Origin: Candidatus Bathyarchaeia archaeon
Lineage (GTDB): Archaea; Thermoproteota; Bathyarchaeia; Bathyarchaeales; Bathycorpusculaceae
Assembly: GCA_049515895.1 (NCBI GenBank)
Contig: JBEKTQ010000010.1
Coordinates: forward strand, 1 to 64,000
Direction: 5' to 3'
Length of the DNA: 64,000 bases
Shown: piece by piece, positions 1 to 64,000 of the stretch
Numbering within the stretch: position 1 is the first letter of the stretch
Layout of the letters: each line of letters opens with the position of its first letter
The notes under the pieces: model-generated
Told to the model about the DNA's origin: nothing
The model's input: the letters and a program-made list of their open reading frames with translations, nothing else
The model's database searches: none
Position numbers and translations under genes: made by a program

Positions 1-112
1 AAGACAAACAATTGAGACATTAATCAGCGAGGAAGCCTTGCTGTTCGCAAAGTATCTGAGAAAAGCAAGATGGGATACCAAGAATAGGAATTACGCAGTC
101 GCGCTAACCTGA
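1..112 (+). CDS. 3' end of a gene entering the window; possibly a solo Cas1-like protein with a frameshifted tail
   Basis: Frame 2 reads RQTIETLISEEALLFAKYLR and stops at 112; the shifted frame reads EKQDGIPRIGITQSR* (stop 105-107). The resemblance to C-termini of Bathyarchaeia Cas1-annotated proteins is from memory. Confidence 0.4.
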   Translation, partial: RQTIETLISEEALLFAKYLRKARWDTKNRNYAVALT

Positions 113-239
113 AAACTTGCCTCAAAACCTCTTTTTGCACTTCTTAGTTAAGCCTTGGGAAATACTGTTGTTATTTGTGGTGACTTTTTTGAGGTATTTT
201 TCATAGAAAATTATGCAGGGTACGGAATTTGCAAACATT

Positions 240-650
240 CTACAGGAAGTTGCGGAGGCACTCCAAGTAATCTAAGAAAGATAGCTCCTCTTTTTTCGGG
301 GAAACCCTGAAGCGAGGGACCTTGCGTTGGAGCGTCTTCATAATTCGTGCCTCAAGAATTAAGGCGCCTTGCCCAAAGATTTGTTCCAGCGCCTTCAGGA
401 AAGCCTCAACGTGGTTAGGTATTGCTTCTCTGCTAACGCCGAAGCTGTTTTTTAGGTGAAAATATATTGCTTGTTTAGTTGAGTCGCCAAGCATGGAGAA
501 AGTGGAGTCCACCGCTCCTAAGAACAGACTATCAAAGTAAGCCTCGGATAAGTCGGCTTTTTTGTTGTTAAGACGGATTATGCATGCTGGTTCAGGGTTG
601 ATTATGACTGCTGCATCTTGGTTTCTCTGTAGTTGTGTTGGACTGTTCAT
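240..650 (-). CDS. DUF3227/NitrOD5-like protein (ORF track starts at 719)
   Basis: AVDSTFSMLGDSTKQAIYFHL...IPNHVEAFLKALEQIFGQGALILE; paralogous to 16370-16798 and 17907-18266. Confidence 0.7.
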   Translation of the reverse strand: MNSPTQLQRNQDAAVIINPEPACIIRLNNKKADLSEAYFDSLFLGAVDSTFSMLGDSTKQAIYFHLKNSFGVSREAIPNHVEAFLKALEQIFGQGALILEARIMKTLQRKVPRFRVSPKKEELSFLDYLECLRNFL

Positions 651-809
651 ATGTTGTACTTCACTACACATAACTACTATCGTAAGTCTTAATATAACTG
701 TTATTATAGGATTCGACATATTCCTAAAATCGATATATGCCCAAAATTGTACCCAATTTGGCGAAATGAAGAGATATTGTTAAGTTGGGTTTTGGGGATT
801 AAATTTTAA

Positions 810-940
810 TCCAACCAACCCAACTACTCCTCTACTACTTACCTTCTTTCTCCTATGTTCTTTCTCTTAGCTACTTAAATATCGCCCACAGAGACAGATA
901 TCACACACAGAGATACACAGATACACATCACACAGACAAA
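810..940. repeat. Low-complexity intergenic tract
   Basis: ccaaccaacc, ctactac and ttctttctc runs, then imperfect cacaga/gatacaca repeats. Confidence 0.5.
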
Positions 941-1181
941 AAGAAAAGATAGGGTATCAGCTAAGTTTTCATGGATGATAAGTCTTAAATTGTAAGTAAT
1001 CTCTAATGTGGTTCCCCGTTGTTAAAGATAAAAAGCGCGCTTTAGCTTTCACAGTACATACAAGAGAAAGGAGGTATGTAGCCTTTGAAAAGGCAGTTGT
1101 AACTTCAGATTAGCCTTCTTAGTTTTTGCTATTTGTTACTTCAGCGTTCTTGTTGGCTTTCTAGTCTTAAACCTTTCGAAC

Positions 1182-2615
1182 ATGCCTATCCAATGGGATG
1201 AAGCTGCCCATCTTGACAACGGACTTTTCCTTAAACTTGGAATGTACAAGCAATTTTCTGGTAACCTGTTTTATCCACCGCTCTATGATGCCCTAACCTA
1301 TTTGTCCTACAACATTTTTGGTGTAAGCGTTGTTTCCGCCAGAATAATCGACTCCTTCTTCTCCGTTTTGGTTCTTTGGGTAGTTTTTGAGTTCACTTAC
1401 AAAGTCTATGATGGCAAAACTGCGTTGTTAGGCTCAATTTTTTTAAGCCTAATGCCTGGCTACTTTGAAGTTTCTCACATAGCCATGCTGGACATAATGG
1501 CAACATTCTTTTTCGTTCTTTCGATCTTCTTGTTTTACCTGTGGCTACAAACCCATAAAGACAGAATGTTGATCTTTGTAGGGCTAACCGTAATCGTTGG
1601 CTTCTTAGCTAAATACCAAATTGTCGTGGCTATGCTTGTAATGCTTTCTGCCATATTGATTTTCTGTAAAAGCGAGGTCAAAAGACCTTTTTCAAGAAAA
1701 CTCTACATTGCAATAATCGCGGCGCTGTTAACAGTAGCAGCTTATCTCATCTACAGCCTTCAGTCCTACTTAGCAATGTGGCTAAACAATATTGAAATGA
1801 ACACTACAGGAAGCCAAAACATGACACCATTATACTATCTAATTGAGATGAATAGCGTATACCCCACCATTCATCCCATTTCGCTTCTGATGTATATCTT
1901 GGGCTTTCTCGGTTTGGGAGTATTTGCTATTAGGCGACAAAAGATTGACAAACTGCTTTTGATATGGTTCATTACTGTTTATGTTTTTTACACAGTAATT
2001 AGCCACAAAGGTTGGAGATACGTTCTGCCTTTGTTTCCAGTTTTGGCGGTCTCAGCGGCGGTTTTTGTTACCGTTGCATATACAGAACTGCGGAGCCTCA
2101 ACAGAAAGACTTTAGCTAAGATCAGTGCTTTACTCTTGATAGCCTTTACATGCCTATCCTTGTTCTATAGTGTAAATGACACCATTTATTGGACAAACTC
2201 TGAAAAAGCACCTTTTGCCTTAGAACAAGCCGTTAAATACGCAATAGCCCATGACAGCTCAAACCAATCGATAATGGTGCTTTGTCCTGACAACTACTTC
2301 AGTTTTGGCATAGTAGAATTTTACCTTCTCAAAGACGGAGGATCCCAAATTCAAGTGTACACTTATCCTTGGTCAAGAATTATAGATCCCTCCTTCAACA
2401 TCACGGTTCTAATTAGCCGTTGCGAGGAGTACGACGTGAAATTTCTCTTTACAACAGAATTTGGCGGGAACCATTTAGACTATTTCAACTCAGCGGTCAC
2501 CTTAATGGATATCTATGCCCAATTGTATAGCTCAAACAATTTCACTCATATAACACCTGAGCAGACTTTTGGTCAATCGCCTCTGAGCATCTACATTTTA
2601 AACTACGTAGGGTGA
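1182..2615 (+). CDS. GT-C fold membrane glycosyltransferase (ArnT/PMT-like)
   Basis: WDE motif near the N-terminus, YPPLY, GFLAKYQ, RYVLP and many TM helices; the frame continues upstream into another TM helix. Confidence 0.8.
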   Translation: MPIQWDEAAHLDNGLFLKLGMYKQFSGNLFYPPLYDALTYLSYNIFGVSVVSARIIDSFFSVLVLWVVFEFTYKVYDGKTALLGSIFLSLMPGYFEVSHIAMLDIMATFFFVLSIFLFYLWLQTHKDRMLIFVGLTVIVGFLAKYQIVVAMLVMLSAILIFCKSEVKRPFSRKLYIAIIAALLTVAAYLIYSLQSYLAMWLNNIEMNTTGSQNMTPLYYLIEMNSVYPTIHPISLLMYILGFLGLGVFAIRRQKIDKLLLIWFITVYVFYTVISHKGWRYVLPLFPVLAVSAAVFVTVAYTELRSLNRKTLAKISALLLIAFTCLSLFYSVNDTIYWTNSEKAPFALEQAVKYAIAHDSSNQSIMVLCPDNYFSFGIVEFYLLKDGGSQIQVYTYPWSRIIDPSFNITVLISRCEEYDVKFLFTTEFGGNHLDYFNSAVTLMDIYAQLYSSNNFTHITPEQTFGQSPLSIYILNYVG

Positions 2616-2717
2616 GCTGGGAGCGCGCGCCTAATAAAGGAAAGACTAGTTTCGTTGGGTGTTCTTTAAGCAGAACAGAGTGTTCTCCAAGGAGAGTAAT
2701 AAGGCGCTTTTTTAATC

Positions 2718-3680
2718 TTGACCCTATATAGTGATGCAAGAATGGCATTTGAGATAGTGAAAAGTACGGTAAAGGTGTTAATGTTATGCTTACTTGCAAC
2801 AAGTGTGCTAAGCCCAATTTTGTTGACAGGTGTAAAGGCACAAAACAGTGGAGTCACTCGGGGCTATTGGCCTTTAAGCCAAATCCAACCGAGCGGCTAC
2901 AACGTAATAACACCGGACTCAACAGGAGTAAATCCAGGCATTGTAGCAGGTACTCCTCAGCCTACGCTGGTCGATGGCAAATTTGGCAAAGCTATGCAGT
3001 TTAACGGAAACAATATCGTGTACATCCCCATAAAATTCGTAGTTGGCTTTCCTCCTATGCCCCAACCAATGTACATACCAGTCTCGCCAAACCTCGACAT
3101 TCAAAAATACGTCGATATATCAGCATGGATTAACGTCCCAGGATACAAAAACGCAACGTACAACAACATTCTTGTTAAATGCAATCATCCTGACCAAGCC
3201 TGCGCCTGGCAGAACACAACAAGAATTCTCGGCTTAGCTATAAGAGCGGGCATACCTGAAAACGACATAGTTCAAGGAGCACTTAGCGGTTTCGTGTTAA
3301 CTGACAGCGGAGGATTCAACGAGATAGTGACAACCCAGCCGGTTCCTCTAAACCAGTGGGTTGAGGTAGAATTCACACGAGATTCCACAGGCATGCACCT
3401 CTACCTTAACGGTTACGAACAAAGCGTCAACGTGGTTCAAGGCGTTCAAAACCCACAAGGCAACATCACTAACGGAACAGAATACTACATTGGACATGAT
3501 GGATTCGCAACCATTCAAGACGTGCGCATTATCGATTTAGATCCGCCGCAAATTGCGGAAGCAGCGTTTGACATCGGATCAAACATAATGATTCTGACAA
3601 TAGTGGTGGCTGTGATTGTTGCAGTAGCGTGGGTGTTGCGTAGAGTGATTCAATTATGGCTAATTCGACCCAAACTCTAG
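2718..3680 (+). CDS. Membrane-anchored LamG/ConA-like jelly-roll protein
   Basis: Signal peptide, GYWPL, GKFGKAMQFNG, ISAWIN, LNQWV, LYLNG, C-terminal TM helix. Confidence 0.75.
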   Translation: MTLYSDARMAFEIVKSTVKVLMLCLLATSVLSPILLTGVKAQNSGVTRGYWPLSQIQPSGYNVITPDSTGVNPGIVAGTPQPTLVDGKFGKAMQFNGNNIVYIPIKFVVGFPPMPQPMYIPVSPNLDIQKYVDISAWINVPGYKNATYNNILVKCNHPDQACAWQNTTRILGLAIRAGIPENDIVQGALSGFVLTDSGGFNEIVTTQPVPLNQWVEVEFTRDSTGMHLYLNGYEQSVNVVQGVQNPQGNITNGTEYYIGHDGFATIQDVRIIDLDPPQIAEAAFDIGSNIMILTIVVAVIVAVAWVLRRVIQLWLIRPKL

Positions 3681-3715
3681 ATTCTCCAAAACTTGGAAGA
3701 GACGGTGAGGGTTGA

Positions 3716-4888
3716 TTGGGGACCGGACTTAAACTCCTTGAACTGATGCTTCGCCAAAAACTCTTAGGCAAGGGTTTGGAAGGAGAATCCAACACCCCCC
3801 TTATTGTATCGTACGCTGTAACTAAAGCCTGCAATCTTCGATGCCTTCACTGCCACGTTTCAGCAAAAGAAGCCATGCCAAACGAGCTTAACGTTAGAGA
3901 AGCAATGCACGCCATAGATGAGATGGCAAATCTTGGAACCGAAGCTTTGATTTTCAGCGGCGGCGAGCCTCTTCTCAGAAAAGACTTCGTTTTGACACTT
4001 GCCGAATACTGCGACAACGTCGGAATTATGACAGCTATGCTTTCAAATGGGGTCTTAATCAACCATAAAGTAGCCTTGGAACTAAAAGACGCAGGAATTA
4101 AAGCAATAGGTATACCGATTGACTCAATTAACCCTGAAAGCCACGACAAACTTAGAAATGTACCAGGCACCTTCAAAAAAGCAGTAGCAGCAATCCAAGC
4201 CTGCTTAGACATTGACCTAGAAGTGGTCGTCACCACAATGGCGTTGAAAGACACGTTTAACGAGATGCCGAAGAGAATAGAGTTTTTAGCTAACTTAGGC
4301 GTGGACCAGTTTGCCGTTTACGACCTAGTTCCAGTTGGGCGAGGAAGAGACATAATGGATCAGGCGATGACTCAAGAGCAACGAGTACGCCTAATACGGT
4401 ACCTGCAAGCAATGCAGGAAGAAACAGAAATGGTTTTCACCATGTCCGGGGGAGAACCGCTTTATCCAGAAATTGCCCTGGAAATGCACAAATCACATGG
4501 CACAAAACCCAAAGACTTACTATTGAAAGAGTTCTGGATACATAACTCAGTCGGATGCCATGCAGGCATATTATACTTCAGTTTAAGACCGGATGGAGAT
4601 ATTTACCCGTGCACTTTTTTGCCAATTAAAGCCGGAAACGTTCACGAGCAAAGCCTAACTGATATTTGGCGCAACTCAAAAATCCTCAACAATCTCAGGC
4701 AGAGAAAAGCGTTGAAAGGAGAATGTGGAACCTGCGAATATAGGGAGACCTGCGGTGGATGCAGAGGCAGAGCCTATGCCTGTACAGGAGACTATTTGGA
4801 GACTGATCCTGTTTGTTTGCGTGACTTGATGGTGAAAGAGAATGTTTACCCGAATAATGTGAAGCGTTTCGGATGGTGCGTTGGGTGA
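3716..4888 (+). CDS. Radical SAM/SPASM protein (NirJ/AhbD-like)
   Basis: CNLRCLHC, SGGEPL and SPASM cysteines GCHAG...YPC...CGTC...CGGCRGRA...DPVC. Confidence 0.85.
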   Translation: MGTGLKLLELMLRQKLLGKGLEGESNTPLIVSYAVTKACNLRCLHCHVSAKEAMPNELNVREAMHAIDEMANLGTEALIFSGGEPLLRKDFVLTLAEYCDNVGIMTAMLSNGVLINHKVALELKDAGIKAIGIPIDSINPESHDKLRNVPGTFKKAVAAIQACLDIDLEVVVTTMALKDTFNEMPKRIEFLANLGVDQFAVYDLVPVGRGRDIMDQAMTQEQRVRLIRYLQAMQEETEMVFTMSGGEPLYPEIALEMHKSHGTKPKDLLLKEFWIHNSVGCHAGILYFSLRPDGDIYPCTFLPIKAGNVHEQSLTDIWRNSKILNNLRQRKALKGECGTCEYRETCGGCRGRAYACTGDYLETDPVCLRDLMVKENVYPNNVKRFGWCVG

Positions 4889-5244
4889 AGTGGTATTTTT
4901 GGGCTGGAGTAGCCATCCTAGTAGTTTTGAGGGTTTCCGCATTGATTCCTGCACATGTAACTGAACCAAACTTTCTTGGGTACTATTCGTTCGATCCGCT
5001 TGCACCTGTATTCGCAATTTTACTCTGGGTTGGTGCTGGGGCCATCACTGGTTTGGAAAAGAAAAAGGAAAGAAACTGTAATTCTCCACAGGCTTACCTG
5101 ATGCATAGGCGAGATCCAAAGCAAGGCTTCACCGAAAAACGCGTTATTTCAGATATTGTTTTTTGTCGTTTAGCGCCCGCGAGGGAGAGCCTGACCCTGC
5201 GCCTTAAACAGTCTGCTGCACCCATTTGCCTTCGCGCGTGCTAA
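4885..5244 (+). CDS. Small membrane protein
   Basis: GTG start overlaps the radical SAM stop (GTGA); two hydrophobic segments; the 3' half may be non-coding read-through. Confidence 0.45.
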   Translation: MKWYFWAGVAILVVLRVSALIPAHVTEPNFLGYYSFDPLAPVFAILLWVGAGAITGLEKKKERNCNSPQAYLMHRRDPKQGFTEKRVISDIVFCRLAPARESLTLRLKQSAAPICLRAC

Positions 5245-5253
5245 CGGCAGTGC

Positions 5254-6360
5254 TCATGTGGTTTCGGTAGAAGCTTCTACTATCTTCTTAATCTCTGCGT
5301 TTAGAATGTCCGGCAGTCCAAGTATCCCTACATCCATGAAACCACGTATAATCACCGAAACGGCTTGATCGCGTGACAATTTTCGTGTCATGAGATAAGT
5401 AATTTCTTTTTCTGAGATTTTTCCCACCGCCGCCTCATGAGTTATCTCGACCCCTTTCCTTTTGGCGATGAGCTCGGGAATAGACTGCATAAACGATTCA
5501 TCATCCATCAGTAAGCCGCGGCATTCCAAGTGTCCCTTGCAGTCGTTGCTGTCCCCTTCTATCATGCCTCGGATGATCATTTTTGAGCCCTCACGAGAAA
5601 TGGCGCGGCTAATCATCTCTGCCTTGCTTCCTTTTCCAGTGAGAAAAGCTTTCGTTCCAATGTCCAGCTGCGAGTTTTTGTATCCGTACAATATGCTGTT
5701 GAAGCTCGCCCGTGAGTCCTCTCCTTTGCAGTACGCCACAGGATACATTTGAATGTCCCTGACGGGGCGCATGCACACGTAGTTCGACACGAATGTTGCC
5801 TTGTCAGCTATTTCGGTTGCGCTTCTCGGTCGGACAAGGGTGGTCTCGCTCCATTGATGAATCATCGTGAAGTTGAGCATAGCGCCTTTTTTGACGTAGA
5901 TTTCGGATATGCCCATGTGCGATGCATTTTTAACCGTTGAGTGTTGAAGGCAACTGGTTATTATGTGTGCGTTTGAGCCTTTCTCAGCAATTATGATGTT
6001 GTGCACTCGCTGTTCCAGATTCTTCTGCGAGATCATCATGCATGATTGAAGAGGAAAGGCCACTTCGGCGCCAGGAAGAATCCGCATAAAGTAACCTCCG
6101 CTGTAGTCTTCAGCTACTTTTTTAGTGTACTCGTCCTTGTTTTTGTCAACGATTTTCCACATATAATTGTCGAGCCAAGAGTACTTTTTCAGGGCTGTCT
6201 TGATATCCAACAGCTCGATTTTCCTTTCGAAAACTTGGTTGACCGTTGCTTGGACAGTTGTTTGATCCAAGTGGAAATATGTGCCTGAACGGTTTTTTTC
6301 GTTTGATTCAATGCCGGCCTTCTGTGCTTCTTCAAGAATCTTATGTGGTACTTTTTTCAA
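5254..6360 (-). CDS. sufB: Fe-S assembly scaffold SufB-like (SmsB type)
   Basis: GHLECRGL, THEAAVGKI, YLMTR, IIRGF. Confidence 0.9.
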   Translation of the reverse strand: MKKVPHKILEEAQKAGIESNEKNRSGTYFHLDQTTVQATVNQVFERKIELLDIKTALKKYSWLDNYMWKIVDKNKDEYTKKVAEDYSGGYFMRILPGAEVAFPLQSCMMISQKNLEQRVHNIIIAEKGSNAHIITSCLQHSTVKNASHMGISEIYVKKGAMLNFTMIHQWSETTLVRPRSATEIADKATFVSNYVCMRPVRDIQMYPVAYCKGEDSRASFNSILYGYKNSQLDIGTKAFLTGKGSKAEMISRAISREGSKMIIRGMIEGDSNDCKGHLECRGLLMDDESFMQSIPELIAKRKGVEITHEAAVGKISEKEITYLMTRKLSRDQAVSVIIRGFMDVGILGLPDILNAEIKKIVEASTETT

Positions 6361-6361
6361 T

Positions 6362-7138
6362 TCACTTTCTACTGTCAGTTTTCCAGCCTCCGACTTCTCT
6401 TCTTCCGCAGGCTACGCATTCCTCGTAACCTACCTTTTTAATGTCCTCATAGATTTTCATGGGGTGAGTGTAACAGTGAAACTGCCCATCCAGAAGAATA
6501 AACCCGTATTTCGCTTTGATATACTCAAGTATATCGCCTTTGTGAGTTATCACTAAAGCTGAGCTTCCGCTGCTTTCCACGTAGCGTTCAATTTCAGTTG
6601 CAATCAGCTTCAGGCTTTCTACATCTACGCCCGAGTCAGGTTCGTCCAGAAGAAGGAGTTTGGGCTTAAGGAAAATCAGCTGAAGAATTTCAGAGCGTTT
6701 CTTTTCGCCGCCGGAGAAGCCGACGTTGAGGTCCCTGTTTAAGAAGTCGGTTAATCTGAAGGCTTCAATAAGTTTTTGTTCTTCTTTGCTGAACGCCTCG
6801 TCTGTTTTCTTGCCAAGACAAAGTTTCAACAGGTCTGTGAGCTTCACGCCGGTGATTTCTGGGGGATTTTGAAAGCTAACAGTAATGCCGAGCTTTGCCC
6901 TTTCCTCCACAGTTTTGGTCGTAATGTCGGTTCCATTGAACAAGATTGTTCCGGAAGCTGGTTCGTATGTGGGAAGACCCATAATTGCACTTATGAGAGT
7001 TGTTTTGCCGGAACCATTCGGTCCGAAAAGAACGTAATTCTCCCCGCTTTTAAGGCTGAATGTCACTCCTTTGAGGATAGGCTTTCCTTCAACATTGACG
7101 GTTAAACCTTTGACTTCGAGAATATCCATAACAATCAA
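6362..7138 (-). CDS. sufC: Fe-S assembly ATPase SufC-like (SmsC type)
   Basis: GPNGSGKTT, FSGGEKKRSE, LDEPDSGVD and a C-terminal CVAC. Confidence 0.9.
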   Translation of the reverse strand: MIVMDILEVKGLTVNVEGKPILKGVTFSLKSGENYVLFGPNGSGKTTLISAIMGLPTYEPASGTILFNGTDITTKTVEERAKLGITVSFQNPPEITGVKLTDLLKLCLGKKTDEAFSKEEQKLIEAFRLTDFLNRDLNVGFSGGEKKRSEILQLIFLKPKLLLLDEPDSGVDVESLKLIATEIERYVESSGSSALVITHKGDILEYIKAKYGFILLDGQFHCYTHPMKIYEDIKKVGYEECVACGRREVGGWKTDSRK

Positions 7139-7349
7139 ACACCTTTCTTTTGGAATAGAAAATAAACCTTTTGGATGGATACAGTTGACCCCGTTTTTTC
7201 AGCACCGACCCCGAGCTTTATGCTCAGTGGGTTGGGCCCGTATGCATCACGACGAAGCGTTAAGCTGTCCTCGACGGTAAAATGTGTTCCTGAAGAAAAA
7301 TAGATATTCTAGGCTACGCCGATGAATCAGTTAGAAAGATGCGGTGTAA

Positions 7350-7979
7350 ATGACTCTTTCCGAGGAAATAGGCGCTTGCCAAGAATGCAGAAGTCTGTTA
7401 AGCTATGGCAGACTTGAAACCGATGACAAGCCTTACTTAGTTTTCACAGTTGATAAAGACTGGAAACCGCCTAATGGAATTGTTAATGTCCTGTTTATCG
7501 CCGAGTCCCCGCCTTGGGATAGGATTGCCAAGCAGCCATACTTTTACAATGTTAGTGACGAAAGAAATGCAGGTTTAAGAAAAGAAGTGCTTAAACATCT
7601 CAACTTTGGGCATCTTGAAGAATTCAGAGATAAAGGCTACTTCCTAATAGACGCAATTAAATGTAGGCTAAACAAGAAAGACAGGTCAAACATTCCGTTA
7701 GCGGTTTTGGAAACGTGCAGCACAAAATTCTTGGGTCGAGAAATTAGTGTTCTCAGGCCAAAAGTCATATTTGTTCTTGTCAATTCAGCAAAAATGGCGT
7801 TGCAGGGATTGCACGGTATTTCCGAGTTCTCAGATTTCAAAGAACTAATAAACCACAATGTAACAGATGAGTTCGACAAAATGCTTTGTGGCTACAGAGT
7901 AATCCTTTGTGTTTATCCTGGAGGACAAACTAGAAAGTATAAGCTCAGAATCAGACGTTCCTTTTCCAAAATAGCTTAA
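7350..7979 (+). CDS. Uracil-DNA glycosylase superfamily protein
   Basis: VLFIAESPP, YFY, DAIKC, C-x5-REI, RPKVIF, YP. Confidence 0.65.
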   Translation: MTLSEEIGACQECRSLLSYGRLETDDKPYLVFTVDKDWKPPNGIVNVLFIAESPPWDRIAKQPYFYNVSDERNAGLRKEVLKHLNFGHLEEFRDKGYFLIDAIKCRLNKKDRSNIPLAVLETCSTKFLGREISVLRPKVIFVLVNSAKMALQGLHGISEFSDFKELINHNVTDEFDKMLCGYRVILCVYPGGQTRKYKLRIRRSFSKIA

Positions 7980-7990
7980 ATGTTAAAGTA

Positions 7991-8620
7991 ATGGTCGTGG
8001 CGATGGTCAAATCAACTAAAACTCAGCGTTTAAGAGAAAAAATGCTTGCATCTCTAAAGGAGTCAAAGCAAAAGACACTAGACAATCTACCAGTCGTACC
8101 CCAGGAAGAAAATGCCAAAACCGTTAAATCTGCTCAAAAAAAGCAGATCGTCATCACCGAAATAGACACGGTAACGAAAGAGGATGAGTTGCATCTCAAG
8201 GTCGGTTTCAAGCTGATTCCTTCAAAAGCTGACTTTTCAAAGTTAATTTCAGACTTGTTTTTCGATGAACAGAAACTGCCGAACTCCGCCATAATCACTA
8301 TACCTGAGAGCCCGCTTGCAAAAGACGATTTCGAGTTGACACCCGTGATTAACATGAAGGAAATAAACGCTGGACACCACACCATAAGAGTCGAAATGTA
8401 TGACCTGTGGAATTCCCAAGAAAAACTTTCGTTTAGCTCCAAAGAGGTTTCTGTGGAATATGTTCCTCAGACCAAAGAATCCAGGCTAATCAAAATCCCA
8501 TTCGTTAAACACTTTGGAGGCGTGGATTTAGATGTTGTTTCTGTAGCTGACAAAAACATTTACCGTGACATTGAAGAAACAACGAAAAAGGAATCAGTCA
8601 GCAAACGAGAGGAATGGTAG
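7991..8620 (+). CDS. Hypothetical protein (beta-rich core)
   Basis: 209-aa ORF directly downstream of the UDG-like gene. Confidence 0.6.
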   Translation: MVVAMVKSTKTQRLREKMLASLKESKQKTLDNLPVVPQEENAKTVKSAQKKQIVITEIDTVTKEDELHLKVGFKLIPSKADFSKLISDLFFDEQKLPNSAIITIPESPLAKDDFELTPVINMKEINAGHHTIRVEMYDLWNSQEKLSFSSKEVSVEYVPQTKESRLIKIPFVKHFGGVDLDVVSVADKNIYRDIEETTKKESVSKREEW

Positions 8621-8952
8621 TATTCTTCATAATGGTTTTCTTTTCCCAATTTTGGCAAATGAACTTTATTGCTTATCTTTTTGAATAAGGCTGCACAACA
8701 GTTTCACACCTCACTTTTTCAAGAAACTTGTCGATCCTATTTCGGTCATTATCCGAAAATACATTTTTTTTGCTCAAATGGAACCCTGGTAGTGCAATAA
8801 GATAAGGTTTCCTTTTAGGCTTTGTTGATCACCTTTCTTTATATAGAATCACGTCCGGTGGGATGCGCTTAAACTATTAAGCGAATACTATGTTAGCATA
8901 AAAGGTTCTTCTCTTTTTAAGGTGCGCGCTGAAAAAGAAGTAAACTTGAGAG

Positions 8953-9366
8953 CTATGAATGCGTGTGGCTTAATTGATGTGGGAGTTCTCGCTTGAATTC
9001 GGTTATGCGTGTTTGCACGATTGCAATCAGTTCTTTTCGTAGATCCTCATCTTTGAGCGTTAAACTTATGGAGTTTAATCTTTTAGCTAACTCCTCGTCG
9101 CCTAGGGTTGTTTTTACCCATTTTTGGAAGTCGCCTCGTTGAAGATGAAAATTCAACGAGTCAGCTGGAACAGTTTGAAGTTTCTTTTCGAATAAATCAA
9201 GGCTTGTTGCTGTTTCATTGGTGAATTTGCCTGGCGCTATGTAGAAATGGAATCCCTTTTCGTATGGTACGGTTCTTAGGATCTCCATTATTTTTTTGTT
9301 TAGTTCAAGCCGTTTGTACTCTTGGGTTCTATAAGTGCGTGTTGACATAACAAAACTCCGAATCAT
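8953..9366 (-). CDS. DUF5752-like protein
   Basis: LRTVPYEKGFHFY, ATSL, FHLQRGDFQKWV, LGDEELA. Confidence 0.7.
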   Translation of the reverse strand: MIRSFVMSTRTYRTQEYKRLELNKKIMEILRTVPYEKGFHFYIAPGKFTNETATSLDLFEKKLQTVPADSLNFHLQRGDFQKWVKTTLGDEELAKRLNSISLTLKDEDLRKELIAIVQTRITEFKRELPHQLSHTHS

Positions 9367-9516
9367 TATTTGACATTGTCAGATATATCTGTGATGTTGA
9401 TTGTTTATTAGGTTCTTTCACGTATGACAAAGAATTCTTTATATTGTCACTTCTTTGCAATCACAATTATTTAAGTATTTAATTCAGCAAATATCTTGTG
9501 AATAGGGTTAATTTGT

Positions 9517-9753
9517 ATGGATTTTGCTGAAGCTGTAGAGTTCTCGAAGAAATTTCGCACTTGCAATCCAAAGGTGTTCAAAGGTTTTATTGAGTGGGGT
9601 ATTTGTGATGCTGAAACGGATGGCTATGTAGTTCTTGCTGACGCCACTCTAGCTAGAAAGTCGTATTTTAGCGAATTAGAAGATTACGTTAAGAGTCATA
9701 AATTGAGAATAGATTTCGGTGAAGATTATTTGATGGTTTCTACGCTTTGTTAA
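9517..9753 (+). CDS. Small hypothetical protein
   Basis: 78-aa ORF preceded by a TATA-like AT-rich segment. Confidence 0.5.
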   Translation: MDFAEAVEFSKKFRTCNPKVFKGFIEWGICDAETDGYVVLADATLARKSYFSELEDYVKSHKLRIDFGEDYLMVSTLC

Positions 9754-10004
9754 GTTGTTGGGCGATAAATGGTTATTGAGTTAGCTATTTCTTTCATCAC
9801 TAATTTGTGTCTCTCAAGAACAGCACCAATGCATTTTCGTAAAAAGTCATCGAGCGAGCAATTTATTTTCAATTCAAAAGAAGAACCCTTTGCTTTAGCT
9901 GGGACTATGGGTGAAAGGGAAACACAGCTCATTAAAAGTGACCCATCGCATTCGCCTAAAATCTCACGTAGTACCTTAACTGCTTCCTGTCTCTCCATAG
10001 CCAT
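9750..10004 (-). CDS. Small hypothetical protein
   Basis: 84-aa ORF convergent with 9517-9753, with overlapping stops. Confidence 0.55.
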   Translation of the reverse strand: MAMERQEAVKVLREILGECDGSLLMSCVSLSPIVPAKAKGSSFELKINCSLDDFLRKCIGAVLERHKLVMKEIANSITIYRPTT

Positions 10005-10240
10005 CGCTGACTTGATTCCTTACTAACATATTAAACGTTATGCCGTAAAGTACTATTTTTAATAATCCGAGCTTTTCCATCTTTAACCCAAAGAATATGA
10101 TGAACGCCAGCGCAAACCACAAGAAAAAAGGGCTTACAAGATGAATTTTGAGGGGTCAAAATGGAAAATTAAGCGCCTTGTGAAAGTTTTTAAATAAGTA
10201 CGGTACTATTTTTCATAAATAAAAGGACTGATTATTTTTC

Positions 10241-12746
10241 TTGCATGAAAATACAAGAGGCAATTCCGTGAGCAACGAGTTCGCACCTTATACTCAAGAG
10301 AAATCCAAGTTGAGCAAGAATAAAAGATGCGACGAAATAGCAAGCCAAAAGTTTCTCCTTGAGCTTTACCAGAAAGCGTTGCTTTTGTCAGAAAAGGAAC
10401 TTGATGACTATTTCTTAGATCATGCAGTTAGTCTTACGGGAAGCACAATTGGTTTTTTCCATTTTATTTCGGAGGATCAAAAATCAATCATACTTACCGC
10501 ATGGAATGGTGAAACACTCAAGAACTGCAAAGCCAATTATAGCACCCATTACCCAATCGAGTCAGCTGGCAACTGGGTTGATTGCGTCCGCAGTGGTCGT
10601 CCAGTCATTTATAATGACTACGTGAAATCTCCAAATCAGAAGGGAATTCCGGATGGGCATGTTCAGCTTAAGAGATTTATGAGTATCCCGATGATTGAGA
10701 ATGGCAAGGCTCAGATAGTTTTTGGTGTAGGAAACAAAACTGATCCCTACACGGAAGACGACGCTGTTCAACTCCAACTCATAGCTAACGAACTATTGAA
10801 AATTTACAGGCAGCGTCGAGCAGAGAATACGCTTCGTGAATCTGAGAAAAAATACCGCTCTTTGTTTGAGAACATGTTAGAGGGATTTGCCTATTGCAGA
10901 ATGATCTTTGACGAACAAAACAACCCTATTGATTTTGTTTATCTTGAAATTAATGATACGTTTGAGCGGTTAACTGGTCTGAAAAGAGAAGCTGTTATTG
11001 GAAAAAAAGTTACGGAAGCGATACCTGGAACTGAAAAAGCAAACCCTGAGTTATTTGAAATCTATGGTAGAGTCTGAGTTATTTGAAATCTATGGTAGAG
11101 TCGCCTTAACCTGTAGGAACGAAAAGTTTGAAGTATTTTTCAAGCCTTTAATCCAGTGGTTTTCTATTTCAGTGTATTGCCCGCAGAAAGGGTATTTCGC
11201 TGCTGTTTTTGAAGACATTACTGAGCGCAAGAAAGCCGAAGAAGCACTTGCAGCCAGCAACGCCAAGATTACTGGTATTTTGGAGAGCAATAAAGATGGC
11301 TTTTTTGCTCTTGACCAAAATTGGAATATTGCGTATGTAAACAAGACTGCGGCAAAGATATGGAGGGTTAAACTCGAAAGGGTGGTTGGATTTAATTTTT
11401 GGGAGAGGTTCCCAAAATTGAAAGGATCGATTGTGGAGGAGAATCTCCGCAGTGCAATGGAGACCAGGAAATTAAATCGGTTTGAAGTTGGTGGCATCTA
11501 TACCCATGGTTACTATGAAGCTAAAGTGTTTCCTTCTCAAGAGGGAATCTCGGTTCTGTTGGGTGACATCACTGAGCGCAAGAAAAATGAAGATTTACTG
11601 CGTGAAAGCGAGGTCAAGTTCCGAACAGTTGCTGATTTCACATTTGATTGGGAGTACTGGATTGCACCAGATGGGCACATGATCTATGTTTCGCCTTCAA
11701 GCAAAGCGATCACAGGTTACGATGCTAGTGAGTTCATCAAAGACCCTAAACTTCTCACAAGAATCGTTCACCCTGATGATAAATTAATTGTTGGTCCACA
11801 TTTTGACTTGATTAGTTCAGACGAGCTGCATGATGTTGATTTTCGAATCCTGACGCAAGGCGGAGAGACACGTTGGATTTCGCATTCATGCAAAGCTGTT
11901 TTCGACGACAATGGCAAATGGATAGGTCGCCGCGCTAGCAACCGTGACATTACCGATCGCAAACAAATGGAAGTAAAGCTTGAGGAGTATAGCAAGCATT
12001 TGGAGGATTTGGTTGAAGAGCGAACCAAGCAGCTTAAGGATTCTGAGCGATTAGCTGCAATTGGCGCTACTGCTGGGATGGTTGGACATGATATTCGGAA
12101 TCCTTTGCAGGCAATAATTGGCGACGTGTATTTGGCTAAAACAGAGTTAGCCTCATTTCCTGAAAGCGCTGAGAAAAAGGGTGCATTGGAAAGCCTATTA
12201 GAAATTGAGAAGAACATTGATTACATTAACAAGATTGTTGCGGACTTGCAGGACTTTGCCAGACCGCTTAATCCACATGCAGAAGAAGCAGACCTAAAAC
12301 TCATAATTGATGAGCTATTGGGAAAGAACGGTTTGCCTGACAATGTTAAGGTAAGCATTAAGGTGGAGAGTGATGCTAAGAAAGTTGTGGCTGATGCATC
12401 TTACATAAATCGTATACTGTTCAATTTGGTTAATAATGCCGTTCAAGCAATGCCCAAAGGCGGAAAACTAGCCATACGTGCCTGCAAAGAAGCAAACGAC
12501 GTCGTCATAACCGTCAAGGACACTGGAGTAGGCATTTCTGAGGCTGTAAAAAGCAAACTGTTTACACCAATGTTTACAACTAAATCGAAAGGTCAGGGAT
12601 TTGGCTTGCCTGTGGTTAAGCGAATGACGGAAGCGTTAGGCGGAACAGTAAATTTTTCGAGCAAAGAGGGTAAAGGAACAACTTTCATAGTGCGTTTGCC
12701 CTCCTCAAAAGAGCTAAACGCTAAATGGGCCTTCAATGGAACTTAA
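10241..12746 (+). pseudogene. GAF-PAS-PAS-PAS histidine kinase split by a 28-bp tandem duplication
   Basis: ORF1 encodes GAF and the start of a PAS domain; ORF2 encodes the remaining PAS domains, GHDIRNPL and FTTKSKGQGFGL. ELFEIYGRV appears in both frames. Confidence 0.85.
11046..11101 (+). repeat. Perfect 28-bp tandem duplication
   Basis: ctgagttatttgaaatctatggtagagt at 11046-11073 and 11074-11101. Confidence 0.97.
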
Positions 12747-12979
12747 TTATTATTTTTCGGGTTCTGGGAACAGCATCCTTTATCGGCTTCAACAGCTCCA
12801 CACCTTCCATGTTGGGCAATCGAATATCTATGAGCGTTACATTGTAGGTCGTCTCTTTTTATTGCGTCCCTTTCGCTACCTGCCAAATCCACGATGTAAC
12901 CTTCATCCTCAAGACTTGATTTCATGGTGTTTCTGATGCTCTCGTCGTCGTCAACAAGAGTTCCGGCCTGTTTATCAAT
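12733..12979 (-). pseudogene. Response-regulator receiver remnant
   Basis: (ATT)DKQAGTLVDDDESIRNTMKSSLEDEGYIVDLA, then a frameshift to ETTYNVTLIDIRLPNMEGVELLKPIKDAVPRTRKIII; truncated. Confidence 0.8.
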
Positions 12980-15900
12980 GTTTTTTCACCATGAACCTCT
13001 ACTATGGGTTTAATAGGCAAAGTTATTGTGAACGTTGTTCCCCCGTTTACTACTGTTTTCACCGTTATTATGCCCCCATGCGACTCTATGAAGCGTTTGC
13101 AGATGGCTAAGCCGAAGCCCATGCCCTGTGCCTTAGTAGTGAACAGCGGCGAGAAGAGCTTTTGCAAGGTCTCTTTTGGTATACCCGTGCCCGTGTCGGC
13201 GAAAGAGATTTCCACGTTATCCCCTGTTTGGTAGCTTGTGATTTCGAGTGTTCCCTTCTCAGGTATGGCATCTATCGCATTCTTTATGAGATTTATGAAA
13301 ACTCGCATCATCTTGTCGGCGTCAACCCTAATCTGAGTTTCAGCGAGAACATGACTTACGATTTGTATTCTATCCGGAATCTGAATGATGCGTAATGCGT
13401 CTTCCAAAAGCGTGTGGAGCGCGTATTCCCTAAGTTCCAGGTGTATCTCTCTTGAGTATTCTAGTAGGTCGTTGATAATTTTGTTCGCGTGATCAATGGC
13501 TTTATCGATAGTTTCAAGCATTTCTTTACCTTGAGCTTCGGAAATTGTTGTATCTTTCCTTTTTAAGTAAAAGGCAGCGTTCTTGATGCCTTGTAGTGGA
13601 TTGCGGAGGTCATGACCAACCATGCCGGCTAGTTCGCCTATAGCAGCTAGTCTTTCTGCTTTTAGCAGGCGGTCTTGCATTGCCCTTAGCTCTGCGGTTC
13701 GTTGCGCCACAGTTTCTTCGAGTTCTCTGGAGTAGTTCTGCAGTTTCTTTTGAACTTGTTTTCTTTCGGTGATGTCTCTGACGAAGGCTACCCCATGGTT
13801 TTTCCCGTTGATTTGCATTTTGGAAAAGGACAGTTCAGCAAAAAATTCTGCTCCATCCTTTTTTAAGCCTATTATTTCGATGAGTCTTCCAATCGATTCT
13901 TGCGGGCTGGTTTCGACGAATCTTCTTATTTCTTGTGTTGCTGTTTGAGTGACGCTAAAAGGAATCAATTTGGAAATGGGTTTACCAATTATTTCTTCTT
14001 GAGTGTAGCCGAAGATTCGTGAGGCCGCTGGATTCCATTCTGCGACGTTCATTGCATCATCTATTGCGATGATCGCGTCTAATGCAGAGTTCAATATGGT
14101 GCGGAATCGTTCTTCGCTGCCTTTTAAAGATTGTTCCATCATTTTACGTTCGGTTATTGGCAACACGAGCTCTAATGCGGATGTTACGGTTCCGTCATTA
14201 TCCTTGATTGGCGTGGCGATAAGCTGCATCCAGACGGTGGAGCCTCTTTCTTTGTCGAAAACCATGTACTCGCGAGAGTCGAAATCTTTGCCCTCGAAAA
14301 CCTTTCTTACGCCGCAGTCGGGGCAAACGGTGTCTAAGTAGTTGTAGGTGGCGTAGCACTTTCTGCCTTCTAAGTCTTTCACGCCTCTGATCTGTTTCAT
14401 GACTTTGTTGGTCCAGAGAATGCGGTAGTCTTTGCTGGTTATAGTGAGTCCAACGCCTATGCTTTCTGTTATGGTTTCCAGTTTTTGGCTTTCTTGTTTA
14501 AGTTCATTCTCCGTTTTTTTGCGAAGAGTGATGTCTGAGACTAGGGCTAGAGTGCCGATGCGGTTTCCTTCGTCGTCCTTAATCTGTGAAGCAGCAATAC
14601 TCGTGTAAACCTTGGAACCGTCTTTGCGAGGGAATTCATATTCAAAGGTTCCTTCTGCGCCTCTCTTGAACTGTGCCAGGTACTGGATGGCTTGTTCGAC
14701 TTCAGCTTTGATTACAAAATCGCATAGATTTTTTCCGACCATTTCACTTTCAGCGTATCCCAGCATATTCGCCATTCGAGGATTAACAAAAACTGTGCAA
14801 TAGTTGCTATCAAATGCCCAAATGCCCTCTTGAGCAATGTTAACGAGTTGACGATACTGCATTTCACTTTTCATTAAGGCTTCTTGGACTCTTCGCGCCT
14901 CCGTGGTGTCTTCTAGTTCAGCCACGAAAAGGCTGGGTTTGCCATTTTGGTCTGTCACCGCATTAACCATGATTTTTCCGTTTATTACGGCGCCGTCTTT
15001 TTTGACATACCGTTTCTCAAGCGTAAATGAAGATATCTTGCCATTTTCCAGTTCACACATTTTTAATGCGCTTGCTTTGAGGTCTTCGGGATGGGTTATG
15101 TCTTTGAAGGTTAGCTTTTGTAATTCGTCTTCTGTATAGCCTAGTACTCTGCAGAAGGTTTCATTTGCGCTTAAGAAGTGTTTATCAGCTCCTGAGGTAG
15201 CAATCCCCATTGGAGAGTTGGCAACTATTGCTCTTGACCTTTTCTCGCTTTCCTTTAAGGCTTCCTCAGCTTTCTTGCCTTCAGTGATGTCTTGTATCAT
15301 TGAAAGAATGCCTATCACAGCGCCGTCTTTTTTCAGTGGCGTGTTTGACCACTCACAAAGGAGAGTTCGACCGTCCTTAGTAACGTTCTCGTTAATGCTA
15401 TTTGCCGTCAAGTCCCCCTCGAGTAGTCGTCTCCAAATTTTTTCCACGTTAGGCTTAGCTTGTTTGGGCACAATGAAGTCGTATGGATGTTTTCCAAATG
15501 CCTCTTGCTGTGTGAAGCCAAATATTCGCGCAGCCGAGGGATTCCATGTTTTAACGCGGAAGTCCATACCCCAAACGATAAGTCCAATAGGCATCCGATC
15601 AACTTCCAACTGCTGAAATTCTTGGAGCTCTTTAACTCGCGCCTCTGCTTTCTTGCGCTTAGTCACATCTCTTATTATCGTTTGATAACCAATGACTTTG
15701 CCGTTTTGCCAGATGGGGTTGCTATTGTACTCTGCATTTCTCTGCCCATTTGGTGTTAGTATTTCGATTTCGCCTTGAGCCGGTTTTCCGGCAGCGATGT
15801 TCTTAAATCCTGCGCGCATTTTTTGTTTCTCTTCTATTGGAACAAGCTTGAATATGCTATTTCCCACGATTTCATTTTCTTTAAAGCCATATTGCATTAT

Positions 15901-16398
15901 AGCCTTATTTGCTGAAGTTATTTTTCCCGTCAAATCGATGGTAACAACAACGGCTGGGGCGTTTTCGAAAAGATTCTTGTACTTCTCTTCGGAAAACTTA
16001 ATCTGTTCCTCGACTTTATTTTTTCGATCTGTGACGTCATGGAAGACGACAAGGCTAGCAGGATGCCCTGCATAGCGGACTGTTTTTCCTGTTACTTCAA
16101 CCAAACGGGTTTCGCCAGCTTTAGCAGTAAAACAAACCTCGTATGATTCAACAGCCGCTCCCTGCGTTCGATTTTTCAGATTTTCCAAGATAATTGCTTT
16201 GCTTTCTGGTGAAACAATGTTGAGTTCAAGTATGGAGGTTCCGACTAATTCTTTTCCGTTCAGCCCAATTTTTTCTTGGAATGCATTGTTTACTGTGAGG
16301 AAATTTCCTTTTTCATCAGCTATAGCTGCTGGGTCAGGCAACATGTCTAAAAGAATTCTGATAGTTGCTTTACTTCTGTAATTCTTCATATTGTTCAT
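12922..16398 (-). CDS. Cytoplasmic histidine kinase with about seven PAS domains
   Basis: Repeated PAS/PAC units ending in DIT/DVT-like motifs, GHDLRNPL, FTTKAQGMGFGL; no TM helices. Confidence 0.92.
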   Translation of the reverse strand: MNNMKNYRSKATIRILLDMLPDPAAIADEKGNFLTVNNAFQEKIGLNGKELVGTSILELNIVSPESKAIILENLKNRTQGAAVESYEVCFTAKAGETRLVEVTGKTVRYAGHPASLVVFHDVTDRKNKVEEQIKFSEEKYKNLFENAPAVVVTIDLTGKITSANKAIMQYGFKENEIVGNSIFKLVPIEEKQKMRAGFKNIAAGKPAQGEIEILTPNGQRNAEYNSNPIWQNGKVIGYQTIIRDVTKRKKAEARVKELQEFQQLEVDRMPIGLIVWGMDFRVKTWNPSAARIFGFTQQEAFGKHPYDFIVPKQAKPNVEKIWRRLLEGDLTANSINENVTKDGRTLLCEWSNTPLKKDGAVIGILSMIQDITEGKKAEEALKESEKRSRAIVANSPMGIATSGADKHFLSANETFCRVLGYTEDELQKLTFKDITHPEDLKASALKMCELENGKISSFTLEKRYVKKDGAVINGKIMVNAVTDQNGKPSLFVAELEDTTEARRVQEALMKSEMQYRQLVNIAQEGIWAFDSNYCTVFVNPRMANMLGYAESEMVGKNLCDFVIKAEVEQAIQYLAQFKRGAEGTFEYEFPRKDGSKVYTSIAASQIKDDEGNRIGTLALVSDITLRKKTENELKQESQKLETITESIGVGLTITSKDYRILWTNKVMKQIRGVKDLEGRKCYATYNYLDTVCPDCGVRKVFEGKDFDSREYMVFDKERGSTVWMQLIATPIKDNDGTVTSALELVLPITERKMMEQSLKGSEERFRTILNSALDAIIAIDDAMNVAEWNPAASRIFGYTQEEIIGKPISKLIPFSVTQTATQEIRRFVETSPQESIGRLIEIIGLKKDGAEFFAELSFSKMQINGKNHGVAFVRDITERKQVQKKLQNYSRELEETVAQRTAELRAMQDRLLKAERLAAIGELAGMVGHDLRNPLQGIKNAAFYLKRKDTTISEAQGKEMLETIDKAIDHANKIINDLLEYSREIHLELREYALHTLLEDALRIIQIPDRIQIVSHVLAETQIRVDADKMMRVFINLIKNAIDAIPEKGTLEITSYQTGDNVEISFADTGTGIPKETLQKLFSPLFTTKAQGMGFGLAICKRFIESHGGIITVKTVVNGGTTFTITLPIKPIVEVHGEKTLINRPELLLTTTRASETP

Positions 16399-16798
16399 TC
16401 ACTAAAACTCCAATTTCCACTTTATCGTCTTTTTCAGCTTCAAAACTCTCTCGCATCAGGCGGACGTACTCTGGAAATGTCATTTCTGGAACAATCCACT
16501 TTGACAAGGGCCCTTCATATGTTGGCCAATTAAAAGTTACTTCAAATTTGGCATAAAGTTTTTTCAAAAACAATATTTCTAAATGTCGGGCACCTAATCC
16601 GAAAATTTGCCCAAGTGCATTCGAAAAATCACTTAGTTTACGGGGTATTTCCTCTTTCTTAATCTTAAAGAGGTCTTCGAGGTGTGCATAAATTGAAGCC
16701 GTCGCGTTTTCGCCTATGATTAATAATGCTTCGTCCATGGCTTCCAGTACAACTTGATCAAAAGTCTTAGGCCGATCCGGGTTATTTAACTCATTCAT
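16370..16798 (-). CDS. DUF3227/NitrOD5-like protein
   Basis: LEAMDEALLIIGENATASIYAHL...FSNALGQIFGLGARHLE; ATG at 16798 overlaps the upstream stop region. Confidence 0.75.
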   Translation of the reverse strand: MNELNNPDRPKTFDQVVLEAMDEALLIIGENATASIYAHLEDLFKIKKEEIPRKLSDFSNALGQIFGLGARHLEILFLKKLYAKFEVTFNWPTYEGPLSKWIVPEMTFPEYVRLMRESFEAEKDDKVEIGVLVNEQYEELQK

Positions 16799-17426
16799 CT
16801 TCGCTTTTGCAACCGCCCATAACGAGTTTGCACTGCGGACGCACACTATGGTAACAATGCCGACGAAACTCTTGGTCCGCAAGTTTCGCTATTATGTCTT
16901 TAAACAAGTCTGGAAAATCTTTTAGCCATTGCTTGTAAGATGATCTTATCGAGACATCCGTTATTTGAAGAACGATTGCTATTTCCCTTTGTTTCTTGGG
17001 ATCATCATACCTAAAGCCCAGAAGATAGAATAATCCCCCCACTATGCATCTAAAGCTTTTTCCGTTGCCAAACGCGAATTTTTTCTTGCAAACTTTGTTT
17101 ATGATTTCGACGGTATCCATGTTTATTTTTCTCGCGGTTTTCTTGTTTTGCCAAAGCAAGTTAGCTGCAACCGTGATTTCTTGAACTTTTTGAAGCCCCT
17201 GATTTATGCGATCTATGTCGGGAAGTCGACAACCTTTCAAAGCCGAATCAAATAGGGCATCGTCTGTTCGCTTTGCAGTCTCGCCTGGGATAGCCGCAAG
17301 ATTGGCGAAATATCTATTCTTCGTTAGGACAGCGTCTAATGTTGCTCCAATGTTTACGTCCTCTCCCAGAGTTATTCTGGCTTGTTTATCCATTTTTTCC
17401 ATTGCTTGCGTCATTTTCTTGCTCAA
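16791..17426 (-). CDS. Degenerate receiver fragment fused to a single TFB-like cyclin/HTH repeat
   Basis: C-terminal GKS...FYL...KKQREIA...QITDVSIRSSYK aligns with the TFB in this window; the N-terminus aligns with receiver beta1-beta3. Confidence 0.7.
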   Translation of the reverse strand: MSKKMTQAMEKMDKQARITLGEDVNIGATLDAVLTKNRYFANLAAIPGETAKRTDDALFDSALKGCRLPDIDRINQGLQKVQEITVAANLLWQNKKTARKINMDTVEIINKVCKKKFAFGNGKSFRCIVGGLFYLLGFRYDDPKKQREIAIVLQITDVSIRSSYKQWLKDFPDLFKDIIAKLADQEFRRHCYHSVRPQCKLVMGGCKSEDE

Positions 17427-17448
17427 CTTGAAGTTTCTTGCGCGCAGC

Positions 17449-17916
17449 TTAGTTATCTGTTAATAGTTTTTTTGTTCTGTTTCGGAGAAATACGGAAATA
17501 CTGTCTTCTGTAGCTGTTTCAGCAGCCTTCTGTTCTTCAATTTTGCTTTTTATTGTCTCCAGAAGCTTTTCTACATCGACTGGCTTAGTTAGGTAGGCTA
17601 CTGCCCCATCATTCAAAGAATCAACTGCATTTTTTAACATCGGATATCCAGTGAGCATAATCTTCACTGTCTTTGGCGAAGTCTCCCGTAGCGCCTTTAG
17701 AAGGCTGGTACCTTCCCCATCTGGAAGCTTTATGTCCAGAATCGCTAAATTGTAGTCGTTTTCGTAGGACTTGTCTATTGCCTCTTTCACAGTGTGAGCG
17801 ACATCTGTTTGGTACCCTTCGGATTCCAACAGGATACGTAGAGATCCGGTGATCCCTTTGTCATCATCTACAACCAGGATTCGCAATTTTTCTTGCACCA
17901 TAACCTTCACCTCCAA
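17449..17916 (-). CDS. Stand-alone response regulator receiver
   Basis: ILVVDDD, ILDIKLPD, MLTG, LTKP and a short helical tail. Confidence 0.92.
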   Translation of the reverse strand: MEVKVMVQEKLRILVVDDDKGITGSLRILLESEGYQTDVAHTVKEAIDKSYENDYNLAILDIKLPDGEGTSLLKALRETSPKTVKIMLTGYPMLKNAVDSLNDGAVAYLTKPVDVEKLLETIKSKIEEQKAAETATEDSISVFLRNRTKKLLTDN

Positions 17917-18266
17917 CCATCTCCGTTCTTGTATCGGTCACGTAATTTTCTAACTTGATTTGGAAAATTGATCGGTTTTTCACATTCAAAGTTGATTCCC
18001 AGCTTTTTACAAAAGATTTCAAGTATTGTTTCCTCAAGTATCGCTGCTGCCCCAAGAATCTGTCTGCGCCCAAAACCCATTATGCTTTCAAGTTCCTCCG
18101 AGAAAATTTCAGGTTTGTTTGGAATTTCGCTGCTCAGGAAGTTCTTTTTCTCAAGATAATTCCAAATAATAGTCGCGTTTATGTCGCCCAAACAGTATTT
18201 AATCGTTTCTTCGGTAACCTGAACCAAGAGTTTATCGAAGTCTTTAACTGTCTGGATTAGCTCCAT
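17907..18266 (-). CDS. DUF3227/NitrOD5-like protein
   Basis: ETIKYCLGDINATIIWNYLE...EIPNKPEIFSEELESIMG...GAAAILE. Confidence 0.7.
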   Translation of the reverse strand: MELIQTVKDFDKLLVQVTEETIKYCLGDINATIIWNYLEKKNFLSSEIPNKPEIFSEELESIMGFGRRQILGAAAILEETILEIFCKKLGINFECEKPINFPNQVRKLRDRYKNGDGWR

Positions 18267-18783
18267 GAACGTGCACCGATTTATGCGTTAACTGTCAGCG
18301 GTCCTCTTTGGGCTAAAACCTTCAGAATATCAACGTATATTTCTATTTTGGAACGCCTCATACTTGACCCGTTTTATAGGAAGACTGGATTCCGTATTAA
18401 CAATGTGTGCGTAGTAACTAGTATGCGTAACTTGTTTTGAATACAAAACTTGTAGCTACTACATTAGGTGTTGCCAACAGTAATTACGTACCTTCTTTTC
18501 CAATTATCCATCCATACAATTTCAATTTCACCACCGTTCTTAATGGTAAATTGGTGTTCGAACTCTCTAAGCACCATTTTTTCAGAATCTCAACTATAGG
18601 CAAAGCTGAGCAGGAAACTTGGGAAATTAATTGGATTTGAACCAGCCGCGGTTTGGGTCTCTATGGGAGTTGAACCCATTTGAGTTCAAACCGTATTATG
18701 GTCCCTGGGATCTAGCGAGCCTTTAAGCGCCTTTGTTACAGAACTCGAAGGGATTCGTTTAATGTATTAAGCGAATCCGATAA

Positions 18784-18808
18784 CGGGTCCGGTGGGACTC
18801 GAACCCCA
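18784..18808 (-). mobile_element. tRNA 3'-end fragment (att-like scar)
   Basis: Minus strand TGGGGTTCGAGTCCCACCGGACCCG is a T-loop plus acceptor strand with no 5' half. Confidence 0.6.
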
Positions 18809-18889
18809 GGGTGCGAATATGTACTTTCCACCTTTTTTTAGGACTATGTTTTCTTGCCTAGAAAACTATTATTGATTTGACTCGCCAAG

Positions 18890-19666
18890 TCAGGCAATTC
18901 TCTTTTTGAGTATCACAGTAGACAAAGCCAGAAACATCAGGGTAAACAAAGCTAAAACACCAATATCAACGGCGTAAGTGAAGGTTACCGTCGAGTTAGC
19001 GATGCTACTTCTCAAAGCTTCCACCGAATACGTAAGCGGAAGGAAACGAGCCACGACCTGCAATTGAAAAGGGTACGTTTCCAAGGCTACAAAAGTACCT
19101 GAGAGAAAAACCATCGGGAACCTCAGAAAGTTGGAGATCATCTGTGCTTCGGGAACCCATTTTGCATAAGACGAAGCCACAATGCCAAGAGCTGAAAAAG
19201 CCATCGAAGTGAAGGCAATTGCCACCACGGCTAATAGCGGATTTAGAATAACTAGACCCGAAATTGCAGCTAAAGGAAAAAGCACGACTCCTGCGAGTAT
19301 TAGGCCGAAGAAGAAGCCTGCCAACGCTTTCCCGAGAACTATTGTGAATAGTGATACGGGTGCTGCAAGTAGCCTGTCAAGAGTTCCAGTTTGCTTCTCC
19401 AGAACAACAGCCACAGCCTCAATAGATGTCGTTCCAAAAAGCATAACAAGCGAAGTCAGCCCCGCCACAATCAGTTTTGAACTGATGTTGCCAGCCATGC
19501 TAAACGCCAAGTACAACGAGACAGGAATCAAGAGCCCATAGGTGAAGTTAGGTGCTTTGAAGTAGTAAACTCGAGCATCTTTTAGTGCAATATAAAATGC
19601 CTTGATGGTAGTGTCAGCCCACGACTTAGCCAACGTTTGCCACCTTCTTGCCTTGTTCTTTCTCAT
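18890..19666 (-). CDS. ABC-2 type exporter permease
   Basis: EKQTGTLDRLLAAP, GKALAG, FLSGTF, PLTYSVEALR. Confidence 0.9.
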   Translation of the reverse strand: MRKNKARRWQTLAKSWADTTIKAFYIALKDARVYYFKAPNFTYGLLIPVSLYLAFSMAGNISSKLIVAGLTSLVMLFGTTSIEAVAVVLEKQTGTLDRLLAAPVSLFTIVLGKALAGFFFGLILAGVVLFPLAAISGLVILNPLLAVVAIAFTSMAFSALGIVASSYAKWVPEAQMISNFLRFPMVFLSGTFVALETYPFQLQVVARFLPLTYSVEALRSSIANSTVTFTYAVDIGVLALFTLMFLALSTVILKKRIA

Positions 19667-20612
19667 TCGCCATAATCTCGGGGCTCAGTCCTGTCATTTC
19701 GACAAGAGCATCCTCTAAACTGGGATTGAGAGTGTTGATTGATATGATCTTTAGGTTGTTTTTGCTGGCAAAATCGCTCAGGAGAGGAACTTCTTCGGAA
19801 GTGCTTCTCACGTGTAGCCTGAACTTGTCGCCAAACTGCACCACTTTTTCCAAACCTTTTAAAGTACTTAGTTTTTGTTCTAGGTTTCTGGTTTGATCAA
19901 AGGATACTTCGATGATTTGGTGCTTTTCTACCGATGCCTTGAGTTTCTCTGGGCTGTCTAATGCGACTATTTTGCCTTTGTTGATCATAGCTATGCGTTG
20001 GCACAGTTGATCGGCTTCCTCTATGTAGTGCGTGGTGAGGAAAATTGTTACGCCAGTTCTATTGAGGTCTTTAATTAAGTTTCGAATCATGCGGGAACTT
20101 TGAACGTCTAAGCCAGAAGTGGGCTCATCTAGGAATAGTAACATGGGTTTGTAAATCAGGCCTGCTGCTATGGTTAATCTTCTTTTCATGCCCTGGGAAA
20201 ATACGCCTGCTCGGTCTTTTCGGCGTTCATAGAGCCCAAAGAGTTCCAGAAGTTCTTTCGCCTTTTTTTCTCGTTCAACCTTTGGCACTCTGTAGAGTTG
20301 GGCCGCGAAGATGAGGTTGTCCCAGGCACTCATTTCGTCGTAGACGTTTGAGTTTTCAGGCACAACACCTATAGATTCTTTTGCTTCAATAGGCTCTCGC
20401 ACCATGTTTTTGCCTGCAACTGTTAGCGTTCCAGAAGTTGGTCTTGTTTGACCAGTCAACATTTTGGTGGTTGTTGTTTTGCCAGCGCCATTTGGACCTA
20501 AGAAGCCGAAGATTTCGCCTTTCTTGACTTCAAAGTTTATGTTGTCCACTGCAAGAATATTGTCATAGCGCTTTGTTAGATTTACGACTTCTATGTCGTT
20601 TCCGGAAGGCAT
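19626..20612 (-). CDS. ABC exporter ATP-binding subunit (DrrA-like)
   Basis: GPNGAGKTT, FSQGMKRR, LDEPTSGLD, TTHYIEEA. Confidence 0.92.
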   Translation of the reverse strand: MPSGNDIEVVNLTKRYDNILAVDNINFEVKKGEIFGFLGPNGAGKTTTTKMLTGQTRPTSGTLTVAGKNMVREPIEAKESIGVVPENSNVYDEMSAWDNLIFAAQLYRVPKVEREKKAKELLELFGLYERRKDRAGVFSQGMKRRLTIAAGLIYKPMLLFLDEPTSGLDVQSSRMIRNLIKDLNRTGVTIFLTTHYIEEADQLCQRIAMINKGKIVALDSPEKLKASVEKHQIIEVSFDQTRNLEQKLSTLKGLEKVVQFGDKFRLHVRSTSEEVPLLSDFASKNNLKIISINTLNPSLEDALVEMTGLSPEIMANEKEQGKKVANVG

Positions 20613-20635
20613 AATCTAGGCTTCACGTCCTGACG

Positions 20636-20842
20636 TCATTTTTGGCTTTGCATTTCCTTGATTTTCTCTTCGATGGCTTTTAATTCATTCTTGAGTTCTT
20701 CTGAATAGCTCTTCAGTTTCTCAACCTTTTCAGCCTTTGTGAAGAAGCGTCTTCTGTACCCGTGTCCGTCCCCATGCATGCCGCATCCACAGTAGTCTTC
20801 AAGTCTTCGATGATGCATCCCACAACCACATTCTTCATCCAT
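20636..20842 (-). CDS. Small Cys/His-rich coiled-coil protein (DUF5320-like)
   Basis: Two CGCGMH repeats, RRFFTK and a coiled coil. Confidence 0.7.
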   Translation of the reverse strand: MDEECGCGMHHRRLEDYCGCGMHGDGHGYRRRFFTKAEKVEKLKSYSEELKNELKAIEEKIKEMQSQK

Positions 20843-20862
20843 TCATTGTCACCTCTTCTTCT

Positions 20863-20880
20863 TTTACTATAAGAAGTAAA
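20863..20880. promoter_or_regulatory. Inverted repeat, candidate HxlR-family operator
   Basis: TTTACT-ataaga-AGTAAA between divergent genes. Confidence 0.5.
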
Positions 20881-20912
20881 GTATTTATACTATCAAGTTT
20901 ATAGTGAGATAG

Positions 20913-21356
20913 TTGCTGTGTGCAATGAAAGTGGCGGACATGCAAGAAAAGAGCGACGTAGTTTGTTTTTGTCCACTTGAAGGCGTGATAGACATCATAA
21001 GCAAGAAGTGGGCGCTTCTAATTGTGAATGCTATTGGATACAGAGGAAAACTCCGATTTAACGATCTAATGAAAGAGTTGAACGGGATCAGCCCAAAGAC
21101 CCTTTCTGACACACTCAAGAAGCTACAGGACGAGGCACTGATTAAAAGAGAAGCATTCGCCGAGATCCCTCCAAGAGTCGAGTATTCTTTGACCCATGAA
21201 GGAATCGAACTTAGACAGGCGGTTATGCCTATCTTGAAATGGGCTGCGACAAGAGAACACGGTACCAAAAAGTGTGCCTCATCACTTCAATGCATGCCCG
21301 CACATAGAGTGAAACAACAGAATGGCCAAAATGTCACACTTTTTCCCCCACGCTAA
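20913..21356 (+). CDS. HxlR-family winged-helix regulator
   Basis: CFCPL...KKW, RFNDL, ISPKTLS, EIPPRVEYSLT. Confidence 0.9.
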   Translation: MLCAMKVADMQEKSDVVCFCPLEGVIDIISKKWALLIVNAIGYRGKLRFNDLMKELNGISPKTLSDTLKKLQDEALIKREAFAEIPPRVEYSLTHEGIELRQAVMPILKWAATREHGTKKCASSLQCMPAHRVKQQNGQNVTLFPPR

Positions 21357-21418
21357 TACACGGTTAATGCCGCCGGGTTGCATACCCAAACAGGTTCAAA
21401 TCCAAGTCAATTGACCCA

Positions 21419-21865
21419 CTATTTCAGAAAAAAGTCGACCCCTTTTTGCAATTGCGGGCGCGCTGGGATTCGAACCTGAATTATGGTGCGGTTAAGGTGC
21501 GGTCGCCGGGATTTGAACCCGGGATCATTAGCTTGGAAGGCTAATGTCCTAAACCAGACTAGACGACGACCGCATTCAATTTTGTGTGTATTTCCATTAT
21601 CTAGGCTTAATTTAAGGTTATTGCAGTCTCCTTGGCTGGCATTTTGAACACTTAGCAGACTATTCTGACCAGCAGTGGTGTTCAATTGGTCATCTGTAGA
21701 ATCTTTATTGCTTAGCTGATTTTGAACCCACTCTTTATTTTGTTGATGATAAGAAAACTTGCCCTTGCCACTTTCTCCTTTCCCAATATAATGTCTAATT
21801 CTGTAATAGTTGCCTAATTGTTGGAGATAGCCTTCTTGTTTACAAACTTCACATATTATTCTCAT
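21419..21865 (-). CDS. CxxC small protein whose frame reads through tRNA-Gly
   Basis: MRIICEVCKQEGYLQQLGNYYRIRHY...FSYHQQ; the C-terminal part is translated tRNA sequence. Confidence 0.55.
   Translation of the reverse strand: MRIICEVCKQEGYLQQLGNYYRIRHYIGKGESGKGKFSYHQQNKEWVQNQLSNKDSTDDQLNTTAGQNSLLSVQNASQGDCNNLKLSLDNGNTHKIECGRRLVWFRTLAFQANDPGFKSRRPHLNRTIIQVRIPARPQLQKGVDFFLK
21453..21478 (-). mobile_element. Degenerate tRNA 3'-end copy downstream of tRNA-Gly
   Basis: Minus strand CAGGTTCGAATCCCAGCGCGCCCGCA; also CCGCACCA at 21484-21491. Confidence 0.55.
21498..21573 (-). tRNA. tRNA-Gly(TCC)
   Basis: 76-nt cloverleaf GCGGTCG...TTAGC-CTTCCAA-GCTAA...CCGGG-TTCAAAT-CCCGG-CGACCGC-A, with no intron. 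Confidence 0.97.
21609..21619 (-). promoter_or_regulatory. TATA-like element for tRNA-Gly
   Basis: AACCTTAAATT about 36 nt upstream of the mature tRNA; an identical copy lies at 21910-21920. Confidence 0.55.
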
Positions 21866-21948
21866 TTTACCACATTCTTGGTTTTTGGACCCCAGAGTGG
21901 TCAATTCAGAATTTAAGGTTCCCATAAGAATTAATTTTGGGGCGTTAG

Positions 21949-22647
21949 TTACGGCACAGCAAAGTTGAAAGAAATGAAGCTGCCCTGTCTGTAGGTAGAA
22001 AGCCAGAAAGTATAGTTTCCAGAAGGCAAAGTAGTGTTAAAGTTAAAAATCAAAGTTCGTTCATCTCCAGGCGGTAACCTGTAAAGAAAATTCATTGTCA
22101 TATAATGTCCCCCTGCACCATCTATCTCAGTAGACTCAACCCAGTTGCTGTTAATTTGTGCTACAATGGTTTGATTGTAAGCTTTAATGAATGCTGTATC
22201 AAAATCAATTTCATAATAGTAGAAGGATTTGGCATCAACTGAACAGGTAAGTGGATGAATGCTATCTAATCTAAAGTTGGTTATTGTGAGTTTTTCCGTT
22301 TGTTGCGAGTTGAATGTTAAAGATGATGAAAAGAGGGTGCCAAAAATGAACAATGGAACTAGAACAACAGTGAGTATAGCAAAAACTACCCTGTGTTTCT
22401 TGCGAGATTGCATGATGATACCCAGCATCCCCACTACGAGAAGGGCTGTTCCAGCTATCAGAGTGAAAAAGAAGAAAGAATTAAGGTTTGACCAATCAAG
22501 ATGCATGTCACCTAGTAATTTCTGTACTGTCAGAAGTTCAGACGACCATGTTTGCTCCCAATAAAAGACCATGAAGAAGATGGCTAAAAGAATAAACCCC
22601 AAAATTGCAAAGAACCCAAAGAGCAATTTGGAATACTTTATCACCAA
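21949..22647 (-). CDS. Membrane protein with a C-terminal beta domain
   Basis: Three TM helices followed by a soluble beta-rich region. Confidence 0.65.
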   Translation of the reverse strand: MVIKYSKLLFGFFAILGFILLAIFFMVFYWEQTWSSELLTVQKLLGDMHLDWSNLNSFFFFTLIAGTALLVVGMLGIIMQSRKKHRVVFAILTVVLVPLFIFGTLFSSSLTFNSQQTEKLTITNFRLDSIHPLTCSVDAKSFYYYEIDFDTAFIKAYNQTIVAQINSNWVESTEIDGAGGHYMTMNFLYRLPPGDERTLIFNFNTTLPSGNYTFWLSTYRQGSFISFNFAVP

Positions 22648-23101
22648 TTATCCCTTTAGTTCAAGGCTGTCATTAAACAGTTGATATAAAACTTCTGAAT
22701 CAATCGTAAGTTAGTTGTAGACGAAACTTGGAACCAATATCAGAGAATATGCTCTAAATATGCTTAATCTTCTGTTATGACTCAAATATGCGATAAATAT
22801 TATCGCTGTCCTACTCAAACCAAGAAATAAATGTTTTAAAAACAGAGAGAAACGCCCAGAAGTATAGTGCTTGTTTACAGCTGACTGGAAGGGCACCGTT
22901 ACTTGATGAGACGCCCTTTTGCAATTTTCTCGTCAAAAGCCTTACGCTTTTCCCCTTGGAAACCTTGAAAGCATATGGAATAGTATATCTTTGTGCGCTG
23001 ACGGTTAGTATGTTGGATCGGTCGTAACCATGGGTTTGGGGAAGGGAACAAGTAAAGTTCCAAGTAGCCGAATTAAGTGTCTGACTAAAGATGCAAAGCA
23101 A

Positions 23102-23311
23102 ATGGTTAATGGGCCTTACTATTGCCCGAAATGCCGGAAGGAACTATTGCAGATTCTGGCGGACTTGAAAAACAAGAAGGTGTATGCCAGCTGCAAATGC
23201 GGGTTGGAGTGGCCGCTGATTTACGCGCCTGTTTTTCAGCCGATAGATTACTACAACAAGTTCAGGGATGCTTGGAAAAAGCAGAGCTACGGTATAATCA
23301 AACAAAAATAG
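23102..23311 (+). CDS. Elf1-like zinc-ribbon protein
   Basis: CPKC...CKCG...QPIDYYNKFRD. Confidence 0.6.
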   Translation: MVNGPYYCPKCRKELLQILADLKNKKVYASCKCGLEWPLIYAPVFQPIDYYNKFRDAWKKQSYGIIKQK

Positions 23312-23389
23312 CGTGTCGTTGCATCGATTAAACTGCAGAAGTCTGTGTGGGAGGCAGCGATGCCGAAAAACAGTTAACTAATAAGTGAG

Positions 23390-23872
23390 ATGCTCCGTAA
23401 AATTATTGGGAAATCGGTATTGAGCGAAGAAAAAGTTGAATTCACCCGCAAGCTTCTCATTCTGGGTAACCTTGCGCTTCTTGCATGGGTTTTCCTAGCG
23501 TTCTTTAGCGTGCTCTTTTACACTATAATCTACAGTTGGCTCTACATAATATTGGACGCCGTGGTGATCTATGCCATTCAGCGTAGGCTCGGGTGCAGTA
23601 GCTGCTACAGATGCAAAACTTGTACGAGTGGCTTCGGAAGGTTGGCAGGGGCATTCTTCGGGAAAGGATTCATTAAGAAAGAAAGCGTCGGAAATCGAAT
23701 TGGGCTAGTAGGATTCGTTTATTTCCTGTTGCTTCCGCTTCCCGCGGCCCTTTTGCTCTGGTCAATGCTGCAGGCCTTTACTGTTCTGAAAGTTTTGGTC
23801 CTCGTTTGCGTGTTGGCAGTAGGTGCCTATAGCTTGACGACTTGGTATACGCGTTCAACAGTTCCCAGCTGA
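23390..23872 (+). CDS. Four-TM membrane protein with a Cys cluster
   Basis: CSSCYRCKTC between two pairs of TM helices. Confidence 0.7.
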   Translation: MLRKIIGKSVLSEEKVEFTRKLLILGNLALLAWVFLAFFSVLFYTIIYSWLYIILDAVVIYAIQRRLGCSSCYRCKTCTSGFGRLAGAFFGKGFIKKESVGNRIGLVGFVYFLLLPLPAALLLWSMLQAFTVLKVLVLVCVLAVGAYSLTTWYTRSTVPS

Positions 23873-23935
23873 AGGGCATTTGGGAATAGTTTTAAAAACA
23901 GATGGTAGGTTCATGTAACGGCTGTTGATAAATGA

Positions 23936-25078
23936 ATGAGTAGATCCCCGCTTCGTCGCAAACCGATGAGTCTCTTGATTATCTTTGCCTTCGCGTTTCT
24001 TGCCCTTTCCCCAGTCCTTCGGCCCTTCGCAATGGTTAGCGCTCAAACTCAAAGCGAATATTACAGCAGAGATTTCAGTTGGAACTACGGCGGCGAAACT
24101 TGGACTTGGAACCTAACAATCCCTATGGCTTTATGTCAAGCGTATGTTGCGGTTCCTGACTCGGTACGGTCCCATATTCAACTTTCAGGCTTCGGGTACT
24201 TTACAACCACGGAAGATCCTTATTTGCAAAGCTTGGCGGTGAAGATAAACGACACTGCAGCGCAGCAAGGGTATAGTTCAATTCAGGAAGCGAATTTTGC
24301 CTTGGCTTTTGTACAAAGCATACCTTACGCGACTGACTTGAATAGTACCGGTTACGCAGATTATCCGAGGTTCCCTGTTGAAACATTATACGATAATGTT
24401 GGTGACTGCAAGACTCACTCTATTCTTTTTGCGACATTGACGCTTTTGCTGGGATTCGATGCGGTGTTCATTAATCCCCCAGACCATTTAGCGGTGGGGG
24501 TGCTGGGAAATAACCTTGGAGGCACCTACTGGACGTACAATGACCAGAACTACTATTACTGTGAAACAACCGGCGAAGGATTCACAGTCGGGCAATTACC
24601 AACACAATTTAACGGAGTAGGAGCCTACGTCTACCCAATAGACACAACTCAACAGTACGTCGTAAATTACCAGTCTTTATCACTCACTGCGCCTAACCCG
24701 TCCTATGCGCCATACACCCCTAACACTCCAGAAACAACACCTGCCGTGGCACCAAACGAAACAATGCAGCCATTACCTTCCGTCGCTGGACCAACAATCC
24801 AACCGGTTGAACCCATATCTCTAAACTTGATTTCAGACAACCCCATACTATTCGTATTCATAATAGTCGCAATCGCTATCTCCATAGCCGCGGTTATTAA
24901 ACCTCTAAAACTCGGGTCCAAAATGGTTCCTCAACAAACTATTTCTCCTCAAACAAGCAGCCCGAAGCCGGAACAAGCAAATCTAAACTTGAACAAATTT
25001 TGCGTTTACTGCGGATCAAGCAACAAATCGTTCGCCGTGTACTGCGAGAATTGCGGTAAAAAAATAGCTGAAGCTTAG
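23936..25078 (+). CDS. Transglutaminase-like surface protein with TM helix and zinc ribbon
   Basis: RFPVETL, GDC, HLAVGV, YYYCETT, a P/T linker, a TM helix and CVYCG...CENCG. Confidence 0.75.
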   Translation: MSRSPLRRKPMSLLIIFAFAFLALSPVLRPFAMVSAQTQSEYYSRDFSWNYGGETWTWNLTIPMALCQAYVAVPDSVRSHIQLSGFGYFTTTEDPYLQSLAVKINDTAAQQGYSSIQEANFALAFVQSIPYATDLNSTGYADYPRFPVETLYDNVGDCKTHSILFATLTLLLGFDAVFINPPDHLAVGVLGNNLGGTYWTYNDQNYYYCETTGEGFTVGQLPTQFNGVGAYVYPIDTTQQYVVNYQSLSLTAPNPSYAPYTPNTPETTPAVAPNETMQPLPSVAGPTIQPVEPISLNLISDNPILFVFIIVAIAISIAAVIKPLKLGSKMVPQQTISPQTSSPKPEQANLNLNKFCVYCGSSNKSFAVYCENCGKKIAEA

Positions 25079-25086
25079 GCGCGTTT

Positions 25087-25647
25087 TTACTGTTTTTGCA
25101 AGTTGTTAGTTTTCTCATTCTTTGAGAGCACATCAAAAATTTCCTGCACGAATCGGTCGATTCCTTTGTAAGCGTATATGGCTACTGCGATTTCCAAAAC
25201 TATGATGAGTGAAAGGAAGACTGTAAGTGCTTTGGTTAGGTTAACGAAAGTTTGAGCTACTGAGACATCTACGTGACCGTTAACGGAGGCTAACCAACTC
25301 CAAAAAGAAGCTCTACCCGTATTCATGAACGTGGTTAAGTCAAGAGCCATCCACAAACACAGCGCGACTAAAACAGCAGCTAAGGCGCAGCCGATAATGG
25401 TTAGGTTTTTCCAATCTGGGCTCAAGCGGGAGGAGGAGGCCACTTGCGTTCCAGAATTTACAGGGACAAAAGTTACGTCCACGGTTTTTTTGGCTGTGGT
25501 GGGTGACATTCCCCAAAGCGACCCTTGCTTAACGACGAGGTGTGTGGAGGGGTTTTCCGAAACTATTTTGGCGCCTTTCTGAACGAGGGCGTCTTTCATG
25601 TCTGCAAATGCCTTATCGTTTTCCAAGTTGAAGATCCGTTTAAGCAA
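25087..25647 (-). CDS. Membrane protein
   Basis: Soluble N-terminal domain plus two TM helices. Confidence 0.7.
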   Translation of the reverse strand: MLKRIFNLENDKAFADMKDALVQKGAKIVSENPSTHLVVKQGSLWGMSPTTAKKTVDVTFVPVNSGTQVASSSRLSPDWKNLTIIGCALAAVLVALCLWMALDLTTFMNTGRASFWSWLASVNGHVDVSVAQTFVNLTKALTVFLSLIIVLEIAVAIYAYKGIDRFVQEIFDVLSKNEKTNNLQKQ

Positions 25648-25704
25648 TCAAAGCACCATTAGGGTTGGGAATTAGTTGCTTCTTTGAAACCTAAAAAGCT
25701 TGTT

Positions 25705-26334
25705 CTAATGTCGGGGTCGAGCCTTAAAACCCCTGATCTGCCTGCGTGCCGCAGCTCGTTGCCGCTCCAAATTTTTAATTCTAGCGTAGAGCTTTGATAC
25801 TTTGGTTTTAGAAGGCACTCTAGACTTTGGGAGATGAACGGGCACAGGGGTAAATGGTTTATTTATCTCAAGTTTCCGCTGCTTGGATTTCTTGAATTGA
25901 ATGTTGAGCACTTTCTTGAATACAGCGTATCCTTCTTTCAGGTTTACTTCCTGAACCTCCCACCCAGCGTCTAACCAAGCCTTAGCATGTGCGCTAGATG
26001 ACCAGTTGCTCCACCATGTTGCATCCCTATAGGCGCTCATTGGAAGGTTGCTACCGATTAAGCCATCTATTCTTGCAAAGGACAGCTTCACCAAGCCCGT
26101 GAAAGCGGCTCTAAACTTCAAGTGGCGCTCAAGCCCCTCGTACTTAGAGACGGAACGCGGCGAAACAATACGCCTTGCACAATGCAGGCAAAGCATCGCG
26201 GTTGGGTCGCCTGTGGAAACGTCAGGAACCATGCAGTCGCGGCAGTACAGTTTCTGACAGCGCTGACACTTACGCATGTAAACTACTCTCAGAACTCTGC
26301 CGCAGATTCCGCATTCATCCTTCAAGCGAATCAA
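25705..26334 (-). CDS. Zn-finger protein with a conserved SKY..L/WWSN/AW..AGW domain
   Basis: Four CxxC pairs, then SKYEGL...LSFARID...WWSN...AWLDAGW and a basic tail. Confidence 0.7.
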   Translation of the reverse strand: MIRLKDECGICGRVLRVVYMRKCQRCQKLYCRDCMVPDVSTGDPTAMLCLHCARRIVSPRSVSKYEGLERHLKFRAAFTGLVKLSFARIDGLIGSNLPMSAYRDATWWSNWSSSAHAKAWLDAGWEVQEVNLKEGYAVFKKVLNIQFKKSKQRKLEINKPFTPVPVHLPKSRVPSKTKVSKLYARIKNLERQRAAARRQIRGFKARPRH

Positions 26335-26388
26335 CCCATCATTAAGCGAAAGAAAAGTCGCTTAAAGAATACTTGTTTTTTAGCCATA

Positions 26389-27960
26389 TTAATTTTCAGA
26401 TGCTTCTGCACTATTTCTGCTTGGAGGAACCTGTCCTTTGTTTCTTTTAGCCAACTGCCCCAAGTTACGTATAGTGCCTCTAATCTCTTCCCATACTTGC
26501 CTGATGAGTTGTCTCGCTTGCTTGTCGATAGCTAACAAAAAGACTACGTATAGGCCAAAGCCTGCCGCCGCTTTGGCTATTGTTGAAAGCAGCGTTGTCG
26601 TGGTTGGAAGCAGAAACAGAATGACAGCCATCAAAGCGGAAGCTAAAACATATTTGCCCATGCTTACCCAAGCCACGGGTATGCCGATTGAACGACGCAT
26701 AAACGAATATAATATCGTGAAGGTTGAAACTTGAGCCACGATGAGTATAGCTACAACGTACAATGTAGCCTGCACTGAACCGGCAACTGGAAGATTCGTC
26801 AAAGCGAGGTACGTAAGTATAATCGCAATTGTTGCCTGGAGGTACGGAAGCACGAATACTACAAAGATTTTGCTTTTGATAAGGCCGAGAAGCGAGATTT
26901 TGCCTTCAGCATCGAAGGCTTCTACGCCCATAACGCAGTTTGAGTAAAATGAAGTGACCAAACCGAATAAGGTGTAGATTGATAACCCAATGAGAACAGG
27001 CCAAGCGACCCCGTAAGCGATGTTTAGAACAGTCAGAAACGAATATGACATGGCCATCGTTATTGCGGCCAAAGGAATACCCAGCATCATCACTGTCCTG
27101 AAAGATGTGCCAACTTGCTCTTTTGAACAGCTTTGAGCCAACAATCTAGGATACAACGCAATAGACAAGGAAATTGAATAACTTATTATTACAGTGAAGC
27201 TGGAGGCAGCTTGATAATAAGCTCTGGTGTCAGGTCCGCCGTAAAAGAAAAGCAAGATAAAGACGAAAGATGAAAGCTGATTACCACCAGCGTTTATGGC
27301 AATAACTGTTGAACCCTTGAACCATTCTTTGACGTAGCTCCAGTTTATTTTTTCTTTGAAATCATCAACTAAAAGCCAAACGTAATAGCCTACTTGAGCA
27401 AAACAAGAGAGAACTAACGCAAGTATCGCGCCTAGGAACAACTGCCGGAAGCCTAAAATCAAAATCAAAGCCACACCGACCTTCACTATTTCCTCAATCA
27501 GCAAGCCGTACCCCAGTGTCTGAGGTTTCTTAGGTTGCAAAATTGCTTCAAAAACGGTAATCATGTAAAAAGTCCCGATGTAGAGACCCGCGATCAAAAA
27601 AATCGGCAAGTACACCATTGTTCCGATCTTTGGCGCAATCACAAATGTGTAAAATAAATAAATAAATGGAAAATAGGCTGCCATAAAAATCAAAGATGAA
27701 ACCAGTTGCGCCACGGTGCTTGTTTTAATTGTTCCCGGTCTGCCTCTTGCCACGAATCTGGTTGCCCAAAAAGGGAACACTCCACTGAAAAGAGTGAAGT
27801 AAGCGATATAATCGAAGATGTTGGTCCAAACGCCGTACTGATCTGTATTCATGTTTCGCGTAAGCAAGAGAGTGAAAATCAACCCAGTAACTACGCTGAA
27901 AATTTGAACCGCGAATATTACGTATCCGCTGTAATGAAACCTAATGTCTTTAGTGCTCAA
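26389..27960 (-). CDS. MOP-superfamily polysaccharide flippase
   Basis: About 14 TM helices, LLTRNM..DQYGVW, YYQAASSF...LYPRL. Confidence 0.75.
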   Translation of the reverse strand: MSTKDIRFHYSGYVIFAVQIFSVVTGLIFTLLLTRNMNTDQYGVWTNIFDYIAYFTLFSGVFPFWATRFVARGRPGTIKTSTVAQLVSSLIFMAAYFPFIYLFYTFVIAPKIGTMVYLPIFLIAGLYIGTFYMITVFEAILQPKKPQTLGYGLLIEEIVKVGVALILILGFRQLFLGAILALVLSCFAQVGYYVWLLVDDFKEKINWSYVKEWFKGSTVIAINAGGNQLSSFVFILLFFYGGPDTRAYYQAASSFTVIISYSISLSIALYPRLLAQSCSKEQVGTSFRTVMMLGIPLAAITMAMSYSFLTVLNIAYGVAWPVLIGLSIYTLFGLVTSFYSNCVMGVEAFDAEGKISLLGLIKSKIFVVFVLPYLQATIAIILTYLALTNLPVAGSVQATLYVVAILIVAQVSTFTILYSFMRRSIGIPVAWVSMGKYVLASALMAVILFLLPTTTTLLSTIAKAAAGFGLYVVFLLAIDKQARQLIRQVWEEIRGTIRNLGQLAKRNKGQVPPSRNSAEASEN

Positions 27961-28090
27961 AGGCTGCTATCCTGCTTGCCGAATTAAATTTATACTGAAT
28001 TATTAAAACATCTAGATATATAATTCCCCAAAACACTTCCAAAAAAGACCTTGGAAAAGCGAAAATGAAAAAAATTGGCGGGGTTTAAGC

Positions 28091-29569
28091 TTACCCTTTA
28101 ACTACTGCAATCGGGACAAGCCTTGCAACCTTCGTTGCAATCCCAACTTTGTCGCTGACGTCGGCTACGACATCCACGTTCTTGTATGCTGGATCGGCCT
28201 CTTCAGCTAAAACTGAAGTACTTGCAGCACGAACTACGATTCCACGTTTCTCTAAACCTGATTTTATGTCTCCGCCCCAATACTGCCTTTTTGCCGCCGA
28301 CCTACTCATCATCCTTCCGGCGCCATGTGCAGTTGAACCGAAAGTTAAATCCATGGCCTTCTGCGAACCCACTAGAACCCATGAGCTTGTGCCCATGCTT
28401 CCTGGGATAAAGACTGGTTGCCCTTCGCTGCGGTAGTCTGAGGGAACGTCAGGGTGCCCCGCTGGGAAGGCGCGTGTAGCTCCTTTGCGGTGAACCCAAA
28501 CTTTCTTTTCTGCGCCGTCTATGTTGTGCGTCTCTACTTTTGCAATGTTGTGTGCTACATCGTAAACAAGTTTCAACCCGAATTTTTCTGGTGATTCACG
28601 GAAGACCTGCTGAAAGCTTTGGCGGACCCAATGCATGATTGCATGCCGATTGCAGAAAGCGTAGTTGACAGCGCAAGCCATTGCCTGCACGTAATCTTGG
28701 GCTTCGCTGCTGCTTCCAGGGGCGCAGGCTAATTCGCGGTCAGGCAAAGCGATTTTGTATTTTGCTACTGCATGCTCCATTACTCTGAGGTAGTCGGAGC
28801 ACACTTGGTGGCCGTACCCTCTTGACCCACAGTGAATCATTACTGTAACTTGTCCTTCATGTGTAATTCCGAAAGCTTTTGCTGTCTTTGGATTGAGTAT
28901 TTTGTCTACTTTTTGAATTTCTAAGAAGTGGTTGCCTGAACCTAATGTGCCGATCTGTGTTAAACCTCGGCTCTTTGCTGTTTGGGACACTTTATCGGGG
29001 TTTGCGTTGGGCATGCGGCCACTCTCTTCACAATGGTCTGCATCTTCAGGCCAGCCAAAGCCCCGTTTGACAAGCCATTGAACCCCTTCAACCGCTAGGT
29101 GGTCCAATTCGCTGCTGGATATTGAAAGGTCTTTTCGGCGGCTTCCAAGCCCAGAAGGAACGTTGCGGAAAATAGTTTCAGCTAAAGGCGCTAATTTGGG
29201 TCGAATCTCATTTTCATTTAGCGTTGTCGCCAAGAGGCGCACGCCACAGTTAATGTCGTACCCGACGCCGCCGGGGCTGATGACGCCGTTTTCGTAGTCG
29301 GTTGCTGCGACTCCACCTATTGGGAAGCCGTAGCCTTCATGCCCATCGGGCAGAGTTACTGCGTATTTGTAGATTCCAGGAAGCTGAGTTACGTTTGAGC
29401 ACTGCCAAAGGGTTCTGTCAGTCTTCATTTTCTCTAAAAGCGCTTCGTTAGCAAAAACGATGCCGGGAACACGCATCCCAGGCTTGTATTTTGGAATGCG
29501 CCAAGAGTAATCATTTATTTTTTCCAGCGGAATTTGTTCTAGTGGCCTTCTGCTTTCCGATTCACGCAA
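28091..29569 (-). CDS. rtcB: tRNA-splicing ligase RtcB
   Basis: PDGHEGYGFPIG, DINCG, GSGNHF, HRKGAT, HGAGR. Confidence 0.97.
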   Translation of the reverse strand: MRESESRRPLEQIPLEKINDYSWRIPKYKPGMRVPGIVFANEALLEKMKTDRTLWQCSNVTQLPGIYKYAVTLPDGHEGYGFPIGGVAATDYENGVISPGGVGYDINCGVRLLATTLNENEIRPKLAPLAETIFRNVPSGLGSRRKDLSISSSELDHLAVEGVQWLVKRGFGWPEDADHCEESGRMPNANPDKVSQTAKSRGLTQIGTLGSGNHFLEIQKVDKILNPKTAKAFGITHEGQVTVMIHCGSRGYGHQVCSDYLRVMEHAVAKYKIALPDRELACAPGSSSEAQDYVQAMACAVNYAFCNRHAIMHWVRQSFQQVFRESPEKFGLKLVYDVAHNIAKVETHNIDGAEKKVWVHRKGATRAFPAGHPDVPSDYRSEGQPVFIPGSMGTSSWVLVGSQKAMDLTFGSTAHGAGRMMSRSAAKRQYWGGDIKSGLEKRGIVVRAASTSVLAEEADPAYKNVDVVADVSDKVGIATKVARLVPIAVVKG

Positions 29570-29710
29570 AATCTTTCACCAGAGTCAAAAAAGGAATTGC
29601 TGAAATAAAACAGTTGTGACTAAAAGTTGTCCATCGCAGGGACAGTCCACAGTGTTAGCAACAATTTTAAACAATGTTGCATCATCATTAACTTTTGAGC
29701 TGATTGGAGG

Positions 29711-30055
29711 TTGAAACGGATGGCTGAAATAACTGACGAGTTCATGAAGGAAATGATTGCTAAAATGAGGCATTACTGCATAGTAATCCTAAAAGACGGA
29801 CCGAACTGCAACAAAGGGAACGCCAAAAAAATCGTTTGGGAACACGGGCGAAGAAACTTCGCCCTTCGAAGGGACAGCATACTACCGATTGTTTTCCCAG
29901 TTTCTGACGAAAGCGATGTTTCAGGCATCGCAGTTTTTAATGCGTCACTTAACGAGACGAAAAAGATTATGGATGAAGACCCAGGGGTCAAGGCGGGCAT
30001 TTTCGTTTACGAGGTTCATCCTTGCCGGGGCTTTCCAGGCGACTGCTTACCCTGA
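29711..30055 (+). CDS. YciI-like protein
   Basis: WEH, GIAVF, MDEDPGVKAGIF. Confidence 0.65.
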   Translation: MKRMAEITDEFMKEMIAKMRHYCIVILKDGPNCNKGNAKKIVWEHGRRNFALRRDSILPIVFPVSDESDVSGIAVFNASLNETKKIMDEDPGVKAGIFVYEVHPCRGFPGDCLP

Positions 30056-30067
30056 ACCATGCAATTG

Positions 30068-31099
30068 CTAATCTTGCAGTGTTTTTGCGTAATCAACAAA
30101 TCCCTGAACTGTGTTTCCAAGAGCTGTCACGGAGTAAATTGGGTGCGCACTTAAGTAGCCAACGAGTCGAGTCATGACTTTGTCTTCCCGAATTATCCTC
30201 TCGCATATCTGCCCAAAGCTTTGTTTTTCTTTCACGCCTTCTTCCGCGATCTTTCCCCAGAGCTGAAGCTGCGCCTTGTAATCTTTTAGCCGCTGAACGC
30301 CGTCGGAGGCTTTGCCGAAGTGACTGTAGTATAGGGCTGCTGGTTTGAGGCTGATTAGTTTATCTAAAGAAGCCAACGCCACATCCAGGCGGAAAGGCGG
30401 AGGTGTCGTGGGTATTACAACGTCGAACTCTGGAAAGTAGGTGCCAGCTGCATCCCCTGGAAACACGCCGCCATTTAAGGTTTCGAAGAAGCTAAGATTA
30501 TGTGAGGCATGACCAAGCGTCTCAAGAACCCGTAGTTTAGCGTCGCCGCCTAAATCAAAATAGCCCTCAGAAACGGGTATTATACGTTCTTTGGGGACGG
30601 GTTCTGGTTTGCCGAAGATTTCGCTTACAAACCCCAAAACTGACTGTGCGGACTCCCAAAGCCGTTGGGGATCAACTAGGTGGGGTATGCCTCTTGGGTG
30701 AACAATTACTTTTGCGTTGGGAAGAAACTTTAGCAACGTACCAGCCCCGCCGCCGTGATCCAAATGAACATGGGTAATCGCGACATATTCAACATCTTCA
30801 AACTTTACATTCAGCTCTTTTAGTCCCTCTATAAGTCTATGTACTGAAGAGGTGGGTCCAGACTCGACAAGGATGACTTTTTCGCCTTTCAAAACGTAGC
30901 TGCAGATGAGATTTTTGAATCCGCCGGTTTCCAACTCAATTTGGTACAGTTTCTTCCCAATTATTTGAGTACGCAAATTTTCACCTTGCCAAGTTTGATA
31001 GGCGCTGTCATTGACTAAACGTTTCCGTAATAGCCAAAGGGGGCACGTAAAACTTAATATTTGCATATTCCCTCTATGCAAGCGGCTAAAAGGGGGCAA
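30068..31099 (-). CDS. Metallo-beta-lactamase fold hydrolase (start probably near 30976)
   Basis: THVHLDHGGG, GHASH, GDAAG, SHFG. Confidence 0.9.
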   Translation of the reverse strand: MPPFSRLHRGNMQILSFTCPLWLLRKRLVNDSAYQTWQGENLRTQIIGKKLYQIELETGGFKNLICSYVLKGEKVILVESGPTSSVHRLIEGLKELNVKFEDVEYVAITHVHLDHGGGAGTLLKFLPNAKVIVHPRGIPHLVDPQRLWESAQSVLGFVSEIFGKPEPVPKERIIPVSEGYFDLGGDAKLRVLETLGHASHNLSFFETLNGGVFPGDAAGTYFPEFDVVIPTTPPPFRLDVALASLDKLISLKPAALYYSHFGKASDGVQRLKDYKAQLQLWGKIAEEGVKEKQSFGQICERIIREDKVMTRLVGYLSAHPIYSVTALGNTVQGFVDYAKTLQD

Positions 31100-31107
31100 A
31101 AAATTAA

Positions 31108-31761
31108 TTGAAAGCTGTCATGTTTGGAGCGCCAGGCGCTGGGAAAGGCACCTATGCAAGTAGGCTTCAAAAAAAACTTGGCGTTGAAACTATCGCGACA
31201 GGTGACATTTTTCGTGAATTAATCAAAAATGACTCGGAACTAGGCAGAAAAGTCAGGGGTTACGTGGAAAAAGGGCTATTGGTTCCAGACGAGATTGTGA
31301 CAGGAGTCTTAAAGGAACGGTTAAGCAAAATTCCAGTGGGGAAGGGCTTCATTTTGGATGGCTTCCCGCGTACCCTTGAGCAGGCTAAAGCACTTGAAGC
31401 AGTAGCTAAAATTGACGTTATACTGATGCTAGACGTACCTGATTGGCTTATCATAGAACGCCTATCAAGCCGTAGGATTTGTCGTAACTGTGGAACTGTT
31501 TACAATATTCGCTTCTTGAAGCCTAAGGTTGAAGGCGTCTGTGACAAATGCGTAGGTCCGCTTTATCAGCGTTCAGACGATAATCCTGAGGTCATAAAGA
31601 AAAGGTTGCAGGTCTATAAAGAACAGGCAAAACCGCTGTTGGAGTACTTTGAGAAGAAAAAAGTGCCCTTCGTAGTTTCCAAAACTACTAGTCTTGATCA
31701 GCCGCCAGAGCCAGTTGTTGACAAGATGATTGAAGAACTAAAAAAACGAAAGTTTGCCTAA
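31108..31761 (+). CDS. adk: Adenylate kinase with a Zn-binding LID
   Basis: GAPGAGKGT, LDGFPR, CRNC...CDKC, QRSDD. Confidence 0.93.
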   Translation: MKAVMFGAPGAGKGTYASRLQKKLGVETIATGDIFRELIKNDSELGRKVRGYVEKGLLVPDEIVTGVLKERLSKIPVGKGFILDGFPRTLEQAKALEAVAKIDVILMLDVPDWLIIERLSSRRICRNCGTVYNIRFLKPKVEGVCDKCVGPLYQRSDDNPEVIKKRLQVYKEQAKPLLEYFEKKKVPFVVSKTTSLDQPPEPVVDKMIEELKKRKFA

Positions 31762-32207
31762 ATATCCAAAATGAACTCTAAAACGGCGCTGTCTTTTTCT
31801 CTGATTATCATCATTCGATGGTAAGTTACAGCTTTAACGCCGACTTTTTGCGGGTGCTTCTGAGCATCAAATTTTTCCCCCCAAACTTTCGCCTTAAATT
31901 TGAAGTTTTCCTCCGTTTCCTTCCAATCGGTTATTTCAAATTTTGAGTAAAGCATTCCTTCGGTTTCGAACTTTACAAGCAAGGCTTCAAGCCAACTGTA
32001 AAGCAAAGCGTACTGATCTTCAGCTTCCGCACTCAGGTTTTCCTGCTTGGTCTGAGCGATTTTGTCGGTGTCAGTCATTACCTCAAACATCGCAAGCGCG
32101 GAGTTTGCGTAGGCTTCCTCCATTGTTTTTCCGTAGGCTCGAATGTAAACGTCCGCGGTGTGTTCTAAAAACTCAAATTTTCCAGCAAATTTATCGGTTG
32201 CATCCAT
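31758..32207 (-). CDS. Archease
   Basis: EHTADV, VKAVTYH, terminal LDI. Confidence 0.93.
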   Translation of the reverse strand: MDATDKFAGKFEFLEHTADVYIRAYGKTMEEAYANSALAMFEVMTDTDKIAQTKQENLSAEAEDQYALLYSWLEALLVKFETEGMLYSKFEITDWKETEENFKFKAKVWGEKFDAQKHPQKVGVKAVTYHRMMIIREKDSAVLEFILDI

Positions 32208-32276
32208 TGTTCAGCGTCACTATATTAATCAATGAAGCTGAAGAACTAAAAACACTTTCGCTGAATGCAACTGAGG

Positions 32277-32734
32277 TCACTTTTCGAGTTCAACGAAACT
32301 TGTTATGCTCGCTTTAATCAGGTTAATGCAAACTTTCTCAAACACTTTTTCTTGCCGAGCTTTCGCTGCTTCCTCAGGATTGGACAAATCGTATTTGATC
32401 AAATCTCTGCAATAGACTGTGCCATGCTGCCTCTCAAATTGCCTATACAGCTTGTTTGCGTTAGCATTAGCCTTTGATTGTTTTTCAGCGGCTGCCTCGT
32501 TGGACCCAAACTTGATTCCTCCTGCCATGAGGCTGCCGGATAGGGCGCCGCAAAGAGATTCCGCACGGTCCTATGCCCGCCGCCGAATCTAGCTGCGATT
32601 TTTGGGACAAGCTCGTTTTTAGATTCGGGTTCGATTTGTTCATAAAGTGTTGATAAAACGGTTTGAGCGCAGTTTTATCCACTTTGGAAGTTTTTGATGC
32701 CTTTTTCAATTGCAATCTGATTTGGTGGTGACAA
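32277..32734 (-). pseudogene. C_GCAxxG_C_C family redox protein pseudogene
   Basis: FQSG*NCAQTVL...FGGG / GIGPCG / SLCGALSG...CRDL...C, with one in-frame stop and two frameshifts. Confidence 0.75.
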
Positions 32735-32749
32735 ATCTTTTCAGCTTCT

Positions 32750-33793
32750 TTAGAAGTATCGTGATGTTCTTTGTATGGCGGCAACGGTGAGTTTAGCTGA
32801 GTTTTCAACGTCTTTTACGGATAGCATGCCTACTGGACTGTGAATGTACCGTGTCGGTATCGATACGTTGCCACTTGGGATTCCTTGTCTCGTCAAGGAA
32901 ATTCGTGCCGCGTCCGTTGAACCCATTAATCCTGTTTCAATCTGAAAGGGAATTTTTTCTTCCTCTGCCGAATCCAAAAGCCAACGCAGAACCTTCGGGT
33001 GAGTAATCAAACCGGAATCTGAAATTGTAACCGATGGACCTTTACCCATCTTAACACTCGTGTCATATTCTCTTACGCCTGGTACGTCGCCAGCTATGGT
33101 TACGTCAAGCGCTATTGCCACATCAGGGTCAATCTTAAAGGCTGCCGCACCGGCGCCACGCAAACCTACTTCTTCCTGAACCGTTCCCACAGCGTAGATC
33201 GTGTAATCGGTTTTTTCAATTAGTTTTAAGGTTTCAATCATTGCCGCGCAACCTGCCCGGTTATCAAAAGCTTTGCCTACAACAACTCCCCTCCCTAAAG
33301 GTAAATATTTGATGTCAAAACCTACAGGGTCCCCGATCGCAACACCCATAGCTAAAGCATCTTCGCGATTTTCTGCTCCCACATCAATGAAAAGCTCGTC
33401 TGAAGTGATGATTTTTTTGCGTTCTTCCTCTTTTTGGATGTGGGGCGGTTTTGACCCGATTATGCCTGGGAAAGAGGCTTTTTTTGAAAAAACTGTGACC
33501 ATCTGTGCCGGTAAGATGCGGTCGTCTATTCCGCCCATCTTAGCAAACTGCAAAAAGCCGTCTTTGGTAATCGTCTTTATCATTAACCCGATTTCATCCA
33601 TATGAGCTGCAAGCATTATTTTGGTCGACTTTTCTTTGCCTTTTTTGATGGCTATGACGTTCTCAAGTTTATCCACAATTATTTCATCTACGTAAGGAGT
33701 CATGAGTCTAATCATCAACTCTCGGACCTCGCTTTCTCTGCCCGTCACACCGCAGGCGTTTGAAAGCTTCTCTAGATTTTCATTTATCGACAA
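32750..33793 (-). CDS. M42 (TET) aminopeptidase
   Basis: AAHMDE, KAFDNRAG, QEEVGLRGA, RYIHSP. Confidence 0.93.
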   Translation of the reverse strand: MSINENLEKLSNACGVTGRESEVRELMIRLMTPYVDEIIVDKLENVIAIKKGKEKSTKIMLAAHMDEIGLMIKTITKDGFLQFAKMGGIDDRILPAQMVTVFSKKASFPGIIGSKPPHIQKEEERKKIITSDELFIDVGAENREDALAMGVAIGDPVGFDIKYLPLGRGVVVGKAFDNRAGCAAMIETLKLIEKTDYTIYAVGTVQEEVGLRGAGAAAFKIDPDVAIALDVTIAGDVPGVREYDTSVKMGKGPSVTISDSGLITHPKVLRWLLDSAEEEKIPFQIETGLMGSTDAARISLTRQGIPSGNVSIPTRYIHSPVGMLSVKDVENSAKLTVAAIQRTSRYF

Positions 33794-34110
33794 ACACGTA
33801 ACCCTCGTTCAAAGCTTATTTGACTACTCCTTTGAAGGCTAAGTTATTAAAAAATTACGGTTCACAGCATGATAAAGGTCGGTTCCTAAAAACAAAAATG
33901 TCTATTTTGTGATTTCAATATCTTTGCTTTAATGTTAAGGTTAGACTTATTTTTCAACTTTGAACGTGCCTTCTTACTCTCTTATTTACTAATCTTTAAA
34001 ACCACTTAGGTGTAAGAATCAGTTCAAAGCGCTTTCAAGAATCAAGAATATGACAACTTTTAAATGCTAACAAGGCATAAAATTCCTACTACTAAAGGGG
34101 TAAGTTCAAA

Positions 34111-34998
34111 TTGGCAGAACAGCAACAACAACCGACTCCGAGAAAGATTGGAATTTTCAAGTGTGGAAATATCGGGACATCACCTTGTCTTGAACTTCTA
34201 TTGGATGAATTAGCTGATCGAAAAGACATCAAGGTTCGAACCGTAACAACGGGTTCAAAAATGGGACCCGACGATGTCGAAGAAGCTTTACCTAAAATCT
34301 TCGAATTCAATCCAGAAGTCATGGTAATAATATCACCTAACACCGCGTTGCCTGGTCCCTCCAAAGCAAGGGAAGCAGTTGCAAGCAGAAAGCTGCCTGG
34401 AATCGTCATAACTGATTCCCCCGGCAAACGCATTAAAGGAGACATCGAAAAACAAGGTTTAGGCTACATCATAATCACGGGAGACCCACTTATAGGCGCG
34501 AGAAAAGAATTCTTAGACCCGATTGAAATGGCAATTTTCAATTCAAACATAAACAAAGTCCTCGCCATAACGGGCGTTTATCGAATTGTGTACCAGGAGA
34601 TTGACAAGGTCATCTACGCCGTCGAAGCTGGATTACCGCCCATATTACCGAAGTTAGTCATCGATATCACAACCATCCGAGACCAAATCTTTTTTAACAA
34701 TCCCTACGCGAAAGCAAAAGCGATTGCTGCATACGGAATGGCCGAAAAAGTAGCAGACATAAACACCATAGCATGCTTCATTGAGAAGGAACACGAAAAG
34801 TATATCCCGCTGGTAGCTTCCGCTCATGAAGTGGCCCAAGCAGCTGCCAGATTGGCTGAAGAAGCGCGCGAAATCGAGAAATACACTGACGAATTGTTGA
34901 GAAAGCCTCATGCAAAGGATGGGAAATTGAAATACAAGACTAAGCTGATGGCTCAACCGACCTTTGATGAAGAAAACTATACCCAAAACAATACTTAA
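34111..34998 (+). CDS. mtd: F420-dependent methylene-H4MPT dehydrogenase
   Basis: KCGNIGTS...LDELADRKDI, GSKM, IGARKEFLDPIEMA, NPYAKAKA. Confidence 0.92.
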   Translation: MAEQQQQPTPRKIGIFKCGNIGTSPCLELLLDELADRKDIKVRTVTTGSKMGPDDVEEALPKIFEFNPEVMVIISPNTALPGPSKAREAVASRKLPGIVITDSPGKRIKGDIEKQGLGYIIITGDPLIGARKEFLDPIEMAIFNSNINKVLAITGVYRIVYQEIDKVIYAVEAGLPPILPKLVIDITTIRDQIFFNNPYAKAKAIAAYGMAEKVADINTIACFIEKEHEKYIPLVASAHEVAQAAARLAEEAREIEKYTDELLRKPHAKDGKLKYKTKLMAQPTFDEENYTQNNT

Positions 34999-35185
34999 CG
35001 TCCTTTTTTATTTCTTTTCATGAAACCTTTTTTTCGTTGTTTCCACCGAAGGTGCTGTATATGTGGTATATGCCGATATATTCCAAGTTGGTAAGAAGTA
35101 TATACCATATATAAGTTTACATAGCGTATTTCGACTAAGTATATATCCGCCTTTGCCATCTTCAGAAAGGTAGAGGTTAACAAAA

Positions 35186-36901
35186 ATGGAAACTCTTGAA
35201 CTCAAACCTTTAGAAAAAAAGAAACTCAATGTCTTACTGCTGGAAAAAGAATACAACGAACAATTCTGGGTTAACGAGCCGCCAGCAAACTCGAACTCGC
35301 TCCAAGCACTGCTCAAACCGTCGATAGGTTTCTACAAGTTTCTCGAAAACCTGGTAAGCAAAGTCAACGTAGATTTCGTCACTGATGAACTAGGTAACCG
35401 CTCCAAGGAGGACTTCGAAGAAAGCATAACTACTGATATTTTCCGCAAAAGCAACCTACCTTACTTCGGTGTAGACATCGACGCAGCCGCAAAGGAATAC
35501 ATCGGAGACGTAATCGGTAATAAATTAAAATCACGAAATGACTTGTTAAAAGCTTTGGAAAGCATGCCAAAACAGAAAGATGAGTCAATGGAAAAAGAAT
35601 ACCTGATCGCCCTCGGCCAAAGTCTCCAATTCGAGATAGAGGAACACCAAAAAGAGGTCAATTTCTCAATCAGAGAAAGCTGGATAGCCATGGGCATTCT
35701 GAATCATGCAAGAGAAATCAAAGGAAAAGAAGACATCACCTGCCTCCACATTTGCAGCCCCGAACATATGACTGGAATAAAGCAGATACTTGAATCGATG
35801 AATGCAAAAGTTGAAACTGCAAAGCTTTCAAAGAAGGTTATCGCGGCAAGCACAGAAGTACCATCCTCTCATGAGATGGAAAACTGGTTAGAATCAATCC
35901 AGATCCAAGTTAAGCCAACCATGGGAAAAGGCGTCGAAGATGCGCCATACTTACTTTTCTACATAGACACTGACGTGAAAGCAAGCCCATTCGACATTTG
36001 CATGGCATACGACGTTGGCTACGATGCAGTCATACCTTACGAGAACGTGAATCCAGAAGACGCGAAAAACATCACTCAAGATGCATTGCTTTCCCGAGGA
36101 CCTAAAGGTGTTAAGCATACCGCTTTTATGATTGGCGGAAAAAACGCTGAACGATCCGAAGAAGTCTTTCAAGCAGTTAAAGATTCAATGTTCCCACCGT
36201 TCAAAACAAGCATAATAATTGACCCAGCAGGCGCGTATACAACTGCAGCAGCAATGGTTGCAAAAGCAGAAAACGCCTTGGTCACAAACAAACTTGGAGA
36301 ACTAAAAGACAAAACATGCGCCATCATGGGAACAGGTGCAGTCGGCCAAATAGCAGCTGTCCTTCTCGCTAAAATAGGCTGCAAGGTAATGATTGCCAGC
36401 TTGAACCCAAAACGCGCTGACGGAAAAGAGCATGCGGAAAGCATTGGTAAGCTACTCGCCAAAGACCACGGAGTACAAGTTCAAGGCATATTCGCCCCGA
36501 CCCCAGCTTCAAAAATCGACATTATACAGAAAGCTGACGTAATCATGTGCGCAGGAGTTAAAGGCGTTCGCATCATCGACAAAGAAATGCTCAAAGACGT
36601 TAAACACATGAAGCTCCTACTTGACATAAACGCGGTCCCACCCTTCGGCATAGAAGGAATCGAACTCAAAGACGACATGAAAGAAATGCTACCAGGCATA
36701 TTCGTAATCGGCGCACTAAGCGTAGGCGACTTAAAACACAAGGTTGAGAAAGAAATGCTGCGTGATGCACGAAGCAACGGAAAAGAAGTCTACAACTTCA
36801 ACGTAGCGTTGCCGATGGCAAGAAAGATGCTGGAAAAAGACATGCTACCGGCTAAATTGGCAATGACGCTCAACTACCAATCGACAAAGAAACCCGCATA
36901 G
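35186..36901 (+). CDS. Unknown N-terminal domain fused to an NAD(P)-dependent methylene-H4MPT dehydrogenase (MtdA/B-like)
   Basis: C-terminal SPFDICMAYD, SRGPKG, DPAGAYTTAAA, GTGAVG and DINAVPPFG, with about 250 extra N-terminal residues. Confidence 0.8.
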   Translation: METLELKPLEKKKLNVLLLEKEYNEQFWVNEPPANSNSLQALLKPSIGFYKFLENLVSKVNVDFVTDELGNRSKEDFEESITTDIFRKSNLPYFGVDIDAAAKEYIGDVIGNKLKSRNDLLKALESMPKQKDESMEKEYLIALGQSLQFEIEEHQKEVNFSIRESWIAMGILNHAREIKGKEDITCLHICSPEHMTGIKQILESMNAKVETAKLSKKVIAASTEVPSSHEMENWLESIQIQVKPTMGKGVEDAPYLLFYIDTDVKASPFDICMAYDVGYDAVIPYENVNPEDAKNITQDALLSRGPKGVKHTAFMIGGKNAERSEEVFQAVKDSMFPPFKTSIIIDPAGAYTTAAAMVAKAENALVTNKLGELKDKTCAIMGTGAVGQIAAVLLAKIGCKVMIASLNPKRADGKEHAESIGKLLAKDHGVQVQGIFAPTPASKIDIIQKADVIMCAGVKGVRIIDKEMLKDVKHMKLLLDINAVPPFGIEGIELKDDMKEMLPGIFVIGALSVGDLKHKVEKEMLRDARSNGKEVYNFNVALPMARKMLEKDMLPAKLAMTLNYQSTKKPA

Positions 36902-36915
36902 GGTTCTTTCTTTTT

Positions 36916-37935
36916 TTACATAGGAACTTTGAATGCGTGGTTCACTGTAACTTCTGCGATGTTTGCTGCATAGAAAGCAATTCTCTTTATGTCTTCCCTA
37001 ATTGAGCATACTGCGCAGATTAACTCGGGTTTTTTGTTGGTTATGAAAGTTGTGTTTGCGATTTCTTGATCTAATTTTTCAATTCTCTTGGTCTGTTTCA
37101 TTATTTCAACTGAAAAGTCAGCGTCGTGCTGAAAGAAAGCGTTAACGGCTTTAATGTATAAATCGACTACCTCCATTCCTTCATCGACCATAAGCTCCAA
37201 CAGGTTGTTGGGGATCTTCTCTCCTATTCCATCTATCATAATTATGTGTTTGGCTATGTCCGCTACGTAATCTGAGGCATGCTCGATTAGCACAGAGAGA
37301 TACTGGTAGTCCATACAGTCAATCGGGTCCAAACGCAGTTCATTAGCTAAAACTGGACTTTGAGCCGCCACCCTCAGTATTCTGAGTATGAGGAAGTGGA
37401 ATTGGTCCACATCATCGTCAAGTGAAAAAACAGATTTTGCAAGTGAGATGTCATTGGTCTTCAGAGCGCTGAATACATCCTCACACATAGAGTGAGATAT
37501 CAGATGCATTCTTTGCACTGCTTGGTCAAGTGAAGCTTTGGATTCGTCAGTTAACGTTTGAAGATAAACTCCTCTTGAATCCGACTCCATTATTCTCATG
37601 TAAAGCCTGCCAGCGATGTTCCGTATGGCTTTCCTCTGCGGAACGGAGAGGATTTTTTCTGCTATGAGTGTGATTCCAGAGTACCCGTTCAAAAATGACC
37701 CAATGATTTTTTGGGTTATTAATGTCTCATCTTCGTTGTGTCCGATCTTAATTGTTGTCTCTTTGGGCGGCGACTTTCTCTCTGCCCCAGGATAAACAAC
37801 TAATGAACGGTCACGTTGGATTGCGTACGAAACCACATCTCCCTTGTTTAATTCATTTAAAGTCATCCAGTTTTTTGGGAGAGAAACCACCATTGAGGAT
37901 CTGCCCAAAGACATTATTCTACGTTCCATAGTCAT
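36916..37935 (-). CDS. AbrB-PhoU regulator
   Basis: RRIMSLGRSSMVVSLPK.W, plus two PhoU-like repeats (DDDVD...IEHASD; IKRIA...NIAE). Confidence 0.85.
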   Translation of the reverse strand: MTMERRIMSLGRSSMVVSLPKNWMTLNELNKGDVVSYAIQRDRSLVVYPGAERKSPPKETTIKIGHNEDETLITQKIIGSFLNGYSGITLIAEKILSVPQRKAIRNIAGRLYMRIMESDSRGVYLQTLTDESKASLDQAVQRMHLISHSMCEDVFSALKTNDISLAKSVFSLDDDVDQFHFLILRILRVAAQSPVLANELRLDPIDCMDYQYLSVLIEHASDYVADIAKHIIMIDGIGEKIPNNLLELMVDEGMEVVDLYIKAVNAFFQHDADFSVEIMKQTKRIEKLDQEIANTTFITNKKPELICAVCSIREDIKRIAFYAANIAEVTVNHAFKVPM

Positions 37936-38096
37936 GCCTCCAACATATTCCGAGCCATGATGAGTTAATACCTCATATATTTAATATATACTTTATTAAC
38001 AGCGGGAATTTGCCTTGGTGCACCCAGCCCCACATTTAACACGCTAACTCTCAAAGCAACCAATGGACCGTAAAAAGAGAATTGTAAAACCCTATC

Positions 38097-39257
38097 TCAG
38101 AAGGCGCTGCTTATCCTGTTGCATGCTTCAACTATTCGCTCTTTAGGCTGCGTAAAGGTTATCCTCACGTAGCCTTCACCATGGCTCCCGAAGCCAATTC
38201 CCGGCGCCACAGCCACACCGACATCTAGCAGCTTAGTTGCGAACTTCATAGAGTCGCCTCGGCATTTTAGCCAGACGTAGAATGTTGCTTTGGGTTTGTC
38301 GCATTTGTAGCCGATTTTGCAAAGGGTTTTAACTAGGAGGTCGCGACGTTCTTGCAGGATTTGGTTGTTTTTCTTTAGGAAGTCTGGGGTTTCCTTGCTC
38401 TTGTAAGTTGCTAAGGCTTTGACTGCGACTTTCTGAGTGTAAACTGGCGGTCCCGAATCTATCTGCGACTTGACTTTGGCTAAACTCCCCACGAGTTGCT
38501 CGTTTCCCGCTGCAAAGCCGATGCGATCGCCTGTCATGTTGAAGGTTTTCGAGAGGGAGTGGAACTCTATCGCGACGTCTATGGCGCCGTCAACTTCTAA
38601 AATGCTCGGTGCACGATAATCGCCGTAGGTTATTTCCGAGTATGCGTTGTCATAACAGAGGACTATGTTGTTGTCTTTGGCGAAGTCCACTGCTTTCTTT
38701 AGGAATTTCTTGTCTACTGTTGCTGCCGTTGGGTTGTTAGGGTAATTAAGGAACATCATTTTAGCGCCTCTCGGGTTGATGGATTCGAAGTCAGGTTGGA
38801 AATCGTTCTCTTCCCAAAGAGGTATGGGCACCACTGTGCCGTCGCAGAGGATGGTGCTTCCGTTAGCGTATACAGGGTAAGCTGGGTCAGGCACCAAAAC
38901 ACGTTCGCCTGGGTTGATGAAGGCTCGGGCAATGTTTGCTATTCCTTCTTTTGAGCCTAAAAGAGCCACCACCTGCTCTTGAGCCAAATCAACGCCGAAG
39001 CGTTTCTTGTACCAGCCTGCAACTGCTTCACGGAAGTCTGGCTCGCCTTGACTGAAAGAGTAGTTGTGGTTCTTAGGATCAGCGGCCTCTTGCTTAAGAG
39101 CTTCAATAATAAATTGTGGCGGCGGCAGGTCAGGATCACCGACGCTAAGAGAAACTAAATCCACGCCCCGCGCCTTCTTTTCCTTAATGATTTTTTCGAT
39201 TTCAGCAAACAAGTACGGCGGTAACCGTCTAATTCTCTCAGCATTCTCAAACGTCAC
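38097..39257 (-). CDS. dapL: LL-diaminopimelate aminotransferase
   Basis: LPPYLFA, GSKEG, NYPNNPT, DNAYSE, SLSKTFNMTG; lysine operon context. Confidence 0.85.
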   Translation of the reverse strand: MTFENAERIRRLPPYLFAEIEKIIKEKKARGVDLVSLSVGDPDLPPPQFIIEALKQEAADPKNHNYSFSQGEPDFREAVAGWYKKRFGVDLAQEQVVALLGSKEGIANIARAFINPGERVLVPDPAYPVYANGSTILCDGTVVPIPLWEENDFQPDFESINPRGAKMMFLNYPNNPTAATVDKKFLKKAVDFAKDNNIVLCYDNAYSEITYGDYRAPSILEVDGAIDVAIEFHSLSKTFNMTGDRIGFAAGNEQLVGSLAKVKSQIDSGPPVYTQKVAVKALATYKSKETPDFLKKNNQILQERRDLLVKTLCKIGYKCDKPKATFYVWLKCRGDSMKFATKLLDVGVAVAPGIGFGSHGEGYVRITFTQPKERIVEACNRISSAF

Positions 39258-40099
39258 GCTTTCGCCTCATCAAACAATGTTCCTTCGAAGATTTTTTCGG
39301 CAGCACCGCTCAAGTACAGCCGCCCTGCAGCCACTTCAACCTGCAGGCAGCCACCTAACAGTTGAACCGTAACTCTATCCTCGACTTTACCAAGCCTTTT
39401 TGCGGCAGCTACGGAAGCGCAAGTTCCCGTTCCGCAAGCTAATGTCTCCCCGCAGCCGCGTTCCCAGACGCGTATCTTTAGTTGATTGCGGCTCAGAACT
39501 TGAACGAAATCAACATTGGTTCTTTTGGGAAAAGCTTTGTGGTTCTCAATTTTGGAACCGATTCTTTCGACCGGGAAATCGGCTACTTCATCAACGAATA
39601 TAACACAGTGAGGGTTACCCATTGAGAGGCATGTAACATTGAAGATTTCACCGCCGACTTCTAATTTTTCGTTAACGGAGATGCCTTGCCCGACCATTGG
39701 AAGAGAACCTTTTTCCCAATTAGGCTCGCCCATATCAGCCTTGACAGCCTTAACTTTATTGCCCTCGACCGTTAGCCAGACATGCTTGATTCCAGAGAGG
39801 GTTTCAACTGGGAACTCTTTCTTCTTGACGACCCCGTTTTCGTAGCAGTACTTTGCGAAACATCTTATTCCGTTGCCACACATCTCTGCTTCGGTTCCGT
39901 CCGCGTTGAAAATCCTCATCTTAACATCAGCCATCTTAGAGGCCGAAACCAGTAGGAGCCCGTCTGCTCCAACCGAGAAGTGGCGCTCACAAAGACGCTT
40001 GGCTAATCGCCCAGCTTTACTGCTGCTGATTTTGCCGTCTCTGTTGTCGATTACAATGTAATCATTGCCTAAGCCATGCATTTTCCAAAAGCGACTCAA
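39254..40099 (-). CDS. dapF: Diaminopimelate epimerase
   Basis: KMHGLGND, EMCGNG, GNPH, ETLACGTG. Confidence 0.96.
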   Translation of the reverse strand: MSRFWKMHGLGNDYIVIDNRDGKISSSKAGRLAKRLCERHFSVGADGLLLVSASKMADVKMRIFNADGTEAEMCGNGIRCFAKYCYENGVVKKKEFPVETLSGIKHVWLTVEGNKVKAVKADMGEPNWEKGSLPMVGQGISVNEKLEVGGEIFNVTCLSMGNPHCVIFVDEVADFPVERIGSKIENHKAFPKRTNVDFVQVLSRNQLKIRVWERGCGETLACGTGTCASVAAAKRLGKVEDRVTVQLLGGCLQVEVAAGRLYLSGAAEKIFEGTLFDEAKA

Positions 40100-41388
40100 G
40101 ATGACTCTTCCATGCGCTGGTTAGCGGTTAAGTTGTCAAGCTGCTCCCGTTCCCTTATAACCACGGGCTTGCCTTGCCTAATCATAACTTCGGCGGCTCG
40201 GGGTCTAGCGTTGTACTGTGAGCTCATGCTGAACCCATAGGCCCCAGCGTTTAATACGACCAGAAGGTCGCCTTCTGCGATAACTGGCAACTCTCTATCT
40301 TTGGCTAGGGCGTCGCCTGACTCGCATATTGGACCGACCACGTCATATGTTTCCTTACTAGCCGATCCTAGTTTATTCGAGACAAGTATTTGGTGATAGG
40401 AACCGTACATTGTCGGGCGGACAAGCGTGTTAAAACCTGCATCTACTCCCACAAACTTCTTTGAAGGCGTTACCTTCATCGTGTTGACGGTTGTTAGAAG
40501 TATGCTTGCGTCGCAAACGAGGTATCTGCCTGGTTCCACGCACAAGAATGGCTTGCCTAAACCGTACTCAGCAACCTTGCTCTTGAAGGGCGCCACCACT
40601 TTGCTGGAGAAGGCCGTCCAATCGAACTCTTTTTCTTCTGGGTTGTACGGTACGCCGAAACCGCCGCCTATATCAATGAACTCAAAGCTCACGCCTACTT
40701 CATCATGAACACGCTTAGCAATGCTTAACAGCTTATCGACCGCCTGCACGTAGGGTTCTACGTCAAGAATGCCTGAACCAATATGCATGTGAATGCCGAA
40801 GCGTTCCACCCTTGCCCTCTTCGCAATCGCGTAAGCCTGTATAGCCTCTTCTTCCAAAAGTCCGAATTTAGAGTCTGGACCCGCCGTTACGCAGTGGGGA
40901 TGATGTCCAGCGCCGACTTCCGGGTTGACTCGAATCGACAAAACCTGCGGAACACCAATTTTGAGCAACCTTTCAAGTTCGGAAAGAGAATCGATGTTTA
41001 CTGTTATGTTAGCGTCTGCAAGCATTTTCAACTCGTCATTTCGAACGCTGGTTCCTGTGAACATGATGCGATCTGGTGTGTACCCGCTGACCAATCCCAT
41101 GAAAACTTCGCCTGGGCTAACTGTGTCTAGGTATGCACCTTGTGACTTCAGAACTTTAAGAACGGTTAGGTTCGAGTTGGCTTTGGCAGCGTAGTAGACC
41201 CGTAGGTACTTGTAGTTGCAGGTTAAAGCGTCGAAAACCCGGTTGTAATTGTCCCTGATGCGTTTCTCGCTTACCACGTACAGTGGAGTATCGAATTTCT
41301 GTGCCAACTCTTTGACCGAAACGCCGTCAAAGAATAAATTGCCTTTCCGGTCTTCTAAGGGCTCACGAAACTTTTTTGCCTTAGCCAT
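40096..41388 (-). CDS. lysA: Diaminopimelate decarboxylase
   Basis: YAAKAN, HIGS, EPGR, GPICESGD, AGAYG. Confidence 0.95.
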   Translation of the reverse strand: MAKAKKFREPLEDRKGNLFFDGVSVKELAQKFDTPLYVVSEKRIRDNYNRVFDALTCNYKYLRVYYAAKANSNLTVLKVLKSQGAYLDTVSPGEVFMGLVSGYTPDRIMFTGTSVRNDELKMLADANITVNIDSLSELERLLKIGVPQVLSIRVNPEVGAGHHPHCVTAGPDSKFGLLEEEAIQAYAIAKRARVERFGIHMHIGSGILDVEPYVQAVDKLLSIAKRVHDEVGVSFEFIDIGGGFGVPYNPEEKEFDWTAFSSKVVAPFKSKVAEYGLGKPFLCVEPGRYLVCDASILLTTVNTMKVTPSKKFVGVDAGFNTLVRPTMYGSYHQILVSNKLGSASKETYDVVGPICESGDALAKDRELPVIAEGDLLVVLNAGAYGFSMSSQYNARPRAAEVMIRQGKPVVIREREQLDNLTANQRMEESS

Positions 41389-41427
41389 CCTTCACACCCA
41401 ACACTTAACCTTTGTTAATCTCTAAGG

Positions 41428-42486
41428 TTACGCTAAGCCTTTAGCCACATAGAGTTCAGCGCTCAAAATTCCTGCGCCTGCTCCGCCCCGAACCGTGTTG
41501 TGTCCTAGGCACATGTACTTGAAGGTCATTATCGGATCCTTACGTATCCTGCCGACAACTACGCTCATCCCGCAGCCCGTGTCACGGTCAAACCGCGGCT
41601 GAGGCCTGTTTTTTTCGTGCCTTACAACGATTGGATGTTTAGGGGCAGAAGGCAACTTCAACTTTTGAGGTTCGCCTTTGAAGTTGGCGAATGCAATTTC
41701 TACCTCTTCCACTGAGGTGTCGCGTTCGGTTTTAATGAAGATTGACTCTAAATGTCCATCTTTCACGTTGACTCGGTTGCAGCTTGCGCTAAGCTTGAAA
41801 TCAGCATTCTGAACTACCTTGCCATTGAATGCGCCGAGAATCTTGAGCGCTTCCGCTTCCATTTTTTCTTCTTCACCTGAAATGAAAGGAACCACGTTGT
41901 CAATTATGTCTAATGAAGCCACACCTGGATATCCGGCGCCGCTGAGGGCTTGCATAGTCGAAACGATAATCTGGGTTACGCCGAACGGCATCAGCGGCTT
42001 TAGGGTGATTGCAAGCTGAATGGTACTGCAGTTGGGATCCGTCGATATGAAGCCTTTCCAGCCCCGCAACTTCTGCTGAACCTTAACCAAATCAATGTGG
42101 TCAGGGTTGATTTCTGGAATAAGCAGCGGAACATCTTGCTCCATTCTATGCGCGCTTGCCTTGCTGAACACTGGGTAAAGTGCCGCAAACTCCGATTCGA
42201 CTGGACCCGCCAAGTCGCCTGGCAATGAAGAAAACACCAAGTCAACATTGCCTGCTTTCTCAACGGATTCAACGTCGGCATTTGCCACCGGCATTTCTGC
42301 AACTTCCTTTGGCAGGTTTGATTCCATAACCCAGTTGCAGGCCGCACCGTATTTTTTGCCTGCTGACCGCTCTGAAGCAGCAAGTACTTCAATTTGGAAC
42401 CACGGGTGTCCCTGAAGTAGTTGAATGAATCTTTGTCCTACGGCTCCCGTTGCACCTAAGACTGCTACTTTACGCTTATACGACAT
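41428..42486 (-). CDS. asd: Aspartate-semialdehyde dehydrogenase
   Basis: GATGAVG, PNCS, QALSGAG, HNTVRG. Confidence 0.96.
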   Translation of the reverse strand: MSYKRKVAVLGATGAVGQRFIQLLQGHPWFQIEVLAASERSAGKKYGAACNWVMESNLPKEVAEMPVANADVESVEKAGNVDLVFSSLPGDLAGPVESEFAALYPVFSKASAHRMEQDVPLLIPEINPDHIDLVKVQQKLRGWKGFISTDPNCSTIQLAITLKPLMPFGVTQIIVSTMQALSGAGYPGVASLDIIDNVVPFISGEEEKMEAEALKILGAFNGKVVQNADFKLSASCNRVNVKDGHLESIFIKTERDTSVEEVEIAFANFKGEPQKLKLPSAPKHPIVVRHEKNRPQPRFDRDTGCGMSVVVGRIRKDPIMTFKYMCLGHNTVRGGAGAGILSAELYVAKGLA

Positions 42487-43645
42487 TTTCTATTGCTTCC
42501 TTTGCTCTTTTGATTTCGTTTTCTTCGATAAAAACATTGATGGTTGCCTTGCTAGTTGTAACCTCTATAATGTTGATTAACGCCTGACTTAGGGCATAAG
42601 CGATTTTTGCTATACCTCCTGGAGAGTCGATGAAGTCGGGGTCGCTGATTTGGATCATGGCAACATTTTCCCTGTGGCTCACAGCCTTAAAGTCTCTTAT
42701 CCCATGCAGTTGATTTAGAATTTGAGCCACGTCGCCATCCGTGGTAAAGATCGTAATCGATTTTCTTCCAGAGCTGACACCGTAAACTGGTTTTTCCTTA
42801 AGCTCTGAAAAGACTTCTCTGATGTTTTGCGCGTTAACTTCGCAGACAATGCTTACGGCAATTAGCCCTTGCTGTATCAAGGTTTCAGCGGAATCAAGAT
42901 TGAATGATCCAGTGATTTCCGTACCGCCTTCTGCAAGATTCCCTGAGTTGAAGTCCACTACTCTAAGGGTCTGATTTGCCAATTTATATTTGAGGGCTGC
43001 AGCTTTGACGATTTTTGCTCCGCCTTGGGCTAAATCGAACATTTCGTGTATTTCCAGCTTTTTAAGTGGCCTTGCGTCTGGAACTATTTTTGGGTCCGCG
43101 GATAGAACCCCACTTGTTTCTTTCACGAGAATGATTTGGTCTGCCAGTATGCATCTGGCAAGTAATATTGCCGACGTGTCGCTTCCGCCTCTTCCCAAAG
43201 TCGTGACTCTGCCCTGAGGATCTTTTCCAAGAAAACCGCACACCACAGGAATGACCTTGCCAAGGAGGGGCATAAGGAACTGTGCTGTCAAAGACGCGGT
43301 TTTTTCCAAGTCAGGTGTGGCGTTAAGAAAGTTTTGGTCAGTGATGATTGGCCAGTTATTAAATGCTGGGTCGAACACTTCAGCTTCTAGTCCTTGAGCT
43401 CTCAAAGCTGCGCAGAAAATTCTGGCACTTGTTCGTTCGCCCGTGGATATTATTTCTGCCCATTCAACATCGCTTACGCCTATCTGAGTGACTGTTTGGG
43501 TAAGGCTGTCTGTGGTTTTGCCCATAGCAGAAACCACAACGACGACTTCGTCAAAACGTGCTTCTGCGAGGAGCTTGGCTGCCCGCTGGATTTTTTCACC
43601 AGAAGATAAGTCACCCCCGCCGAATTTGACAACGACCCTAACCAA
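42476..43645 (-). CDS. lysC: Aspartate kinase
   Basis: KFGG, VSAMG, LGRGGSD, ADP and an ACT domain. Confidence 0.92.
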   Translation of the reverse strand: MVRVVVKFGGGDLSSGEKIQRAAKLLAEARFDEVVVVVSAMGKTTDSLTQTVTQIGVSDVEWAEIISTGERTSARIFCAALRAQGLEAEVFDPAFNNWPIITDQNFLNATPDLEKTASLTAQFLMPLLGKVIPVVCGFLGKDPQGRVTTLGRGGSDTSAILLARCILADQIILVKETSGVLSADPKIVPDARPLKKLEIHEMFDLAQGGAKIVKAAALKYKLANQTLRVVDFNSGNLAEGGTEITGSFNLDSAETLIQQGLIAVSIVCEVNAQNIREVFSELKEKPVYGVSSGRKSITIFTTDGDVAQILNQLHGIRDFKAVSHRENVAMIQISDPDFIDSPGGIAKIAYALSQALINIIEVTTSKATINVFIEENEIKRAKEAIENVV

Positions 43646-43657
43646 ACGGCATCGCCT

Positions 43658-44452
43658 TTACGATAAGCCTAACACATCAGCCATGTTGTAAACCCTTGGC
43701 TCGCTCTGCCTGCTCAACCATTCTGCCGCGTAAATAGCACCCTGCGCAAACACGTTTCGCGAAAACGCCGTATGCTCTATTCGCAGCATCTCATAAGGTC
43801 CTGCTACAATTAAGTCGTGAATTCCGGGGACTCCGCCTGCGCGCAACGCCGTGATTTCAAGTTCGCCAGGTTGGCGTGGGCTTATGCCTTCTCGTCCAGA
43901 AACAATTTTGGTATAGCCGCGGGTGTTGGCGACGATTTCCCCAAGCTTTTTGGCTGTTCCGCTTGGAGCATCCTTCTTGCCTGTATGGTGTATTTCGTTT
44001 ATGCTGAAGTCATACCCTTCCGGAAAAGTCTTCAAAGACTCTGCCAGCTTGAATAAGATGTTAACCCCTACTGAGTAGTTTGGTGAGAAGACTGCGGGAA
44101 TTTTGCCTGACATTGCACCTACGATTTCCCGGTTCTGTTCTGGAGTGAAGCCTGTGGTGCCTAGGATTACGCGTTTTCGAAGATTAGTCACGATTGGAAT
44201 GTTTACCATTTCGGCGGCTGGCGAGGTGAAACTTACGTATGTGTCAGCGTTTTGAATCGCCTCTCTCAGCCGATCGGGACCCATAATCTGCGTGTCTGAA
44301 CTGTAGATACCGAGGTCTCTTAGGGTTTTGCCAAGGCATGGATTATTTGGCGCCTCGATGGCTCCGACTATCTGGTGGCCTTTGAATGCTGCTTCTGTTA
44401 TGATGGCGTTTCCCATTCTGCCCGCGGCGCCTGCTACGCACAGCCTAAGCAT
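43658..44452 (-). CDS. dapB: 4-hydroxy-tetrahydrodipicolinate reductase
   Basis: GAAGRMG, GTTG, EIHHTGKKDAPSGTA. Confidence 0.96.
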   Translation of the reverse strand: MLRLCVAGAAGRMGNAIITEAAFKGHQIVGAIEAPNNPCLGKTLRDLGIYSSDTQIMGPDRLREAIQNADTYVSFTSPAAEMVNIPIVTNLRKRVILGTTGFTPEQNREIVGAMSGKIPAVFSPNYSVGVNILFKLAESLKTFPEGYDFSINEIHHTGKKDAPSGTAKKLGEIVANTRGYTKIVSGREGISPRQPGELEITALRAGGVPGIHDLIVAGPYEMLRIEHTAFSRNVFAQGAIYAAEWLSRQSEPRVYNMADVLGLS

Positions 44453-45482
44453 AGAAGAGTCCTTCTAAGTAGCGTTCATTGTACAATCGGTCTTTCAAGT
44501 CTACGTCAAAGTAGTCTGCGATAGGCTGGAAAATTTCAGGGTTGTGCTCGTAAACTTTTCTGGCGTTCGTGAGGACCATTTCTAAACCGTTGCGGGTCAT
44601 TTTTCCCAGAGGCTGCCGGCATGGACCGGATGGCATTCCTAACACGTTCATTAGAGTCTTGTAAGCTAAGGGATTCCGGGCTTTGCAAGGGACGTTGCCG
44701 TAAGCTGATTGTTCCTGTGTCTTCACAGTGACAATGCTAAAGAGCGGCTGGAGTGCTTGAGCTATTACGCTGGCTGCTTCCTCGTTTCCGTCCAACAAAT
44801 AATGAACCATGTCAACAATAGAACTTGGAGCAACATTAGAGACGACTGAAATGACCCCGCTTGCTGAAATGTCTGGCGAAATCATCATGGTGTAGGTTTT
44901 GTCGTCGTCGCCTGAAAGGATGTCAAAGTCTTCGCCACAGAATTGTCTTGTCAGCTCGGCGTTTTTCAAGTCACAAGTAGCTTCCTTTACGCAACTGACG
45001 TTTGAGTACTGCTGGTGTAGAATGGCGAGGTCTTGTGGGTAGAGTTGGGTTCCCGTTCTGCCCGGGATAATGTATGGGATGATTTGGACTTCTGGAAACT
45101 GCTTTGCTATAGGCTCAATGTATTCCCTTCGTATCTCCAACGAACTTGGACCATTATAGTAGGGGTCAACGAGCAGAACACAATTCACGCCCGTGCGCTG
45201 GGCATGTTCTGTGCCTTCGATGGACTCCTGAGTTGAGTTGCTTCCTGTTCCCGCGATAGTCAAGACTCTCGGACTTGCGTACTCATGAATCTTTTCGATT
45301 ACCCGATTGTGTTCACTCCAATCTAAGGTGGGGCTTTCACCAGTTGTGCCGACGGCAAGTATGCCTTTTGCACCTTGATCTATTTGGAAATCTGCTAGTT
45401 GATGTAATCCTTCATAATCCACTTGGCGATTTGGGGTCATAGGAGTTATTAAGGCGGTATAACAACCACTAAATCTTGCCAT
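44445..45482 (-). CDS. dapA: 4-hydroxy-tetrahydrodipicolinate synthase
   Basis: GTTGESP, GSNST, PYYN, VKEA, SGDD. Confidence 0.94.
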   Translation of the reverse strand: MARFSGCYTALITPMTPNRQVDYEGLHQLADFQIDQGAKGILAVGTTGESPTLDWSEHNRVIEKIHEYASPRVLTIAGTGSNSTQESIEGTEHAQRTGVNCVLLVDPYYNGPSSLEIRREYIEPIAKQFPEVQIIPYIIPGRTGTQLYPQDLAILHQQYSNVSCVKEATCDLKNAELTRQFCGEDFDILSGDDDKTYTMMISPDISASGVISVVSNVAPSSIVDMVHYLLDGNEEAASVIAQALQPLFSIVTVKTQEQSAYGNVPCKARNPLAYKTLMNVLGMPSGPCRQPLGKMTRNGLEMVLTNARKVYEHNPEIFQPIADYFDVDLKDRLYNERYLEGLFYA

Positions 45483-45630
45483 TTCGAATTCCTCATTTTA
45501 GCTGAAACAATCACGTGTGTGTCATATTTAAGTGTTACGTTTTCATCATATTTTTTACTAAAATCGTAAAAACTATTTATCAAAAACCACGAACAAACAG
45601 AAATGCATCTCATCTCCCTTCCCAAATTCT

Positions 45631-46005
45631 TCAACAAACCAGTGACGCCACATGATATGCAGTAAAAACGCCCTCATAAGCGTTGTAAAGCTGCCGTAAA
45701 TAAACAACCGCTTCCTCGACAGTGACGGCGGAAGGTATTATCATCCTGTAATTATTACTTTGTACAACCTCTTCAATACTTCCCATTTGCTTCTTCGTTA
45801 TTTTCATGCGCAGAACTCTGCGACCTGACAGGTAAACTGCAATTTCCCCGCGCAGTGGCTCCCCTTTTCGGACGTCAATTGTTTTTTTACCAGTTTTTAA
45901 CCATTCGAACGCTTCTTTCTTTGTACGGAAAACGGGCAAGCGAGCACCAAAATGAAGCATTAAGAAGACTGAAAAATAAGCTTTAAGTAGAAACTCGAAT
46001 AGCAA
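45631..46005 (-). CDS. ASCH/PUA domain protein
   Basis: FEWLKTGKKTIDVR; the true start is probably downstream of 46005. Confidence 0.7.
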   Translation of the reverse strand: MLFEFLLKAYFSVFLMLHFGARLPVFRTKKEAFEWLKTGKKTIDVRKGEPLRGEIAVYLSGRRVLRMKITKKQMGSIEEVVQSNNYRMIIPSAVTVEEAVVYLRQLYNAYEGVFTAYHVASLVC

Positions 46006-46044
46006 ATGGAGTGTGAAAAAATGGGTGGAACGAGAAGATTCGGT

Positions 46045-46242
46045 TTAACCTTTGCCCTTCTCTTCTTTACCGAAGTACTTGGTCCATTTCAGTTTGCGTG
46101 CGTCGCGTTTGAATAGTAATGAGCTTTTCTTGCACTTGCCAGAATCGAACCATAGAATTGACCCATCGTTTTTAACGTACATCATGCCTGTCCCAGCTGG
46201 AAAATCAGCCCCACAGAACGAACACTTACGGTTTTTCGGCAT
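46045..46242 (-). CDS. rpl24e: 50S ribosomal protein L24e
   Basis: CSFCG...GTGMMYVKNDG...KWT. Confidence 0.96.
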   Translation of the reverse strand: MPKNRKCSFCGADFPAGTGMMYVKNDGSILWFDSGKCKKSSLLFKRDARKLKWTKYFGKEEKGKG

Positions 46243-46263
46243 AGAAATTTTCTCCTAAACAAT

Positions 46264-46482
46264 TTACCTGGTGATTTTCTTTGCTTCTCTTTCTGTCTCT
46301 CTCAGCATCAGAATATCTTGAACTCGCACTGGCCCTTTAACGTTGCGCGTTATTATTCTGCCCTTGTCTTTGCCTTCCATGATGCGCACTCGAACCTGCG
46401 TAATTTCGCCAGTTACGCCTGTTCGACCTATAATTTGTATGACTTCAGACGGAATAAGTTCTTCAGCGGACTCTTTGCTCAT
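46264..46482 (-). CDS. rps28e: 30S ribosomal protein S28e
   Basis: [21 protein letters not shown]. Confidence 0.97.
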
Positions 46483-46862
46483 TACTGAGATCCTCGTTTA
46501 ACCTGGTCAATCCGAGTGATGATTTCTTTGATTAATCCGGTGGCTTCGCCTTCCCTGAGAATGCATGCTGCTGCGCATGGGACATCGATGCCTAACGCGT
46601 TGCCGAGCTTGATCTTTTCCGGGACGAAAACGTACGGAATCTTTCTTTCGTCGCAGAGAAGTGGCAGATGCGCTACGACTTCTGGCGGATCTACATCTTC
46701 CGCTATTACAACAAGTTTTGCTTGGGCTCGTTCAACAGCTTTTGTTGCCTCGTTTGTTCCCTTCCTAACTACTCCAGATTTAGAAGCAATCGATAGGGCT
46801 TCATAGGCTGCATCTACGATTTCTTTCGGTACTTCATATTTTACATAAAATGGTTTGGACAT
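46482..46862 (-). CDS. rpl7ae: 50S ribosomal protein L7Ae
   Basis: [21 protein letters not shown]. Confidence 0.97.
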
Positions 46863-47024
46863 ATTAGCCTCACCCTTTTAAGGCACAGTTTTATCCACAC
46901 TTCTTATTTAAGAAGCTTTCGACTCGAAAACTCAAGGAATTATCGTACCCCTTATAAACACTTTAGAAAGCTTTAAATAAACATCTACGGTCACCTACAT
47001 GTTTTCGAGAGGGGAATTGCGCGT

Positions 47025-47267
47025 TTGCAAAAATTGGGAAGAGTGCGGGCGTTAACTCCATCTAAAAACATTATTGTGAAGACAGAAAAAGCGCCAAAAA
47101 TCGGCGTGGAAGTTATTGATGAGAACCTCAAGGTTGTTGGCAAGGTTTTCGATATTATAGGTCCAGTGTCTTCTCCTTATGCAGTGGTTAAACCGACAGT
47201 TGGTGAACCGGTTAAACTATTGAATAAGCCAGTGTACTTGCTTCTCTCGAAAGCAATGAGGAGCTAA
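47025..47267 (+). CDS. gar1: H/ACA RNP protein Gar1
   Basis: VGKVFDIIGPVSSPY; located upstream of tfb. Confidence 0.88.
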   Translation: MQKLGRVRALTPSKNIIVKTEKAPKIGVEVIDENLKVVGKVFDIIGPVSSPYAVVKPTVGEPVKLLNKPVYLLLSKAMRS

Positions 47268-47272
47268 AATGA

Positions 47273-48238
47273 ATGATTGAAGATAGCAAGATACATGAAG
47301 AACCCGACCTATCTGCAAAAACAGAACCCCCCAAGATACAATCATGCCCTGAATGCGGCAGCACCCGACTTATGCGCGATTACGAATGCGCTGAAATAGT
47401 ATGCATGGACTGCGGCATCGTGGTGCAGCAGAAAATAGCTGACCGTGGACCTGAATGGAGGGCGTTCGACGATGAGCAGAGGTCGAAAAGAACCAGGGTT
47501 GGAGCCCCCTTAACCTACACAATCCATGATAAAGGTCTATCAACAACCATCGATTGGCACGATCGCGACATCTACGGCAAAAGCCTCTCGCCAGGGCAGA
47601 AAGCTCAGGTTTACCGTCTTAGAAAATGGCAAAGACGCATCAGAGTTTCAGATGCGACAGAACGAAACTTGGCGTTTGCACTCTCCGAAATAACAAAGAT
47701 TTCCAACAACTTGAATCTACCAAAAAACATTCTTGAAACAGCCTCAGTAATCTACCGAAAAGCAGTAAAAGAACGTCTGATCCGAGGCAGGTCAATTCAG
47801 GGTGTTACTTCAGCAGCACTTTACTTAGCATGCAGGCAATGCGCTTTACCGCGCACCTTAGATGAAATCGCTCAAGCGTCAAGTGTAAACAAGAAAGAAG
47901 TTGGGAGAAGCTACCGTTTTCTGATAAGAGAACTAAACTATTCGATCCCACCGCTGAGGCCAAGTCAGTATATAACAAAGTTTTCGAACCAATTAACTAT
48001 GCAGGGGAAAGTTGAAGAAATCGCCCACAAAATCCTCGCAGCAGCGAAAGAACTAAAGCTTACATCAGGCAGAGGACCAACAGGAATAGCAGCGGCAGCG
48101 AGTTACGTGGCGTCGGTCTTGACGGGTGAACGAAAAACTCAGAGAGAAATCGCTGAAATTGCGCAGGTAACTGAGGTCACCATTAGGAACAGGTATAAAG
48201 AACTCGTTGAACGGTTGATGTTCCAGATAAGCATTTGA
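47273..48238 (+). CDS. tfb: Transcription initiation factor B
   Basis: CPECG...CMDCG zinc ribbon, GPEWRAF and two cyclin repeats. Confidence 0.98.
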
Positions 48239-48321
48239 CCGCTCTTTTCTATTTTAGATTTGCAGCGGTGAGGATTTAGACGGCGACTAATTCTAACGGA
48301 AAAACGGCACAAGCACCGAAA

Positions 48322-48558
48322 ATGGAAGAGCTGGTTTGTAAGCTTAGAGAAATACAGGTTGAACTTAGACACAGTATAGATGATCTGCATCAGAAACTCG
48401 AAGCATTTAATTCTGAGCCTCAATTGTTGACTAGCCTAGAGACTGCCAAGAATAACGCAGAAGCAAGAGCCAGCAGTCTTGAAGCCGAAGTCAAGCGTCT
48501 TCGTGAAGAGCTTAAATCCATCAGAGACTTCTTAGAACCCAACGGCGACAAAAAATAA
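48322..48558 (+). CDS. Small coiled-coil protein
   Basis: Heptad-rich 78-aa ORF. Confidence 0.6.
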   Translation: MEELVCKLREIQVELRHSIDDLHQKLEAFNSEPQLLTSLETAKNNAEARASSLEAEVKRLREELKSIRDFLEPNGDKK

Positions 48559-48617
48559 TCTCTCTAATTTCACTCAATTAACACAGTTATTTTTTTAAGC
48601 AGCCTGATAGCTTACCT

Positions 48618-49238
48618 ATGCATATGCCCTATAAATTTAACTTCGACCTGTCAAAGGTCCCGCTTTTCTTCTTCACCGAAATTGCGACTGTTAGTTACCA
48701 AAAGGGCATGCATAAAACGCTAATTAGAAAATTGCAAGAAATTATTTTAAAGTTTAGAATACAAGAAGCCACTGGACTTAATCTTTCTGATTCCTTAGTT
48801 TTACTTCAGGATCTGATTGATTTACAAGCAGTAAACATGATAGAGCGACGCAAATTCTTACAGACCAAGAAAAGAGCTCTCTTTCTTTCTCACTGCACAA
48901 GAAAGTACTTAGATGGCCGTTGCAAAGCAGTTTTTAACTCAAATATCCCGTCCTATTCATGCACTCATTGTTCAGAAGACTGCCTAGTTAACCAGTCTGA
49001 CCGCTTGGCTCGACAAAAGGGATACGACGTTTACGTGGTGCCGGGTGGTTCCTGTATTCCCAAAATTCTGAAAAATACACGTTACGAAGGCGTGGTGGGA
49101 ATTGCATGTGGAGAAGAAATGAAAGTTTTAGGGCCTCTCTTGAACAGTTTGGATGTGGCTGGACAAGCTATACCGTTGCTAAAAAATGGCTGTGCAAACA
49201 CCGTTTTTAACATGGAAACGCTCGTAAAAGTTCTCTAG
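48618..49238 (+). CDS. DUF116 family protein
   Basis: HC..KY...C, CTHCSEDC, PGGSC, GIAC, PLLKNGC. Confidence 0.8.
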   Translation: MHMPYKFNFDLSKVPLFFFTEIATVSYQKGMHKTLIRKLQEIILKFRIQEATGLNLSDSLVLLQDLIDLQAVNMIERRKFLQTKKRALFLSHCTRKYLDGRCKAVFNSNIPSYSCTHCSEDCLVNQSDRLARQKGYDVYVVPGGSCIPKILKNTRYEGVVGIACGEEMKVLGPLLNSLDVAGQAIPLLKNGCANTVFNMETLVKVL

Positions 49239-49331
49239 TTCACGCTTTATACGTGCTAAAACAAAACTGCGTTTCTATATGCGAATGCAAGGGATATTTT
49301 TTTAAGTTTGGCTCTTTATTCATCTTGAATT

Positions 49332-49946
49332 ATGCCCTATAAGTTTACTTTCGACATTTCCAAGGCTCCACAACACTTTTTCATAGAACTTGCCGTTGTC
49401 AGCAATCAAATGGGGATGCAGAAGGTTTTAGAGAAAACCCTTCAGTCATTAATCAGAAAATTCAGAATCCAGGAAGTTTCGGGACTTGACATCCAAGATG
49501 CCGTGGTGTTGATTCAAGATCTCATCAAAATGCAAACTTTGAATTTGATACAAAAACAGGAATTTTTGCGGACCGGGAAAAGAGCTCTGTTGCTTCCCCA
49601 CTGCAGTAGAAAATACATGGACAGCCGATGCAAAGCCGTTTTTGATACAAACTTGACCTCCTACGTTTGCAGTCATTGCTCACCTGATTGTTATGTCAAC
49701 AAGGCGGAACGTATTGCACGAGAAAAAGGATACGACGTTTACGTACTATCTGGTGGTTCTTGCATGCCTAATATTTTGAAGCAGAGAAAGTACGAGGGCG
49801 TTGTGGGAGTTGCATGCGGTCCAGAAGTTGTCATGTCTGGCGAAAAGTTGAGCAGTATAGGCGTGGCTTGGCAATCTGTACCATTGTTAAAGAACGGCTG
49901 TGCAAACACCATTTTTAATATGGAAACACTCGTGAAAGTGCTCTAA
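49332..49946 (+). CDS. DUF116 family protein (tandem paralog)
   Basis: Same Cys pattern and a near-identical C-terminus. Confidence 0.8.
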   Translation: MPYKFTFDISKAPQHFFIELAVVSNQMGMQKVLEKTLQSLIRKFRIQEVSGLDIQDAVVLIQDLIKMQTLNLIQKQEFLRTGKRALLLPHCSRKYMDSRCKAVFDTNLTSYVCSHCSPDCYVNKAERIAREKGYDVYVLSGGSCMPNILKQRKYEGVVGVACGPEVVMSGEKLSSIGVAWQSVPLLKNGCANTIFNMETLVKVL

Positions 49947-50131
49947 TCCGATTGCCTTCGAATCCTTTGCAATGGATTTTGCTGCAACCATTTCAGTTAC
50001 TGCAAATTCTTCAATCACTCGGAGACCCCTATTATAAAAAGTGGTATGGTTTAGTTTTCAAAAATCAGATAACAACATTAATATAACAAAAATCTTTAAG
50101 CTCCAAGTTAACACGCTAGGAGGACTATCTA

Positions 50132-50539
50132 ATGGCACATAAAAAAGTTGAAACAAAAACTAAAAAAGTTGAGTTCAAACGAGTTAGTTCGCCTAAAGCG
50201 ACAAAAACTTCACACTACGCTTTTTTGACCATCGAGATTACACTTGACGGAGAACCTGACCAAGATTGGATAGAGTGCTTCAAGAATCCTGCAACTTTTA
50301 TTCCAGATGAGGCGCATCCGTTTAACGCCTCTGTCATCGGTAACCGTATCACTTTTACATCATTTCGGACCAATGTTAGAACTAATGTGGTATGGATGGA
50401 CAAATACATACAGCAAGCAAATGAATGTTACAAAACCATGGATGCTATGTATACTGCAGAAGAAAAAAACCGACAAAAAAGAGAGCAAGCCGAGCAGGAA
50501 GAGCTTGACAAAATAAACGAAATGCTCAAAGACCTTTAG
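50132..50539 (+). CDS. Hypothetical protein
   Basis: GGAGG RBS and ctttaag TATA-like element upstream; 135 aa. Confidence 0.65.
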   Translation: MAHKKVETKTKKVEFKRVSSPKATKTSHYAFLTIEITLDGEPDQDWIECFKNPATFIPDEAHPFNASVIGNRITFTSFRTNVRTNVVWMDKYIQQANECYKTMDAMYTAEEKNRQKREQAEQEELDKINEMLKDL

Positions 50540-50896
50540 CCATTTTTCTTAACTTTTTTCCATCCTAAACTAAGTAGCTTAATGGCGGTCAGTAACCTCA
50601 ACAAACTTGACAGTATCGAGTTTAAGCCAGCCCTAAATCCAGCATCACTCAAAATAACTATGAATTAGCCCGCAAGGATCCTTAGATATCCGCTCTCCCT
50701 TTTTAACAATGAAATACAGCTGTTCACGGTTTAGTTGTGGCTGACATCAAAATCCATGAACTGATTACAAAAACCTAGAAGACTTGACTTTTCACAAGAG
50801 TTTCAGTTCTTAAAACATATAGTGCCTAAAACCATAAATCAGAAAATAAGTAAAATAAGAAAAGTAATATGACTTTTTTTAACCTACAAGTTTAAC

Positions 50897-51058
50897 TTAC
50901 TTTACTATTTCTCGTTTCTTCCAGCGTAGGTTTTTGCCTTTGCATTTTCTGCATTTAGTTGCGGTCTCGGCGTTTCTTGCACCGCAGTCTCTGCAGATTT
51001 TCATGTAAAGCCTGTGCTTCTGCGCGATGGCTTTTTTAACTGGATCTAATATCGGCAT
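50897..51058 (-). CDS. rpl40e: 50S ribosomal protein L40e (absent from the ORF track)
   Basis: Manual translation: MPILDPVKKAIAQKHRLYMKICRDCGARNAETATKCRKCKGKNLRWKKREIVK*. Confidence 0.95.
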   Translation of the reverse strand: MPILDPVKKAIAQKHRLYMKICRDCGARNAETATKCRKCKGKNLRWKKREIVK

Positions 51059-51152
51059 TTTGTTGTTGACCTTCCATTTTGGCTAAGTCTTTGATGCTTA
51101 AGTATCAAATATACCTTTTTGTCCCAGCCTGCAATTTGCCAAAAGAAGAGTG

Positions 51153-51620
51153 CTATTTGATTTCTTCAATTGTGACGTAAGATCGTGTATCTTCAATTCC
51201 GTCGATGCTGTACAGTTTCTTCAGGACATCATCTAAGTTGTCTCGCTCGACGATGATCAAGGCGTCTACTTCTCCAGCTATTCGGAAAGCTCTGGAAACA
51301 GCAAGCTCTCGGATTTGGTCATAAACGTGTATGCGTTTGAATGGTGAAACTTTCAGGAGGATAAAAGCGGGGGTTGTGGATATCCCCAAAGCGTTTAACC
51401 CTTTGTCGGTGACGTCTATGAAGCCTCTGCCGGTGCGGATGTAACCGCGGCTTTTGAGTTTACGCAGATGCACGTTTAACGCTTGCCTACTTACGCCTAA
51501 TTGGCTTGATAACTCGTCTTGTTTCACTCTCAGCGTGTACGTGTTTGTGGATTTTCCTTTTTCATAGAGAGTTTTTAAAAGCTGTATCGAACGTTTAGTT
51601 AGTGGTTCCAAATTGGTCAC
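51153..51620 (-). CDS. Lrp/AsnC-like regulator
   Basis: HTH QDELSSQLGVSRQAL; C-terminal IAGEVD...IDGIEDTRSY. Confidence 0.8.
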   Translation of the reverse strand: MTNLEPLTKRSIQLLKTLYEKGKSTNTYTLRVKQDELSSQLGVSRQALNVHLRKLKSRGYIRTGRGFIDVTDKGLNALGISTTPAFILLKVSPFKRIHVYDQIRELAVSRAFRIAGEVDALIIVERDNLDDVLKKLYSIDGIEDTRSYVTIEEIK

Positions 51621-51885
51621 TTTAGTGATGTTTTGTTAAGTTAAACCTTTACAATAGTGAGAGGTTGCTTAAATAATTTAATGCCTAAAATCAAGCAAAA
51701 GAGTTAGCGCTCAAAAAGATTGAGAGACAACTAATCATCACTGATTAAAAAACTGCAAAACTCCCGTCTAAAAAACTAATTTGCAAATTACACCGGGAAG
51801 ATACAGCTTGCACCACAACCTATTTATTTTTAAAGAAATCTTTACTGAAGCCACTTAAAAAGTGAACTAGGAGTGAAGCGAGGGC

Positions 51886-52164
51886 GTGCCCGAAGTCAAC
51901 GCGGTCTTAATTGGAAAAAAACCAATAATGAACTATGTCCTTGCATGCATCACGTTCTTCCATGGCGGAGCAAAAGAAGTAAGCATTAAAGCACGGGGGA
52001 GATCCATCTGCCGAGCAATAGATGTGGCGGAAGTTCTCAGGCACAGGTTTCTCCCAGACGTAAAGATCAAGAGCATCGGAATCGGAACGGACCTACTGCT
52101 GTCACAAGAGGAAGGTAACTCAGCGACTAACGTGAGCACAATTGAAATAATGTTGATGAGGTAG
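51886..52164 (+). CDS. albA: DNA/RNA-binding protein Alba
   Basis: [22 protein letters not shown]. Confidence 0.95.
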
Positions 52165-52188
52165 TTACGCGACAGCAACACTCCTTAT

Positions 52189-52719
52189 TTGCAGGAAAAA
52201 AGACACGCAATGAAAACCGAACTATGCAGTTTCTGCTTGAAAAGCGGAATGTTATGTCAGAAGTGTTCAGCTAAAGTTAAAGCTGGCGAGATCAGCGAGG
52301 TAGACTTGAAAATCGCACGTTTACTTTTGTCCCTTGAAGACAAGTATCCTAGCCTGCAAAACGTTTGCTTCTACAAGGCGGTTGACGTAGAGAAAACCTT
52401 AGCAATCATCGTTGGTCACGGGGACGTTCCTAAACTTTTAGGTTATAGTGGAAAAATCGTGAAGACAATAGGCGATGAAACAGGCAAGAACGTTAAAGTT
52501 TTAGAAAACGGGGTAGATGACCGCAAATTCCTCGAAGACCTGTTCATACCCTTTAGCATATTAACAATCAACACCATTTGGCTTCCAGACGGCACAACGG
52601 AGACAAGAGTAATTCTTAAACGCAAACGTGGCGCACAAATGCCTTATGACCTTAAGGCTTTAAAAGAAATCGCTAGTAAAGTACGTAAAATGTCCTTACG
52701 CGTTGAAGTCTCGGATTAA
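52189..52719 (+). CDS. NusA-like KH protein with an N-terminal Cys motif
   Basis: CSFCLKSGMLCQKC and a KH-like LLG..GKIVK; located upstream of aspS. Confidence 0.75.
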   Translation: MQEKRHAMKTELCSFCLKSGMLCQKCSAKVKAGEISEVDLKIARLLLSLEDKYPSLQNVCFYKAVDVEKTLAIIVGHGDVPKLLGYSGKIVKTIGDETGKNVKVLENGVDDRKFLEDLFIPFSILTINTIWLPDGTTETRVILKRKRGAQMPYDLKALKEIASKVRKMSLRVEVSD

Positions 52720-52722
52720 GGA

Positions 52723-54054
52723 TTGGCGATTAGCATGAATTTGGACTCTATCGGCGACTGGAGTAGAACTCACTGTACAAGCCATGTAACCCCTGAAATG
52801 GACGGGGCTGAAGTAACACTTTTCGGTTGGGTTCAAGAAATCCGTGACCTAGGCGGAATACGTTTTATCATATTGCAGGACCGAGAAGGAACCATTCAAG
52901 TCACTATCCCGAAAAAAAGGATCCTGCCCGAAGTTCTCGCTAAATCAGACTTTTTGCAGAAAAGATTCAGCTTAGCTGTGAAAGGAACAGTTAAAAAGAC
53001 AAGCATGACACCCCGAGGCGTCGAAGTTATCCCAAACGCTATTAAAATCTTAAGCGCAGCAACAGAACAGTTGCCAATTGATATAACCGGAAAAACGCCA
53101 GCCAACATAGAAGCAAGGCTTGACGCAAGGGCGCTTGATCTTTCTTTAGAAAAAAGTTTAGCTCCCTTTAAAATTCAGCACATAGCTCTTGAAGCTATCC
53201 GAGGTTACCTGTTTGAGAAGGGATTTTTAGAAGTTCACACACCACGCATTATTGCTTCCGCGACGGAAGGCGGCGCGGAGCTCTTCAGTGTTGACTATTT
53301 TGGTCAAAAAGCCTTCCTTGCACAGAGCCCGCAACTCTATAAAGAAGAATTAACGATGAGCTTCGAGAAGGTTTTCGAAGTTGGCCCGTTTTTCAGGGCG
53401 GAAGAATCGCACACTCGCAGGCACTTGAGCGAGTTCACATCTGTAGACATAGAGGAGGCTTTTGCGAACGCCCAAGATGTCATGCATCTTCTTGAGCAAG
53501 TAATACACCACGCGTGCATTACCGTAAGGACGAATTGTAAAGCTGAACTTTCTGTCCTTAAATATAAGTTTGAAGTGCCTGAAATCCCGTTTAAACGCTT
53601 AACATACGACCAGGTTCTTGACGACCTCAAAGCTCGGGGCGTTACAATTCCATGGGGCGAAGACATCCCAACCGAAGCTTTCAGGGAACTTGGGAAACTC
53701 TACCCTTACTTTTATTTCATAACTGACTGGCCCACGCGTACAAAGGCTTTCTACATCAAACCGCGCGTTGAAAAGCCTGAAGTTTGCGAAGGCTTCGATT
53801 TGATGTGGCGTTACATTGAGCTTGTTTCGGGTGGAACAAGAATTTCCAGCAAAGAGCAGTTGATGGAAAGGATGAGTGAAAAGGGATTGAACCCTGAATC
53901 TTTCAAGCATCACCTGCAAGCGTTCGATTACGGTATGCCCCCGCACGCTGGATGGGCTATCGGGCTCGAACGGTTAACGATGATTATGACGGGCAAGAAG
54001 AACATCCGAGAAGTAACTCTTTACCCTCGTGACAGAGTCAGATTAACGCCATAA
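52723..54054 (+). CDS. aspS: Aspartyl-tRNA synthetase, probably non-discriminating
   Basis: QSPQLYK, FRAE, GMPPHAG, GLER; GWVQ and the loop Pro (TPRG). Confidence 0.95.
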   Translation: MAISMNLDSIGDWSRTHCTSHVTPEMDGAEVTLFGWVQEIRDLGGIRFIILQDREGTIQVTIPKKRILPEVLAKSDFLQKRFSLAVKGTVKKTSMTPRGVEVIPNAIKILSAATEQLPIDITGKTPANIEARLDARALDLSLEKSLAPFKIQHIALEAIRGYLFEKGFLEVHTPRIIASATEGGAELFSVDYFGQKAFLAQSPQLYKEELTMSFEKVFEVGPFFRAEESHTRRHLSEFTSVDIEEAFANAQDVMHLLEQVIHHACITVRTNCKAELSVLKYKFEVPEIPFKRLTYDQVLDDLKARGVTIPWGEDIPTEAFRELGKLYPYFYFITDWPTRTKAFYIKPRVEKPEVCEGFDLMWRYIELVSGGTRISSKEQLMERMSEKGLNPESFKHHLQAFDYGMPPHAGWAIGLERLTMIMTGKKNIREVTLYPRDRVRLTP

Positions 54055-54174
54055 ACAGTTGCGATTTGCTTGCTTTTTCTGGGTTTTCGGTCACAAATAG
54101 TGAAGTACATAGTAGAGCCGGTTGCGGCGTTTGTGGCTTGGTTTTCGGTCTTTTTCGATTTAAGTCTCGCTGGT

Positions 54175-55641
54175 TCAGCGCCTAGAGTGTTCATAGAGCT
54201 CTTTTATGTATTCGTTGACTGTTTTGCCATGTTTTTTCGCTACCCTCTTCACAGCGTCATTTATGCCTGTGGAGTACTGAACGGCTTTCTTGGGCTTATC
54301 CGCGACTGAACTGGGCATACCAACGTTTAACGCAACCCTGCGCAAGACCAGCTTTCTTAGCGTGTCTGGTCTGGGTTCAATTTTGCACTCAATCGGCAGA
54401 TTAACCGCAAACTCGGCAATGTTAAACGAAGCGAAAGGCAGACGCAATTCAATATCATGATAGCTTGTGATTTTTAGGTCACGTTCAAGGTTGCTAAGGT
54501 ATATGTTAACCACATCATGAAACATTGTTCTTAGGACTTTTTCGCTGCCTTCCTTGCAGTATTCGTTGACGTAGCGTTGATAGCCCCCGAAAAGTTCATC
54601 CGCGCCTTGCCCAGCCAAAACTACGTGGAAACCTGCTTCAGCTGCCTTCTCTGCCGTCCAGAAAAACGGCAAGCCGATGCTGGCTTTAATCGGGTCAGCT
54701 TCCTCAATCAGTTCCACGACTTCGGGTAAGGTTTTTTCCACGTCAGAATCTTTGTAAAGGTGCACCTGAAGCGGCAGATTCAACTGTTCTGAGGCCGCGA
54801 TAGCTTGTTCGGTTTCAGCCTGATTTTCCATGCTTACATACAACAGGTTTACTTTCATTTTGAGTTTGCTTGCCAAATACGCGACTAGGCTGCTGTCTAA
54901 GCCGCCTGAAAATGCCACCATTACTTCTTTTACATCGTGTATCCGGCGCCTGATCGACTCTTCAATGAGTGCTTGAAGCTTTCGGGCTGCATCATCCAAA
55001 GTAATAGGATTGGGTGCTGAGAAACTAAGGCTCTTGACTTGTTTGAATTGGAAGCCGTTGCGGTTTATGAAGGCGAGGTTTCCTGGCGGAAAAGAAGCTG
55101 GTTTTTCTATGCCCAGTTTCCAGAGTGCCTTTCGGTTTGTAGCAACCGCGGCGACGTCTTGGTTTTCGCCGTAATAGAGAGGTTGAACCCCTATAGGGTC
55201 TCTTCCAGCCGCAAACCAGTCGGTTCCGAGCATAAGAAACGAGTAGTCCCCATCAGCTTTTTCGATGAGTGTTTGTAGGATGGTTTCGCAGTGCTCAGGT
55301 TCAATGGTAAGCTGATGTAACACGTCGGCTTTGGAAAGAGGCGAGTAAACTTTTCCTTGGAAAACAAGCGCTGCGGCATCCAACTGCAAAAATTCATAGC
55401 CTTTTGCGGCTGGTTTTGAAGAAGCATATCCAACGAATGTTGAAGATTCAGAGCTTTGTTTAACAAGAAGGTCTGGTTTCTCGTCAAGAACGCGTTTTCG
55501 TGGCCCAACCAACCCGAAATAAGAAGGTTGTAGTACACCAAACTCCGTTAGCACTTCGAGAACTTTGTTAGCCACGTTATTGCCTTGTTTGTCCATTACC
55601 CCAATAGTCACTTTCACGATTAATTCCTCGGTTCCAGTCAC
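54175..55641 (-). CDS. Asparagine synthetase B-like protein
   Basis: RDPIGVQPLY, FSGGLDSS, GQGADELFGGY; no N-terminal Cys1. Confidence 0.8.
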   Translation of the reverse strand: MTGTEELIVKVTIGVMDKQGNNVANKVLEVLTEFGVLQPSYFGLVGPRKRVLDEKPDLLVKQSSESSTFVGYASSKPAAKGYEFLQLDAAALVFQGKVYSPLSKADVLHQLTIEPEHCETILQTLIEKADGDYSFLMLGTDWFAAGRDPIGVQPLYYGENQDVAAVATNRKALWKLGIEKPASFPPGNLAFINRNGFQFKQVKSLSFSAPNPITLDDAARKLQALIEESIRRRIHDVKEVMVAFSGGLDSSLVAYLASKLKMKVNLLYVSMENQAETEQAIAASEQLNLPLQVHLYKDSDVEKTLPEVVELIEEADPIKASIGLPFFWTAEKAAEAGFHVVLAGQGADELFGGYQRYVNEYCKEGSEKVLRTMFHDVVNIYLSNLERDLKITSYHDIELRLPFASFNIAEFAVNLPIECKIEPRPDTLRKLVLRRVALNVGMPSSVADKPKKAVQYSTGINDAVKRVAKKHGKTVNEYIKELYEHSRR

Positions 55642-55958
55642 ATTCTAAGTTGCCCCGCTGAGCATTAATTGCTTATGCTTTTCCAATTTTTGTGTGACTT
55701 GCCATTTAGAAAAACAAAAGCTTCTTCTACTCTGAGTGGAGCACAATTGACAATTACACTATCGGTTTAACAAACCCAAGTAAAACGGAAAATGCCCAAA
55801 GAAGATTTACCTCAGACTAATCCGTGTTTCTAAAATTTTGCTCTCCAAGAGTTCTACCAATGAGTGTAAAGACGGCGTAGGTGCTATAAGCTTTTATACG
55901 TATGTTGATGAAAGATGTTAAAATAAACTATACCGCTTGCCGTGAGGATATAGGTTAA

Positions 55959-58900
55959 ATGCCCTACATAAAAAAAATCGAGTTGAAAGGGTTCAAATCG
56001 TTTGGGCCACAGACCATCAAAATATCCTTAGACAAAGGATTCACAGCTTTAACTGGTCCGAACGGAAGCGGAAAATCCAACATCATCGACGCCGTGCTTT
56101 TCTCACTTGGCGAATTAAGTACAAGGAGGCTTCGCGCTGAAAGTGCTGCCCACTTGATTTTTCACGGTTCAGACAAAGCTGGGCAAGAAAAAGCCAAAAT
56201 GGCGAAAGTAGTCATCCAATTTGACAATTCAGACGGAACGATGCCCGTTGACACCACCACGGTGACTATTTCCCGTGAGGTTTTCAAGAACGGTCAAAGC
56301 GTTTACCGGTTAAACGGCAGAAGAATGTCAAGGGCTTATATCACCGAAACCCTGTCAATGAGCTCGATAAGCAGCATGAGCCAAAACATCATCCCCCAAG
56401 GCACGCTGACAAGGCTGACAGAAATCAACTCTCTTGAACGACGAAAAATAATCGAAGACCTCGTCGGCATAGGCCAATATGACTCCGAAAAAGTTGAAGC
56501 AGAAGAAAAACTCCGAACAGCAGACATATCAATCCGCACCGCCATGGGACGAATAGACGAAGTCCAGAAACGCCTCGACGATTTGGAACGTGAACGAAAC
56601 CAACTATTACGCTACAACTTCATTCAAGCAGAAACGAAAAAGTTTCAAGCCATCAAAATCTCAAGCGACATCACCCAAGTAAATGCTAAACTAAACGAAG
56701 GCAAAAGCCAAACCGAAAAAGTCCAGGCGAGAGTTGATAAGCTGAAAGAGCAACGTGACCTCCGCAGAGGTAAACGTCATGAGGTTGAGGGTGAATGGCG
56801 CAAGCTCAGCGGCGAAAATCTTGAAGAAGGCGGCTCGCAGGTCCTAAAGGTGCAAATAACAATCGGCGAACTAAAATCCAAATTAACTGAATTGAACACA
56901 AAAATTAATTCTGGCCAAGGCAGCTTGGAAAGCATGAAGCGCATAAGAGAAAACAACCTGGCACAACAGGAAAGTATTCGAAATGAGATACGGGAAAACC
57001 GCCTGAAAATCAGGGCTTGTCGAAGTGAACTTGGGAAAATTCAGGGTACAATGGCTCAAAGGGCGTCTGAACACGACGCGCTGGCGAAACAGACAGCTGA
57101 GCTTTGGGGTGGACTTGACGGTAACAATGAACAAATACGTGCAAAACAGATTCAAATCGATAACCACGTTAAGCGCTTAGCGTATTTGCGTTCGGAATAT
57201 ACCAAAGAAAAAGCAGCACTTCGCCTGTGCACTGGCAGAATCAAAAACTTAACCGTGCGCAAAGAAAGATTCCGTTCGAACTTGGCGGAAATTGAAAAGT
57301 CGCTCGCTGAGCTGGAACAAGTCCAAAAGGATCAGAAAACCCAGCTTAAGAACCTTGAAAATACCATCGAACGCAAAACAACGCAGAAAGAAACAGTTGA
57401 AAAAGAAATCACGGATGCCGAAAAAATAGCTAGTTCAGCTAAAGACGCCGTAGTAGAGTTTGCGACGCAAAGGGATCTTGCAGCAACTATTGCTTCTGAA
57501 GAAAAAGCCCTGAGAAGCATTGAGGAAATGGGCAACGTGGGTGCAATTAACGGAATCCACGGCAGACTGCGCAATTTAATAAAAATTGACAGGAACTATA
57601 AGAAAGCCATTGAGGCAGCGGCGATTGGTTGGCTTGACGCGTTAGTTGTAGCAAATCTCGACTCAGCTTTTACCTGCACCGAAACTCTCAGACGCATGAA
57701 ACTGGGCAGAATAAAGATTATCCCGCTGCAGGGCGCCATAAACCCCAAAAACAAGCCTGTTCCTAGCCGTGAAGGCGTAGTCGGCGCACTCTCGAGTTTC
57801 ATTAAGTACGATAGCAACTACGAGTTGGCTGTGAACTACGTTTTCGGTGATACAATGGTTGTCTCGAACGATAAAGTAGCTTTTGCACTCTCAAATCAAG
57901 GTTACCGCGCCGTCACAATCAACGGTGACTTATACGCATCTGGCGCTTTCGAAAGTGGATACTATCGTTCGCCGATAGATTTCTCAACCATTATCCCAAG
58001 TGAAAACGCCCTGAAAAGTCTGGATGAAGCCGTGAACGCTCTGCAGACGCACCTTACTCAGAGAGGAGATGACATTGCTGGTCTTGAAGAAGAGGTTGAG
58101 CGGTCAAAAATCGAGATGACCCGTCTCGCCGAAGGCATTGCGACGTTAGACCGGGAAATAGTGAGAATCAAACGTAGTGTCAAAAGAACCCAGTTCAATA
58201 TTCGGTACACAGAAAAGTACGGTGGCAAACTTGAGCGTGAAGCTGCATCATATAAGGGTCGCATGGAGGTTTACCGAAACGAGCGGAACAGCATGCGTAG
58301 AGAAGACGAGAAATTGCGTGCGGACATTGCCAATTTAAGGTTGAAAACTGATGTGAAGAATATCCAGGCCCTTGAGATGGAACGAGAAAAACTCGGGGAA
58401 GAAGTAAACAAACTGAAGCAAAACTCCGGGTCAACGCAAACGGAGATTTCAACTTACCAATCACAGTTCGACAGGGTCCTTCGCAACGGGTACAAAAACA
58501 TAAAAATTCAGATAGTTAAGGTCGAGCAGCAGCAGCGAAAACTGGAAAAAGAAGTTGCAGACGCCCTACAGGAACGCGACGCCGTTAAAAAGGAACTTGA
58601 CGAGCTAGAGAAAAGTCGTGTTGAACTGTCTAAAGCCGTGTTTTCTGCAAGGGAAGAATCCAAAAAATTCACCGCTCAAATAGACTCCATCGACGCGGAA
58701 CTACGATTGCTCGATACAGAATATGAGCAGGCAGACCGTCTGCTGAACCAACTGCAACTTACCACAGAAACAAATCAAATACGCTTACAGCAGCTTCAAG
58801 GTCAACTTCGCCAGTTCGGATATGAGCAATCGCAAGAAACTACTCAAAAGCAGGTTGAAGAGGCGGAAACCACCATACGAATGATGCAGTTTGAAATAGA

Positions 58901-59510
58901 AACGATCGGCGCCATAAACCAACTTGCCCTTTCCCATTACGCCGACCAGCTTTCTCGTTACCGAGAGCTTTCAGTGCGCTTGAACGAGTTGGAAAGGGAA
59001 AAGCAAGCCATTGTGCAGTTCATGGATGAAATTGAAGCTAAGAAACGCAAGGTTTTCATGGATGCCTTCGATAAAATCAACAGCAGCCTCAAAGTTTACT
59101 TCTCCAAGCTCACCGGCGGCGGAGAAGCTACAATCAAGCTTGAAAACACAGAAGAACCTTTCTCTGGAGGTATAGACATGATTGTACAGTTCCCGAACAA
59201 GCCATCCATCGTCGTTAGTGGAGCAAGCGGCGGTGAACGCTCAGTTGCGGCAGTTGCGTTCATTTTCTCTTTAAAGGAGTTCACGCCAGCCTCATTCTAC
59301 ATTCTTGACGAGGTCGATGCCCACTTGGATGCTTACCACACGGCGAAACTTGCAGACTTGCTCCTTGAGGAAGCCGCGAAAATGCAGTTTATAGTAATAA
59401 CTCTCAGACCTGAGATGGTCAACAAGGCGCAAAAAGTCTACGGAGTCTACGAGCGCAACGGCGTCTCCAATGTTGTGACGGCAAAGTTCCCGGTGGAGGC
59501 GGCAAGTTAG
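55959..59510 (+). CDS. smc: Chromosome segregation protein SMC
   Basis: GFKSF, GPNGSGKSN, hinge region, SGGE, LDEVDAHLD. Confidence 0.97.
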   Translation: MPYIKKIELKGFKSFGPQTIKISLDKGFTALTGPNGSGKSNIIDAVLFSLGELSTRRLRAESAAHLIFHGSDKAGQEKAKMAKVVIQFDNSDGTMPVDTTTVTISREVFKNGQSVYRLNGRRMSRAYITETLSMSSISSMSQNIIPQGTLTRLTEINSLERRKIIEDLVGIGQYDSEKVEAEEKLRTADISIRTAMGRIDEVQKRLDDLERERNQLLRYNFIQAETKKFQAIKISSDITQVNAKLNEGKSQTEKVQARVDKLKEQRDLRRGKRHEVEGEWRKLSGENLEEGGSQVLKVQITIGELKSKLTELNTKINSGQGSLESMKRIRENNLAQQESIRNEIRENRLKIRACRSELGKIQGTMAQRASEHDALAKQTAELWGGLDGNNEQIRAKQIQIDNHVKRLAYLRSEYTKEKAALRLCTGRIKNLTVRKERFRSNLAEIEKSLAELEQVQKDQKTQLKNLENTIERKTTQKETVEKEITDAEKIASSAKDAVVEFATQRDLAATIASEEKALRSIEEMGNVGAINGIHGRLRNLIKIDRNYKKAIEAAAIGWLDALVVANLDSAFTCTETLRRMKLGRIKIIPLQGAINPKNKPVPSREGVVGALSSFIKYDSNYELAVNYVFGDTMVVSNDKVAFALSNQGYRAVTINGDLYASGAFESGYYRSPIDFSTIIPSENALKSLDEAVNALQTHLTQRGDDIAGLEEEVERSKIEMTRLAEGIATLDREIVRIKRSVKRTQFNIRYTEKYGGKLEREAASYKGRMEVYRNERNSMRREDEKLRADIANLRLKTDVKNIQALEMEREKLGEEVNKLKQNSGSTQTEISTYQSQFDRVLRNGYKNIKIQIVKVEQQQRKLEKEVADALQERDAVKKELDELEKSRVELSKAVFSAREESKKFTAQIDSIDAELRLLDTEYEQADRLLNQLQLTTETNQIRLQQLQGQLRQFGYEQSQETTQKQVEEAETTIRMMQFEIETIGAINQLALSHYADQLSRYRELSVRLNELEREKQAIVQFMDEIEAKKRKVFMDAFDKINSSLKVYFSKLTGGGEATIKLENTEEPFSGGIDMIVQFPNKPSIVVSGASGGERSVAAVAFIFSLKEFTPASFYILDEVDAHLDAYHTAKLADLLLEEAAKMQFIVITLRPEMVNKAQKVYGVYERNGVSNVVTAKFPVEAAS

Positions 59511-60224
59511 ATGCCCTCAGAGACGACAGCCCCTGTTAGAAAACCGTTCTACCTGCGTCCACCCTGGAACATTCTGTTTGAAATCAGCAAGCTTGAGAAA
59601 CTAACGCCCTGGAACGTTAACATCGCTTATCTTCTTAGGTCATTTCTGTCCGAAATGGAGCGAACAAACAAAACGGATTTTCGAGCCTCAGGCGTCGCAT
59701 TGGACTCTTCGGCTCTGATTTATTTGATGAAGTCCAAGCTGCTGCTTACTCTGCAAGAGCCGCCTGCCCCGCCAGCGCGTCCTCAGGATTACGTTCCACC
59801 TCCCCTTTTCCTGCCGCTTAGGCACGAATTGACTTCAACGACTATTCAGCATCTGCTTGAAGTCTTAGACGACGTGTTGAAAGGCGAAAGATTGCTTAAT
59901 CTGGACCACGTAGTCGCGCAGCACCCGATTTTGCCATCGGTTACAGATTTGCTTCCGCAGTTTGACAAGTTCATGGCTGAAATCGAGCTGCAGATCAACA
60001 ATTTATATGCGATTTTATGTGAGAAAGTTGGAGGTTCAGGAATAATTGATTTTTCAACTCTCACTAAAACCATGACCAGAATTGAAGCGTTGAGAACATT
60101 TATTTACCTGTTGTTTTTAGCTCAAGATGCCGTTGTAAGTTTATGGCAGAATGAAGAAACTGAAGAATTATACATTGCCGTGGGGAAACTAAACGTTGGA
60201 AAAGCCGAAGGAACAAACCCTTGA
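59511..60224 (+). CDS. scpA: Kleisin ScpA
   Basis: PWNVNI, MKSKLL, FIYLLFL...WQ; follows smc. Confidence 0.85.
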   Translation: MPSETTAPVRKPFYLRPPWNILFEISKLEKLTPWNVNIAYLLRSFLSEMERTNKTDFRASGVALDSSALIYLMKSKLLLTLQEPPAPPARPQDYVPPPLFLPLRHELTSTTIQHLLEVLDDVLKGERLLNLDHVVAQHPILPSVTDLLPQFDKFMAEIELQINNLYAILCEKVGGSGIIDFSTLTKTMTRIEALRTFIYLLFLAQDAVVSLWQNEETEELYIAVGKLNVGKAEGTNP

Positions 60225-60795
60225 ATTAAACCCTGATGAGGAGCAAGCTTTGGATGCAGGGCGGCAAGCCCGCTGTATCGCGCTCTTGGAGGCTGCGCTT
60301 TACATTGCTGGTCGCCCACTAGACTTAAATGAGCTGTGCCAAGTGATAGGCAGCCGCTCCAAAAAGAAAGCGCAGAAGTATGCTGAAGTTCTCAGGCAAG
60401 AATACAGTGCACGAAACACGGCGCTTGAAATCCTCGCCCTAAAAGATGAACGCTATGTTCTACAGGTTAAGGCGGAATTCACTCCGCTGATTAAGAAACT
60501 GGTAAACAAGCCGCTGCTGTCTTCTGGACCGCTAAAAACGCTTTCATACATTGCTTATCGTCAGCCTGTCTCGCAGAAAAGGGTCATCGATGTCCGCGGG
60601 CAGCATGCGTATGGGCATGTGAAGTTGCTTAAGGATATGGGGCTGATTGTCTCAGAAAGAAGCGGGCGCTCCTTGGTTTTGAGGACAACCGACTTCTTTG
60701 CCGACTACTTCGGGTTAGCACATGATATTGCGTCGATGAAGAAAGACCTCAAACGCATATTCGGTGAAGCCTTAAAAGTAGAACAAGAAAAATAA
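60196..60795 (+). CDS. scpB: Kite protein ScpB
   Basis: LEAALY, TLSYIAYRQP, TTDFFADYFG. Confidence 0.93.
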   Translation: MEKPKEQTLELNPDEEQALDAGRQARCIALLEAALYIAGRPLDLNELCQVIGSRSKKKAQKYAEVLRQEYSARNTALEILALKDERYVLQVKAEFTPLIKKLVNKPLLSSGPLKTLSYIAYRQPVSQKRVIDVRGQHAYGHVKLLKDMGLIVSERSGRSLVLRTTDFFADYFGLAHDIASMKKDLKRIFGEALKVEQEK

Positions 60796-61046
60796 AGAAG
60801 AAGAAATCTGCTCTCTGTCCTTCCGAGATTTTTATTGATTGCCGTTTTTAATTTGGGGCAACTGTTCTTTGCGGGTTCCCGCAGGTATATCTCTTTTTCT
60901 GAGTGACGGCTACTTAAAATCATCGAATAGTTAGTGGGCCTAAGGAGAAAAGCAATCTGTAACAAGCGGCTTGAAACGGATACGTTTATATGGAAATTTA
61001 CTGTTTTAGTGACTACGCTATTATATATTCATAGGAAATGTAGAAA

Positions 61047-61445
61047 ATGTCAGTTTGGCATGGCACCTTACGCAAAAGAAAACTTACCGGCGGCAAAAAG
61101 CGAGCCTACCGCGTGAAGAAAAAATACGAGGCAGGCGGTTTCCCGGCTGAGACAATCCTTGGCGAACCCAAGAGGAAAAGTGTCCGAGGCTTGGGCGGGA
61201 ACACGAAAGTCAAAGTCTTAAGCGACAAGTTCGTTTCAGTAACTGACCCGAAAACGGGAAAAACGCAAAAAACTGAAATTACCCGTGTCGTCCGTAACGG
61301 CGCAAACGTTGATTACAACCGCAGAGGCGTCATAACTAAAGGCGCAGAAATCGAAACTACCTTAGGGTTAGCAAAGGTTACCAGTCGCCCTGGAAACGAC
61401 GGCATAATTAATGCGGTTCTGATTCAAAGAAAAGAAAAAGCTTGA
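61047..61445 (+). CDS. rps8e: 30S ribosomal protein S8e
   Basis: RKLTGG, RRGVITKGA, SRPGNDG. Confidence 0.96.
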   Translation: MSVWHGTLRKRKLTGGKKRAYRVKKKYEAGGFPAETILGEPKRKSVRGLGGNTKVKVLSDKFVSVTDPKTGKTQKTEITRVVRNGANVDYNRRGVITKGAEIETTLGLAKVTSRPGNDGIINAVLIQRKEKA

Positions 61446-61446
61446 G

Positions 61447-61749
61447 TTACTGCGTTTTCGCAGGAATATTTTTCAGCTTTAATAGTTGTTTTGCGATTTT
61501 CAGGATTATCTTTTCTTTTGCTTCCCTCTTTTCGACAAGCAACATTCCAGTCTTAGCCCAGGGTATCCTTGGGAAGTGAGCTTCAAGCCTGACTTCGTTC
61601 TTTAAACCCAGTTTGTCAACCGCAACTTTGATTTCGTCGATTTTCGGCGATTGCACGGCTAAGTTCTTTGCGACACGGCGCCCGTTTCTTCTGGTTTTGT
61701 TGGCGTCGAAGTAGATTGGCCAAATTATGGCTTTGTCGAGTTTTTTCAT
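61447..61749 (-). CDS. srp19: Signal recognition particle protein SRP19
   Basis: IWPIYFD..KTR..GRRV...FPRIPW. Confidence 0.93.
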   Translation of the reverse strand: MKKLDKAIIWPIYFDANKTRRNGRRVAKNLAVQSPKIDEIKVAVDKLGLKNEVRLEAHFPRIPWAKTGMLLVEKREAKEKIILKIAKQLLKLKNIPAKTQ

Positions 61750-61762
61750 GCTGGTTCATCTC

Positions 61763-63514
61763 TTATTTGTGAGCGTAATAAGCGACCATCTTCTGGTTTA
61801 CTTGGTCCACTCGGGTGAATCCGAAACGTTCAAACTGTATGATGGCGTCTGGCTTTAACTTTTTGCAGGCACTCTCCGCATACCCATCGATGACTGAAGC
61901 GTCAGGCATGACAATTTGGCATGGGAATTCTTCGCCTTTGGGAATCCATTGGATAAGCTGAACCTTGATTTTTCTCACGTCGTCGTATGACTCGCTAGCG
62001 AACGATGCCGTCGCGGTGTTGGCTGTTTTGGCTCCGTCTTTGACGTTGAAAAGCTCCATGAGCCTTACTATCTTGCCCGGCTCAAAAACTTCCGCGTCTT
62101 TCTTTGAAATCCAGAATCCCGTTGCTTGCTCCTCGCCTTCGGGAGCCACGGCGTATTCTCTGAATCCGCGTTCAGGCTTCTCGGGGTGTAAAGGGAGTTT
62201 GGCGTGGAAGGTTTTCGGCACGTTTAAAACTTTAAGCTCAAATGGTTCAGCGACGAAGAAGTATCTGTTGCTTGACGCGTCAAGAATTTTGCGGTTGTAA
62301 GAGAACAGGTTCTCCCAGCTTAGGGTGACATCGTTGGGTTTTGTCCCGACATCTACTATCATTTTTTTAATAGCTTCCGGCGTGATGCCTCGTTTCCTCA
62401 AAGCTGCGAAGGTTCCAAGTCTAGGGTCGTCGTAGCCTATGTAGGTGCAGTCTTTCACTCCTTGAACGATTTTTGACTTGCTCAGAAAAGCCCCTGTGAT
62501 TTTTAGTCTACCATAATGTATCGCTTCAGGGTATATCCAGCCCAGGTGATGATACATGTATTTTTGGCGAACCATGTTCGTGTAGTGTTCTTTGCCTCGT
62601 ATGATGTGTGTCATACCCATCAAGTGGTCGTCTAAGCCTGCTGCCAAATTGTAGAGGGGCCATACGATGTATTTGCTTCCCACTCTCGGATGAGGATACT
62701 TTTTCGTATCAATAACCCTCAGGGCTGGCCAGTCTCTAACGGCTGGGTTCGGATGCTCCACGTCAGTTTTCACTCGAACCACCGCTTGCCCTTCCAAGTA
62801 ACCACCGCTTAACATGCGTTTCCAGAGCTCCAGCTGCTCTTTTGCCGGAAGGTTTCGACACGGGCAGGCTTGTTTTGCTAACGTTTTCTTGCGGAACTCT
62901 TCAGGCGGGCACTCGCAGACGTAGGCATTGCTGTCCCCGATAAGCCGCTCCGTATATTCGTAGTAGATTGGGAGTCTGTCACTTTGGATATATTCTTCGT
63001 CGACTTTGCAGCCGAGCCACTTCAAATCTTGCCTGATGCTGTCGTAGAAAATGAGTGATGGCCTCTTCACTTTTGGGTCTGTATCCTCGAAGCGTAGGAT
63101 GAATTTGCCGTTGTACATGCGGGCGTATTCGTGGCTTAGTAGGATGGCTCTTGCAGAGCCCAAATGTAGGACGCAGTCAGGGTTAGGGGAGAAACGGGTC
63201 ACCATCAAAGGATACTTGTCGGCGTTAGGCAACGGGGGAAGGCGTTTTTCCTCAGCTTTCTCTTTCTTTTGGGTTTCAGGCCAATTTTTCTCAACAATTG
63301 CCTTCTGCTCCGCGAAAGAGAGGCTGTTGACTTCATTCACTACCGCGTTTATTATGCCTGAAAGTTCTCTCGCTTTTGGCCGAAGGTCCGCTCTTTCGCC
63401 GAGAATTCTGCCTACTAAGGCGCCTGCCTGGGCTTTGCCGTCGTGGGAAACAGCGTTCAACAAGGCGGCTTTCTGAATTAAGTCTTTTAGTTCGTTATCA
63501 TTTTCTATTGCCAA
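61763..63514 (-). CDS. gltX: Glutamyl-tRNA synthetase
   Basis: RFSPNP, HLGS, RFEDTD, LSKS, QFERFGF. Confidence 0.96.
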   Translation of the reverse strand: MAIENDNELKDLIQKAALLNAVSHDGKAQAGALVGRILGERADLRPKARELSGIINAVVNEVNSLSFAEQKAIVEKNWPETQKKEKAEEKRLPPLPNADKYPLMVTRFSPNPDCVLHLGSARAILLSHEYARMYNGKFILRFEDTDPKVKRPSLIFYDSIRQDLKWLGCKVDEEYIQSDRLPIYYEYTERLIGDSNAYVCECPPEEFRKKTLAKQACPCRNLPAKEQLELWKRMLSGGYLEGQAVVRVKTDVEHPNPAVRDWPALRVIDTKKYPHPRVGSKYIVWPLYNLAAGLDDHLMGMTHIIRGKEHYTNMVRQKYMYHHLGWIYPEAIHYGRLKITGAFLSKSKIVQGVKDCTYIGYDDPRLGTFAALRKRGITPEAIKKMIVDVGTKPNDVTLSWENLFSYNRKILDASSNRYFFVAEPFELKVLNVPKTFHAKLPLHPEKPERGFREYAVAPEGEEQATGFWISKKDAEVFEPGKIVRLMELFNVKDGAKTANTATASFASESYDDVRKIKVQLIQWIPKGEEFPCQIVMPDASVIDGYAESACKKLKPDAIIQFERFGFTRVDQVNQKMVAYYAHK

Positions 63515-63532
63515 ACCATTTACACTCGCAAA

Positions 63533-64000
63533 CTACTTGTTTCTCTTAATCAAGAATTCAGCGAACGCCCTTAATTTTTCCTTAGCTTGGAGCGTAGGCA
63601 ACAGCTTTTCAGTTTCAACCCAGCTTTCCTCTACCATTCGTTCCGCTGTTTGTCTGACGTGTTCTATGGCCCCGTACTTCTGCATTAAAGCGATTGCCTC
63701 GTCTCGCAACGCCTGTTCGGTGGTATGCATGTTAAGGATCTGGATGAGCCGCTTCCTGTCGGTATTGTTAGCCTTTCCAAGCGTGTTAATAACCATTAAG
63801 CTGCGTTTGCCCTCGGTAATATCTTGCCCGACGCCGCCTTTTTTCTTAGCGAAGTCTACACCAGTTAAATCTAAAATGTCATCTTGCATTTGGAACGCTA
63901 CTCCAATGCTTTCTGCTAGACGCCCGAGCTTTTCTACCAGGGGCTTGTTTGCTCCTGCCAGCACAGCAGCCATTTTCGCGGCCATCCGTGCAAGGGTGCC
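63533..64000 (-). CDS. Polyprenyl (GGPP) synthase, 5'-truncated by the window edge
   Basis: AFQMQDDILD, GQDITEGK. Confidence 0.88.
   Translation of the reverse strand, partial: GTLARMAAKMAAVLAGANKPLVEKLGRLAESIGVAFQMQDDILDLTGVDFAKKKGGVGQDITEGKRSLMVINTLGKANNTDRKRLIQILNMHTTEQALRDEAIALMQKYGAIEHVRQTAERMVEESWVETEKLLPTLQAKEKLRAFAEFLIKRNK

Follow-up and report, generated by a model that had tools for sequence, protein, structure and literature searches.

By what route signals pass from the many stand-alone receivers of archaea to the machinery of transcription is still an open question. The sections of PMC5847659 that bear on it describe archaeal receivers as mostly stand-alone proteins thought to signal by protein contacts, with DNA-binding outputs being rare. 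A chimeric gene in a 64,000-nucleotide stretch of Bathyarchaeia DNA (the whole stretch is called the window below) offers a testable chain for this route: part of a receiver is joined in it to a TFB-type repeat, inside a two-component operon. What are its two halves, does their combination recur, and what could such a protein do?

A chimeric gene in a two-component operon

The operon lies on the minus strand, with the following features:

12733-12985, minus strand: receiver pseudogene behind the kinase, with no start codon and one frameshift, ending after beta4.
12922-16398, minus strand: cytoplasmic histidine kinase (1158 aa), in which Pfam finds seven PAS stretches as well as HisKA and HATPase_c.
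16370-16798, minus strand: helical NitrOD5-like protein of 142 aa, downstream of the chimera; in relatives it forms one protein with the cyclin domain.
16791-16798, minus strand: junction ATGAATGA, where the chimera's stop codon overlaps the ATG of the 142-aa gene.
16791-17426, minus strand: chimera gene, a 211-aa ORF in which half of a receiver precedes one TFB-type cyclin repeat.
16851-17216, minus strand: cyclin-fold domain, residues ~71-192, made of a leading helix, the five helices of the repeat and, at the C-terminus, a helix peculiar to the family that carries W-L-x-x-F-P-D-L-F.
16917-16997, minus strand: helix-turn-helix (HTH), residues ~144-170, KKQREIAIVLQITDVSIRSSYKQWLKD, aligning with the BRE-reading HTH of TFB.
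17217-17393, minus strand: extension, residues ~12-70, probable remnant of a receiver from beta1 through alpha1, beta2, alpha2 and beta3 as far as the LPD loop, with Gly66 at the acceptor position.
17449-17916, minus strand: stand-alone receiver of 155 aa, Pfam-complete (all of Response_reg matched, positions 1-111 of 111, at E 2.2e-24).
17907-18266, minus strand: first gene of the operon, a 119-aa helical paralogue of the NitrOD5-like protein, overlapping the receiver gene by 10 nt.
18340-18429, minus strand: candidate promoter and operator, ~90 nt conserved in alignment with loci L014 and L015.

The peptides quoted in a preliminary description of this DNA are present. ORF 16791-17426(-) begins at a TTG, with in-frame ATGs at codons 5, 9 and 12, and 23 nt separate it from the stop codon of the receiver gene; the same holds for loci L013-L015. 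Gene order, in the window as in other genomes, is small protein, receiver, chimera, (small protein) and PAS histidine kinase, and the operon is kept at all three long-form loci from other Bathyarchaeia genomes (L013, L014 and L015). At L013 the downstream small protein is fused to the chimera in frame, and two receiver fragments lie behind the kinase, as they do in the window.

The ATGAATGA junction in the window has one base more than the fused form at L013. Contigs of runs X1 and X2, which may be the source samples, span positions 16791-16798 without any indel; no contig of X3 or X4, the independent runs, reaches across them. The receiver remnant that had been read near position 12979 is real: it runs through two frames, has no start codon and is cut after beta4. 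Its sequence is identical in contigs of the independent run X3, and by type it belongs with the receivers closest to the chimera's extension.

A receiver-like N-terminal extension

Pfam's Response_reg has no match to the chimera at E<=1, and in a whole-protein search of its own genome residues 11-105 weakly match three ORFs, which are stand-alone receivers. We built an HMM of the extension (69 positions, 18 relatives, the window's row excluded) and searched the 15,219 ORFs of the genome with it. It matches seven receiver ORFs, six intact ones and the frameshifted remnant 12733-12985, at E-values from 2.7e-11 to 8.8e-5, and every one of these matches spans the receiver from beta1 to the LPD loop. 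A control HMM made from the reversed rows returned nothing at E<=10 among the same 15,219 ORFs. In the reverse test, an HMM of six receivers of the genome matches 26 family extensions, each time through its positions ~3-75 of 133. The profiles of extension and receiver align by hhalign at 96.9% (E 2e-10, 61 columns, 36% identity), and BLASTP aligns the extension with one receiver at 23/62 identical residues (E 6e-8). From beta1 through beta3 to LPD the alignment is nearly gapless, after which the cyclin domain sets in with its leading helix.

These comparisons make a firm case, at the level of sequence, that residues 12-70 descended from a receiver, and the derivation from receiver beta1-beta3 that had been proposed earlier stands on the HMM matches, the empty control and the hhalign score. 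The closest resemblance is not to the neighbouring gene: BLASTP gives no alignment between the chimera and the adjacent receiver 17449-17916, and the best matches belong to the kinase-adjacent type of receiver, which includes the dead receiver behind the kinase.

The same description had spoken of a pseudo-receiver domain, and here it went too far. Just the first half of the domain is present, its predicted local confidence is low and its dN/dS ratio is 0.46-1.08. The part of the receiver that bears the Thr/Ser and Lys positions is missing, and the acidic pair is E-D, following a Gly. Known pseudo-receivers retain the whole fold; unlike these, the chimera retains beta1-beta3 only, with Gly as acceptor residue. 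The Gly is itself correctly read in the window's sequence (Gly66) but is no family trait. Across 28 rows, the residue counts at the acceptor site are nine D, eleven E, three G, three N, one V and one A, and the three Gly rows are the window's protein and two near-identical fragments.

In the model described below, the extension has a pLDDT of 46-59 and is modelled as disordered, apart from a helix at residues 24-44, where alpha1 lies; its core strands bear polar residues. Rough Nei-Gojobori estimates from four genomes put dN/dS at 0.46-1.08 in the extension and at 0.21-0.57 in the cyclin domain; for the extension they range widely, with the closest pair reaching 1.08 and the other five pairs lying at 0.46-0.84. 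On the values of the cyclin domain, the reading of a decaying gene was rejected. The sequence of the extension is identical in independent contigs (runs X3 and X4). Since it is half a receiver, modelled as disordered and weakly constrained, the extension is probably a relic of a receiver's front half.

Could it be a working pseudo-receiver nonetheless, docking the kinase or the receiver (for example via alpha1) and so switching a TFB mimic at BRE/TBP? Its frame and length are almost free of indels in 28 rows, LPD is retained in most of them and the acceptor is D or E in 20 of the 28, a helix is modelled at the alpha1 site, and its closest relatives are receivers of the kinase-adjacent type, unlike the operon's own receiver. 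Against this stand the absence of half the (beta-alpha)5 fold, Thr/Ser and Lys positions included, the polar residues on core strands, a pLDDT below 60 and the dN/dS of up to 1.08 in the closest pair. Moreover, the frame could be kept without any function, because the start codon lies upstream of a domain that is needed. A regulatory role is doubtful for half a domain with such pLDDT and dN/dS values, and we consider this reading unlikely. The kept LPD and acidic acceptor may nevertheless reflect some residual constraint, leaving room for a docking role.

The C-terminal domain is a cyclin fold

PF00382 (TFIIB repeat) reaches residues 96-168 of the chimera at E 4e-4 and 20.8 bits, under its cut-off of 23.6. 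The NCBIfam TFB model NF001658 matches at E 1.6e-5 through positions 234-303 of its 312, which make up the second repeat. BLASTP aligns the chimera's HTH with the window's own TFB (47273-48238), 13 of 26 residues being identical (E 1e-5), and in the PDB a profile made from 35 members of the family picks out the second repeat of Pyrococcus woesei TFBc (1d3u_B/1ais_B), on chain residues 121-191 with E 1.7e-8.

An AF2 model computed from the family alignment contains six helices at residues 71-192, mostly with pLDDT above 90. Foldseek returns 1ais_B and 1d3u_B as its best chains (prob 1.00), and VIA-align superposes 96 residues of the model on residues 1205-1300 of 1d3u_B with Z 12.0 and rmsd 2.2. 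The runners-up, the first repeat of human TFIIB (Z 11.7-11.8) and CDK cyclins (Z ~10.9), score so closely that the fold is to be called a cyclin fold, whereas it is chiefly the sequence that assigns it to the second repeat of TFB. Structure prediction thus returned the cyclin fold that had been expected, with AF2, Foldseek and the Z of 12.0 in accord. A lone repeat of the TFB second-repeat type had been proposed for this half, and NF001658, the PDB profile, BLASTP and VIA-align agree on it, with the HTH kept.

Pfam and the PDB profile search each find one cyclin stretch only, and the model holds one helical domain. The preliminary description had this type of repeat contact TBP; in TFB the main contact to TBP comes from the first repeat. 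The lack of a zinc ribbon and B-reader had been recognized at the outset; NF001658 covers just positions 234-303 of 312, and the chimera's receiver-like N-terminus, devoid of CxxC pairs, contains no zinc ribbon, B-reader or B-linker. The same genome encodes three ordinary two-repeat TFBs.

The recognition helix, T-D-V-S-I-R-S-S-Y-K, is close to that of TFB and follows the family pattern T-D/E-V-S/T-I/V-R-x-x-Y-K. The HTH residues Q146, R161 and Y164 are invariant across the 35 aligned family sequences, in which the window's chimera is the reference row and has all invariant residues. Further invariants are the family's own: W92, F119, G122, G-L-F-Y at 131-134, W167, F171-P172 and F175.

In another reading the cyclin domain does not bind DNA and serves, like cyclins, as a scaffold for proteins, here TBP, RNA polymerase, a kinase or the NitrOD5-like proteins, its likeness to an HTH being inherited and unused. 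The model fits CDK cyclins nearly as well as TFB (Z 10.9 vs 12.0), the invariant surface motifs W92, GGLFYLLGF and W-L-x-x-F-P-D-L-F are absent from TFB, and there are many fusions with small domains of the protein-interaction type. However, the recognition helix is precisely the best-conserved part of the TFB match, with R161 and Y164 invariant, and some members weakly match sigma-70 region 4 HTH models. We give little credence to a pure scaffold.

The extension belongs to the protein and is concentrated in one clade

A word-indexed search finds 114 relatives of the chimera and an exhaustive one 154 cluster representatives at E<=1e-3. The majority are short forms of ~125-150 aa that consist of the cyclin domain alone; a search for relatives of 371-2000 aa scored none of 1332 candidates, which is weak evidence. 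A half receiver is found in 26 of 262 family proteins.

The extension HMM spans 29 family proteins end to end. As the 28 aligned rows are almost devoid of indels, and as TTG63, just before LPD, is the sole in-frame start from codon 12 to the cyclin domain, the extension is translated and belongs to the protein. That translation begins instead at TTG63, giving a product like the short forms behind 180 nt of dead receiver fragment left open by chance, is very improbable: such a TTG does stand directly before LPD, short forms begin at the equivalent position and dN/dS is near 1 in one pair, but the end-to-end coverage of 29 proteins, the near absence of indels in 28 rows, the dN/dS of 0.46-0.84 in the other five pairs and an ORF that opens 23 nt past the receiver stop, also in L013-L015, all speak against it.

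In a rough FastTree phylogeny of 193 near-complete domains, rooted on the repeat of the window's TFB, 23 of 25 full-extension rows fall in one clade of 30 members with support 88. The full extension was defined strictly here, given that the extension HMM runs at its end into the helix with which the cyclin domain starts. The remaining members of the clade are N-terminally incomplete calls; outside it lie P0036 and the doubtful P0093. We propose that the extension was captured by a single gene fusion in one subclade.

The species-level genome collection contains 19 family loci, 18 of them labelled Bathyarchaeota or Bathyarchaeia. The family is rare in the class, occurring in at least 4 of 301 sampled genomes when up to 10 candidates per genome are scored, and among those matched the long form is found only in the window's genome. 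The chimera is still not unique to this genome, a point on which its interpretation had been made to hinge: 23 of 25 full-extension rows share one clade, and the operon is retained by three further genomes of Bathyarchaeia. An accidental fusion peculiar to this genome is ruled out by the conserved clade and operon.

Neighbourhoods and fusions of the family

The tie to two-component genes that had been suspected is upheld by the operon at three of three long-form loci, by NitrOD5-like fusions and by one fusion with a complete receiver. The last of these is P0363, a protein of 258 aa in which the cyclin domain (TFIIB repeat E 1.1e-3) is followed by an entire receiver, which passes the Response_reg cut-off at E 9.6e-18. 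The P0363 cluster occurs on 3+1 contigs. A relative of P0363 at L032, 80% identical, is without the receiver. Since P0363 exists besides the half-receiver clade, the cyclin family has met receiver sequence twice, independently.

A NitrOD5-like domain is present in 12 of 262 family proteins, in nine C-terminal to the cyclin domain and in three N-terminal. NitrOD5-like genes are adjacent or fused at L017, L024, L025 and L030, and nearby at L032. In another fusion, P0130, the front domain is related to the window's 84-aa ORF 9750-10004 (26% identity, E 3e-9).

Most short-form members lie outside kinase operons. At 14 of 16 short-form loci there is a convergent gene for an AsnC-type HTH protein (~170 aa), and in 9 of the 16 it is followed by a TrmB-PAS (7) or REC-TrmB (2) gene. 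Because the short forms adjoin such AsnC-type HTH, TrmB-PAS or REC-TrmB genes, the family's tie may be to sensor-regulators in general.

The small helical neighbours

Neither small neighbour (119 and 142 aa) matches a Pfam family at E<=1, and a genome scan with PF11537 (NitrOD5, formerly DUF3227) retrieved neither of them. The preliminary label DUF3227 accordingly fails by HMM and is based only on a structural likeness, with TM 0.66/0.79. A model of the downstream small protein is helical (pLDDT 79, pTM 0.70). Its closest PDB match is the uncharacterised PH0832 (2p9x; prob 1.00, TM 0.79-0.84 by target), followed by a pyrin domain (prob 0.44); in the ESM Atlas, row 4 is a NitrOD5 cluster, from which the TM values of 0.66/0.79 come. 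There are 11 paralogues in the genome and 100 relatives without names. Only 4 of the 11 paralogues have a receiver or kinase, as found by narrow HMMs, at a distance of 2.5 kb or less.

In the sections of PMC5847659 that treat it, NitrOD5 occurs alone or as REC-NitrOD5 and is placed in an archaeal 'Death domain-like' family. The neighbours resemble it in being small, helical and multi-copy and in predicted structure (TM 0.66/0.79), and differ from it in being missed by the PF11537 HMM and in being fused here to a TFB-type domain, a combination that the paper's architecture table does not list as far as those sections show.

A proposed mechanism for the chimera

The homologies of both halves, the conservation of the operon and the domain fusions are observations; DNA binding, the sequence bound, whether regulation is positive or negative, and the path that the signal takes are inferences. 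We think it rather likely that the chimera is a Bathyarchaeia-specific transcription regulator, serving as a two-component output through its TFB-type repeat, with the half receiver as a relic. Against this reading count the TFIIB match below the Pfam cut-off, the few NitrOD5-like paralogues with a receiver or kinase close by, the setting of most short forms outside kinase operons and the rarity of the family. The working part would be one TFB-derived cyclin repeat, the second, with the HTH that in TFB reads BRE. [quoted passage not shown] With its HTH intact and its zinc ribbon and B-reader missing, the chimera would occupy DNA, most likely a BRE-like sequence beside a TATA box, from where it could not start transcription; it might in this way compete with TFB at BRE/TBP.

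The signal would pass from the PAS kinase to the stand-alone receiver, on to the NitrOD5-like small proteins and from these to the cyclin/HTH protein. The small helical proteins would act as adaptors, through protein-protein contacts. The company that these genes keep in the genome suggests that kinase and receiver control the chimera via protein contacts. The extension would no longer be phosphorylatable, and it would probably be a flexible tail only.

More tentatively, the TFB-derived cyclin/HTH domain could represent an unrecognised two-component output as such, with phosphorylated stand-alone receivers acting via small NitrOD5-like adaptors of a death-fold-like type and the chimera as a polymerase-blind BRE decoy against TFB. 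We regard this wider reading as possible rather than probable. If it were true, signalling would control promoters through competition with the general factor itself, and if the chimera does bind BRE-like DNA, this would be regulation by decoy of a basal factor. Because half a receiver and the DNA-reading repeat of TFB sit together in a two-component operon, the chimera is a candidate missing link from archaeal signalling to transcription. The half receiver, for its part, offers a clear case of a gene fusion retaining just a fragment of a domain.

Comparison with known systems

The second repeat of archaeal TFB/TFIIB is like the chimera in fold and in HTH sequence pattern, P. woesei TFBc being the best match. 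Unlike TFB/TFIIB, the chimera has one repeat and no zinc ribbon, B-reader or B-linker, and features peculiar to its family are an additional C-terminal helix and several invariant residues. The closest counterpart described so far, though of another architecture, is arCOG05559 of Pyrobaculum and Thermoproteus, which the pertinent part of PMC4858521 characterises as a TFIIB variant of type IV pilus-like loci that combines a zinc finger with one cyclin domain. As far as that description goes, both are TFB paralogues cut to one cyclin domain and housed in a specialised operon; the chimera is set apart by lacking the zinc finger and by standing beside two-component genes.

Like response regulators with DNA-binding outputs, the relative P0363 joins a true receiver to an output domain, here the cyclin domain; the chimera bears receiver-derived sequence. 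The open-access literature that we searched contained no description of the chimera family, and a search of it by word found neither a TFB-type domain serving as output of a two-component system nor one reported from Bathyarchaeia. With the degree of confidence given above, we rate the family as a transcription-factor paralogue used as a signalling output, and its half receiver as an evolutionary relic.

The region upstream of the operon

T-arm-like motifs upstream of the operon were considered as a tRNA and discarded, with no tRNA found and no Rfam match at E<=1. In the conserved candidate promoter and operator at 18340-18429, two TACGCAYAC direct repeats spaced by 16 nt precede a TATAAAA. 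A wider TACGCAYAC regulon was rejected: the genome has 25 sites against the ~46 expected from base composition, with no enrichment. The repeat pair itself occurs once in the genome.

Conserved DNA upstream of the operon

Aligning the window with two of the long-form chimera loci of other genomes, L014 and L015, we found a conserved block upstream of the operon:

18340-18429, minus strand: conserved block of about 90 nt

Its conservation with L014 and L015 is roughly at the level of coding sequence. The block contains two direct repeats, TACGCAYAC, spaced by 16 nt, and one TATAAAA; ahead of the start codon, the window carries about 36 nt extra. Three stretches resembling tRNA T-arms (GGTTCRAnTCC) also occur around 18640-18830 (minus strand), within the operon's upstream spacer of 620 nt. 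ARAGORN predicts no tRNA there, and a search of Rfam yielded nothing at E<=1.

Receiver and kinase genes downstream of the operon

The following genes or gene remnants lie behind the operon kinase:

12733-12985, minus strand: receiver remnant, lacking a start codon, with one frameshift and truncated after beta4
10241-11077, plus strand: GAF-PAS ORF
10998-12746, plus strand: PAS-HisKA-HATPase ORF
9750-10004, minus strand: 84-aa ORF, divergent from the GAF-PAS kinase gene

Judged from its sequence, this receiver is dead. Contigs of an independent sequencing run show the identical sequence over the remnant, and in L013, whose chimera is 65% identical to that of the window, the receiver that follows the kinase also comes in two ORF pieces (5550-5847). 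The broken receiver of both loci may go back to an old lesion that they share, or may mark a site of recoding.

The GAF-PAS and PAS-HisKA-HATPase ORFs, which are in different frames, have an 80-nt overlap, and the peptide ELFEIYGRV occurs in both. The two look like a single sensor kinase gene, split by a small duplication or a frameshift.

The 84-aa ORF is related (26% identity, E 3e-9) to the N-terminal domain of P0130, a member of the single-repeat TFB-like cyclin family that carries this domain and the TFB-like cyclin domain in one fused protein.

Short-form loci and further paralogs

Short-form members of the family, consisting of the cyclin domain alone, have their own conserved gene setting (loci L016-L031): 14 of the 16 loci carry a convergent AsnC-type HTH gene of about 170 aa, followed by a TrmB-PAS regulator in seven loci or by REC-TrmB in two. 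One of the short-form loci, L026, lies on a 2.8-kb contig whose record is labelled Cytophagales bacterium; its neighbours, AsnC-type HTH and REC-TrmB, match those of Bathyarchaeia loci. The bacterial label is probably a binning error.

Two further NitrOD5-like paralogs were found in the window's own genome:

243-779, minus strand: third NitrOD5-like paralog, at the window start
C1:35627-36586, on another contig: NitrOD5-like paralog in a 320-aa open frame

The latter frame continues beyond the NitrOD5-like part with a C-terminal region.
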